Origin: Anaeramoeba ignava BMAN | Taxonomy: Eukaryota; Protista; Anaeramoebae | Direction of reading: 5' to 3' | Length of the DNA stretch: 64,000 nt | Assembly (NCBI GenBank): GCA_028826165.1 | Contig: JAPDFW010000063.1 | Location: 806,001-870,000 of the forward strand | In this document: positions 1 through 64,000 of the stretch, one piece after another | Position numbering within the stretch: position 1 is the first letter of the stretch | Layout: every line of letters begins with the position of its first letter | Notes under the pieces: model-generated | Databases searched by the model: none | Told to the model about the DNA's origin: nothing | What the model saw: the letters and a program-made list of their open reading frames with translations, nothing else | Translations under genes and position numbers: made by a program

Positions 1-740
1 ATTTTAATTTTAATTTGAATTTTGATTTTGATTTTGATTTTGATTTTAATTTTAATTTTGATTTTGATTTTGATTTTGATTTTAATTTTAATTTTAATTT
101 TGATTTTGATTTTAATATTTAATTTTAATATTTATATTTATATTTTAATTTTATTTTTAATTTGAATTTTAATTTGAATTTTAATTTTGATTTTGATTTT
201 GATGTTGATTTTGAATTTTGATTTTGATTTTGATTTTAATTTTAATTTTGATTTTGATTTTGATTTTGATTTTGATTTTGATTTTGATTTTGATTTTAAT
301 TTTAATTTTAATTTTAATTTTAATTTTGATTTTAATTTTAATATTATAAATAATTTTAATTTTAATTTTGTTTTGATTTTAATTTTGATTTTAATTTTAA
401 TTTTAATTTTGATTTTAATTTTAATTTTAATTTTGATTTTAATTTTGATTTTGATTTTAATTTTAATTTTAATTTTAATTTTGATTTTAATTTTAATTTT
501 AATTTTAATTTTAATTTTAATTTTAATTTTAATTTTGATTTTAATTTTAATTTTAATTTTGATTTTGATTTTTGATTTTGATTTTGATTTTTATTTTAAT
601 TTTTATTTTAATTTTAAATTTAATTTTGATAAATGAATTTTGATTTTAATTTTGATTTTGATTTTGATTTTAAATTTTAATTTGAATTTTAATTTTGATT
701 TTAATTTTAATTTTGATTTTAATTTGAATTTTGGATTTGA
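1..740 (-). repeat. (AAAATC/AAAATT)n hexamer tract inside Rab intron 2
   Basis: Reads TTTGAT/TTTTAA on + strand; follows the donor at 771 on the - strand. Confidence 0.85.
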
Positions 741-771
741 ATCAAAGGAAATGAAATAAAATAGGTTTTAC

Positions 772-1196
772 CAGCAGTATCCCACTAAATAAAAGAGAAA
801 AAAGAAAATAGAGAAAATGAATAAAATTTTTTTTTGATTTTTAGTTTTGATCTTTAATTAAAAAAATGAATAAATTTTTGGGGTATTTATTAAAAAATTT
901 TAATTAGAAGAATAAGTAAAAAAAAAAACAAAAAATATTGAAATAGCAAAATAAATATGAAAGTAAGAAAAAAAAAATAATAAAAAAATAATAAAAAAGA
1001 AAAGGGTTACAATTTGAAGCTTTATTGGTTTTCCTGTAACTTCAAGTGTTTTAAAACGAAAATCAACGCCTATTGTTGTTGATAAATCATCATTAAATTC
1101 TCCATCACAATAACGAAGAAGAATTGAACTTTTTCCAACCATTGAATTACCAATAACTAATAATTTAAGAGTTTTATACACTACTTTTTTAGACAT
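772..1196 (-). CDS. Rab GTPase, Rab18-like (5' part; continues beyond window start). Exons 1196-1011 and 784-772
   Basis: MSKKVVYKTLKLLVIGNSMVGKSSILLRY...TTIGVDFRFK...KLQI, then GT..TAG intron 1010-785, then a 13-nt exon TGGGATACTGCTG (WDTAG, G3 box), then donor GTAAAA at 771. LKLLVIG/GKSSILLR/TIGVDF pattern is closest to Rab18/Rab1. Confidence 0.9.
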
Positions 1197-1374
1197 TATT
1201 GTATCTCTTTTCAATAAATGTTTTTTTTTATTTTGAAATCAAAAAAAAAAGAAGAAGGAATTGAAAAGAAAAAAATGATAAAAAAAAAATGATAAAAAAA
1301 ACTTTTTTTTTTGCTTTTAATTTTTGGAATTAAAATTGGATTTTATTTTAATTTGTTAAAAAATAAATTTTCTT

Positions 1375-2688
1375 GTATTGATAAACTTGTTATAAATTGT
1401 TTAAATTGATAAATTTGTTATAAATTGTTAAATTTGTTATAAATTGTTAAATTTGTTATAAATTGATAAATTTCTTGTAAATTGATAAATTTGTTATAAA
1501 TTGATAAATTTGTTATAAATTTGTTATAAATTGTTTAATTTATTAAATTTGTTATAAATTGATAAATTCTTATAAATTGTTAAATTTGTTATAAATTGTT
1601 AAATTTGTTATAAATTGTTAAATTTGTTATAAATTGATAAATTTCTTGTAAATTGATAAATTTCTTGTAAATTGATAAATTTGTTATAAATTGTTTAATT
1701 GATAAATTTGTTATAAATTGTTTAATTTATTAAATTTGTTATAAATTGATAAACTTCTTATAAATTGATAAATTTGTTTTAAAATTGATTAAATTGATAA
1801 ATTTGTGATAAATTGATAAATTTTCTTAAAAAATAAAATTGTTTAAATTGATAAATTTCTTATAAATTGATAAATTTGTTATAAATTGTTAAATTTGTTA
1901 TAAATTTGTTAAATTTGTTATAAATTGATAAAATTTCTTGTAAATTGATAAATTTGTTATAAATTGATTAAATTGATTAAATTGATAAATTTGTTATAAA
2001 TTTTATTTTAAATTTCTTATAAATTGTTAAATTTGTTATAAATTGATTAAATTGATTAAATTGATAAATTTCTTATAAATTGTTTAATTGATAAATTTCT
2101 TATAAATTGATTAAATTGATAAATTTGTTATAAATTGATAAATTTGTTATAAATTGATAAACTTCTTATAAATTGATTAAATTTGTTATAAATTTGTTAT
2201 AAATTGATAAATTTCTTATAAATTGATTAAATTGTTATAAATTGATAAATTTGTTTTAAAATTGATTAAATTGATAAATTTGTTATAAATTGTTAAATTT
2301 GTTAAATTTGTTATAAATTGATTAAATTGATAAATTTGTTATAAATTGATAAATTTGTTATAAATTGTTAAATTTCTTGTAAATTGATTAAATTGATAAA
2401 TTTGTTATAAATTTGATAAATTTGTTATAAATTTGATAAATTTGTTATAAATTGATAAATTTCTTGTAAATTGTTAAATTTCTTATAAATTGATAAATTT
2501 GTTATAAATTGATAAATTTCTTGTAAATTGTTAAATTTGTTTTAAAATTGATTAAATTGATTAAATTGATTAAATTGATAAATTTCTTATAAATTGATAA
2601 ATTTCTTGTAAATTGTTAAATTGATAAATTTCTTGTAAAATTGATTAAATTGTTAAATTTCTTGTAAATTGTTAAATTGATAAATTTC
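1375..2688. repeat. Degenerate ~9-19 bp minisatellite (TTGATAAATTTGTTATAAA family) between TMEM62 stop and Rab start
   Basis: Directly visible tandem variants. Confidence 0.9.
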
Positions 2689-4731
2689 TTAATTCACTAG
2701 CTTTTCATAAACTTTCTTCTTGCTATGTGATTTAATTGTGTAAATAATCAAAAACACAAGTATACCCGAATTCCACATAAAAACAACAGAAAGCAAAAGA
2801 CCAGCAGCACCATAACCAAGAACAAGAAGATAAATGAACCAACCATCAATAGCCAATATACCACAAGCAGAAAGAATAGCAGTAGGATTGCGGAGAAAAT
2901 CAGAGAAATTTCTCAAATCACGATCAACAAACGGCAAAGAAACAACAGTCAAAGCAGGGAAAATCATTCCGAGGAAATAAAGGATGAAATAGAAACCAAT
3001 CATTGGATAGAAGGTGACAGAATGATGGATTGCAACACCCCAAATAAAACCAGCACCCCAAGTGTGAACAATCATTGGACCAAGAACAAAGGGAATAAAA
3101 AGAGGGGATAAAACCGCCCACAAAAATATAAACCAAATCGAATTGGGAATTTTGCCAAACTTCCAGATCATAGAGAGAAATTGATGATAGGGGAATTTCC
3201 ACCATTTGGCTTTTCTCTCGCAAAAATTATTCATTTTGTGATCAAATTTTTCATAAGATTTTGTTTTAAGAAGAACAAGACGGAGGATTTTTGGGAGAAT
3301 AACAAAACCGAAGCCGTAGAAGAGATAGAGAATCGTCATCCACGCGATGATTGAGGTTGAGACGTTTTGGTGCTGGATGATCTCGAAGATTCCCTTTCCG
3401 ATCTTTTTTGGGTGGTAAGTAGTCGAGAATGATTGAGATTGCGAAGTGATTATGTTTCCGTTTTTATCCATGAGATGAATAGCAATATCATGCGTCTCTC
3501 CGGCGTAACGGTTTGGATCCCAAGGAGCGGTATACATGAGCGGGACATCGCTGATCTTTGTCATATTGGATGAGACTGTGTTGCCATCAATTTGGCAAGT
3601 AGCTTTGGCGATTGTTGTAGAGTCGAAGCCTATGGGAGAGAAAACAAGCGCGCGGATGTTCTGACTGTACTTGATCTTCTCAAGCGGTTCGCGCGGAGAA
3701 AGATAGCGACAGTCCTTTGGGTTGGTGATCAAAATGATGGGGTCAGTGTGGTCGATGTCGGTGTCGATGAACGAGAAAATATCCTCATCGAAGGCGCAGA
3801 TGCGGAAGGACTTGTGCTTCTTCATGTCGCCGAGACTGAGGTCGAGAACTTTGCCGTCGAGGATGCGTGCCTCTGCCTTTGTGGAGTGCAAATGGCCGTC
3901 AAGAAGAGCGATGATGCGGTATTTTGAAATAAGATCTTTAATTGAGTTTCCTTTACTTGATTTGACAGCTTGAGAAGAAAGCAGCGAAAACGGGAAATGG
4001 TGGATAAGAATAGTCTGGTTGACCTGGTGGTTCTGCTCGGCATCAACAAGAATAGCCTCTAGATCATCCAGAATGTCTTTTGTGATAAAACCGAAAAAAC
4101 CCAACGGCGCAGATACTTGCGGGTAGGTAGTAAAATCTATGGCGATAAAATTATAGGTGCCAAAAATCATATGACGCATACTATTGTAAACTTGAGGTCT
4201 TCCAATGCTATTTAAATATTGCCCCCAGGGAGAATATGTGTAGTAGTAATTGTTATCGCTATATTTTCCTATGATCGCTGATGCATCATGATTTCCTCGA
4301 ATGTCCATCCAATTTGATTGATGATAAAACCCTGATTGCTTCAGTGTGTTCGCGTATGTTTCCCATTCTTCTTCGTTGGGATGGTTCATAAAAATTCCCC
4401 GTTTGTTCGCTTTATCGTCCGTTATATCGCCACTGTGGATCACAAAAGAAGGATCAAAAGCGCGCGCGAAATCGTTGCAAAATGTACTGAAATGCTTCTC
4501 GCGCGTTGAGACATACTTGCTGATGTGTGTGTCGCTTACTTGCATGAAGTAGAACAGTCGATCCGTTCCGTTCCCAAATGTCGCTTCTTTTTTCACTTGA
4601 TATCCTAAATCAAAATCGTCGATTTTCTTCGTCTGTTTGTACGTTACTGGCGCAAATACGTTGATTAGAATTGTAATTATTATCACAAAATGAAAGAAGA
4701 AATCCCGGCAAATTTGAAAGTGTAATTTCAT
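2689..4731 (-). CDS. TMEM62: TMEM62-like metallophosphoesterase membrane protein (intronless, 680 aa)
   Basis: N-terminal TM segment; calcineurin-like motifs SDTHIS, GDITD, RGNHD, HHFP, GHLH; Ig-like region with ILITNPKD and YTAPWDP; C-terminal multi-TM region. Confidence 0.88.
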   Translation of the reverse strand: MKLHFQICRDFFFHFVIIITILINVFAPVTYKQTKKIDDFDLGYQVKKEATFGNGTDRLFYFMQVSDTHISKYVSTREKHFSTFCNDFARAFDPSFVIHSGDITDDKANKRGIFMNHPNEEEWETYANTLKQSGFYHQSNWMDIRGNHDASAIIGKYSDNNYYYTYSPWGQYLNSIGRPQVYNSMRHMIFGTYNFIAIDFTTYPQVSAPLGFFGFITKDILDDLEAILVDAEQNHQVNQTILIHHFPFSLLSSQAVKSSKGNSIKDLISKYRIIALLDGHLHSTKAEARILDGKVLDLSLGDMKKHKSFRICAFDEDIFSFIDTDIDHTDPIILITNPKDCRYLSPREPLEKIKYSQNIRALVFSPIGFDSTTIAKATCQIDGNTVSSNMTKISDVPLMYTAPWDPNRYAGETHDIAIHLMDKNGNIITSQSQSFSTTYHPKKIGKGIFEIIQHQNVSTSIIAWMTILYLFYGFGFVILPKILRLVLLKTKSYEKFDHKMNNFCERKAKWWKFPYHQFLSMIWKFGKIPNSIWFIFLWAVLSPLFIPFVLGPMIVHTWGAGFIWGVAIHHSVTFYPMIGFYFILYFLGMIFPALTVVSLPFVDRDLRNFSDFLRNPTAILSACGILAIDGWFIYLLVLGYGAAGLLLSVVFMWNSGILVFLIIYTIKSHSKKKVYEKLVN

Positions 4732-4799
4732 TTATTTATCAAACCAAACTAAGAAAACAAGGAAAAAAATGAAATTTTCAAAACAAAAATAAAAAATCT

Positions 4800-7462
4800 A
4801 TTTATTTTTTTAATTAGAAAGTATTATTTTAATAATAAATTTATTAATAAAATATATTTTTAAACCAGTTCTAAATTAAATATTAAATCAAAACTATTAA
4901 GAAATTTAAAATAAATTAAATCAAAATATTTAATAATAAAATATTATTATTTTTTAATTATAAAATATTAATTTAATAATAAATTTATTAATAAAATATA
5001 TTTTTAAATCAGTTCTAAATTAAATATTAAATTAAAACTATTAAAATAAATTAAAATAAATTAAATCAAAATATTTAATAATAAAATATTATTATTTTTA
5101 ATTAAAAAGTATTAATTTAATAATAAATTTATTAATAAATTATATTTTTAAATCAATTCTAAATTAAATATTAAATCAAAACTATTAAAATAAATTAAAA
5201 TAAATTAAATAAAAATATTTAATAATAAAATATTATTATTTTTAATTATAAAGTATTATTTTAATAATAAATTTATTAATAAATTATATTTTTAAATCAA
5301 TTCTAAATTAAATATTAAATTAAAACTATTAAAAATTAAAATAAATTAAATCAAAATATTTAATAACAAAACATTATTATTTTTAATTATAAAATATTAA
5401 TTTAATAATAAATTTATTAATAAAATATATTTTTAAATCAATTCTAAATTAAATATTAAATCAAAACTATTAAAAATTTAAAATAAGTTAAATCAAAATA
5501 TTTAATAATAAAATATTATTATTTTTAATTATAAAGTATTAATTTAATAATAAATTTATTAATAAAATATATTTTCAAATCAATTCTAAATTAAATACTA
5601 AATCAAAACTATTAAAATAATTAAAATAAATTAAATAAAAATATTTAATAACAAAATAATATTATTTTTTAATTAAAAGTATTAATTTAATAATAAATTT
5701 ATTAATAAATTATATTTTTAAATCAATTCTAAATTAAATATTAAATTAAAACTATTAAAATAATTAAAATAAATTAAATAAAAATATTTAATAATAAAAT
5801 ATTATTATTTTTAATTAAAAGTATTATTTTAATAATAAATTTATTAATAAATTATATTTTTAAATCAATTTCAAATTAAATATTAAATTAAAACTATTAA
5901 AAATTAAAATAAATTAATTCAAAATATTTAATAATAAAATATTATTATTTTTTAATTAAAAGTATTATTTTAATAATAAATTTATTAATAAAATATATTT
6001 TTAAATCAATTCTAAATTAAATATTAAATTAAAACTATTAAAATAAATTAAAATAAATTAAATCAAAATATTTAATAATAAAATATTATTATTTTTATTT
6101 AGAAAATATTATTTTAATAATAAATTTATTAATAAAATATATTTTTAAATCAAATTTTAAATTAAATACTAAATTAAAACTATTAAAAATTTAAAATAAG
6201 TTAAATCAAAATATTTAATAATAAAATATAAATATTTTTAATTATAAAATATTAATTTAATAATAAATTTATTAATAAATTATATTTTTAAATCAATTCT
6301 AAATTAAATATTAAATCAAAACTATTAAGAAATTTAAAATAAATTAAATCAAAAATATTTAAAAATAAAATATTATTATTTTTTTAATTAAAAAGCATTA
6401 TTTTAATAATAAATTTATTAATAAAATATATTTTTAAATCAATTCTAAATTAAGTATTAAATTAAAACTATTAAAATAAATTAAAATAAATTAAATCAAA
6501 ATATTTAATAATAAAAATTATTATTTTTATTTAAAAATATTATTTTAATAATAAATTTATTAATAAATTATATTTTTAAATCAATTCTAAATTAAATATT
6601 AAATTAAAACTATTAAAATAAATTAAAATAAATTAAATCAAAATATTTAATAATAAAATAATATTATTTTTAATTATAAAATATTAATTTAATAATAAAT
6701 TTATTAATAAATTATATTTTTAAATCAATTCTAAATTAAATATTAAATTAAAACTATTAAAATAAATTAAAATAAATTAAATCAAAAATATTTAATAATA
6801 AAATATTATTATTTTTAATTATAAAATATTAATTTAATAATAAATTTATTAATAAATTATATTTTTAAATCAATTCTAAATTAAATATTAAATCAAAACT
6901 ATTAAAATAAATTAAAATAAATTAAATCAAAATATTTAATAATAAAAATATTATTATTTTTAATTATAAAGTATTATTTTAATAATAAATTTATTAATAA
7001 ATTATATTTTTAAATCAATTCTAAATTAAATATTAAATTAAAACTATTAAAATAAATTAAAATAAATTAAATAAAAATATTTAATAATAAAATATTATTA
7101 TTTTTTAATTAGAAAGTATTAATTTAATAATAAATTTATTAATAAATTATATTTTTAAATCAATTCTAAATTAAATATTAAATTAAAACTATTAAAATAA
7201 ATTAAAATAAATTAAATCAAAATATTTAATAATAAAATATTATTATTTTTTAATTAGAAAATATTAATTTAATAATAAATTTATTAATAAAATATATTTT
7301 TAAATCAATTCTAAATTAAATACTAAATCAAAACTATTAAAATAATTTAAAATAAATTAAATCAAAATATTTAATAATAAAATAATATTATTTTTTAATT
7401 AGAAAATATTAATTTAATAATAAATTTATTAATAAATTATATTTTTAAATCAATTCTAAATT
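4800..7462 (+). repeat. ~144-bp AT-rich tandem satellite, about 18 copies (left array)
   Basis: Marker AAAACTATT recurs at 4894, 5038, 5182, 5326 ... 7189, 7334 (spacing 141-146 bp). Confidence 0.95.
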
Positions 7463-7690
7463 GAAGATTTGAATAATATTAAATAAAAAAAAAGGAAAAA
7501 AAAGGAAAAAAAAAAGGTGAATTCGAAAATCAATTAAATTCAATTCAAAAAAAGAAAAAGAAAACAAAAAGAAATTAAATTAAAATTAAATTTAAAATTT
7601 TGATCAAAAAAATAAAACAAAAATAATCAACAATAATTAAAAACAATTATTTTTATTTTATATTCATTTATTTATTTATTTATTTATTGA

Positions 7691-7727
<37 letters not shown>

Positions 7728-7888
7728 AAAAAAAAGGAAAAAAGGAAAAAAGGAAAAAAAGGAATTACACTTGGAATTGAAAATAAAAGAAAAAAAAAAA
7801 GAAAAAAAATTTATTTTTCATTTCAATTTTTGATTTTTAAATTTATTTTATTTTTTTTAAAAAAAAAAAAAGATTTATTTTATCAAAA

Positions 7889-10216
7889 ATGACTGGAATT
7901 GTTAAAACAAATCAACAAACAGAGAAATTAGAATTAACTCAAGAAGCAGAAAATTTTTTCAATTCAATTAATAAAGAAAAACCAATTCATATTCTTTCAA
8001 TAATTGGTGTAACAAGAGAAGGAAAATCAACATTATTAAATTGTATTTCTTCACTTTATGAAAAAAAGAATTCAGAAACAAAATTTGAAATTTTTGGAGG
8101 AGCAGATGCTTGTACTTCAGGAATTTGGGTAAAACAAATTGAATTAAATGATAAAATAATTTTATTAATTGATTCAGAAGGAACAAATAAAGGAAATGAT
8201 GTTATTACTCAAAAAATAATTACTTTAGTTTCTCTTTTATCTTCAGTTTTAATAATTAATTTTTCAAAAACTATCAAAAATGATACTTTCAAATCTTTAA
8301 GTGGAATTCAATCAATAGCAAAAATTATCAAAAATCCTAAACGAGGAAATGTTCCTGAAAGTCCTTTTCCTAATTTAATTTTTTTATTAAGAGATTCATT
8401 ACCAGATGGATTAACTATCGATAAAACACCATGTAATGCAGAAGAATATTTAAATTATCAACTTGATCCTGTTAATCATATATCAGATGGTTTGTCTCCA
8501 ATAGCAGTAACGATTAATTCATTTTACAAAAAGAAACAATTATTTGCATTTAAAAAACCATCTGATAATCAAATTCAACAATTCAAAAATGGAAATTTTG
8601 AATGTAATTCTGATTCTGAATTTGATCAAAAAACAAATGAATTATTTCAATTTTTAGAAAATGGATTTTTAGAACCTAAATTGATTAATAGAAATCAATG
8701 TCAAGGATCAGATTTATTTCTTTATCTTAAGTTTTTAATTGAAGGAATTAATGAAGAAAAAGTTGATATTCCAATGATTTCAGATTATATTGAACAAAGT
8801 AAAGCAAAACAAATTTTAAAACCATTTCTTGAAAGAATTCAACAAATTGTTAAAGAATTAATTGAAAATTTGGAAAAAATTGAAGATAATGAAGAATTAA
8901 AAAGAATTAATTATGAAAAAGAATTTGAATCAAAAATAAAACCAATCAAACAAGAATATGAAAAAGAAATTCAATTTCTTAATCAAAAAGCAAAACAAAT
9001 TGGAATAAATGAACTTGAAAATTCAATTAAACAATCTTCAAATTATATTAAAGAAAAAATGGAATTCTTAATAAAGCAAGCAGAAGAAGTTGAATCAAGA
9101 CAAATGAATTTATATTCACAAAAGTTTAATACTTTTTTACAAAATATCCATTTACAAGAAAATTCACTTCAAAATGAAATTTCAAATTGTCAAAATCTAA
9201 ATCAAATTTCACAAATTTCACAAAAAATTCAAAATTTTGAAAAAGGAATAAATGAACAAATTCAAGAAATTAAAAATTCAACTTCACAATATATTAAAAA
9301 AGTTCAAGAAGAAATTAAAAAACAAACACAAAATTTCCTTAATCAAAATATTGGAAAATTAGAAAAAACAAGAATACAAAAAGAACAACAAATTCGAGCA
9401 AGAATTCAACAAGAAATTCAACAAGCTAATCAAAATATTCAATATTTAATAAATAATTTACAACAACAAGCTAATTCATATAAACAACAAATCACTAATT
9501 GTAAAGATGAATCAACATGGAGAAACTTAATTTCATCCTTTCGAAGTTCATTAGATTCAATTAGAAATTCAAATTCAAATCAATTTTCACAATTTACTCA
9601 ATCAATGTGTCAAGAAGCTAAAAATCTTATTTACAATTTAAATCAAAGCCAAAATTCAATTATTTCAACTTTACAAAATTGGGCTGGATCATTAAAACCT
9701 CCAGAACCACCAAAACCACAAGAACCTCCAAAGCCAGATCTAGAGAAAGGTGCAAAAATTGTTCGAAACACTCGTTGGACAGGGAATGCCCAATGGGCTA
9801 GGTTTTCGAATAATGGAAAAACAGTGAAAGATCTTGCAACAAAAAAAGATGATCCACTTTATCCAGTTCTTGGTTCAGAAATAATTTCAGGAAATGTTTA
9901 TTGTCATTATCGAGTTAGAATTGAGGAAGATAAACATTTTTATATTGGAGTTTGTCGACCTGGAGAAACAGTATGGACAAATTGTTGGGTTTATCGAGTA
10001 GATTGGAAAGATTTACATCCAGGTCAATTAGGAACTATGTATATGAATACAGAAAACAAAAAAGGAGATATTATGGAAGTTTACATTAACATGCAAGATA
10101 AAACTTTGAGTTTTGGAAAGAATGGAAGTAATAATGGAATTGCTTTCACAAATTTACCTTCACAAGTTTGTTTATGTGCTGTCATTACAACAAACAGACA
10201 GCTCACACTCCTTTAA
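7889..10216 (+). CDS. GBP/atlastin-family large GTPase + coiled coil + Pro-rich linker + C-terminal SPRY/B30.2-like domain (copy 1, intronless, 775 aa)
   Basis: G1 GVTREGKS, G2 CTSGIW, G3 DSEG, G4 LLRD (GBP/atlastin signature); Q/E/K helical stalk; SPRY-like FSNNGKTV...FYIGVC...KKGDIMEVYINMQDKTLSFGKNG...IAFTNLP. Confidence 0.88.
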   Translation: MTGIVKTNQQTEKLELTQEAENFFNSINKEKPIHILSIIGVTREGKSTLLNCISSLYEKKNSETKFEIFGGADACTSGIWVKQIELNDKIILLIDSEGTNKGNDVITQKIITLVSLLSSVLIINFSKTIKNDTFKSLSGIQSIAKIIKNPKRGNVPESPFPNLIFLLRDSLPDGLTIDKTPCNAEEYLNYQLDPVNHISDGLSPIAVTINSFYKKKQLFAFKKPSDNQIQQFKNGNFECNSDSEFDQKTNELFQFLENGFLEPKLINRNQCQGSDLFLYLKFLIEGINEEKVDIPMISDYIEQSKAKQILKPFLERIQQIVKELIENLEKIEDNEELKRINYEKEFESKIKPIKQEYEKEIQFLNQKAKQIGINELENSIKQSSNYIKEKMEFLIKQAEEVESRQMNLYSQKFNTFLQNIHLQENSLQNEISNCQNLNQISQISQKIQNFEKGINEQIQEIKNSTSQYIKKVQEEIKKQTQNFLNQNIGKLEKTRIQKEQQIRARIQQEIQQANQNIQYLINNLQQQANSYKQQITNCKDESTWRNLISSFRSSLDSIRNSNSNQFSQFTQSMCQEAKNLIYNLNQSQNSIISTLQNWAGSLKPPEPPKPQEPPKPDLEKGAKIVRNTRWTGNAQWARFSNNGKTVKDLATKKDDPLYPVLGSEIISGNVYCHYRVRIEEDKHFYIGVCRPGETVWTNCWVYRVDWKDLHPGQLGTMYMNTENKKGDIMEVYINMQDKTLSFGKNGSNNGIAFTNLPSQVCLCAVITTNRQLTLL

Positions 10217-10741
10217 AAATTTTTTTCTTTTTCTAATCCTTTTTTTCCAATTCTTCTTTCAAAAAATTTTTTTTTTCATCAAACAAAATTTTACAATCTT
10301 CATTTCAATAAAACCAAAAAATCAAAATGTTGTTATTTTTCATTTTATTTGAATAATATTAAAAAAAAAAGGAAAAAAAAAAGGTGAATTCGAAAATCAA
10401 TTAAATTCAATTCAAAAAAACAAAAAGAAAACAAAATTAAATTAAATTAAATTAAATTTAAAATTTTGATCAAAAAAATAAAACAAAAATAATCAACAAT
10501 AATTAAAAACAATTTTTATTTTTATTTTATATTTATTTATTTATTTATTTATTGATCATTATTATTATTATTATTATTAAAAAAAGGAAAAAAGGAAAAA
10601 AAGGAAAAAAAAGGAATTACACTTGGAATTGAAAATAAAAGAAAAAAAAAAAGAAAAAAAATTTATTTTTCATTTCAATTTTTGATTTTTAAATTTATTT
10701 TATTTTTTTTAAAAAAAAAAAAAAGATTTATTTTATCAAAA

Positions 10742-13112
10742 ATGACTGAAATTGTTAAAACAAATCAACAAACAGAGAAATTAGAATTAACTGAAGAAGC
10801 AGAAAATTTTTTCAATTCAATTAATAAAGAAAAACCAATTCATATTCTTTCAATAATTGGTGTAACAAGAGAAGGAAAATCAACATTATTAAATTGTATT
10901 TCTTCACTTTATGAAAAAAAGAATTCAGAAACAAAATTTGAAATTTTTGGAGGAATAGATGCTTGTACTTCAGGAATTTGGGTAAAACAAATTGAATTAA
11001 ATGATAAAATAATTTTATTAATTGATTCAGAAGGAACAGATAAAGGAAATGATGTTATTACTCAAAAAATAATTACTTTAGTTTCTCTTTTATCTTCAGT
11101 TTTAATAATTAATTTTTCAAAAATTATCACAAATTATACTTTCAAATCTTTAAGTGGAATTCAATCAATAGCAAAAATTATCAAAAATCCTAAACAAGGA
11201 AATGTTCCTGAAAGTCCTTTTCCTAATTTAATTTTTTTATTAAGAGATTTATTATCAAGTGGATTAACTATCGATAAAAAACCATGTAATGCAGAAGAAT
11301 ATTTAGATTATCAACTTGATCCTGTTAATCATATATCAGATGGTTTGTCTCCAATAATAATGACTATTAATTCATTTTACAAAAAGAAACAATTATTTGC
11401 ATTTAAAAAACCATCTGATAATCAAATTCAACAATTCAAAAATGGAAATTTTGAATGTAATTCTGATTCTGAATTTGATCAAAAAACAAATGAATTATTT
11501 CAATTTTTAGAAAATGGATTTTTAGAACCTAAATTGATTAATGGAAATCAATGTCAAGGATCAGATTTATTTCTTTATCTTAAGTTTTTAATTGAAGGAA
11601 TTAATGAAGAAAAAGTTGATATTCCAATGATTTCAGATTATATTGAACAAAGTAAAGCAAAACAAATTTTAAAACCATTTCTTGAAAGAATTCAACAAAT
11701 TGTTAAAGAATTAATTGAAAATTTGGAAAAATTGAAGATAATGAAGAATTAAAAAGAATTAATTATAAAAAGAATTTGAATCAAAAATAAAACCAATCAA
11801 ACAAGAATATGAAAAAGAAATTCAATTTCTTAATCAAAAAGCAAAACAAATTGGAATAAATGAACTTGAAAATTCAATTAAACAATCTTCAAATTATATT
11901 AAAGAAAAAATGGAATTCTTAATAAAACAAGCAGAAGAAGTTGAATCAAGACAAATGAATTTATATTCACAAAAGTTTAATACTTTTTTACAAAATATCC
12001 ATTTACAAGAAAATTCACTTCAAAATGAAATTTCAAATTGTCAAAATTTAAATCAAATTTCACAAATTTCACAAAAAATTCAAAATTTTGAAAAAGGAAT
12101 AAATGAACAAATTCAAGAAATTAAAAATTCAACTTCACAATATATTAAAAAAGTTCAAGAAGAAATTAAAAAACAAACACAAAATTTCCTTAATCAAAAT
12201 ATTGGAAAATTAGAAAAAACAAGAATACAAAAAGAACAACAAATTCGAGCAAGAATTCAACAAGAAATTCAACAAACTAATCAATATATTCAATGCTTAA
12301 TAAATAATTTACAACAACAAGCTAATTCATATAAACAACAAATCACTAATTGTAAAGATGAATCAACATGGAGAAACTTAATTTCATCCTTTCGAAGTTC
12401 ATTAGATTCAATTAGAAATTCAAATTCAAATCAATTTTCAAAATTTACTCAATCAATGTGTCAAGAAGCTAAAGATCTTATTTACAATTTAAATCAAAGC
12501 CAAAATTTGATTATTTCCAATTTGGAAAACTCTTTTGAATCCCCTCAACTCTCTCAACCTCCCAACTCCTCTAATCTTCCTAATCCTCCTAAGCCACCAA
12601 AAGATCCAGAACCCCCAAAAGGAAAAAAAGACCCTGTCTCACGAGGGAAAAAAATTGTTCGAAACACTCATTGGATTGGGAATCCCGAATGGAATCAAAT
12701 TTCGAATAATGGAAAAACAGTGAAAGATCTTGCAACAAAAAAAGATGATCCACTTTATCCAGTTCTTGGTTCAGAAATAATTTCAGGAAATGTTTATTGT
12801 CATTATCGAGTTAGAATTGAGGAAGATAAACATTTTTATATTGGAGTTTGTCGACCTGGAGAAACAGTATGGACAAATTGTTGGGTTTATCGAGTAGATT
12901 GGAAAGATTTACATCCAGGTCAATTAGGAACTATGTATATGAATACAGAAAACAAAAAAGGAGATATTATGGAAGTTTACATTAACATGCAAGATAAAAC
13001 TTTGAGTTTTGGAAAGAATGGAAGTAATAATGGAATTGCTTTCACAAATTTACCTTCACAAGTTTGTTTATGTGCTGTCATTACAACAAATAGACAGCTC
13101 ACACTCCTTTAA
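10742..13112 (+). pseudogene. GTPase-coiled-coil-SPRY copy 2; interrupted by two 1-nt deletions (real pseudogene or assembly indels)
   Basis: Near-identical to copy 1. One A is missing from the A-run at ~11727-11731 (GAAAAAATT becomes GAAAAATT) and one G at ~11766 (TATGAAAAA becomes TATAAAAA). This joins ORFs 10682-11752 and 11910-13112. Confidence 0.75.
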
Positions 13113-13144
13113 AAATTTTTTTTAATCAAAGAAATTCAAAACCA

Positions 13145-14170
13145 TATTTAATAAATAAAATAATATTATTTTTTAATTAAAAAGTATTATTTTAATAATA
13201 AATTTATTAATAAATTATATTTTTAAATCAGTTATAAATTAAATATTAAATCAAAACTATTAAAATAAATTAAAATAAATTAATTCAAAATATTTAATAA
13301 TAAAATATTATTATTTTTTAATTATAAAGTATTAATTTAATAATAAATTTATTAATAAATTATATTTTTAAATCAATTCTAAATTAAATATTAAATTAAA
13401 ACTATTAAAATAAATTAAAATAAATTAAATCAAAATATTTAATAACAAAATATTATTATTTTTTAATTATAAAGTATTAATTTAATAATAAATTTATTAA
13501 TAAATTATATTTTCAAATCAATTCTAAATTAAATATTAAATTAAAACTATTAAAATAAATTAAAATGAATTAAATCAAAATATTTAATAATAAAATAATA
13601 ATATTTTTATTTAGAAAGTATTAATTTAATAATAAATTTATTAATAAAATATATTTTTAAATCAATTCTAAATTAAATATTAAATCAAAACTATTAAAAT
13701 AAATTAAAATGAATTAAATCAAAATATTTAATAATAAAATATTATTATTTTTAATTAGAAAGTATTATTTTAATAATAAATTTATTAATAAAATATATTT
13801 TTAAATCAATTTTAAATTAAATATTAAATTAAAACTATTAAAAATTTAAAATAAGTTAAATCAAAATATTTAATAATAAAATAATATTATTTTTTAATTA
13901 AAAAGTATTAATTTAATAATAAGTTTATTAATAAATTATATTTTTAAATCAATTCTAAATTAAATATTAAATTAAAACTATTAAAATAAATTAAAATAAA
14001 TTAAATCAAAATATTTAATAACAAAATATTAATATTTTTTAATTAGAAAGTATTAATTTAATAATAAATTTATTAATAAATTATATTTTTAAATCAATTC
14101 TAAATTAAATATTAAATTAAAACTATTAAAATAAATTAAAATGAATTAAATCAAAATATTTAATAATAAA
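13145..14170 (+). repeat. Same ~144-bp satellite, about 7 copies (right array), same orientation as left array
   Basis: AAAACTATT marker at 13257, 13402, 13547, 13691, 13835, 13978, 14123. Confidence 0.95.
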
Positions 14171-14218
14171 AAAAGAAAAGGAAAAGAAAAGAAATCAAAA
14201 ATTAAATCAATTTTTTAT

Positions 14219-14767
14219 TTAAAAAAAAATTTGATATTTTTTCCAACAAATAAGTTTTTTTTCTTGAATACAATCATTAACCCATTTACTTTCAATAATT
14301 GGAATATTTTTTTCATTAAAGAAATTCAAATGATCCAAAAAATTTTGACAAGAACTATTTTTGACTTGATCAAAATTCTGATCTAGAATTAAAACAAAAG
14401 AATTTTGAAAATTTGTTTTCATTTTGAAGTCATTAAGAGAATAAGCTGAGCCTCCATAAACATTAATTAATTTTGAATGCACTCTTCTTAATAAAATCAA
14501 TGTCTGTTTTTGTTGTTTAAATTCTTCTTTTTCTTGTTTTTGTTCAAATTCTGGGAAAACTAAAAAAGAATAATTTGACAATAATTTTTGTTTTTGATTT
14601 TGATTTTGTTTGTTTTCTGGCTCTTTTCTTATTTGTCTTCTTTTCTTTTCTTGTATTATTTTTTTTTCAATTTTTTTATTAGGCAAAATTCTTTCTTTTT
14701 TGTTTTCTTTTTCTTTTTTTGGATTTGAATTTGAATTTGAATTTGATTTTCTTTTTCTTGAATTCAT
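14219..14767 (-). CDS. Small nuclear protein with basic N-terminus and one BRCT domain (182 aa)
   Basis: LLSNYSFLV...KLINVYGG...IPIIESKWVNDCIQEKKLI matches the BRCT pattern (GG turn, W-x-x-x-C helix). Confidence 0.7.
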   Translation of the reverse strand: MNSRKRKSNSNSNSNPKKEKENKKERILPNKKIEKKIIQEKKRRQIRKEPENKQNQNQKQKLLSNYSFLVFPEFEQKQEKEEFKQQKQTLILLRRVHSKLINVYGGSAYSLNDFKMKTNFQNSFVLILDQNFDQVKNSSCQNFLDHLNFFNEKNIPIIESKWVNDCIQEKKLICWKKYQIFF

Positions 14768-15549
14768 TTTATAATAAAAAATAATAAAATAATAAAAGAT
14801 AAAAAATAAAAGATAAAATGATTTTTTTTTTTAAAGAATTTATTTTGATTTATTTTTTTTTTTTGATCAAATTGATCTAATTTTTAATTTAAAATAAAGA
14901 AAAAAAAAAATGATTAATTTCAAGTGATTTCTCAAGTTAATTTTAGGGTATTTTTTCATTTTTTTCAAATTAAAAATTAGTTAATTAATCGAATTTTGAT
15001 GAGTTTCTTTTTGATTTTAATTCAATTTTATGCAGTTTTGAATATAATATAATTTAATTTAATTTTAATCTAATTTATTTTTATTTTTTAATTTATTTTA
15101 TTTGATCATATTTGATCACAATAAAAAAAAAATAAAAAAAAAAAAAAATAAAAATAAAAAGAAAATCCAACAAGCATAATAAAAGTATTCTAATTTTCAA
15201 TTTTCTTATTAATTTTTTAAATTAAAAATTTTTTTTTTTTTTTAAATTTTTTTTTTTAATTTTTTTTTAAATTAAAATTTCTACTTTGATCCAAAATCAT
15301 CAAACTTTTTTTTTTTTAAATTTTAAATAAAATTCTCTTTTCTATTCAATTCTATTTACAAATTTTAAATATTTTTATTAAGAAATTTTTTTTTTCAATT
15401 ATCAAAAAGAAGAAAAAAAAATTTTTTTTAAATTAAAAAATTTTTAAAAAACAAAGATCATTTTTTTTTTTAAATTAAAATATTTTTTTTTCCTTTCTTT
15501 TTTCTTTTAAATAAATAAATCAAAAATAACTCAATATTTAAAATTTAAA

Positions 15550-17547
15550 ATGTCAGGAATTCTACAATTATTGATCGCAGCAGCACAATTAGAAAAAGGA
15601 CAAAAAACAAATACAAATTCAAACCCAATTAAAAACCCTATTAAAAACCCAATTCAAAATCCAATTCAAAATCCAATTCAAAATCCAATTCAAAATCCAA
15701 TTCAAAAAGAAATTAAAAATTCCAACAAAACAAATCCATTTGATTTAGAAACACAAAAAGAAATTCAAAAAGAAATTCAAAAAGAAATTCAAAAAGAAAT
15801 TAAAAAAGAAATTAAAAAAGAAATTAAAAAAGAAATTCAAACTAATTTTACTTTTAATGAGCAAAAAGAAGAACAACAACATAATACCCTTTTTGATAAA
15901 GAAAAACTTAATAAAAATATTCTTAATAATAATAATAAACAAGGAAATAATGAATTAAAATCAAAAAAAAGGGTAAAACAAGAAATTATAAAAGAAACAA
16001 AAAAACAAAAAAAAAAAGAAAAAAAACAAAAAAAAAAGCAAAAAAAACAAAAACCAAAAAAACCTTCAATTTACGAGGGTTTATCATGTTCTCATTGTAA
16101 TATAACAAAAACTCCTCAATGGAGACATGTACCGACATGGTATCGACAAAATTTCAATGGAGAATGGTTATGCAACAAGTGTTATTCACATCTTTTATAT
16201 CACAAATCGTTGCCGGAAATTCCAAAAATAACGGAAATTGAAAAATCAAATTTGCAAGAAAAATTGATTAGTTCAGATTCTGTTCCGTTACTCAAAACAC
16301 AACTTTTCAAGGATATAAAAATACTTGTTAATCCTGGTTGCATTCCTACTGTTTTCAAAGATAAATCGACATCTGGATGGCTTCAAAAAACGGTTTCGCA
16401 ATTGATCCAAATTCATGGAGGCACTGTTTGTGAGATGGATAATGTCGATCCACTTGAAAATCATATTGTAATTATTCTTTCAGATTCTCCTCTTAAAAAT
16501 CCTCGTCTTCTTGCTACAAATTTTGAGCTTGTTCGCGCTCTGGCTCGAGGTTATCCTCTTGCTTCGAGTTCGTGGATTAATGATTCTATTGATGCAAAAC
16601 AAATTCTTGATCTCCAAAAATATTCTTTAACGAAAAATTCTTCACTTTTGGATCAAAATTTCAAATTTTTTGCTAATTCAAAAATGTTTTTGATCGGTGA
16701 GTTTTTTTTGATTAATAAATGGAAGCCTGTTTTGGTAGATGCTGGTGTTGAAATTGTTTCTGATTCTTCAAAAGCTGATTATATTTTTGAGCCTTTAAAT
16801 TCTCAAAACGAAAATGAAAATGAAAATGAAAATCAATTAGAAAATGAAAATGAAAATGAAAATGAATTAGAAAATGAAAATGAAAATGAAAATGAAAATG
16901 AAAATGAAAATGAAAATGAAAATGAAAATGAAAATGAAAATGAATTAGAAAATGAAAATGAAAATGAAAATGAATTAGAAAATCAAAATCAAAATGAAAA
17001 TGAAAATGAATTAGAAAATGAAAATGAAAATGAAAATGAAAATGAATTAAAAAATCAAAATCAAAGAATTAAAAATGAAAATGAATTAAAAATGAAAATC
17101 GAAATCAAAATCAAAATCAAAATCAAAATCAAAATGAAAATAAAAATCAAAATCAAAATGAATTAAAAAATGAAAATGAAAATGAAAATCAAAATCAAAA
17201 TCAAAATGAATTAAAAAATGAAAATGAAAATGAAAATGAAAATGAAAATCAATCAAAAAAATGAAAATGAAAACGAAAATGAAAATGAAAATGAAAATGA
17301 ATTAAAAAATGAAAATAAAAATCAAAATCAAAATCAAAATCAAAATCAAAATGAATTAAAAAATCAAAATCAAAATCAAAATGAAAATCAAAATCAAAAT
17401 CAAAATCAAAATCAAAATAAAAATCAATTAAAAAATCAATTAAAAAATCAATCTAAAAATCAATCAAAAAATCAATCAAAAAATCAAAATAAAAAAATGA
17501 ATCAATTTGACTTCCTTCAGAAAATTATTGATACTCAAATTAAGTAA
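15550..17547 (+). CDS. GATA-type zinc finger + tandem BRCT protein; C-terminal (NE/NQ)n tract carries frame breaks
   Basis: CSHC...TPQWR...LCNKC finger; BRCT1 LFKDIKILV...HGG...ALARGYPLASSSWINDS; BRCT2 FFANSKMFL...WKPVLVDAG. ORF 17218-17547 is in the same frame and ends with a helix (FDFLQKII), so indels in the repeat are likely. Confidence 0.75.
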
Positions 17548-17684
17548 AATTAATTTTTTCTTATAAAAATCATCTTCATATTTTCTTTCTTTCTTTCTTT
17601 TAAAATTTTGAAATTGATCTGAATAGTTTTTTTTTCCAATTTTCTTCAAAATAAAAAATTAAAAAAAAATAATTTAAAATTTTT

Positions 17685-18986
17685 TTATTGATTTTCTTCT
17701 AAATAATCCAAAATTAATTTTTTATATTCAGTAAATTTTCCAATTTTAATTGCTTCTCTAATCATAACAAAAAAATTAGAAAACTGCCAAAGATTATGAA
17801 TTGTAATCAAAACATCAAAAGTCATTTCATGAGAATTAGCAAGATGATATAAATAACAAGATTTGTGATTTTGGCAAGTAAAACAGTTGCAACCTTGAAC
17901 AAGTGGTTTCAACGAATCTCGAAATTTTGGATCACAAATATTGATCAAATATTCTTTATAAAATTCTCCTTTAAATTTAGAAAGATCCCCCTTTAGAACA
18001 TTTTCTAAAGAAAACAAGTCCGTTAAATTCAAAACAAGTTTCAGTTCCGAAACAAACTCAGGAAAAAACCCGCAAAACAAATCCACACCAGCTTCAATAG
18101 CCTCAAGAACATCAGTAATTTGTCCATCTCCAATAAGAATTTTTGGTTTATCTTCTTGTATTTTTTCATTTATAATTCCCAGTATTTCTTGACGTTGACA
18201 GGCAGTTTCTCCCAAAAATAACGATCCAATTACAATCCCTTCACAATTTTTGTCAACACTTTGCGAGATGGAATTTTGTCGTTGTTTGATCTCGCTTCCT
18301 CCTTCTATTATTGAAAAGAACCCTGTTTGTTTTGGTTTTGGAACAGTGCTGAAATTTTTCGCCCATTGATTATTCTTAGCTGTCAATTTCATCAGTTTTT
18401 TACCTGTTGGCATTGGCAGTTGTTCCGAATAAAGATTTGTCCAAATATCTGGATTTGCTTCTGTGATGAGTGTGTTGTAATCCTGCGCAGATATCTTGAC
18501 TGAAGATCCTTCGTACGATGTGATTACCACGGAATTCTTTATTGAAGGAACTGTCATTTGGAATAGAAATGGATCTCTTAATGTCAAGAATATCAGTTTG
18601 TTTTTCAATGCATAAAAACTGGCAATTCCTGGTTTGTTAATTATTTCTGTTTCTTTGTCTTTATTTGTGTTTGTTGGCTGATCCAAAGTTGTTGTTTTTT
18701 CTGTTTCATTTTTTTGTTTGTTTGGATTTTTTTTTTGCAAAATGTATTCGTTGTATTTTTTTAGTGTTGAAATTCCTGGTTTTGTGATAATATCTCCAAC
18801 ACCAATTGATAAGCATTTGATTTCTGGTATTAATTCAAGATTATCTGGTGTTAAATGATTGTGTGATCCTCTTCTTGTTGGATATATAAAATTGGGACAT
18901 TCAATTTCTAAGTTTTTTGTTGTTTTAAGAATTGAAATTCTTGTTTTTGATTCAGTTTTTATAATTTTAAATGAAAGAGAATCCAT
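17685..18986 (-). CDS. QTRT2: Queuine tRNA-ribosyltransferase accessory subunit
   Basis: TRRGSHNHLTPD motif; GVDLF; Zn site GCNCFTCQNH...YLYHL...HN; IREAI. Confidence 0.88.
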   Translation of the reverse strand: MDSLSFKIIKTESKTRISILKTTKNLEIECPNFIYPTRRGSHNHLTPDNLELIPEIKCLSIGVGDIITKPGISTLKKYNEYILQKKNPNKQKNETEKTTTLDQPTNTNKDKETEIINKPGIASFYALKNKLIFLTLRDPFLFQMTVPSIKNSVVITSYEGSSVKISAQDYNTLITEANPDIWTNLYSEQLPMPTGKKLMKLTAKNNQWAKNFSTVPKPKQTGFFSIIEGGSEIKQRQNSISQSVDKNCEGIVIGSLFLGETACQRQEILGIINEKIQEDKPKILIGDGQITDVLEAIEAGVDLFCGFFPEFVSELKLVLNLTDLFSLENVLKGDLSKFKGEFYKEYLINICDPKFRDSLKPLVQGCNCFTCQNHKSCYLYHLANSHEMTFDVLITIHNLWQFSNFFVMIREAIKIGKFTEYKKLILDYLEENQ

Positions 18987-19054
18987 TAAAAAAAAATGAA
19001 AAAGAAAAAAAATGAAAAATAATTTTCTTTCATTTTTTCTTTCTTCTTTTTAAA

Positions 19055-19444
19055 ATGAGATTTATTTTTTACTTCATTTTGCTTTTATTATTTGTTCAAA
19101 GTAAACATTTTCTTTTTGAATAATTTTTTCTTTCTTTTCTTTTTCTTTTTCTTTTCTTTTTCTTTTCTTTTAGGTATTTTTACAACAACATTTTGTTGTG
19201 TTTATCGGCAATCAACAGAATGTCAAGTATTTAATTTTTAATAAAATTGAATAATCCAAATTTTTAACTTTAACTTTAAATTTTTTGAAATTAGACTTTA
19301 TGCACTGATCATGGTTGTATAACAGATCCTTATAAAGTTTTAGGAGTTTTATCTGGTTTTGTTGTTGTTGGTGAAATTAATACTATTAGGAATTGTTCTC
19401 AATGTGATAGTTTTTGGCAGAATCAAGATATTTGCCAACTTTGA
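19055..19444 (+). CDS. Small secreted cysteine-rich peptide, 82 aa, 3 exons (19055-19100, 19174-19226, 19295-19444); absent from the ORF track
   Basis: Two GT..TAG introns splice in frame to MRFIFYFILLLLFVQSIFTTTFCCVYRQSTECQTLCTDHGCITDPYKVLGVLSGFVVVGEINTIRNCSQCDSFWQNQDICQL*; hydrophobic signal peptide and 8 Cys. Confidence 0.8.
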
Positions 19445-19464
19445 AGAAAATGAAAACAACAAAA

Positions 19465-21335
19465 AACAATTTCAAAATCAATTTCAAAAATCAATTCCAA
19501 AATCAATTCTAAAATCAATTTCAAAAACAATTTCAAAATCAATTTTAAAATCAATTTAAAAATCAATTTAAAAATCAATTTCAAAATCAATTTCAAAAAT
19601 CAATTTCAAAATCAATTTCAAAATCAATTTCAAAATCAATTTCAAAATCAATTTCAAAATCAATTTCAAAATCAATTTCAAAATCAATTTCAAAAATCAA
19701 TTTCAAAATCAATTTCAAAATCAATTTAAAAATCAATTTAAAAATCAATTTCAAAATCAATTTAAAAATCAATTTCAAAAATCAATTTAAAAATCAATTT
19801 AAAAATCAATTCTAAAAATCAATTTCAAAAATCAATTTCAAAATCAATTTCAAAATCAATTTCAAAAATCAATTCTAAAATCAATTTTAAAATCAATTAA
19901 AAATCAATTTCAAAATCAATTCTAAAATCAATTTAAAAATCAATTTCAAAATCAATTTAAAAATCAATTTCAAAATCAATTTCAAAATCAATTTCAAAAA
20001 TCAATTTAAAAATCAATTTAAAAATCAATTTCAAAAATCAATTTCAAAATCAATTTCAAAAATCAATTTCAAAAATCAATTTCAAAATCAATTTCAAAAT
20101 CAATTTCAAAAATCAATTTCAAAAATCAATTTCAAAAATCAATTTCAAAATCAATTTCAAAATCAATTTCAAAATCAATTTAAAAATCAATTTCAAAATC
20201 AATTTCAAAATCAATTTAAAAATCAATTTAAAAATCAATTTAAAAATCAATTTAAAAATCAATTTAAAAATCAATTTCAAAATCAATTTAAAAATCAATT
20301 TAAAAATCAATTCAAAAATCAATTTCAAAAATCAATTTCAAAATCAATTTCAAAATCAATTTCAAAATCAATTTAAAAATCAATTTCAAAATCAAATCAA
20401 AAATCAATTTAAAAATCAATTCTAAAATCAATTTCAAAATCAATTTCAAAAATCAATTTCAAAAATCAATTTCAAAATCAATTTAAAAATCAATTTCAAA
20501 ATCAATTTAAAAATCAATTTCAAAAATCAATTTAAAAATCAATTTCAAAATCAATTTCAAAAATCAATTTAAAAATCAATTTAAAAATCAATCCAAAATT
20601 CAATTTAAAAATCAATTTAAAAATCAATTTCAAAATCAATTTCAAAATCAATTTCAAAAATCAATTTCAAAATCAATTTCAAAAATCAATTTCAAAAATC
20701 AATTTAAAAATCAATTTCAAAATCAATTTAAAAATCAATTTCAAAAATCAATTTCAAAATCAATTTCAAAATCAATTTCAAAATCAATTTCAAAAATCAA
20801 TTTAAAAATCAATTTAAAAATCAATTTCAAAAATCAATTTCAAAAATCAATTTCAAAATCAATTTAAAAATCAATTTCAAAAATCAATTTCAAAATCAAT
20901 TTCAAAATCAATTTCAAAATCAATTTAAAAAATCAATTTCAAAATCAATTTAAAAATCAATTTCAAAATCAATTTCAAAATCAATTTAAAAATCAATTTA
21001 AAAATCAATTTAAAAATCAATTTCAAAATCAATTTCAAAATCAATTTCAAAATCAATTTCAAAAATCAATTCAAAAATCAATTTAAAAATCAATTTCAAA
21101 AATCAATTTCAAAAATCAATTTCAAAAATCAATTTCAAAATCAATTTCAAAAATCAATTTCAAAATCAATTTCAAAATCAATTTCAAAATCAATTTCAAA
21201 AATCAATTTCAAAATCAATTTCAAAAATCAATTTCAAAAATCAATTTCAAAATCAATTTAAAAATCAATTTCAAAATCAAAATCAAAATCAATTTAAAAA
21301 TCAATTTCAAAACAATTTTAAAATCAATTTCAAAT
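19465..21335 (+). repeat. 12/13-bp minisatellite (AAAATCAATTTC)n, ~1.9 kb
   Basis: Directly visible; G-free on + strand. Confidence 0.95.
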
Positions 21336-21421
21336 TCCAAAAAATAAAAATTTTGATTTTTCAAAAATCATTTTTTTTCTTTTTTATTTTTTTTATTATT
21401 TTTTTACAAATTAAAAAAAAA

Positions 21422-24009
21422 ATGGAGGATTGGGATTTTGATTTTCAAACTGATGAAATTCAAACTGATATTCTTGCAAATTCACTTCAAGATTATCGAA
21501 AAGATTTACAAACATTTTTTGTGAATACTTTTGATAAAATTGAAATTACTTCAGGAATAAAAAAAAAAATTAAAGATAAAGTTTTAGATTTTTTTAAAGA
21601 TCCAAAAAGCAATATAAGTTTAAAAACCAAAGCATATATTCAAAAACAGAAAACAATTTTACGAAATATTTTAAAAAAACAACAACAAGTAAATTTATTA
21701 ATACGTTAAAAAAAATTTCAATTAAAAAAATTTCAATTAAAAAATTTCAATTAAAAAAATTTCAATTAAAAAAATTTCAATTAAAAAATTTCAATAAAAA
21801 AAATTTCTTTTAGAGAATCACTCAACCAATTTTTGTCCGATTTGTTGATAAAATCGTCTTTGCCGTCAGTGTTTTTTGTTTTTTAATTTCAGAGTTTTTA
21901 TTCTTTCAAAATCCAAATATATTTCATTTATGGTATACTGGTTGGATTTTTTTTTTGATGTTCATTCGTTATATCCTTTATAAAAGAGCTAAATTTCAAT
22001 ATTTTATGCTTGATTTTTGTTGTAATTTTTTTTAGATTTTTTTCCCACTTTTATTATAATTTTTAAAATTTATATCAAAATTAAAATTGAAATTAAAATT
22101 AAAATCAAAATTAAAATTAAAATTATAATTAAAATTAAATTAAAATTAAAATTAAAATTAAAATTAAAATTAAAATTAAAATTAAAATTTAAAATTAAAA
22201 TTAAAATTAAAATTAAAATTAAAATTAATATTAAAATTAAAATTAAAATTATAATTAAAATTAATATTAAAATTAATATTAAAATTAAAATAAAAATTAA
22301 AATTAAAATCAAATTTAAATTTTATAATAGATTTCACGCATATCTTGTTAATATTTTTCCTTTATTTTTATCGAGATTCCCCATTTTTATTTTTATTAAT
22401 ATTTACATTAAGGTAAAGAAAATAATTTCGAAAAAATTGAAACAAAAAAATTGATAAAAAAAAATCTGTTAAAATAAATAAAATAAAGTAATGGACCAGT
22501 TTTAGGAGGAATACCATTATGGAGAAATTCACTTGTGTTTCATGATCTTGATAAAATGACAAGTTTATTTCTTCATTCATTTCCAGGATTAGTTACTTAT
22601 ATAATTAGATGGAAAAATATAAAAGGATTTGATGCTATTTGTATTAATGAGGATTGTAAATTAAGTTTTTTCCAGGTTTTAACACTTCCTTTAATAATAT
22701 ACTCAGTTTGGCAGATTCTTTATTTATTAAAAACAGAATTTACTGGTAAAACATCCTATATTAAAAATTAAAATTAAAATCAAAATTCAAATTAAAATCA
22801 AAATTAAAATTCATATTAAAATTAAAATGAAAATTAATATTGAAATTAAAATTAAAATTCATTTTAAAATTAAAATGAAAATTAATATTGAAATTAAAAT
22901 TAAAATTAAAATTAAAATTAATATTGAAATTAAAATTAAAATTAAAATTAAAATTAATATTGAAATTAAAATTAAAATTAAAATTAAAATTAAAATTAAA
23001 ATTAAAATTAAAATTAAAATTAAAATTAAAATTAAAATTAAAATTAAAATTAAAATTAAAATTAAAATTAAAATTAAAATTAAAATTAAAATTAATTTAT
23101 AAAATTAAAATTAAAATTAAAATTAAAATTAAAATTAAAATCAAAATGAAAATTAATATTGAAATTTAAATTAAAATTAAAATTTAAATTAAAATCAAAA
23201 TTAAAATCAAAATTTAAATTTAAATTTAAATTAAAATTAAAATCAAAATTAAAGATCGAAGAAAATTAGCAGCAGATCCAGATATTCAAACAAGTCTTAG
23301 ATGGTTAGGAAGGACTATGGGAAAAAATCTTTTAAGAAAATTCCCAAAATCTTTACATTTAACAGTATTCGTCTCAATTCAATTATTTTATAGCATTTTT
23401 ACAATCTTAATTACAAAATTATTTTATGAATATCAATCTATTCATCTTTTTGGGTTACTTTCTTGTTTATCTATATCAGTTTGGAATGGTGGAAGTTATT
23501 ATATTGATTATTTAAAAAGAAAAATTGAAGATGCAATGAGACAAAATGAAAAAAATGAAAAAAATGAATCAAATGAAAACCAAAATCAAAACCAAAATCA
23601 AAACCAAAATCAAAACCAAAATCAAAACCAAAATCAAAACCAAAATCAAAACCAAAATCAAAATCAAAACGAAAACCAAAACGAAAATCAAAATCAAAAT
23701 CAAAAAGAAATTGAAAAAGAAATTAAAAAAGAAATTGAAGATCAAATTGAAGATCAAATTGAAAAAATTGAAAAAATTGAAAAAATTGAAAATGAAAATG
23801 AAAAAGAATTAAATGAAATAATCCAAAATTTAAAAAATATTGAAAAAAATACCCAAGAAACAGATTCAAATAATTCAAAAGATTCAAATAATTCAAATAA
23901 TTCAAAAGATTTAAATAATTCAAATGATTCAAATGATTCAAATGATTCAAAAGATTTAAATGATTCAAAAGATTTAAATGATTCAAAAGATTCAAATGAT
24001 TCAAATTGA
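21422..24009 (+). CDS. GPC1: Glycerophosphocholine acyltransferase GPC1/GPCAT (DUF2838). Exons 21422-21688, 21814-22021, 22331-22412, 22489-22745, 23255-24009
   Basis: Spliced product contains YFMLDFCYF, NGP...WRNSLVFHDLDKMTSLFLH, WQILY, WNGGSYYI; all four GT-AG introns keep frame. Confidence 0.88.
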
Positions 24010-24303
24010 TATTAAAATTAAAATTGATATTAAAATTAAAATTGAAATTGATTTAAAAGATTAAAATTTAAATGATTTAAATGATTCAAATGATTCAAAT
24101 TGATATTAAAATTAAAATTAATATTGAAATTAAAATTAAAATTAAAATTAAAATTGAAATTGAAATTCATTTATAAAATTGATTTTGAAATTAAAATTGA
24201 TTTTACTTTTCTTTTCCTATTCAAAAAAAAAATTTTTCAAAAATATTTTTTTTCATTTTTTTTTTTAAATTGTTTTCTTTTCTATTCACTAAATAAATAA
24301 AAA

Positions 24304-26695
24304 ATGGATGAAAAAATTAAAAATGAAATGACAAAAATGTATTAAAAAAAAATAATAAAAAGAAATTAAAAAAAAATTTATTAAATTAAAAAAATAAAAA
24401 GAATGAAATTAAATCAAGCAGATGGAGTTATAATGACTGATAAAAACGGACTTTGTTTAGCTAGAAGTGGATATTTTGAATCTGATAATCTTTCTGGTTT
24501 TATTCATTCAATTTCTCAACATTCAGCTGAATTAGAAAATTTACATTTTTCTAAATCAAAAAATAATCAAAATAAACAAGAAATGGTTTTTTTAACTGAT
24601 AATTTTCAAAATGAAGATTTTTTGGAAAATGAAACTTCTTTTATAACTTGTATTGAAACAAATACAAGGTTTTTTATCAAAAAAAACAAACAAAATTATT
24701 ATTAATTTATTAATATTATTTTATTATTTATAACTTGTATTGAAACAAATACAAGGTTTTTTATCAAAAAAAACAAACAAAATTATTATTAATTTATTAA
24801 TTTTATTTTATTATTTATAACTTGTATTAAAATAAATACAAGGTTTTTTATCAAAAAAAACAAACAAAATTAATATTATATTATTAATTTTATTTTATTA
24901 TTTATAACTTGTATTGAAATAAATACAAGGTTTTTTATCAAAAAAATCAAACAAAATTGTTATTATTTTATTAATATTATTTTATTATTAAAATAAATAC
25001 AAGGTTTTTATCAAAAAAAACAAACAAAATTATTATTAATTTATTAATATTATTTTATTATTTATAACTTGTATTGAAACAAATACAAAGTTTTTTATCA
25101 AAAAAAACAAACAAAATTAATATTATTTTATTAATTTTATTTTAATATTTATAACTTGTATTGAAATAAATACAAGGTTTTTTATCAAAAAAAACAAACA
25201 AAATTAATATTATTTTATTAATATTATTTTAATATTTATAACTTGTATTAAAATAAATACAAGGTTTTTTTATCAAAAAAACAAACAAAATTATTATTAA
25301 TTTATTAATATTATTTTATTATTTATAACTTGTATTGAAATAAATACAAGGTTTTTTATCAAAAAAAACAAACAAAATTAATATTAATTTATTAATATTA
25401 TTTTATTATTTATAACTTGTATTGAAATAAATACAAGGTTTTTTATCAAAAAAAACAAACAAAATTATTATTAATTTATTAATTTTATTTTATTATTTAT
25501 AACTTGTATTGAAATAAATACAAGGTTTTTTATCAAAAAAACAAACAAAATTATTATTATTTTATTAATTTTATTTTATTATTTATAACTTGTATTGAAA
25601 TAAATACAAAGTTTTTTATCAAAAAAAACAAACAAAATTAATATTATTTTATTAATTTTATTTTATTATTTATAACTTGTATTAAAATAAATACAAGGTT
25701 TTTTATCAAAAAAAACAAACAAAATTATTATTATTTTATTAATATTATTTTATTATTTATAACTTGTATTAAAATAAATACAAGGTTTTTTATCAAAAAA
25801 ACAAACAAAATTATTATTATTTTATTAATATTATTTTATTATTTATAACTTGTATTGAAATAAATACAAAGTTTTTATCAAAAAAACAAAAATTATTTTA
25901 AATTTTATTTTATTATTTATAACTTGTATTAAAACAAATACAAGGTTTTTATCAAAAACAAACAAAATTATTATTATTTTATTAATTTTATTTTATTATT
26001 TATAACTTGTATTAAAATAAATACAAAGTTTTTTTTATATCAAAAATATTATTTTATTAAAACAAAATTACAAAATCAAAAACAAATTTATTATTTTATT
26101 ATTTTATTTTATTTATAACTTGTATTAAAATAAATACAAGGTTTTTTATCAAAAAAACAAACAAAATTATTATTAATTTTATTAATATTATTTTATTATT
26201 TATAACTTGTATTGAAATAAATACAAAGTTTTTTTATCAAGAAAAAACAAACAAAATTATTATAAATTTATTAATTTTATTTTATTATTTATAACTTGTA
26301 TTAAAATAAATACAAGGTTTTTTATCAAAAAAAACAAACAAAATTAATATTAATTTTATTAATATTATTTTAATATTTATAACTTGTATTGAAATAAATA
26401 CAAAGTTTTTTATCAAAAAAAACAAACAAAATTAATATTATTTTATTAATATTATTTTATTATTTATAACTTGTATTGAAATAAATACAAAGTTTTTTAT
26501 CAAAAAAAACAAACAAAATTATTATTATTTTATTAATTTTATTTTATTATTTATAACTTGTATTGAAATAAATACAAGGTTTTTTATCAAAAAAAACAAA
26601 CAAAATTATTATTAATTTATTAATTTTATTTTAATAGGAAAATTTTTATAAATCAACAAGATAAAGGAACTATCGCTTTCTCAAAAAAAAATTAA
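24304..26695 (+). CDS. LAMTOR5: Ragulator subunit LAMTOR5/HBXIP. Exons 24304-24338, 24402-24668, 26638-26695
   Basis: MDEKIKNEMTKIMKLNQADGVIMTDKNGLCLARSG...ITCIETNTRKIFINQQDKGTIAFSKKN matches the LAMTOR5 roadblock pattern. Confidence 0.85.
24640..26630 (+). repeat. ~87-bp tandem repeat, about 23 copies, forming LAMTOR5 intron 2; unit = exon end + donor + intron body
   Basis: Unit TTTATAACTTGTATTGAAAYAAATACAAG|GTTTTTTATCAAAAAAAACAAACAAAATT...; the first copy overlaps the coding exon. Confidence 0.95.
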
Positions 26696-26777
26696 TCAAA
26701 AAAAAATTAATCAAAAAAATTAATAAAAAATTTTGAAATTTTGAATTTTGAATTTTTCATTTTTTTTCTTTCTTTAA

Positions 26778-29700
26778 ATGGAAATTGATTCAATAATAAA
26801 TAAAATTGAAAATTTAATTTGGAAAAAATCTTCTAATTATGATTTATTGAATCAAATTAAAAATTTTTTAAAAATAATTGATCCTAATTTAAAGTAAAAA
26901 AAAAATAAAAAATAATAAATTTAAAAAATTTAAAAATTAATTTGAAAAAAAAAAGTAATAAAAATGAAAATGAAATTTATCAAAAATTCCTTTCAATTTG
27001 TACAAAATTCCAAATAATACCAAATTTCATTTCTTTTGAGAAAATTTTTGAAGATTCAATTTATAAAACAACTTTAATCACTTCAATGAAGAAAATTTAT
27101 GAAGAAAATTTTAAAGAGGAAAAAAATATCAATTCATTTGTGAAAAATTTTTTCGCAATTTCAAATCCAAATTTCGAAATTTTATTACATTCACAAGATA
27201 AGCAAATTTATCCAGCAATTTTACAACTTCGACCAGAAAAATTTCATTTGATTTATCAAGACAAAATATTTACTTTTATGTTTGGAAATTCTCAATTCAA
27301 AATGATTGAATCTTTGGATATTGAAAACATCGCAACTCTTGAAAATCAAGAAGAAAAACAAAATATTTTCACATTTCAATTCAAAAACAAACTGGAAAAA
27401 GAAGTTGTGATGAAAACATTTGAAATGTTTAGTTGGTATTATAAAATTGAAGTGGAGGAGCATGAAATTAATACCAAAATTTTGGGAGAAAATGATGAAA
27501 TTGAAGCCTTACTTCTTCGCTGTTTAAATAAAGGAAATTTAAAATTTTAAACCAGATATTCTCTTCAATTCGCAAACAGAACTTGAAAATAAACCCATTT
27601 CTGTAAATCTCAAATTGGATCATTCCGATCTTTATATTGAATCAAGTGTTTTGAGTTGGGAAAAAAATTTCTTCTTTTTCAAATTGGTTGAAAATAAACC
27701 GATTGTCAAAATGGAATTTGTGCCGATAAAATCTCAAAACATCAAAGAAAATCTCAAAAACATTTCATTTTATTGCGATTCACAAATTCGCGCTCAATTT
27801 CTTTATCAAAGTTTTGTTTCTTTTTACAATCAAACAATGTATATTCCTGAGAAATCAATTTGGAATTTGTTAGTTCAAGAAAAAATTGTATCGTTAATAC
27901 CTCAAATTCAGACCAATTTCCCTTCCCAATTTGTTCGAATGGATGATATTCTTGATATTCATAAAATTTCTTCTTCTCAAAAAAAAATGGAAGATCAACA
28001 TCATATGCTAACTGAACTAGCAAAAATAAGCTTCCCCAAAACTAATGATTTTTATGATTATATTCAAACACATATTTCTGTAGATTTTCATCTGCGGGAC
28101 TTGACACCAACAGTGTTTCAAACCAAAAGCAGGTTTGAATTTGTGGATATTCCATTTGCCAATAAAGATTATGCAAAAAAATTGGAAAAAATGGAAAATA
28201 AATTCAAAATCATCACCAAAGATGAAAAAGCGAAATTTGTAGTTTTGGATGCGCATAATCCCGTATCAAAATTTATGCTTGAAATGAATTCAACATTTGT
28301 GACACTTTCGAAGTTAAATCAAAATCAAAATCAAAATCAAAATCAAAATCAAAATCAAATTCCAATTCCAAAATTTCTCAATATAAAAAAGGATTATTAT
28401 CAAGTTTCATATTCATCAAATTTCAGAATTTATCTTCATCCCGAAAAACCTGATCTATTTCTTTTTGTTGGAATTGATCCAGAGAATAATCTCCTTTTCA
28501 AGACAAACCACTGGCTTGAACGGGATTTGATTCGATATTCTTTTATGCATTTCAAAACAAATTTTCTTGATGAACAAATTGAAACCAAAAAACCCAAAGA
28601 GGATTTTATATCTTGTCAATTGAAATTTTGCAGGAATCCAAAACATGTCAAAGAAAAATCAGCAAACCAAAATGAGAATCGTGATTGCTTGTTTATTACT
28701 TCACTTTCTGCGCCTTGGAAGTATATTTTTGAAAAGAATCCCGAGATTGAAAATATTTGCAATTTCATTCACAAAGTAGGAAATAAAAGATCAAGTGATT
28801 ATATTTATATCAAGCACAGAGAAACAATGGAAAAAGACAAGAAAAGAACCTTGAATGTTTTGGAGAAATCAAAGTACAAATTTTGTGGACTTGATTCCTT
28901 CGACCAATTTTGTGGTATTGTGAGTATTGCTTTCTACAAAGACCATTTCAAAATCAAAACTCGAAAAGAGGTTCAATTTCGTGAATACTCATTGTATTCA
29001 AAACTCTCATTTGATCCTATTCGCAAAATGATTTGCACATTTCAAATTGACGAGTTTATATTCATTCGAGTGATTTTTCCGGATACGAAAATTCGGAAAA
29101 ATTTCATCTATGATTTCAACAACAGAAAAGAGAAGAAAGTAGGATTTCTTTGTGATTCTTTGGCTGTTTTTGATTGCACTATAAAAACACCCAAAGAATC
29201 GTATTTGGGAAAAATTAAGTTGAAAAATGGGTCGTTTGTAATCAAATCAAGTATTCTATTTGAAGAGTTTGAATACGCTCCTTATCGCAAATTGGAAAAT
29301 ATCGGTGAAAAATTTATCAAGCTTTATCTTGATCCTTGTGTATTTTTGACTGTAATTATCAACAACCACTCGAGATTTCTGATGGAGTTTAAAAACAGAA
29401 CAGAAAGATATTTGTCACAAAGTTTTGGTGTTTCCTCAATTGTTTATAATGCAAAAATCATTCGGGAAAGAAATACTCAAATGGATATCCAAATTTTTTT
29501 ATATCCAGGAAAATTTGCTTTAATTTCAAATTACTTTGCATATGTTTTTAATGATGGGAATCAAATCTCATTGAAAATTGACGATCCAAAAATATTGAAA
29601 ATCACATTTCAATCACAAGCAGAACTCACTATTGAAATGCAAAATACAGAACAAAGACATGATTTCATGATAAATTATCAAAAAAATCGATTTCTTTATC

Positions 29701-30089
29701 TTTCCAAATTTGGATACCACAAATTAGATGCAAAGAAAACCGAATTCAATGTGAGTTTTTTTGAGCAAAAAGTTGATCCAAAACCTGGAAAAATTTTGTT
29801 TCAAAAAGATCAACTTGATGACTATATTTTATTAGTGATTGAAAGTAATAAAAATCCAATCCAAGAAAAGATTTATATTCAAAATATTAATTTGTTCTTG
29901 CATTCTTCTTGTATTTTTGCTTGCAGAATGTGTGTTGAACACTCAGAAAAAGATTATACTCTTGGATTTTCATCTCGAAATGAATTGGGGATTTTTGCAA
30001 ATATTTTTTATAAATTGAAATCATCCAAAAAAATTAATGAATTTATTGATTTTAATTTTGATTTTAATTCTAATTCTAATTTGAACTAA
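26778..30089 (+). CDS. Hypothetical ~1080-aa protein with repeated PH-like modules; intron 26894-26955; one frame break at 27545-27550
   Basis: Exon 1 joins ORF 26942 in frame; removing one T at AAA TTT TAA A joins it to ORF 27615-30089. Repeated ~85-aa beta-rich units end in F-x-(S/N)-x-x-(E/Q)R-x-x-F helices. Confidence 0.6.
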
Positions 30090-30139
30090 AAAAAATAAAT
30101 CCATTTTAATTTTGTATTAATTTTTTTTTTTTTTTTGAT

Positions 30140-31413
30140 CTAATTAAAAAAAGTTGAATAAAATGGTGAATTTTTTGCTAAAATATGAAAAACTGGAAGT
30201 TCAGGAATAACATAATCAGGATTATCAAGAACAGATTTCAAAGTGTCATTTAAAGAAGAAATTTTGATCCATTTTTTTAATTTTTTTGATTTTTTTAATT
30301 TTTTTGATTTTTCAGATTTTTTGAAAGAATTTTGAGACAAAATATTTGAAATATTTGTTTGCCACCAAATTTCAAGATTTGGAATAAGATATCTTTTATT
30401 AACATCCCAAGGAGCAAATAATTCAATTTGGTCATTAATTTGCGGAAACATGACAGAAAGGTGAGCAAAGAAGCTGTGATTTTCGGTTGAAGTCTTGAAT
30501 GAAATCTGTTTGTGAAAATTCGGGATAAATAAATAAAACAGAAAAATGAACTTCATCTTTTTCTTTATCAAAAATATGATTAACTGGATATCGATCTCCA
30601 AAATCATAAACTTTTTCACCTAAACGCCAACCTTTTCTCATGATCAATCTCTGCAAATTCCGCTGTTTTGATGTCGATAAAAACGCCTCTCGATCCTTTT
30701 TTTTCATTGCTTCGTTTTTTTCTTTTAATTTTTCTTCTATTTTTTTTTGTTCTTTTTTTAAAGCGCTAATTTTTGGATCATTTAAATTATTTTGAATTCC
30801 TTTTGAGAGCCAGTCGATTGCATCCTGAAATTTATCGAGAGCAAGAAACGCTTGTGAAATTCGATAATAGATCTTTATATTTTTTGGATTGAGTTGAATA
30901 GATTGTTTAAAGTCTTCAATTGATTTTCTAAAATTTTCAAGTTTAAATTGAACTAATCCTCTATTTGAATAAAGAAACGCGTTCAATTCATTGTCTTCAC
31001 ATTTTTCTTTCAGGCCATCTGTATAAAATTGTATTGCGCTGTGGTAGTTTTTTTTGCCCGAATTAAATAAATCATTTCCTCTTTGTTTAAAATTTTCCTT
31101 TTTTTATTTTATTTTTTATTAGGATTATTTTTATTAATTTCTTTTTTTTTTGTTTTTTTGTGTTTGTTTTTTTGCAAACAGCTCTTTCTTTTGGGGTTCC
31201 TTCATCATAAATCATTGATTGCAATGCAGATAATGTTGGATCTTTGTCCCAATTTTCTGGGAGTTCTGTCATAAAAAGTGGGTGATTTAATTCAATTTCC
31301 TTTGAGTTATCATTTAAATTTTTATCATTTGAATTATTATTTGAATTATCATTTGAATTTTCATTTGAATTTTCATTTGAATTTTCATTTAAATTTTCAT
31401 TTGAATTTTCCAT
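30140..31413 (-). CDS. TTC4: TPR co-chaperone TTC4/Cns1; intron 31179-31098; one extra C at ~30485
   Basis: HPLFMTELPE...ALQSMIYDEGTPKERAENFKQRGND, TPR LYSNRG, wheel domain FSVLFIYPEFSQTDFIQDF(N)ENHSFFAHLSVMFP...APWD...PVFHIL. Confidence 0.9.
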
Positions 31414-31483
31414 TTTAAAAAAAAAAAAATAAATTTTCATTTTTTCATTTTTTTCATTTTTTTCATTTTTCAAATAAATTATA

Positions 31484-34400
31484 ATGAATTTTGATGTTAT
31501 TATTGAAAACTTTGGTTTTTGGACTTTTTCTCTTCAAAATCAAAAAGAAACTTCAAATTCTTTTATTCAAAAAATTCAAAATACATTCAATATTAAACAA
31601 CCTTTATTTATGTTTATATTTGATGATTTTTCAAAAAATTTCTTTTTAATTCCAAAAAATTATCTTTTATTTAATAAATTCAAATCTGGTCAACTTATTC
31701 TTTTATCAACAAAAAACCTTAAAAATTTCCAAATTGAAAAAAATCAAAATCAATTTATAAATGAAAATCAATTTCAAAATCAATTTCAAAATCAATTTCA
31801 AAATCAATTTCAAAATCAAAATCAAAATCAAAATCAAAATCAAAATCAAAATCAATTTCAAAATCAATTTCAAAATCAATTTATAAATGAAAATCAAAAT
31901 CAAAATCAAAATCAATTTCAATTTCAAAATCAAAATCAATTTATAAATGAAAATCAATTTATAAATCAAAATCAATTTATAAATCAATTTCAATTAACAA
32001 TTTACAAAATCAAAACAAATCAAAAAAAAGTCAATCAAACTTCAAACTTAGAAAACTTAGAAAAATCAGAAAATCAAATTAAACTTAAATTTCACTATCT
32101 TATCACAAAAAATTTAAATTTACCTGATGTTAAAATAAATAATGATTCACAAGAATTAATAATAGAAAAAATTGGATCTTATAATTTTTCAACTAAAAAA
32201 CTTAAGGAATTTCAAGAATTTCATAAATTATGTAAATCTTTTCAATTAAAATTTGAAAATATTAAAGGAATCATAACAAAAGCTTCTCATCAACAAAATG
32301 TAGAACCAATTTATTTTATTCCATGTTTTCAATTTGGAGAAGAAAAATACAAAAACAAAGAAAATAATAAACTACAAAAAAATTTAAGTAGAATCAAATC
32401 AATTATCCGAAACAGGACACAAATTTTTAAACAAATTACATGTCAAAAAATGATTAACCAAATATGTAAAAAATATTTGGTGGAAATTTCTGATTTGAAT
32501 TTTTATGGAAAAGAAATTCAGGAATGTCTTTATAATACCAAATCTTCACAAATTCAAAATTTGGGAAAACAAGTTTCAAATAAAGAAAAATTTATAAAAA
32601 GAATCAATAGTAAATATACAGTTTCTGATAAAGAGTTGATTAAATTTAATCAGGTTATCAAGTGTGCATATGAAATTCAAAAACGATTCTCTTTTTATTT
32701 TGTTATTGGAAACTCAAAAAACAATATTTTTTTAAATTCAATTTTTTGGAAGAAAACAAAAGATTCAAATTTTTTAATCAAAAACAGTATGGATAAGCAG
32801 AATATCGAGGAATATTGTAATAAAAACTGGGGAGTTGAAAAATTGAAAAATTCCCAATTATTATTTGTTCTTTCTTCAAATTCCAAAATTTCAATTAGAA
32901 AGAGAGAACTTGAGAGACACATTCTTCAAAATGGAAAAAAAATTCTCATTTCAAAAAAAATCCGAACCCAGCAAAAAATAGTTATGAAGGAATTTGTGAA
33001 AAAATTATCACATCAAATCATTGAAACAACTATAAGCAATTGTGTTTATAAAAAACAAGACGAAATTGCAAATGAAAATATCACAAAAATCTTTGGAGTG
33101 TTTAAAAGAGAAAATCAAGAATTAATTCAGCAAAAACTTCCTTATGAATCAAAATACAAAAAAATGAGAGTATCTGTGTTGGTTCCTTGTCAAATACTTT
33201 CATATGTTTCGTTTCTTTCTTCATTTCGGGAAAGTCTTAAACATTTATACAATTTATTCTATCGATTTTCTCCAAGAATAACAGCAATAACTTATAATAA
33301 ATATTTCAAATATCGATTTGGATACACAATTAAAGAGGATTTGCTTGAAGAAGCACTCCTTCATCCATCCATGTCTTCTGTATTGGTTTTTGAGAAATCA
33401 AACCAAAGATTGGAATTTTTGGGCGATTCTGTTATTGGGTTTCTTTCTTCTTTTCATTTCTTAAAATCATTTCCATATGCAAAAGAAGGAGACTTAACAG
33501 ATAATTTAAAGTTGTTTGTGTCCAATAAAATTCTTATTCATTTCGCAAAGGATATCCAACTTGATTCTTATTTATGCTTTAATTATAAGCAAACAGAACT
33601 TATATCGAATAAAACAGCAAATAATAAAATGCTAGCTGATGGATTTGAAGCTCTTTTTGGCGCTTTATTTTTGTCTCATGGACTTTTTCCTTGCTATGAT
33701 ATTTTTTCAAGAATTGTTATTAGATGCAAATATTTAAAGGAATTTTATCCTGAAGCACTTTTAGAAAGTTGGGAAAATTTAAAATGTGATGAGAAAAAAT
33801 TGGGAATTGATCCAAATTGGAGAATTGATTTAAATTTAAAAAATGATTCATTTTCAAAACATGATTCATTTTCAAAAAATGATTCATTTCCAGAAATTGA
33901 TTCATTTCCAGAAATTGATACATTTCCAGAAACTAATTCATTTTCAGAAACTAATTCATTTTCCAAAATAGATTCAATTTCCAAAATAGATTCAATTTCC
34001 AAAATGGATTCAATTTTGAAAAAAATATTAACTTCAAATTTAAATTCTCATTCAGTTTCAGATTTAATTTTAAACTCATTGTTAGATGACTTTAAAAATT
34101 CTAAATTGGATTTAAATTCAATTTTAAGTTCAATTTCAAAATCATTTTTAGATTATATTTTTAATTCAAATTCAAATTCCAATTCAAAATCAAAATCAAA
34201 TTCAAATTCAAAATCAAAATCAAAATCAAAATCAAAATCAAATTTAGAAAAAATTATTGGAGTTAAATTTGAAAATATTAACATTCTTCGTGAAGCTTTA
34301 ACTCTTCCTGAAAATACGGAAATAAATTACCAAAGACTTGAATTTATTGGAGACTCTTTACTTAAATTTATTATCTCAGTTCATCTTTATAATTCATTTC

Positions 34401-35026
34401 CAGAAGCAAATCCTGGTGGATTAAGTTTGATGCATCACAACATAGTTTCAAATGAACTACTTAGTCAAATTTGTTTTGATTTTGGATTTTACAAATTTAT
34501 AGTTGATTATAAAAATCAATCGAATTTCAATTCATTAATTTGGGAAGAAAATTTGGATCGGCAAATAATAAAAGAAAAAAATAATTCTCAATTTTTAAGA
34601 AAATTTTATGGAGATGTTTTAGAAGCCATTATTGGAGCAATTTTAATAGATCAAGATATTTTAACTGTTTGTGGATTTGTACAACGGTTTTTTATTAAAT
34701 ATCATCCAAAAGGAGAATTGATAAAAATGGAGCATCCAAAATCAATTTTATGTCATTATTCTCAATCAAAATTCGAACAACTTCCTCAATATATTCTTAA
34801 ATCAGAAAGAAAAGTTGGAAATGAAACTCTTTTCTGTTATGCTCTTTATATTTCTAATAATTTTATCTGTGAAACTTGGGAAACTTCAAGAAAAAAAGCA
34901 GAAAAAATTCTGGCAAAAAATGCAATTGAAATTTTAAGAAAAAAAGAAGAAAAAAATATTGGAATAAAAAAAGCAAAAGAATTATTTTCTTATCACAATA
35001 ATCGAGTTAGATTAGGAAAAAAATGA
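31484..35026 (+). CDS. Drosha/Dicer-like ribonuclease III: two RNase III domains + C-terminal dsRBD; no helicase motifs seen (intronless, 1180 aa)
   Basis: EALLHPS...NQRLEFLGDS...MLADGFEALFGA; IGVKFEN...YQRLEFIGDS...YGDVLEAIIGA; dsRBD HPKSIL...SRKKAEKILAKNAI. Confidence 0.9.
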   Translation: MNFDVIIENFGFWTFSLQNQKETSNSFIQKIQNTFNIKQPLFMFIFDDFSKNFFLIPKNYLLFNKFKSGQLILLSTKNLKNFQIEKNQNQFINENQFQNQFQNQFQNQFQNQNQNQNQNQNQNQFQNQFQNQFINENQNQNQNQFQFQNQNQFINENQFINQNQFINQFQLTIYKIKTNQKKVNQTSNLENLEKSENQIKLKFHYLITKNLNLPDVKINNDSQELIIEKIGSYNFSTKKLKEFQEFHKLCKSFQLKFENIKGIITKASHQQNVEPIYFIPCFQFGEEKYKNKENNKLQKNLSRIKSIIRNRTQIFKQITCQKMINQICKKYLVEISDLNFYGKEIQECLYNTKSSQIQNLGKQVSNKEKFIKRINSKYTVSDKELIKFNQVIKCAYEIQKRFSFYFVIGNSKNNIFLNSIFWKKTKDSNFLIKNSMDKQNIEEYCNKNWGVEKLKNSQLLFVLSSNSKISIRKRELERHILQNGKKILISKKIRTQQKIVMKEFVKKLSHQIIETTISNCVYKKQDEIANENITKIFGVFKRENQELIQQKLPYESKYKKMRVSVLVPCQILSYVSFLSSFRESLKHLYNLFYRFSPRITAITYNKYFKYRFGYTIKEDLLEEALLHPSMSSVLVFEKSNQRLEFLGDSVIGFLSSFHFLKSFPYAKEGDLTDNLKLFVSNKILIHFAKDIQLDSYLCFNYKQTELISNKTANNKMLADGFEALFGALFLSHGLFPCYDIFSRIVIRCKYLKEFYPEALLESWENLKCDEKKLGIDPNWRIDLNLKNDSFSKHDSFSKNDSFPEIDSFPEIDTFPETNSFSETNSFSKIDSISKIDSISKMDSILKKILTSNLNSHSVSDLILNSLLDDFKNSKLDLNSILSSISKSFLDYIFNSNSNSNSKSKSNSNSKSKSKSKSKSNLEKIIGVKFENINILREALTLPENTEINYQRLEFIGDSLLKFIISVHLYNSFPEANPGGLSLMHHNIVSNELLSQICFDFGFYKFIVDYKNQSNFNSLIWEENLDRQIIKEKNNSQFLRKFYGDVLEAIIGAILIDQDILTVCGFVQRFFIKYHPKGELIKMEHPKSILCHYSQSKFEQLPQYILKSERKVGNETLFCYALYISNNFICETWETSRKKAEKILAKNAIEILRKKEEKNIGIKKAKELFSYHNNRVRLGKK

Positions 35027-35328
35027 ATTAAAAAAAAATTTTATTTTATTTTTTATTATTTTTTTATTATTAAAAAATTATTTTTTTTTAAAAATGAAAA
35101 TGTCATTTTTTTTGTTTCCTTTTTTTTTTTTTTATTCATTTTAGTTACAAAAAAAAAAAAGATACAATTAAATAATAAAATATTTTTTAAAAGAAAAAAA
35201 AAATATAACAAGAGAAAAAAATTTTTTTCTTTTAATAACAAATTGATCATTTATTTGAAACAAAAAACAAAAAAACATTTACAAAAAAACATTTACAAAA
35301 AAACAAATTTAAAAGAAAAAAAACAAAA

Positions 35329-37886
35329 ATGACAACTCATGTTGGACCATATTTACTTGGTAAAACAATTGGCATTGGCAGTACAGGAAAAGTGAAACTT
35401 GGCATTCACAAAGAAACACAAGAAACAGTAGCAATTAAAGTGTTACCGAAAAAAAGCATAACACAAATGCCAGAAGTTATAAAAAAAATTGAGCGAGAAA
35501 TAGCAATTTTAAAATTATTAAATCATCCACACATTTTAAAGCTATACAACGTATATGAGACAACGAAGTACCTATTTCTTGTGATGGAACATGTTGAAGG
35601 AGGAGAACTTTTTGACTATTTAGTTTCAAAAAGAACAATATCTCATTCTGAAGCGTTATTTTTTTTCCAGCAAATTATTTTTGGATTGCATTATTGCCAT
35701 AAACATCATATTTGTCATCGTGATATGAAACCTGAAAATCTTCTTTTGGATAAAAATTTTCATATTAAAATCGCTGATTTTGGTATGGCTAATTTAATGA
35801 AACATAATTCTTTATTATCTTCTTCTTGTGGTTCTCCTCATTATGCTTCTCCTGAAGTTATAGTTGTAAATCTATTTATAAAATTAAATATAATTTAAAA
35901 TATAATTTAAAATATAATTTAAAATTAAATATAATTTAAAATATAAAATTAAATATAAAATTAAATATAAAATTAAATATAATTTAAAATATAATATTAA
36001 ATATAATTTAAAATATAATTTAAAATATAATATTAAATATAATTTAAAATATAATTTAAAATATAATATTAAATATAATATTAAATATAATTTAAAATAT
36101 AAAATTAAATATAAAATTAAATATAAAATTAAATATAAAAATTAAATATAATATTAAATATAAAAATTATTTATAAAATTATTTATAAAATTAAATATAA
36201 AATTATTTATAAAATTATTTATAAAATTATTTATAAAATTATTTATAAAATTATTTATAAAATTATTTATAAAATTATTTATAATATTATTTATAAAATT
36301 ATTTATAAAATTATTTATAATATTATTTATAAAATTATTTATTAAATTATTTATTAAATTATTTATAAATCTATTTATAAAATTATTTATTAAATTATTT
36401 ATAAATCTATTTATAAAATTATTTATAAAATTAAATATAAAATTAAATATAAAATTATTTATTAAATTATTTATTAAATTATTTATTAAATTATTTATTA
36501 AATTATTTATTAAATTATTTATTAAATTATTTATTAAATTATTTATAAAATTATTTATAAAATTATTTATAAAATTATTTATAATATTATTAGGGAAAAG
36601 AATATGATGGGTTTGCTGCTGATGCATGGAGCTGTGGAGTTATTTTATTTGCACTTCTTGCTGGAAGACTTCCATTTGATGATAGCAATATTAGGCGTTT
36701 ATTAGCAAGAGTTCGTTCTGGAATTTTCACTTTTCCAAAACATTTTCTTGAAGAAGAAAAAGATCTAATCAATAGAATGTTAACTGTTGATCCAGAAAAA
36801 CGAATTACATTAAAAGAAGTTCAAAAACATAAATGGTTTACTTCTAATTTTGCTTCTACTTATCAAGTTCCAGTTCCTCCTTTTGATTTATATCAAAATG
36901 AATCTATTGATCCAATTTTAGAAATGAATCCTGAAATTTTATTATTTTTAAAATCACTTGGATTTCAAGATCAAGAAAAATTGGAAAAAGCTTTGAAATC
37001 AAAAGAAATGAATATGGAAAAAGTTTTTTATCATTTATTTCAAATTAAGATTGAAAGAATGAAAGAAGAGGAAAAAAAATCAAATGAAAAATCAAATGAA
37101 AATCCAAATGTTAATTTAAATAATAATTTAAATGAAAATCAAAATGTTAATTTAAATGAAAAATCAAATGAAAATCAAAATGTTAATTTAAATAATAATT
37201 TAAATGAAAAATCAAATGAAAATCCAAATGTTAATTTTTCAACAAGATGGAATCCAATTCCAAAACCTTCAAATAATTATCAACAAGAAAAATTCGATGT
37301 AAATCAAACTAATTCTGTTAAAAATTTACCAACTCAACAAATTGAAATTGATGATCCATCATTTAGATATGATGAATTTTTTCCTTATGGAACACCAACT
37401 TTCCATCGATTTAAAATTACACCAATGTCTTCTTCTCCACAAATTACTACTGATAGTCCACAAACAAATTGGTTTGGAAGTTGGTTTACTGAAATTTCAC
37501 ATCAAAAAAAATTTATGAGTCAAAATTCATTTGATTCATTAGAAAATTTACAAACAGATCAAAATGATATTTCATTAGAAAAAATTTTTGTTGTTTCTAA
37601 AAAAGATTCTTATTATCGATTTTTAGCAAAAATTCAAAAAGCGTTGATATTAATTAATGTTAATTGGATTCATCCTCATGAATTTTCTTTTAGAATTCAA
37701 ATACCAAATAAACTTCATTTCGTTATAAAAATTCAAGAAGATTCTACTTTAAAAAATCGAAATTCAACTTTAAATCATCGAGCAATGTTTATTTGGAAAA
37801 ATGGAGATTTAAAATTATTTCAAGAAATTTCTCAAAAATTAATTAATATTTTAAAAAAGAAAAAAGGAAAACAAAATGAAAAATGA
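35329..37886 (+). CDS. CAMKL Ser/Thr kinase, BRSK/SAD-1/Hsl1-Gin4 type; intron 35866-36593
   Basis: [51 protein letters not shown]|GKEYDG...[21 protein letters not shown]; UBA-like region; GTPTFHR; KA1-like tail. Confidence 0.92.
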
Positions 37887-38240
37887 AAAATAAAAAATGA
37901 AAAATGAAATTAAGGATTGAAAGATTAAAAAATTTTTTGTTTTTGTTTTTGTTTTTGTTTTTGAATTTCAAAACAATTTGAAAATGAAAATAAAAATGGA
38001 AATTTAAAATTTGTTTTAAAATTTATTTATTTAGATTGTTGTAATTGTTTTTTATTGTTTATTTTTATTGATCAATTTACGTAAGATCCTTGAAAAAATG
38101 AGCTTAAAAGAGAAGAAAGAGAAGTAAAAAAAAATTTTTTTATCATTTTTTTTTTTTAAATTTTTTTTTTTCATTTTTTTCTTTAAAATTTAAATTTCAT
38201 TTTTTCTTTTGTTAGTGTGTGATTTTTTTTTTAACCAAAA

Positions 38241-41200
38241 ATGTCAGTTGCAGGATTTGATTTTGGAACAGAAAAGTCAGTTGTTGCACTTGCACAAAGA
38301 GGAGGAATTGATATTGTTACAAATGAACAATCTGAACGAGAAACAACGTAAGAAAAAAAAACAAAAACAAAAACAAAAACAAAAAACAAAAAACAAAAAA
38401 CAAAAAACAAAAACAAAAACAAAAACAAAAATTTTTTTTTCAACTTTTCAATTTGTTTTTGTTTTTGTTTTTGTTTTTAAAAGAGAAAAAAAAGACTTAA
38501 CATGGCATTAACAACAAAAACATTTTTTTTCCTTTTTCATTTTTTTCTTTCAAATTTTTTTTAGTTCAATTATAGGTTTTAATAATCACAAACGATTGGT
38601 AGGTTTTTCAGCAGCAGTTCAACATACTTCAAATGCAGATAGTACATTAGTTGCTATGAAAAGATTATTAGGAACAAAAATTGATGATCCTGATTTACAA
38701 GAACTTATTAAAAGATGGGATGTTAAAAATATAATTGCAGATGAAAATGGAGATTCTGTTTATAAATTTTTATATGGAGATGGAACTAAAACTCTTAGAT
38801 CTGAACAAGCTGCAGCAATAATGTTAACAAGATTAAAAGAGATTGCAATTCATAATGGAAGTTCTACTGATTGTGTTTTATCTGTAAGTTTTATTTTCGA
38901 AAAATTAAAATTCATTTATAAAATTAAAATTCATTTATAAAATTAAAATTAAAAATGAAATTAAAATTCAAATCAAAATTAAATTTAAAATTAAATTTAA
39001 AATTAAAATTAATATTAAAATTAAAATTAAAATTAAAATTAAAATTAAAATTAAATTTAAAATTAAAATTAATATTAAAATTAAAATTAAAATTAAAATT
39101 AAAATTAAAATTAAATTTAAAATTAAAATTAATATTAAAATTAAAATTAAAATTCATTTATAAAATTAAAATTCATTTATAAAATTAAAATTAAAATTAA
39201 AATTAAAATTAAAATTAAAATTAAAATTAAAATTTATTTATAAATTTAAAATTCATTTATAAAATTAAAATTAAAATTAAAAATTAAAATTAAAATTAAA
39301 AATTAAAATTAAAATTTATTTATAAAATTAAAAATTAATATTAAAAATTAAAATTAAAATTAAAATTAAAATTAAAATTAAAATTAAAATTAAAATTAAA
39401 ATTAAAATTAAAATTAAAATTAAAATTAAAATTAAAATTAAAATTAAAATTAAAATTAAAATTAAAATTAAAATTAAAATTAAAATTAAAATTAAAATTA
39501 AAATTAAAATTAAAATCAAAATTAAAATTAAAATTAAAATTAAAATTAAAATTAAAATTAAAATTAAAATTAAAATTTAAAATTCAAATTAAAATTAAAA
39601 TTAAAATTAAAATTAAAATTAAAATTAAAATTAAAATTAAAATTTAAATTAAATTTAAAATATAGTACCCCATTTATTACACTGACAAACAAAGATGTGC
39701 ACTCAGAGACGCCGCTCAAATTGCTGGACTTAATGTAATGAAAATGATTAGTGAACCAACAGCAATAGCAATATCATATGGATTCCCTAAAAGAAATTTA
39801 CCAGAATCTACAGAAGCACCATATCACGTATGCTTTGTAGATTTTGGAGCAACACAAATCTCAGCAACAATCGTCGCATTTCATCAAGGAAAAATGAACA
39901 TTCTTTCAACAGCATTTGACAGCAGTTTTGGAGGATATTCAATTGATAAAGTTGTTTATGAACAAATATGCCAAATCATAGAACAGAAATACAAGATTGA
40001 TACAAAAACTCTCCCAGCACGATATAGAATCAGACTTTTAAACAGCTGCGTGAAATTGAAATTAAGCATGAGCTCTGTTCCTATGACACAATTCTCACTG
40101 GATTCATTTTATCAAGATAAAGATATTCTTCTCAAATTCAAACGCGAAGAATTCGAAGAGATAATTGCACCCACAATACAAACAGCAATTGACGTAGTTG
40201 AGAAAGCAATTACTCTATCGAATTTGAAAAAAGAAAGTATTGATGCAGTTGAAATTGTTGGAGGATCTTCAAGAATCCCACTTTTCAAACAGAAATTAGA
40301 AGAGCTTGTGGGGAAACCACTCTCGAGAACATTAAATGCAACAGAATGCATTGCTCGTGGGTGTGCGTTCCAAGCAGCAATCACAAGTCCGTTATTTATG
40401 GCGAAAAATTTTGAATCGAAGGATATTTATCCGTATCCCATTTCATTGTATTGGACAACCGACAAAGATAATATCACAAACATAGACACCCTTGCACCAA
40501 TACAGGACAAACCGCTTCTTCTTCTTAGGCCATTCCAACCCATCCCTATTCTCAAAGAGATCAAATTTCACCGACGAAATCCCTTCCAATTACAAGCTCG
40601 GTATTCTGACCATAAAATCTCACCTTCAAAAAATATGAAACATTTGCAACACGACCCAATCGGATTTTATTTTATTAAGGACCTTCCAAATTTAGCTGAT
40701 GAAAACCAAAAAAATCTTGTGAAAGTGCGGTTTGAAATTGATATGTATGGGATTTTCCGTTTTAGAAGCGCAATTGTCGAACAAACTTATTACGAAGAAG
40801 TGCCAAAAAAGAAAGAGGAAAAGAAAGAAGAAAAAAAAGAAGAACAGAAAACTTTTGCAGTTTTGAAAGAAGAGTTCAAGTTTGAGGATATTGTTGTTGA
40901 AAAAGACACACGAGTTCTTGTTGTTGATCAAACAGATCCAGAAAACACAAAAGTGAAGCATGGCGAGAAAGAGCTGAGTATTCCTTCAGGTTTATTGGAA
41001 GTGGAAGTGAGTATGGAGAATAACGAGGAGCCAAAAGAACCTGAAATGGAGAAGGTCAAGCGAACAAAGCAAATCCAATTAGCATGCGAATGCATTGAGA
41101 ACGAAATGAAGTCTGACAAAATTGGCAACTTGATTCAAGAAGAATTCCAGATGCTTCAGAATCACAACCAAATTGTTGAAACGGAAAATGCCAAAAATGA

Positions 41201-41948
41201 TTTGGAAACTTATTCATATACACTTCGTGATGGATTGGAGTATCAATGGACAGACTATGTTTTACAAAAAGATGTTCAACCGTATTTACAAACTGTTAAT
41301 GAGATTGTTGATTGGCTTTATGGAGATGGATTTGATACCACAAAGGATGTTTATTTGAAAAAGCTTTCCCATTTGAAATCAATTGGAGAACCAATTCAAA
41401 AACGCAAAATGGAATTTGAAATTCTTCCTGAAAAAATCAACGAATTTAATTCTGTTGTTGTTGAATATGCTTTGAAACTCGAAAACAAATCTGAGTATGA
41501 ACATATCAAGCAAGAAGATCTGAATAAAGTTGTTTCCAAATGTCAAGAAACTAAACAATGGATTCTTGATTCTTTCGAGACTTTGAAAAAATCTCCAAAA
41601 ACACAAGATTTGTCTTTTAGTTCTCAAACAGTTGATTATAAGATGATTGAATTTAAGAAGTTTTGTGATGATATTCTTAATCAACCCAAACCAAAACCAA
41701 AACCAAAAGAAGAAGAAAAGAAAGAAGAAGAAAAGAAAGAAGAAGACAAAAAAGAAGAAGAGAAGAAAGAAGAAGACAAAAAAGAAGAAGACAAAAAAGA
41801 AGAAGAGAAGAAAGAAGAAGATAAGAAAGAAGGAGATATAAAAATAGAGATAAAAGAAAAGAAAGAAGAAGATAAGAAAGAAGAAGAAAAGAAAGAAGAA
41901 GAAAATAATCCAAATATGGATGTTGAAAATGAAACAACTAAAAATTAG
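38241..41948 (+). CDS. HSPA4: Hsp110/Sse1-type Hsp70 nucleotide-exchange chaperone. Exons 38241-38347, 38565-38883, 39666-41948
   Basis: MSVAGFDFG...RGGIDIVTNEQSERET; VEIVGGSSRIP; LSRTLNATECIARGCA; AKNDLETYSY; WLYGDG. Confidence 0.92.
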
Positions 41949-42252
41949 ATTCAATTCAAAATTCAAAATTTAAATTCTTTTTTAAATTCTTTTTTAAATT
42001 CTTTTTCAATCAATAAAGAAAATTTAGATTTTTCATAATTAAAAAAAAAAACTAAAAATTTCTTTTGTTTTCTCTTATTTTATTATTTTGATTTGTTTTG
42101 TTAAATTTGATTCGAAAAATTTGATTTAATTTGATTTGATTTTGTTCTTCTTAGAAAAAAATTTTAAAGAAAAAGAAACTTAAAAAAGGAAAAGAAAAAG
42201 AAAAAAAAAGTTTGGAAAGAAAAGAAAAGAAAAAAAAAGTTAATCTTTGGAT

Positions 42253-43189
42253 TTAAAAGCCTTGGACATCAATTGAAACGCCAACAGAATGAGAACTAAG
42301 ATCCTTGATTGACTTGCAATTAATGCCAACAGATCCATTAAGTTTAACATTATCTAAGGGTTTTGCAGAGAAGTTAAATTGAAAGAGAGCATTTTTATCG
42401 ACTTTTGATTTGATAAGGAGATTGTCATTAACTTTTCTTTGAACACCTAATTGGGCGTTCCAAGTTTTTTTGTCAGTAAGATAATTAGCATCAAGAGCAA
42501 CTGAAGTAAGGGGGCAAATTTGGGCCGCTAACGAACCACCCAAATTTTTTGCGAAATCATTTGCATGTAATTCGAGGGCAAACATATCGTTTTCAATTTG
42601 GGATTTGAAATTCAAGTTTGAAAGTTTCTTTGTTTTTAAACTGCAATCTCCATTTGTTTGGATTGCAAAATGTTTAATTGCGGTTCCAAGTGAGATCTTT
42701 GTTATTTGAGAAAAAATGTCATGATTAAGTGATGTTGATAAAAATTTGTTGTTGAATTCAATTTGTGCTGTTGCTTTTTTTGGATGTTGTGCTTGAACTA
42801 CTAATTTGAAGTCGTTTAAAAACGGATAGGTAGCTGTCAATGTCACATTCTCTTTTTTTTGTGTATCGTAATTGGCTAATAATTTGACAAAGACGTTGAA
42901 GAATTCTTGGCAAAATTCAACTGCAACGTTTGAACTCACTGTCTTGGGCTTTTGGAGTTTAGATGTCATTTGAAATGAAACTCCTTTGAAAATTTCTGAT
43001 TTGACTGACATTGATTGGTTATAATCAAAACCATCCAAAATTCCTTTTGATTTGACTCCAATTTTGTTTGAAAGTGGTGAATTCCAAGCAAGTTGTTGAA
43101 TTAAACTTAAATAAATAAAAAGAAAAAGAAATGAATAAAAATATTTTGATTTGAAAATTGTATTTAATTTTTTTATTTATTTACTTCAT
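42253..43189 (-). CDS. VDAC: Divergent mitochondrial-type porin (VDAC). Exons 43189-43185 and 43105-42253
   Basis: N-terminal helix SPLSNKIGVKSKGILDGF, alternating beta-strand pattern, IKSKVDKN, C-terminal beta-signal SHSVGVSIDV; ~285 aa. Confidence 0.75.
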
Positions 43190-43435
43190 GATGAATTGGA
43201 TTTTTTAATTAAAATTTAATGAAATAAAAAAATGAAATTATTTTTTTTTTAATTAAAAAATTTTTTTTTGTTTTTTTTTTATATTTTTTTTTATATATAT
43301 ATAAAAATATTTATATATTAATTTATATATTTTATAAATAATATCTTTTTATTATTTTTTTTAATTTTTTTTAATTTTTTTTTTTCATTTTTTCTCTTTT
43401 TCTATTTTTTAATTTTGAAATTTTTAATAAAAGAA

Positions 43436-46400
43436 ATGGATAATTCAGATTTAAAACTTTTTGAAAATCTTTTAGTTAATATACTTTCTTCAAATAATCA
43501 ACAAAGAATAGAAGCAGAAGAAAAATATCAAGAAATTTTTGATAATAATACAGATCTTTGTTTATTTTATTTAATACAAATTATAGAAACTTCAGAAATT
43601 CAAAATGTAAATATAAATATAAATATAAAATATATAAAATAAATTATAAATATAAATATAAATATAAATATAATTAAAAATATAAATATAATTATAAATA
43701 TAAATATAAATATAAATATAAATATAAATATAAATATAAATATAAATCAAAATATAAATATAATTATAAATATAAATATAAATATAAATATAAATATAAA
43801 TATAAATATAAATATAAATATAAATATAAATATAAATATAAATATAAATATAAATATAAATATAAATATAAATATAAATATAAATATAAATATAAATATA
43901 AATATAAATATAAATATAAATATAAATATTAATATAAAAATACAAAATAATATAAAATACAAATATAAATACAAATATAAATATAAATACAAATATAAAT
44001 ATAAATATAAATATAAATATAAATATAAATATAAATATAAATATAAATATAAATATAATTAAAAATATAAATATAAATATAAATATAAATATAAATCAAA
44101 ATATAATTAAAAATATAAATATAAATATAAATTTAAATTAAAAGATTCGAGAGTTAGCTTTAATTCTTTTAAGACAATCTGCTTTAAAAATTTCTCCAAT
44201 AAAAAATGAAAAATATTTTGAAACTGTTTCTGAAGAAACCAAAATGCAAATAAAAAAACATTTATTAGAAAATATTGAAAAACAAACAATAAGATCAACT
44301 CAAAAGAAAGTTTGTGATGCTATTGCTGCAATTGGAACAAATGAATTAAAAAAAGGTAAACTAACAAAAATTAAAAATTAAAATTAAAATTAAAATTAAA
44401 ATTAAAAATTAAAATTTAAAATTAAAATTAAAATTTAAATTAAAAATTAAAATTAAAATTAAAATTAAAATTAAAATTAAAAATTAAAATTAAAATTAAA
44501 ATTAAAATTAAAATTAAAATTAAAATCAAAATCAAAATCAAAATTAAATTTAAAATTAATATTAAAATTAAAATTAAAATTAAAATTAAAATATAAATTA
44601 TTTAAAATTAATATTAAAATTAAAATTTAAAATTAAAATTAAAATTAAAATTATAATATATATTTTAGGTACATGGACTGAATTAATTCCGACTCTTTGC
44701 TCAATTTATCCAAATGCATCTCCTATTCTTCAAGAAAATATTATTTATATATTTGAACAATTATCGATATACACAACAGAATCACTTTTACCATTTGATG
44801 ATAAAATAATCGAAATATTAACACATTCAATTCAAAAAACAATGAAAATTGATATTCGAGTTGCAGGAGTAAAAGCAATATCAGCTTATTCCATTTCTTT
44901 AAAGAAAGATTTTAGAAGAAAATATCAAAATTTAATTCCAGAAATGTTAGAAACACTTAAAGATTGTTTTAGTATAGGCGAATTTGAATTTGGATCAGAA
45001 TGTATTCAAGAATTTATTGAAATTAGTGAAATTTTACCCATTTATTTTGATAATTATCTTGAAAATGTTGTTGATACAATGCTGATAATTTCAGATTCAA
45101 ATGAAATTGATGAAAATATCCTTATATATTTTTTAAACTCAAAATAATTCAATTCAATTTAATTCAATTTCTTTTTTTTAATTCAATTTCTTTTTTTTAA
45201 TTGGAAAAAAAAATGTTGTTTTCTTTGATTAATATATTTACAAATTCGTCAAATTTCTTTAGAATGTTTAGTTATACTTTCTCAAAAATTAAAACGAGTT
45301 ATGAAAAAAATACCCAATTTTCTTGAAAAGATTATACCAATTGGATTAAGATTAATGACACAAATAGAAGATGATCCTAATTGGCAATCATCAATAGTAA
45401 ATTAAAATTAAAATCAATATTAAATTAAAAATTTAAATTAAAATTAAAATTAAAATTAAAATTAAAATTAAAATTAATATTAAAATTAAAATTAAAATTA
45501 AAAAAATTAAAATTAAAATTAAAATTAAAATTAAAATTAAAATTAAAATTAAAATTAAAATTAAAATTAAAATTAAAATTAAAATTAAAATTAAAATTAA
45601 AATTAAAATTAAAATTAAAATTAAAATTATAATTAAAGACAACGCAGACAGAAGTGACAAGTTCAGATATTGGAGAATCAGTTATTGATCGATTATCTTT
45701 ATGTTTTCATGGGGATTTAATAGTACCAATAGCATTTCCACTAATTTCTGAATTACTTGATTCAGGGGATTGGAAATACATATATGCAGGACTTTTAGGG
45801 ATAACATCAATAGGAGAAGGAAGCAAAGAAAGAATATTAGAAGATTTAGGATCAGTTGTTGAAAAAATCATACCATTTTTTAAGCATGAAAATGCAAGAG
45901 TGAGATTTATTGCGATCACAACAATTGCGCAAATGAGTATTGATTTCTCTCCCTATCTCCAAGATGATTATCATGAGCAAATCATCCCTGCTATTCTTTA
46001 TGTTCTTGATGATAATGATTTTCCAGTTATTCAATCTAGAGCTGCGACAACTATTGTTAATTTTTGTACTGATTTTAGTTCTTCTGTTATGGATTTGTAT
46101 TCTAGAGATCTTCTCCAGAAATTGGCTCATCTTCTTCAATCTAATAATATTTCTGTTCAAGAACAAGCTATTACTGCTATTGGTGCAATTGCTAGTTCTA
46201 GTAGTGAAGGATTTTCAGAAGTACAATTCAATATCCAATTTAAATTTAATTCAATTTCAATTCAAATTTCAATTCAATTCAATATTTAATTTAATTTAAT
46301 TCAATTTAATATTCAATTCAATATTTAATATTCAATTCAATATTCAATTCAAATTCAATTCAATATTCAATATTTAATTCAATTCAATATTCAATTCAAT

Positions 46401-48699
46401 TCAATTCAATTCAATTTAATATTCAATTTAATTCAATATTTAATATTCAATTTAATATTCAATTTAATATTCAATACAATTCAATATTAAAATTTAATAT
46501 TCAATATTAATATTCAATTCAATTCAATTCAATTCAATTCAATTTAATTCAATATTCAATTCAATTTAATTTTTAATTTAATATTTAATTCAATTCAATT
46601 CAATATTCAATTTAATTTAATTCAATTTAATATTCAATTTAATATTTAATTCAATATTTAATTCAATTTAATTTTAATTCAATTCAATATTTAACATTTA
46701 ATATTCAATTCAATATTCAATATTCAATTCAATTCAATTCAATATTTAATATTTAATATTCAATTCAATATTCAATTTAATATTCAATATTTAATTCAAT
46801 ATTCAATTTAATATTCAATATTTAATTTAATATTTAATATTTAATATTCAATATTCAATTCAATTTTCAATTTAATTCAATTCAATATTCAATTCAATTC
46901 AATTTAATTCAATTCAATATTTAATTTAATATTCAATTTAATTCAATTTAATATTCAATATTCAATTCAATATTCAATTCAATTTTCAATTCAATATTAA
47001 AATTTAGTTCTATGAAGAATTAATGCCATACTTAAAAAACATCCTTCATCAAGCCACAGACAAACAATACGAGGTTCTTCGAGGAAAAACATTTGAATGC
47101 ATCTCTTATATCGGACAAGCAGTAGGAAAAGAAATATTCGAAAAAGACGGGAAAGAAATAATGGAAATGATGACAAAAAACATTGAAGAAATTGAACTAA
47201 ATGAGACACAAAAGGGATTTCTGGTTTATGGATCAATCAAGATGTGCCGAGTACTGCAAGAAAGCTTTCTACCATATGCTGACAAAGTGATGGGAATATT
47301 ATTTTCACAAGCGGATCAAAAACCGGATCAAATTTTACTTGACGAATTGCAGAACTCTGAAGACATCGACGTGGAGGATTGCACACTCATAATTGCAAAT
47401 GATCAACGGTTTGTTATGCGCACGTCGGTTATTGAGGAGAAAGCAAATGCAGTGTCTTTGTTGTTTCAGTTTGCTGGGGAACTTCGGGAGCATTTTGTAG
47501 TTTATGCAGAAAAAACACTTGAAATTACAGTTCCTTTGTTGTTTTTTTACTTGGATAAGAACATCCGATCATTCTCTGCACTTTGTGTTCCTGAAGTTGC
47601 AAAGGATGTTGCAATTGCTTATGAAAAAAACACTGGAAATGTTGATGGGGAATACCTGTCAAAAATCATTGGGATCGTGATCAAAAAACTTACGAAGGCT
47701 CTCAATAAGGAGAACCAAGACGAGGTGATCTCCATCCTTGTGCAGGCTGTCTCTGATGTTATCAGTTACGCCAAAAATTACGTCTCTTCGGATCTTTTTG
47801 ACCCTGTGATCAGCGTGCTTCCTGAATTGATCCAGAACAGTTATCAGCGCAGAATGTCCATCAGAGAAACTCTTGATGAATATGATGGCGAAGATAATGA
47901 AGACGACGATGATATGGCAAATCTCCGCAAAATGCTTGAAACAGAAGACGAGATCAATTTGATGATCAATGGTGTGATCACACAATTATTTAAATTTCAT
48001 GGGGGCAAATTTTTCGAAATTTTTGACAGCCGTTTTTTTCCCTATTTTCACAAACAATTATCCTCAGAGTTTCCTTTTGACGCTCAACTAGGAGTTGGGG
48101 TTTTTATCGATGTAATTGAGTGTGGAAACGCAGAGACTTTTGCGCATTACTTCCCGCAGATTTCCTCACAGTTGTTATTGCATGTTGGGTCTCCTGATCC
48201 TGGTCTTTGCCAATCAGCAGCATATTGTGTTGGTGCTTGCGCTCAATATGGCGCTGGTGTATTTGCTTCTTACGCAAAGGATTTTCTTTCTGCTCTTCAT
48301 GCAGTCATTCACTCTTCTCATTCTGAAGATGATGAGATGGGGAATGCTATTGATAATGCTATTGGTGCGTGTGTGAAGATTTGCATGTTCCAATCAAACT
48401 CAATAGACCAATCTTCTGCTTTTCAGGCTCTTCTTAATGATCTTCCTGTTCTTAATGATACAGATGAGTCGAAAACTATTTATTCCTTGGTTTGTCAGTT
48501 TATTGAACAGGAAAACCCTTATTTTGTTGGTTCTGAACATCAAAATATTCCTAGAATTGTTGAGATTATTTCTCAGGTTTATAATACTGAACTTGTTGAT
48601 GATGAAGTGAATACTAGAATGTTTGAGATTATTATTAAAATCAAGAATCATTTTCCTAATATTGAGATTGATGAGAATTTGTTTTTTGGGGATTTATAA
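43436..48699 (+). CDS. IPO5: Importin-5/Kap121 (karyopherin beta-3). Exons 43436-43606, 44145-44355, 44669-45115, 45242-45396, 45639-46220, 47008-48699
   Basis: HEAT repeats; [83 protein letters not shown]. Confidence 0.92.
45116..45241 (+). other. U12-type (minor spliceosome) AT-AC intron, 126 nt, phase 1
   Basis: Donor ATATCCTT; branch-like TTCTTTGAT with A at 45228; acceptor TTTAC. Removal restores [14 protein letters not shown]; no GT is available near the exon end. Confidence 0.9.
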
Positions 48700-48779
48700 A
48701 ATCATTAAATAAAATAAATTTACAAAAATTAGAATTTTATTTGATTTGATTTATTGATTTTATGAAACAAATTTATTTT

Positions 48780-50065
48780 GAATTTTATTTGAATTTAATT
48801 TAAATTTAATTTGAATTTAATTTGAATTTTGATTTAAATTTGATTTTAATTTGAATTTGATTTGATTTGATTTTGATTTAAATTTGATTTGATTTGATTT
48901 GATTTAATTTAAATTTATTTTGAATTTAAATTTGAATTTAAATTTAATTTAAATTTAATTTGAAATTGGTTTAATTTTGATTTAAATTTGAATTAAATTT
49001 GATTTGAATTTGATTTAAATTTGAATTAAATTTGATTTGAATTTGATTTAAATTTGATTTGAATTTGAATTTTATTTGAATTTGAATTTTATTTGATTTT
49101 GATTTAAAATTTGATTTAAATTTAATTTGAATTTGATTTAATTTGAATTTGATTTTATTTTAATTTGATTTGATTTAAATTTGATTTGAATTTGATTTAA
49201 TTTGAATTTAATTTTGATTTGAATTTTATTTAAATTTGAATTTGAATTTAAATTTGAATTTGAATTTGATTTTAATTTTTTGATTTGAATTTTAAATTTG
49301 AATTTGAATTTGAATTTTAATTTGAATTTGATTTAAATTTAAATTTGATTTGATTTGATTTAATTTAAATTTAAATTTTGATTTTGAATTTATTTAAATT
49401 TGAATTTAAATTTGATTTGAATTTGATTTGAATTTTTGATTTAAATTTGATTTGATTTAATTTTGGATTTGGATTTAAATTTGGTTTGATTTTGATTTAA
49501 ATTTGAATTTGAATTTTATTTTGAATTTGAATTTGAATTTGAATTATTTGAATTTTGAATTATTTGAATTTTGAATTTGAATTTGAATTTTATTTGAATT
49601 TGAATTTTGATTTAAATTTGATTTAAATTTAATTTGATTTTATTTTAATTTGATTTTATTTTAATTTAATTTAAATTTAATTTGATTTATTTAAATTTGA
49701 TTTTGAATTTAATTTGAATTTTAATTTGAATTTGATTTAAATTTAAATTTGATTTGATTTGATTTAAATTAAATTTAAATTTGAATTTGATTTTATTTTA
49801 ATTTGATTTGATTTTAATTTGATTTTAATTTGATTTATTTAAATTTGATTTGTTTGAATTTAATTTAAATTTTGATTTGATTTAAATTTTAATTTGGATT
49901 TATTTAAATTTGATTTATTTGAATTTGATTTGAAATTTGATTTGAAATTTAAATTGATTTTGAATTTGATTTGAATTTTGAATTTGATTTGATTTTTAAA
50001 TTTGATTTAAATTTGATTTGTTTAAATTTGATTTGATTTGATTTTGATTTGATTTAAATTTGATT
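48780..50065. repeat. Degenerate TTTGA(A/T)/TTTAAA simple-repeat tract between convergent IPO5 and DDX23
   Basis: Directly visible; C-free on +, so G-free on the DDX23 sense strand. Confidence 0.9.
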
Positions 50066-52840
50066 TTAATTCATATCAATCCCATCACCAAAAGAAGTAA
50101 AATTAACAAGTTTTGTTAAAGCATCAGGATGATGGTCAAGTTCATAAGGAATTTGTGCAGAACTTGATTTAAGAAGATTTCTAAAATCAAAGAAGATTTC
50201 ATTATCATCAAGAGTAAGAAAAGTAACAGCAATACCAGATTTACCAGCACGAGCAGTTCTACCGACACGATGTATATAATCATCAATACTCTTAGCCATA
50301 TCAAAATTGATAACATGGGTAACACTATCGATATCAAGACCTCTGCTCGCAACATCAGTAGCAACAAGTATATCCGCAAGACCATCACGAAAGCGGTCCA
50401 TGGCGGCCTCACGCTGATCTTGGGATTTGCGACCGTGAATGCAGACCGAATGGAACCCAAGCTTGTCAAGAGACTTGGAAAGAGAGTCTGCCTTGTGTAC
50501 CGTATTCACAAAAACAATCACTGGTGGTTTTGCTGTGTCGAGTATCTCCAGAAGCTTGTCTTTCTTCTCAAACTCCTTTGTCATTAAAACTTCCTGCTCG
50601 ACAGTGTCAACAACTTTTCCGCCTTCTCCAACTCGCACAACCACAGGATCCCGCAGGAACTTCTGTGCAATACGCTCCACGCCAGGGGACATTGTTGCTG
50701 TGAACATAAACGTCTGGCGGTAGCGAAATTCTGCAATCTCTCGGAATGCGCGTTCCGCTTCTTCGTCAATTTCAAGTTGTGTCCGAGGCGTCCGGCTTCG
50801 TCGTCGCCCCTTTCCTCCTTTCACAGGCTTCAAATACACATTGTGCTCGAGAAAGTTGTGAGAACGATGAGCCATCATTGTCGGTAATTGAAGCTCATCG
50901 AGTTCGTCTCCTGTCAATCCAGGAGCAAGTGTGTCAATCGAAATTTTCCGATTTGTGATCAATTCGGAATTTTTTGGATTGAAATTTTCTCCAAAAAAAA
51001 TTCCCTCTAAATATCCATGTTGTTCCTCAGATTCTTGAGGTCGAAGATTGGTTGCAGGCATTTGGTTCAGGATCTCTGTTACTTGAGGCTCAAATCCCAT
51101 ATTCATCATGCGATCCGCCTCGTCAATAACAACATAATTGCACTGGTTCAATACAAGAAATTGCCGCTCAATACAGTCCCGCAGCCTTCCTGGTGTTGCA
51201 ATAAGAATCTCAATCCCTTCGCGCAGTGCAAATCCCTGTTCCTCAATGGACAACCCTCCCACGATAGAATATGCCCGAATACCAAGAGGTTTTGCAAACT
51301 TTATTGCCTCGTTCTCAATTTGTTGTGCAAGTTCTCTTGTTGGTACAAGTATCAACGCATAAGGTCCATTCTGTGCATTTTGCGCAGTCATTCGAGGTAG
51401 TTTGCGTACATAGATAAGCATCGGGAACAGATATGCTGCCGTTTTCCCGCATCCTGTCTCTGCAACCCCAATCATATCACGGTTCATCAATCCAACTGGG
51501 ATGGATTGCGACTGGATCGCTGTTGGTTCTTCATATCCTGCATCGTGGATTGCTTGTTGAAGCTCCTCTGGAAACGGTCCTTCTTTCCAATATCTCAGCG
51601 GATTCGGCACGTTTCCTCCCTTGCAGATAATTTGCTTGTCTTCCCGGAAAATCCGCCAATCTCTTGCTGTCATTTCCTCTCGTTTTTTCTCGCTCCAATG
51701 TCTGTGGTCGATAATCTTCTCAACCTCCTTTTCATTCACCTTCCCTTTCGATGGTCGTGAGAAACTCGCAACTCCCTTTGGTTGCCGTCTGTAATGTTCG
51801 TCTTCTCCGTGTTTGTGAATCTTTGTTTTTTCGTGCGTTTTTTCGTTGTGTCTATGATGATCTTCTTTTATGGATTCTTTTTTTGACCGTTTTTTTTTTT
51901 CACCTTTTTGATCAATTTTTTCATCTTTTTGATCAATTTTTTCTTTTTTGTCAAAATTCGCATGTTTTTCTTTATCATGTTTATCATATTTTTCTTTATC
52001 ATGTTTATCATATTTTTCTTTATCATGTTTATCATATTTTTCTTTATCATGTTTATCATATTTTTCTTTATCATGTTTTCTATATTTATCATGTTTTCTA
52101 TATTTTTCTTTATCATGTTTATCATATTTGTCATATTTGTCATATTTGTCATATTTGTCATATTTGTTATGATTGTCATATTTGTCATGACTGTCATATT
52201 TGTCATATTTGTCATATTTGTCATATTTGTCATATTTATCATGATTGTCATATTTGTCATATTTATCATATTTGTCATATTTCCTATATCTATCATGATT
52301 GTCATATTTGTCATATTTTTCGAATTTTTCATATATTTTCCTACTTTTTCTTTCCTCTTCTTCATCCATTGTTTGTTCTTCTACATCAATCCCGCCTATC
52401 TTGCCGCGTCCAAACAAGAGCGGAAGACCACGAGCAGTCTGGTACAAAGGGTTTGTTTCTTTAGAAGTGTCCTCACTATCGTCCCAATCAAACCTAACTT
52501 TTTGTCGATCCCCATGTTTTCTTTCTCTCTTCTTTTTAATTACTACCCCAATATACCGTCTTTTGATTTCCTCAGCGTCACCCATTTCGCTCATCTCTTC
52601 TCGTCCTCTTTCTTTACCAACTCGGTCGCTTCTTCTTATGTCTTCGTCTTCCTCTTTTTTATGTTTCCGTTTTTTTCTTTCTTCTTTTACTTGTTTTGCA
52701 AATTGTTGTCTTTCTTTTTCTATTTCTCTTTCTTTTTCTTCTCGTTTTTTTCTTTCTTCTTCTTCCTCTTGTTTTTTTAATGCTTCTCTTTGTTCTTTTG
52801 TTAAAAATACTGGTTTAATATTTGTATTTGGATTTAACAT
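50066..52840 (-). CDS. DDX23: Spliceosomal DEAD-box helicase Prp28/DDX23 (intronless, 924 aa)
   Basis: KPVFLTKEQRE, FDWDDSEDTS, RHWSEK...MTARDWRIFRED, AETGCGKT, PTRELA, DEAD, YRQTFMFTATM, HRVGRTARAG. Confidence 0.95.
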   Translation of the reverse strand: MLNPNTNIKPVFLTKEQREALKKQEEEEERKKREEKEREIEKERQQFAKQVKEERKKRKHKKEEDEDIRRSDRVGKERGREEMSEMGDAEEIKRRYIGVVIKKKRERKHGDRQKVRFDWDDSEDTSKETNPLYQTARGLPLLFGRGKIGGIDVEEQTMDEEEERKSRKIYEKFEKYDKYDNHDRYRKYDKYDKYDKYDNHDKYDKYDKYDKYDKYDSHDKYDNHNKYDKYDKYDKYDKYDKHDKEKYRKHDKYRKHDKEKYDKHDKEKYDKHDKEKYDKHDKEKYDKHDKEKHANFDKKEKIDQKDEKIDQKGEKKKRSKKESIKEDHHRHNEKTHEKTKIHKHGEDEHYRRQPKGVASFSRPSKGKVNEKEVEKIIDHRHWSEKKREEMTARDWRIFREDKQIICKGGNVPNPLRYWKEGPFPEELQQAIHDAGYEEPTAIQSQSIPVGLMNRDMIGVAETGCGKTAAYLFPMLIYVRKLPRMTAQNAQNGPYALILVPTRELAQQIENEAIKFAKPLGIRAYSIVGGLSIEEQGFALREGIEILIATPGRLRDCIERQFLVLNQCNYVVIDEADRMMNMGFEPQVTEILNQMPATNLRPQESEEQHGYLEGIFFGENFNPKNSELITNRKISIDTLAPGLTGDELDELQLPTMMAHRSHNFLEHNVYLKPVKGGKGRRRSRTPRTQLEIDEEAERAFREIAEFRYRQTFMFTATMSPGVERIAQKFLRDPVVVRVGEGGKVVDTVEQEVLMTKEFEKKDKLLEILDTAKPPVIVFVNTVHKADSLSKSLDKLGFHSVCIHGRKSQDQREAAMDRFRDGLADILVATDVASRGLDIDSVTHVINFDMAKSIDDYIHRVGRTARAGKSGIAVTFLTLDDNEIFFDFRNLLKSSSAQIPYELDHHPDALTKLVNFTSFGDGIDMN

Positions 52841-53026
52841 TTAAAATGAAAAAATGAAAAAAATGAAAAAAATGAAAAAAATGAAAATCAAAAATGATGT
52901 TTTTTTTTAATGAAAAAGAAAAAAAATTCCAATAAGATGTTGTTTTTAAAAAAAAAATAAAAGCTCAATAAATTTCTTCTTTTTTATTTGTTTGTTTCTT
53001 TGTTTCTTTTTTGTTTTGTTTAAAAA

Positions 53027-54498
53027 TTAATTCTGTCCTCTTAATTTTTGTAATCTTGCTGTTAAATCATCTTCTTTAACTTCTTGTTTTTGATTATCTA
53101 AAGGAGAAGTTTCGAGTTGAGTTCCAATTTGGATTCCTTTTAAAAAATCAAACAAAAATTAAAATTAAAAAATTAAAACAAAAATTAAAATTAAAATCAA
53201 ATTAAAAAATTTTATTTTATTTACCATGTTCATCAGCAACTTGTTTAATTAAAATATCAACTTCATCTGTTGGAGTTGTCATTGCATTTGTTGAATCCAT
53301 ACTTTCCGCTTTATTTTTATATTTATTTTTTTTAAATATTTTTTTTCCGAAATTTTTTTTTTAAAAAAAAAATTAATTTACACATTGTTTCTGTCATAAC
53401 ATCAAGATCTCCAAATTGTTTTTCAAATTGATCCATTACTGAAGTCATCTTTTTAAATTTTAATTTTAATTTTAAATTTTAATTTTAATTTTAATTTTAA
53501 TTTTAATTTAATTTTTAATTTTAATTTTAATTTTAATTTTAATTTTAATTTTAATTTTTAATTTTAATTTTAATTTTAATTTTAATTTTAATTTTAATTT
53601 TAATATTAATTTTAATTTTAATTTTAATTTTAATTTTAATAATAAATTTAATTTTAATTTTAATTTTAATTTTAATTTTATAAATAAATTTTAATTTTAA
53701 TTTTAATTTTAATATTAATTTTATAAATTAATTTTATAAATAAATTTTATAAATAAATTTTAATTTACCTTTGTTAAATCCATTGCTTCCATAGATTTTC
53801 CCATTGAAGAAACAACTCCTCTCATTGATTTAGAAAGCTAAAAAAAAAATTATTTATGGATTAATTAAAAATTGGATATTTTATAAATTTGTAATTAATA
53901 AAGAAAATATAAAAAAATTTAAAGAGCAAACTTGTCCCATTCTAACTGCTGTTTCAACTCTAGCAGCAACACCATCAATTCTACTTGCAAGACGAAGATC
54001 TTTTTAAATGATTTTTTTTTTAAATGATAAAATTATTTTTAATTAAAATTTTTTAAATAAAAATTCCCATCTTCAAAAAATTAAATTTTTCAGTTTTTGT
54101 TTTTTTTTGTTTTTTTTACAATTCATTGCTTGATTTTTTTGCCGAATACTTTTTATTTTTATTTTTTATTTTTTATTTAAATTTAATTTGAAAATTTAAT
54201 TTTAAAATTTAATTTGAAATTTACCTATTTTGTGCATAAATTCTTGCACCTTCAATATTCCCTTTAGCAATTGCTTTTTTTAAAAATGATAATTGCTTTT
54301 TTTGATCTTTTTCACACTTTTTACTTGATCTTTGTAATTGTCTTGAGGTAAATTTTAATTGAAAAAGTTGATCTTTTTAAAATAATTTTAATTTTTTAAT
54401 TTTTAATTTTTAATTTTTAATTTTTAATTTTTAATTTTTAATTTTTAATTTTTAATTTTTAATTTTGCAAATGATTTTTTTATCAATTTACTTTCCAT
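53027..54498 (-). CDS. CHMP1: ESCRT-III CHMP1/Did2/Vps46, 8 exons; absent from the ORF track
   Basis: Spliced product MENQLFQLKFTSRQLQRSSKKCEK...GNIEGARIYAQNSIRQKNQAMNYLRLASRIDGVAARVETAVRMGQ...MDQFEKQFGDLDV...QVADEHG...DDLTARLQKLRGQN; seven GT-AG introns keep frame. Confidence 0.93.
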
Positions 54499-54980
54499 CT
54501 TTATTTTAAAAAAATAATAAAGAATTTAAATGCAAAAAAAAAAGGAAAAAAAAAATGAAAAATGAAAAAATGAAAAAAAATTAAAAGGAGAAAAAATAAA
54601 AGGAGAAAAAAAATTGTGGAATTATTTTATTTAATTCTTTCTTGTTTTTCTTCTTCTTTTAAATTTGAATTAATTTTAAATATTTTTATTTGGATCCTAA
54701 AGTAATAAAATTTAAATAAATTTTTCATTTTTTTTGACATTTTTATTGATCAATTTTTTTCAAAATAAAAAAACTTAATTTAACAAAAAGAAAAAAAAAT
54801 TCAAAAAAAATTTTAATTTCCTTTTTTTATTTTTTTTCATTTTTTTTTTGTTTTTAAAAAAGAAACAACAGAAAAACACAAAAACAAACTTAATTTGATT
54901 TTTTATTGAATTAACGTTTTTTTATTATTATTATTTCTATTTATTTTTTATTTTTTATTTTTATTATTATTAATATTATT

Positions 54981-57900
54981 ATGGCAAACAATTTTGAATT
55001 AAAAAACCAAATAAATTCTTTGGAAGCTTTTGATGAAAATGAATTTAATGATCCTTCCAATTTTCAAGAATTTACAACTCAAAATTTAAATCAAAATGAA
55101 AATGAAAATGAAAATGAAAATGAAAATGAAAATGAAAATGAAAAACCGAATGGCGTTCAAAATGGTAAAATATTATTTAAAAATTAAAAAATTAAGAAAA
55201 AATTAAGAAAAAATTAAGAAAACGAAAACAATTTTAATTAAAATTTTAACTGTTTTTTTTTTGGGGATGAAAAATTTAATAAACAAAAAACAAACAAAAA
55301 ATACAAAAATAAAATCTAAAACAAATAACAAAATCTAAAACAAAATAAAATCTAAAACAAAAAACAAATAACAAAATCTAAAATTATTTCCCATTTTTTT
55401 GGTTATTCAATTAACCACCTTTTTTAAACATCAAATTGATCAAAAAAGGGAATGGAAATAAAATAATAAATAAAATAATAAATAAAATAATAAATAAAAT
55501 TATAAATTAAATTATAAATTAAATTATAAATAAAATTATAAAATAAACTTATAAATAAAATTATAAATAAAATTATAAATTAAATTATAAATTAAATTAT
55601 AAATTAATTTATAAATAAAATTATAAATAAAATAATAAATAAAATTATAAATAAAATAATAAATAAAATTATAAATAAAATTATAAATTAAATTATAAAT
55701 AAAATTATAAATAAAATTATAAATAAATTATAAATAAAATTATAAATTAAATTATAAATAAAATTATAAATTAAATTATAAATAAAATTATAAATAAAAT
55801 TATAAATAAAATTATAAATAAAATTATAAATAAAATTATAAATAAATTTATAAATAAAATTATAAATTAAAAATAATAAATTAAATTATAAATTAAATTA
55901 TAAATTAAATAATAAATTAAATTATAAATAAAATTATAAAAATAAAATATAAATTAAATTATAAATAAAATTATAAATTAAATTATAAATTAAATTATAA
56001 ATTAAATTATAAATAAAATTATAAATAAAATTATAAATAAAATTATAAATAAAATTATAAATAAAATTATAAATAAAATTATAAATAAAAATAATAAATA
56101 AAATTATAAATAAAATTATAAATAAAATTATAAATAAAATTATAAATAAAATTATAAATAAAATTATAAATTAAATTATAAATAAACTTATAAATTAAAT
56201 TATAAATTAAATTATAAATTAAAATATAAACAAAAATTATAAATAAAATTATAAATAAAAAATTATAAATAAAATAATAAATAAAATTATAAATAAAATT
56301 ATAAATAAAATTATAAATAAAATTATAAATAAAATTATAAATAAAATTATAAATTAAATTATAAATTAAATTATAAATTAAAATATAAACAAAATTATAA
56401 ATAAAATTATAAATAAAATTATAAATAAAATAATAAATAAAATTATAAATAAAATTATAAATAAAATTATAAATAAAATTATAAATAAAAATTATAAATA
56501 AAATTATAAATAAAATTATAAATAAAATTATAAATTAAAATTATAAATTAAATTATAAATAAAATTATAAATAAAATTATAAATAAAATTATAAATAAAA
56601 TTATAAATAAAATTATAAATAAAATTATAAATAAAATTATAAATAAAATTATAAATAAAATTATAAATAAAATAATAAATAAAATTATAAATAAAATTAT
56701 AAATAAAATTATAAATTAAATTATAAATTAAATTATAAATTAAAATAATAAATTAAATTATAAATAAAATTATAAATAAAATTATAAATTAAATTATAAA
56801 TTAAATTATAAATTATATTCATATTTATACTAATTATTGTTTTAATAGAAAATATTTTGGCTCAAAATGGAATTTCAATGAAATCTCATGTAACTTCAAT
56901 ATCAGGTTCACCAACTGAAAAACAATTGAATATTAATGATTTTATTGAAGAAGAACTTGATGCTAATTTCTCAGATTCTGGAGATCCTTTTGAATTTTTC
57001 GAACAAGAAATTCAAGGAAGAATTCTTCAAAATTTATTCTTTTTATCTGATGATTCTGATTGGACTGTTGATCAAGAAAACTCTAAAGATGGAAAAATAA
57101 AACTTTCAAGTTCAGAAATTAACAATAATGCATCAATGTTTAGAACTAATTTTCTTGGGAAAGGTATGAATAAAAATTAATATAAAAATTAATATAAAAA
57201 TTAATATAAAAATCAATATAAAAATTAATATAAAAATCAATATAAAAATTAATATAAAAATCAATATAAAAATTAATATAAAAATTAATATAAAAATCAA
57301 TATAAAAAACTATATAAAAATCAATATAAAAATTAATATAAAAATTAATATAAAAATCAATATAATTTAAAGAATTTGATAATATTGTTATTAATCATGC
57401 GGAAGAAGGTTATATTGTTATTTCTATTCTTACATTAAAAGAGGGAAAACAAATTAACTATCAAATTCTAATGACAACAAAAAAAGAAACTAAATTTTTC
57501 TCTTTTAATAAAAAAGATATGAAAATTTCTAATGGATGTTGTCAAGGAACTCCATTAAGAAAAATTATTCAAAAAGTTGATAATACTTTTTATAATCTTC
57601 CTTTTGATTATTGTGAAGAACAAAAAACAGATGAAAATGATTTATTAGCAATTGAAGATTCAACAGTAAATTTAAATATAATCAAAAAAATTGATTTTAA
57701 TTTTAATTTTAATATTTATTTAATTTTAATTTTAATTTTAATTTTTATTTTAATATTTAATTTTAATATTTAATTTTAATATTTAATTTTAATTTTATAA
57801 ATGAATTTTAAATTGAATTTTAAATTGAATTTTAATTAAGTCGCTTCATAAATTTAAATTTGGAATCATATTTTTCCGTCAAAATCTTCGAACTGAAGAA

Positions 57901-59493
57901 CAAATTTTCTTAAATCGTAAACAAAAAAAAATAATTTAAAAAACAAATGAATTTATTTTAATGAATTTATTTTAATGAATTTATTTATTCTGGGTTAAAG
58001 GGAATACAAGTAAAAATTATAAAGATTTTCTAGATTTATTAGGAGATCAAATTGAATTGAAAAATTTTTCAGGATACAAGGGAGGACTTGATACTAAATG
58101 TATTTATAAATTTATCAATATTAATAATATCAATATTAAAAAAAATATTTTTTGATTCTTTGATATTAATTTAAAAAATTTATTTATAGATGATACACAT
58201 GGAAAATTTAGTATTTATACAAATTGGAATAATTTTGAAATTATGTTTCATGTAGCTTCATTATTTCCTCTCAATGGAGATAATAAACAAGAAGCATTTG
58301 TAAAATAACTATAAATTACAATAATTATAATAATATTTCCCAAAAATTGATTAATTCTTTTTTATTTAAAAATAAAAAAAGATTAATATTAAAAAACATA
58401 TTGGAAATGATGTTGTTCTTTTGGTTTTTCTTGATGGAGATCATACAGTTTTTGATCCTTCAGTTGTAATTTCGAAACAAATTCGTAAATTCAAAATTAA
58501 AATTAAAATTAAAATTAATATTTAAATTAAAATTAAAATTAATATTAAAATATAAAATTAAAAATTAAAATTAAAATTAAAATTAAAATTAAAATTAAAA
58601 TATAAAATTATTATTTAAAATTAAAAATCAAAATAGATATTATAATTGCAGTCAAATCAATAACTTCTTTAGAAAAGCCAGATGAAACAGAATATATGTA
58701 AATTTAATATTCAATTTAATTTAAAAATTTAATAAGTTAAATAAATCGATAAATCAATTTCAAATTTTTATAGAATTCAAACAATTAGAAAAAAATGTGT
58801 TTCTGAATTTAAACCAAATTTACCAGAATCGCAAATATTAAAAAAAAATCAAGTGAAAGATTTTCTTTTATCAAAAGGTATAAAATCCGAATAATTTTAA
58901 TTTCAAAATAATTATAAAATAATTTTAAATTCAAAATAAAATTAATTTCAAAATAAAATTAATTTCAAAATAAAATTAATTTCAAAATAAAATTAATTTC
59001 AAAATAAAATTAATTCCAAAATAAAATTAATTCCAAAATAAAATTAATTCCAAAATAAAATTAATTCCAAAATAAAATTAATTCCAAAATTAATTCAAAA
59101 TAATTTTAATTTCAAAATAATTTTAATTCAAAATAATTTTAAATTCAAATTAATTTCAAAATAAAATTAATTTCAAAATAAAATTAATTCCAAAATAATT
59201 TTAAATTCAAAATAATTATAATTCCAAAATAAAATTAATTCCAAAATAAAATTAATTCCAAAATAATTATAAAATAAAATTAATTTCAAAATAAAATTAA
59301 TTCCAAAATAATTTTAATTGAAATAAAATTAATTTCAAAATAAAATTAATTGAATTAATTATAAAAAATTACTTCAAAAAAAGCTTGTATGGGAGAAAAA
59401 ATTGCTACAAGTTCTGGTCCATTTAAAACAAGAATTCAACAATATCGAAAAAATATTCTTCAAGGAATTTATGAAAGATATCATTCTGATTAA
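54981..59493 (+). CDS. Rap/Ran-GAP domain protein (Rap1GAP-like), 10 exons
   Basis: Spliced motifs FRTNFLGKE, FKFGII, FLDLLGDQIELKNFSGYKGGLDT, SIYT...EIMFHVASLFP, KKHIGNDVV (catalytic Asn retained); nine GT-AG introns keep frame. Confidence 0.88.
55455..56815 (+). repeat. 12-bp (AAATAAAATTAT)n minisatellite in RapGAP intron 1
   Basis: Directly visible; G-free on sense strand. Confidence 0.92.
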
Positions 59494-59752
59494 AAAAAGA
59501 AAGAAAGAAATTAAGATTGTTTATTAAAAAAAAAGAAAGAAAAACATTGAAAAAAAAAATAAAAGAAAAAAAAAGAAAAAAAAAAATTGTTTTGAATTTA
59601 AAGAAAAGAAAAGAAAAGAAAAGAAGAATAAAAAAATAACTGAAAACTAAATTGAATTTTATTTTTTATTTTTTATTTTTTTATTTTTTTATTTTTTTAT
59701 TTTTCATTTTTCATTTTTCATTTTTCATTTTTCATTTTATAAAAAAAAAAAA

Positions 59753-60856
59753 ATGTCAATTCCAGAAAAAATCACAGAAATTGAATCAGAAATTGCACGA
59801 ACACAAAAGAACAAAGCAACAGCAAGACACATTGGACTATTAAAAGCCAAACTAGCGAAACTACGGCGAGAATTATTAACGCCACGAGGAGGAGGAGGAC
59901 GAACAGGGGAAGGATTTGACGTGAGCAAAACAGGGGACTCACGAATCGGACTAGTAGGATTTCCATCAGTAGGAAAGTCGACGCTGCTAAACAAATTAAC
60001 GACATCACATTCCGAGGTAGCAGCGTACGACTTCACAACGCTGACCACAGTCCCCGGAATAATATATTACAAAGGCGCAAAAATTCAGTTATTGGATCTG
60101 CCAGGAATTATTGAAGGCGCTAAGGACGGTAAAGGAAGAGGAAGACAAGTTATTGCAGTGGCTCGCACGTGCAATATGCTCTTGATTGTTCTCGATGCAA
60201 TGAAACCCTTTGCTATTAAAAGAAAAATTGAGTATGAACTTGAGGGGTTCGGGATCAAATTGAACAGAGATCCCCCGAATATTAAATTCGAAACAAAAGA
60301 TCGAGGAGGGGTTAATTTTGTGTCTACGTTCCCGCAGGAGTTTCTTGACCAGGAAATCGCCCAGAGTATTTGTGCTGAGTATAAGATCCATAATGCTGAG
60401 ATTATCGTGAAATATCCTGATGCAACTCCCGATGATCTTATCGATATCATCGAGGGAAACCGCATCTATATCCCTGCCATATACATTTTTAATAAGATCG
60501 ACCAAATCACTATTCAAGAGCTTGAGGTCCTCTCAAAGATCCCCCATTCCGTTTTCATCTCCGCCCATTTCGAGTGGAACCTTGATGAGCTCCTTCTCCG
60601 CATCTGGGAGTATCTTGACTTCATTAGAGTCTATACAAAACCCCGGGGGCAAATTCCGGACTTTTCTGCCCCTATTATTATGCCCTCAAAAAGTAGATCC
60701 ATTGAGTCCCTTTGTAACCGCATCCATAGAAATCTTATTCATGATTTTAAGTTCGCTTATGTTTGGGGTTCAAGTGTTAAACATAACCCCCAAAAAGTCG
60801 GTAAAGACCATTTACTTGATGATGAAGATGTTGTTCAGATCGTTAAGAAAATTTGA
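59753..60856 (+). CDS. DRG1: Developmentally regulated GTP-binding protein 1 (Rbg1), intronless
   Basis: [61 protein letters not shown] domain [10 protein letters not shown]. Confidence 0.97.
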
Positions 60857-61019
60857 TTTTCTTCTTTTTTCTTTTTTTCTTTTTCTTTCTTTTATATTTT
60901 TTTTTTTTGGATTAGAATTTTTTTTAAAAAAAAGTGAAGAAAAGAAAAGAACATAAAAACGAAAAGAAATAAAACAAAACTAAACAAAACAACAAATTTA
61001 ATTTCTTTAATTTTATTTC

Positions 61020-62355
61020 TTTATTTTTTAAATTAATTTAAATTTAGATTTTAATTTAAATTTAGATTTAGATTTTAATTTAGATTTAGATTTTAATTTA
61101 GATTTTAATTTAGATTTTAATTTAGATTTTAATTTTGATTTAGATTTAGATTTAAATTTAGATTTATATTTAGATTTTGATTTAGATTTAGATTTAAATT
61201 TAAATTTAGATTTATATTTAATTTTGATTTTAATTTTAATTTAGATTTGGATTTAAATTTAAATTTAGATTTAGATTTAGATTTAGATTTATATTTAGAT
61301 TTATATTTAGATTTAGATTTAGATTTAAATTTAATTTTGATTTTAATTTTAATTTAGATTTGGATTTAAATTTAAATTTAGATTTAGATTTTGATTTAGA
61401 TTTAGATTTAGATTTTAATTTAGATTTAGATTTAGATTTATATTTATATTTTGATTTAAATTTAGATTTAGATTTAGAAATTGATTTTAATTTTGATTTT
61501 GATTTAAATTTAGATTTAGATTTAGATTTAAATTTAGATTTTAATTTTGATTTTAATTTTGATTTAAATTTAGATTTAGATTTAGATTTAGATTTAGAAT
61601 TTATATTTTGATTTTAATTTTGATTTTGATTTAAATTTAGATTTATATTTAGATTTAGATTTTGATTTAGATTTAAATTTAGATTTAGATTTAAATTTAG
61701 ATTTAAATTTAGATTTAGATTTATTTAGATTTTAATTTAAATTTAAATTTAGATTTTATTTTAGATTTTAATTTTTGATTTTTGATTTTAATTTTTAATT
61801 TAGATTTAGATTTAGATTTTGATTTAGATTTATATTTTGATTTAAATTTTAGATTTAGATTTAGATTTAGATTTTAGATTTAGATTTAGATTTATATTTA
61901 TGATTTAGAATTTGATTTTTAAATTTAGATTTATATTTATATTTAGAATTTGATTTTAAATTTTGATTTTGATTTAAATTTAGATTTTGATTTAGATTTT
62001 GATTTAGAATTTAGATTTTGATTTTGATTTAATTTTAATTTTGATTTTGATTTTGATTTTTGATTTTGATTTTAATTTTGATTTTAATTTTTGATTTTTG
62101 ATTTTTTTGATTTTTAATTTTTGATTTTGATTTTGATTTTATTTTGATTTTTGATTTTAATTTTGATTTAGATTTTGATTTTAATTTTGATTTTGATTTT
62201 GATTTAGATTTTAATTTTAGATTTAGATTTTAATTTTGATTTAGATTTAGATTTAGATTTAGATTTAGATTTAGATTTAGATTTAGATTTAGATTTAGAT
62301 TTAGATTTAGATTTTGATTTAGATTTTGATTTAGATTTAGATTTAGATTTTAATT
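61020..62355. repeat. (TTTAGA/TTTTGA)n hexamer tract between convergent DRG1 and MKT1
   Basis: Directly visible; continues the NLNLNPNL coding repeat of MKT1 past its stop. Confidence 0.9.
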
Positions 62356-63991
62356 TTAATTTTGATTTAATTTTAATTTTGATTTAAATTTAAATTTAGA
62401 TTTTAATTTTGATTTGAATATTGATTTTGATTTGGAATATTGATTTGGATATTGATTTGGAAATTGATTTGGAAATTGATTTGAATATTGATTTGGATAT
62501 TGATTTGGATATTGATTTGGATATTGATTTGGATATTGATTTGAATATTGATTTGGAAATTGATTTGGAAATTGATTTGGAAATTGATTTGGAAATTGAT
62601 TTGGATTTAGACTTGAATTTAGATTTGGATATTGATTTGGATTTAGATTTGGATTTAGATTTGGATTTAGATTTGGATTTAGATTTGGATTTAGATTTGG
62701 ATTTAGATTTGGATTTAGATTTAGATTTAGATTTAGATTTAGATTTAGATTTGGATTTAGATTTGGATTTAGATTTAGAAATTGATTTTGAATTTGAAAA
62801 AAATTTTGATTTTTTAAATCTTTTAAATAAGTATCAGCTTTCACAAATTCTCCTTTCAAATCAAAATCAAACAAAAATGGCTCATTCTCAAATTCTTTCA
62901 CAATAGTCATAAAAGAATTATCCCAAAAATCAAATAATTTATCAATATAAGAAGAATCTATAAAGCTTTGCATATAAGAATTCTCATTCAAAATAACTTG
63001 AATAGGTTTTTTGTTTAATAAACAATGCTTAACAATAATAGAAGGAATAAGATCAATTTCATTCTGAAAAAGCAGATTATCTGAAACACTATGAAAATCT
63101 TCTTTTTTTGTTAAATCATTAGAATTTTTAAATATATAAAGAAATATAATATCGGACAAGTTCTTGAAAATATCCAAAGCAGCAGTACAAACTTCTCTGA
63201 ACGCTAATAAATCTCGATCTACTGGTCCATCCCAAGTATTATTGAAAGTAATTTGTTGAGTATTGGATTTTGACATAATCGAAAATAAAGAAAAAACACG
63301 AGAAATCAAATCAATTTCCGATATTTCCGATTTTTCTTGTTTAGGATAACTAGAATCATTGCCATAAATATACTGAAATTTCTCGGAAAATGGAACTTTG
63401 CTGATCAAAAGTATCAAGAACAAAAGTTTTAATTCCCAATTTTCTCGATTTTGCTCCTTAAATATTTGGGTTAGTTTGTCATATTTTGATGATATCTTAA
63501 TTTCTTTATTTTCAGGTTCATAATCCATTATCCCAAAAAAATAAAGTGTTATCTTTATGATTTGATTTATCATTTTCTGGCATTGTTGTTTATCCGAAAG
63601 CTTTCCAAACTGTAAATAAAGATCATCTTTTTTCGAAGATTCTAACAACCCTTTGATGTCAATATTTTCCGAAATATGCAATTTTGATTTTGATTCCGAT
63701 TGATTCACTTGAACTTGTATTCCTGTTTTTTCATAATAGTGCAAAATAGGAATATCTGTTCTCATTGATTTCGGCAATTCAAATGAGAATACATTTAATG
63801 AATCCTCAAGAATTTTTCTGAAAAATGAAGAATTTGTGAATTCTCGATATTCCGCTGTATCAATCAGCGGTGGTGGTTGATACAAGTATTTGTTAGTTAA
63901 AGCGTTGAAGAACTGAGGTTGAATAAAATTATATGCGAGAAAGAAGTAATATAAATTTGGAAATCGTGGAAAATTGAATTTTTCTTCAAAT
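62356..63991 (-). CDS. MKT1: MKT1-like (XPG/PIN-related post-transcriptional regulator), terminal exon; gene begins beyond window end
   Basis: After acceptor TTAAAAAAG (63992) the frame reads FEEKFNFPRFPNLYYFFLAYNFIQPQFFNALT...QPPPLIDTAEYREF (MKT1_N-like), then LISRVFSL...WDGPVDRDLLAF (MKT1_C-like). Confidence 0.7.
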
Positions 63992-64000
63992 CTTTTTTAA

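Follow-up and report, generated by a model that had tools for sequence, protein, structure and literature searches.

The presence of two nearly identical GBP-family genes between two arrays of a single satellite in the amoeba Anaeramoeba ignava raises the question of what these genes encode, how they came to lie where they do and whether, as an earlier note on this DNA had proposed, recombination between the flanking repeats reshuffles the number of copies and their sequence. GBPs are central to cell-autonomous defence in animals and are known in plants; their roles in protists are almost unknown. The window analysed here, a stretch of 64,000 nucleotides, has an A+T content of 79.7%, and the published A. 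ignava genome one of 80.65%. Our preferred answer, which we regard as probable, is that the locus is a tandem pair of lineage-specific genes for GBP-family (dynamin-superfamily) GTPases in which a Pro-rich linker and a SPRY domain have replaced the usual GBP tail, that it was inserted in one satellite array, that the near identity of the copies stems from recent duplication or gene conversion, and that the proteins work like other GBPs.

Gene 1 (7889-10216, forward strand) is a single intact intronless ORF of 775 aa, laid out as a GBP-type GTPase domain (residues ~1-300), a helical region (~330-590), a Pro-rich linker (~600-619) and a SPRY domain (~620-775), an arrangement that had been read from the letters alone and that is now borne out by Pfam, PDB matches and fold models. 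The GBP domain of the gene pair scores 77-79 bits against Pfam PF02263 (cut-off 21.1), and the GTPase domain matches the PDB chains of GBP5, GBP1 and GBP2 at E values from 5e-11 to 2e-9. The G motifs are kept in both copies, namely the P-loop GVTREGKS (G-x4-GKS with an internal Arg), ACTSGIW with the switch-I Thr, DSEG as the DxxG motif, and LLRD, which has RD in place of N/TKxD. In the alignment, the position matching Ser73, the catalytic serine of human GBP1, is Ala in the A. ignava protein. A helical region is present, and its alignment with the homolog of A. flamelloides extends to about residue 496; no match to GBP_C (PF02841) was found in the proteins of the pair by Pfam at E values up to 1, while GBP_C is found in 62 of the 150 nearest relatives. 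There is likewise no CaaX box, both copies ending in RQLTLL. The undetected GBP_C and the change of Ser73 to Ala suggest that the enzymology of the A. ignava proteins may differ. In a published table, the genes are filed under PANTHER PTHR10751.

The two copies score 36.5 and 36.8 bits against the SPRY profile (PF00622, cut-off 26.3), the match covering profile positions 2-108 of 121 and thus falling about 13 positions short of the end of the model. Foldseek, given a low-confidence AlphaFold model of the SPRY part (mean pLDDT 57) for which a SPRY-domain alignment had served as input, returned SPRY domains as all of its top matches; the single-sequence AlphaFold model reached a pLDDT of 40, and an independent model in the Atlas gave TM scores of 0.73-0.77 to SPRY clusters. 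Foldseek and the Atlas model thereby agree, and the C-terminus is predicted to fold as SPRY. The earlier assignment to a SPRY/B30.2-like domain holds only for its first term: no PRY family was among the Pfam matches at E values up to 1, and because no PRY part was detected the domain is not of the PRY-SPRY (B30.2) type of TRIM5, pyrin and the fish NLRs. The closest sequence and fold matches of residues ~620-775 are instead SPRY-only proteins, with HERC1, RanBP9/10, Ash2L, DDX1 and the SPRY2 domain of RyR among them. As to a donor of the domain within the same genome, the best match reached only an E value of 9e-4.

Genome searches find this gene family in only these two copies in A. ignava; in a published table, the GBP entries for this species are exactly two neighbouring genes (M0811_06831 and M0811_06832), and each of the three Anaeramoeba genomes has a GBP family of 2-3 genes. 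The nearest relative is a GBP of A. flamelloides (P0002, GCA_027625915.1), with 36% identity over the GTPase domain, a value close to the published mean of 37.3% for orthologs of A. ignava and A. flamelloides. Its similarity runs on to about residue 496, and it too adjoins a second GBP gene; however, it ends in a Gly/Ser/Tyr-rich low-complexity tail instead of SPRY, the 4 kb downstream of it contain no SPRY ORF, and the neighbouring GBP gene is divergent, running in the opposite direction. SPRY is absent from all of the 150 nearest representatives among GBP relatives, a full-text search of the literature brought up no account of a SPRY or B30.2 domain in a GBP, and word-index protein searches with the whole protein, its GTPase part or its SPRY part matched only the protein itself. 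The fusion is real and apparently undescribed.

The gene pair is flanked, as had been noticed earlier, by arrays of one repeat in the same orientation, with a unit of 145 bp by TRF (~144 bp in the first reading): a left array at 4802-7469 (forward strand, 18.6 units, ~4% G+C) and a right array of the same variant at 13128-14171 (forward strand, ~7 units; 7.1 copies at 13144-14171 by TRF). No other 145-bp array was found in the window, in agreement with the first reading, the weak local matches being repeats of 5-12 bp and one repeat of 36 bp. The left array stops at unit position 80 and the right one resumes at position 106, so that the break does fall within a unit; alignment to the unit reveals, however, that the sequence at 7470-13127 replaces 25 bp of it and not ~50 bp as first estimated. 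Although 5.7 kb apart, the two flanks are 96-97% identical, which is the level of similarity seen between units of a single array, and share at most 90.6% identity with every other array sampled. At five other loci sampled, in contrast, the arrays on either side of a gene are only 74-83% identical, although they lie merely 0.2-1.7 kb apart, and none of these loci has one variant on both sides nearly in phase. The phase match has a chance probability of ~0.18 and is weak when taken alone. Since the flanks are so alike and only 25 bp of a unit are replaced, the cassette, to judge from the sequence, probably landed in a single array, much as the earlier note had supposed.

It is also conceivable, though we think it rather unlikely, that the genes were there first, that the arrays on both sides grew or were homogenised later and that the near match in phase is coincidental. 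Arrays of this kind do fill many intergenic spacers in the A. ignava genome, and chance alone could bring about the phase; yet at the other loci sampled the arrays that flank a gene are different variants even at short distances, and here they are not. Under the preferred reading, a single cassette, or one gene that was later duplicated, would have been inserted into the array by a DNA-level event. No terminal inverted repeats were found at the cassette ends, nor did the genome yield a donor copy. The flanking arrays belong to a genome-wide class of 145-bp AT-only intergenic satellites. The genome has 467 matches to the repeat, spread over at least 24 contigs and adjoining actin and other unrelated genes; the repeat is not specific to the GTPase-SPRY family. 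We also considered whether the satellite bounds the dispersal of other genes, and rejected this idea: the actin loci are large segmental duplications that carry their arrays along. A second candidate that was set aside is that the satellite constitutes an array of introns and 3-nt microexons; in such an array every unit should keep an AG and a GT around a 3-nt slot, but TTAG-AAA-GTAT occurs in only 5 of the 21 units scored, five others lack both Gs, and the slot never reads anything but AAA.

Alignment detected no satellite between the two copies, and their duplication was therefore not brought about by exchange between the flanking arrays. The duplicated unit includes non-coding sequence, the region upstream of gene 1 (7470-7888, forward strand) being almost the same as that upstream of gene 2 (10350-10741, forward strand). 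A non-satellite tail of 133 bp follows gene 1 (10217-10349, forward strand); apart from about a dozen bases at its start, nothing equivalent to it lies on the 3' side of gene 2, and a genome search found no close copy of it, only low-complexity matches at ~70-80% identity. The copies are nearly identical in coding and non-coding parts alike, the genes at ~97-99%, except in one patch of 150-190 bp, with both boundaries inside coding sequence. The gene-1 version (9657-9803, forward strand) spans codons 590-639, that is, the helical end, the linker and the first SPRY strand, and the gene-2 version (12508-12699, forward strand) has extra stretches of 36 bp and 9 bp. Outside the patch dS is 0.008-0.02, against a dS of 0.77 and a dN of 0.36 within it, and none of the three sub-blocks of the patch has a pS (0.31-0.59) below its pN. 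Because divergence at silent sites is this high, the sequence points to an older history of the patch and not to selection in place. No donor for either version, or for the upstream region, was found elsewhere in the genome, where only low-complexity matches of ~70-80% identity occur. The near identity of the copies would be due to recent duplication or to gene conversion, and the patch may have escaped conversion, with the 36-bp and 9-bp indels blocking it, or may have been imported.

Gene 2 (10742-13112, forward strand) is where the earlier description of two intronless tandem genes holds only in part: the ORFs lie where they had been located, and this one is not open in the present assembly. 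Compared with gene 1 it lacks one base at ~11726 and one at ~11766, so that its frame stops at 11750-11752 and then is open in another frame, an ORF at 11910-13112 encoding the helical region, the linker and SPRY. Removal of an intron does not offer a convincing rescue: GT..AG excisions that reopen the frame do exist on paper (e.g., 11652-11772), but potential splice sites of this sort abound where sequence is A-rich, and in gene 1 the corresponding ones are read through. A more serious alternative, which we consider quite possible if still the lesser prospect, is that both copies are intact and expressed, the deletions in gene 2 being errors of long-read assembly or strain polymorphisms, and that the pair encodes two isoforms set apart chiefly by their linker and first SPRY strand. 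The published assembly was built from Nanopore reads and short-read sequencing, one of the deletions lies within an A run, and at several differing sites of the GTPase domain it is gene 2, and not gene 1, that has the commonest residue of the family. Moreover, a complete transcript-derived ORF, P0153, bears the gene-2 version of the patch, and its 790 aa are the length that gene 2 would have without the deletions. On the other hand, the second deletion removes a G outside any homopolymer run, the NCBI model of gene 2 is a truncated product of 336 aa, and P0153 agrees with copy 1 at every one of the 16 GTPase-domain sites where the copies differ and therefore is not simply a gene 2 transcript.

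P0153 is in fact a mosaic, following copy 1 at sites 3-268 and 568/579 and copy 2 at sites 513-519 and 590-639. Being open through the frameshift region and mosaic at once, it suggests that gene 2 may really be intact or that a recombinant allele may exist. The exact protein of gene 1 is on record in a transcriptome-derived set, with EukProt as one source, a 90% cluster includes a EukProt Trinity ORF of Anaeramoeba ignava, and the transcript ORFs run unbroken from ATG to stop. Carried further, these data could be taken to mean that both copies are live, that they encode two isoforms whose alternative versions of the linker and SPRY entry strand stay distinct although gene conversion evens out the rest, that P0153 is a real recombinant and that the two genes form a GBP-SPRY sensor in active recombination, which, in view of the host's biology, may act on phagosomes or the symbiosome; we hold this for improbable.

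Less probable still, indeed very unlikely, is the proposal of a sensor-effector immune family in which recombination between the flanking satellites actively reshuffles the number of copies and their sequence, in the manner of the trypanosome 70-bp repeats, under diversifying selection by bacteria, symbionts or viruses. Such a reading would draw on the role that GBPs have as immune effectors in animals and in plants, on the mosaic nature of P0153 and on the differences between the two GTPase domains, of which 19.5 of 21 are non-synonymous (dN/dS ~3.3). This excess, however, is not significant (p = 0.058), dS exceeds dN in the patch, and the SPRY cores, presumably the recognition surface, show a single silent change over 136 codons (core dN 0). 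Diversifying immune gene families are recognised by many paralogs and by non-synonymous change concentrated in the recognition domain; here there are two copies and no archive of paralogs, in one of three Anaeramoeba genomes that all have a small GBP family, and the satellite adjoins unrelated genes on many contigs and is absent between the copies. Two of the three findings named beforehand as speaking against the proposal, the spread of the satellite and the small size of the family, were indeed made, and the third, a C-terminus that does not fold as SPRY, was not. The host does keep bacterial symbionts in symbiosomes (PMC11550330), which is in keeping with an immune role; nonetheless, nothing shows a repeat-driven, diversifying immune locus, and an immune role is inferred only.

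Under the preferred reading of a GBP-SPRY pair that works like other GBPs, and by analogy with these, GTP binding would drive pairing of the GTPase domains and then assembly via the helical stalk, and SPRY would substitute for the lipid anchor by aiming the assembly at a protein ligand, candidate targets being the phagosome, the symbiosome, a microbe or a host structure. The joining of a GBP engine to a SPRY protein-recognition domain would be a novel means of targeting this kind of defence machinery, and its occurrence in an amoeba that holds bacteria in a dedicated membrane compartment provides a concrete protein to localise and to pull down. The locus is, in addition, a clean example of a gene cassette inside one satellite array and is useful for understanding how genes move in an extremely AT-rich genome. 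Against this stands the fact that there are two copies, one of them possibly dead, and that a link to immunity or symbionts is conjectural.

The comparison with known systems places the locus at some distance from the trypanosome VSG genes and their 70-bp repeats, with which it has in common AT-rich repeats adjoining genes. Here, unlike there, no archive of variant genes exists, the second copy has no repeat on its upstream side, repeats mark no conversion boundary (those of the patch being within coding sequence) and the repeat is genome-wide instead of family-specific. The interferon-inducible GBPs of vertebrates, such as human GBP1, GBP2 and GBP5, share with the locus the large GTPase domain, the P-loop Arg, the switch-I Thr, DxxG and RD motifs and the long helical region that follows, whereas the A. 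ignava pair has no GBP_C Pfam match, no CaaX (it ends in LTLL), a C-terminal SPRY and Ala at Ser73; no interferon system is known in A. ignava. GBPs with other added modules comprise the GBP-PX clusters of protists and fusions with fn3, ankyrin and EF-hand domains, and there are fish GBPs with FIIND-CARD and plant GBPLs with disordered tails. These proteins and the A. ignava pair follow a common principle, in which a conserved GTPase engine is combined with an exchangeable C-terminal module for aiming or signalling.

The fusion of a GBP-type large GTPase to a SPRY domain is real and, apparently, undescribed so far. The 775-aa open reading frame of gene 1 (7889-10216) opens with the GTPase domain (residues 1 to about 300), which scores 77-79 bits against Pfam GBP and is matched by the human GBP5, GBP1 and GBP2 chains at E values of 5e-11 to 2e-9; the Atlas model of the protein likewise aligns with GBP clusters. 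The sequence keeps the arginine-containing P-loop (GVTREGKS), the threonine of switch I, and both DSEG and LLRD; the position of Ser73 in human GBP1 is taken by alanine. There follow a long helical region, in which Pfam found no GBP_C and which can be aligned with the nearest relative of gene 1, from Anaeramoeba flamelloides, as far as about residue 496, then a proline-rich linker and, over the last ~155 residues, the SPRY domain. The earlier note's reading of this C-terminus as SPRY is borne out by Pfam (36.5 bits, the cut-off being 26.3 bits), by a HERC1 SPRY chain matching at E 0.006, by an AlphaFold model built on a 13-sequence alignment (mean pLDDT 57) whose top Foldseek matches are all SPRY domains, and by an alignment-free Atlas model with TM 0.73-0.77 to SPRY clusters. 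No PRY part was detected ahead of the SPRY in the gene 1 protein; the domain is therefore of the old SPRY-only type and not of the B30.2 type that had also been envisaged.

With the GTPase domain as query, HMMER found 865 matches among 1.84 billion representatives; the best match, at 36% identity, is the A. flamelloides BUSSELTON2 protein. Where the gene 1 protein has SPRY, this homolog (652 aa; JANTQA010000047.1, 20630792-20641036) ends in a low-complexity, Gly/Ser/Tyr-rich tail, and no SPRY ORF was found within 4 kb downstream of it. Such a tail is reminiscent of plant GBPLs, whose tails are disordered. The homolog is adjoined on the opposite strand by a second GBP gene (538 aa), which is divergent. 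SPRY was absent from the best 150 of the 865 GBP-domain representatives, whose other added domains comprise PX, fn3, ankyrin and EF-hand; because the domain scan covered these 150, a GBP-SPRY fusion may exist elsewhere among the remaining 715 matches. The SPRY domains of the A. ignava genome, which were found at 22 places, offer just remote similarity to that of gene 1, and therefore no SPRY donor is visible. The literature searched yielded no description of a GBP that carries SPRY or B30.2. The family table of the published Anaeramoeba genome study lists exactly two adjacent BMAN GBP genes, M0811_06831 and M0811_06832, and its main text is silent on both GBPs and SPRY (PMC11550330); the genes were therefore already annotated but their fusion had gone unremarked.

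Gene 1 and gene 2 (10742-13112) are the sole GBP-SPRY copies in the genome, so that the diversifying family envisaged in the earlier note reduces to a pair. PF02263 matches two more places, both weakly and within giant unrelated ORFs (C119:148164-148484 in a 2449-aa frame and C113:127070-127396 in a 928-aa frame, both contig labels of this analysis); they span P-loop to switch II and belong to another large-GTPase family. The duplicated unit, of ~2.85 kb, begins at the first base past the end of the left satellite array (7469) and extends some twelve bases beyond the stop codon; a 133-bp tail lies between gene 1 and the second unit, in which the second gene copy and its 0.4-kb upstream region occupy 10350-13112. 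A correction to the earlier note is that gene 2 is not open in this assembly, since it lacks one base at ~11726 and one at ~11766, leading to a stop at 11750-11752, and its NCBI product is 336 aa.

Along the gene, the two copies differ very unevenly. The GTPase domain (gene 1 codons 1-300) carries 21 substitutions, 19.5 of them non-synonymous (dN 0.028, dS 0.008); the middle (codons 301-589) carries 8 substitutions and the two 1-bp deletions (dN 0.007, dS 0.020); a patch at codons 590-639 (9657-9803 in gene 1, 12508-12699 in gene 2) is heavily diverged, with 36-bp and 9-bp indels (dN 0.36, dS 0.77); and the SPRY core (codons 640-775) shows one silent change (dN 0, dS 0.012). For the GTPase domain, the non-synonymous excess falls short of significance (p = 0.058 when tested against neutrality), and at the sites where the two domains differ, degenerate residues do not fall systematically to one copy. 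Several amino acid differences directly adjoin the switch-I, DxxG and RD motifs (8102-8103, 8186 and 8397-8406; codons 72, 100 and 170-173), a clustering that is suggestive, with numbers too small for a test. The patch has three ungapped sub-blocks, and in each of them silent divergence (0.31-0.59) equals or exceeds replacement divergence, which argues for an older or foreign history and not for selection-driven divergence in place; no donor for either patch version was found elsewhere in the genome. The copy differences would most simply be read as a duplication of recent date, or as continuing gene conversion, which halts at the indel-rich patch.

The exact 775-aa protein of gene 1 is on record in the EukProt Anaeramoeba ignava set, in agreement with the gene being intronless, and its 90%-identity cluster includes a EukProt A. 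ignava record. We take this set to be a transcriptome because a sister record bears a Trinity/TransDecoder name; this is indirect evidence that the fusion is expressed, at least from gene 1. The EukProt A. ignava record P0153 is a complete ORF of 790 aa, exactly the length of the gene 2 product if the two deletions were absent, and bears the copy-2 patch, which is therefore transcribed. At sites 3-268 and again at 568/579 it equals copy 1; at 513-519 and 590-639 it equals copy 2. The record thus reads as a four-segment mosaic of the genomic copies (1, 2, 1, 2), one switch falling between sites just 34 nt apart. The mosaic may be a chimera made by the assembler, a real recombinant or allele, or a sign that gene 2 is imperfectly assembled or mis-polished in the genome.

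The window is very AT-rich (G+C 20.3%) and abounds in tandem repeats (304 TRF rows), among them an (ATTTTA)n microsatellite of 0.7 kb at its start (1-732), a 19/28-bp minisatellite array of 1.3 kb (1377-2691), 12-bp arrays of 1.9 kb (19462-21334) and 1.4 kb (55456-56813) and an 87/174-bp array of 2 kb (24640-26633). The gene pair lies between a left array of 18.6 units of a 145-bp satellite (TRF; 4802-7469) and a right array of 7.1 units of the same satellite (13128-14171), with a minus-strand TMEM62-like phosphoesterase gene (2689-4731) as left neighbour and BRCT-domain ORFs (14219-14767 and 15550-17166) on the right. The two flanks are the same satellite variant and, at 96-97% identity, resemble each other as closely as units of a single array do; no other array compared exceeds 90.6% identity to them, and elsewhere arrays on opposite sides of genes are 74-83% alike. 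Counted along the unit, the left array stops at position 80 and the right restarts at position 106. Same-variant flanks and these unit positions thus make it most likely that the cassette (7470-13127) interrupts a single array, as the earlier note had it, with 25 bp lost and not ~50; apart from this and the frameshifts of gene 2, the note's account of gene pair, domains and arrays stands.

The satellite is not tied to these genes. Searched genome-wide, two left-array units match at least 467 places, the 150 matches listed lying on at least 24 contigs, and at five other loci sampled the genes beside the arrays include those for actin and small-heat-shock-like proteins, among others; array variants common to sampled loci reflect large segmental duplications that carried arrays along. 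In this genome the satellite is thus a spacer filler of the ordinary kind. Actin genes are flanked by the arrays at three loci, two of which (C23:12000-21999 and C75:414000-423999) share ~96% identity across their full 10 kb; the third (C1:211000-220999) is 88-92% identical, so that these are multi-gene segmental duplications including the arrays. The C23 contig, just 75 kb long, could represent an alternative haplotype. A small ORF family (~150-160 aa, starting MSI...PSLF) lies between arrays at C126:726000-735999 and C67:280000-289999, and the array variants beside it are 94% identical between the two loci. Some units of the arrays flanking the cassette look like an intron end, a 3-nt exon and an intron start (TTAG-AAA-GTAT). 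An array of introns and 3-nt exons was rejected, the AG-AAA-GT layout, with both Gs, occurring in just 5 of 21 units; the satellite unit could be a relative of such arrays that has decayed. Alignment of the copies revealed no satellite between them, no inverted repeats were found at the cassette ends and no second genomic locus of the cassette was found, so nothing shows the arrays moving or amplifying the genes.

Of the three outcomes that the earlier note held to speak against a diversifying immune family that satellites on either side would shuffle, two were found, namely a satellite widespread without link to the family and a family of just two copies; the third, a C-terminus other than SPRY, was not. 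By analogy only, GTP would drive self-assembly of the GBP-SPRY protein, and the SPRY would aim the assembled GBP at a protein target. Compared with TRIM5 and pyrin, which carry the B30.2 type, the C-terminal domain here is SPRY-only.
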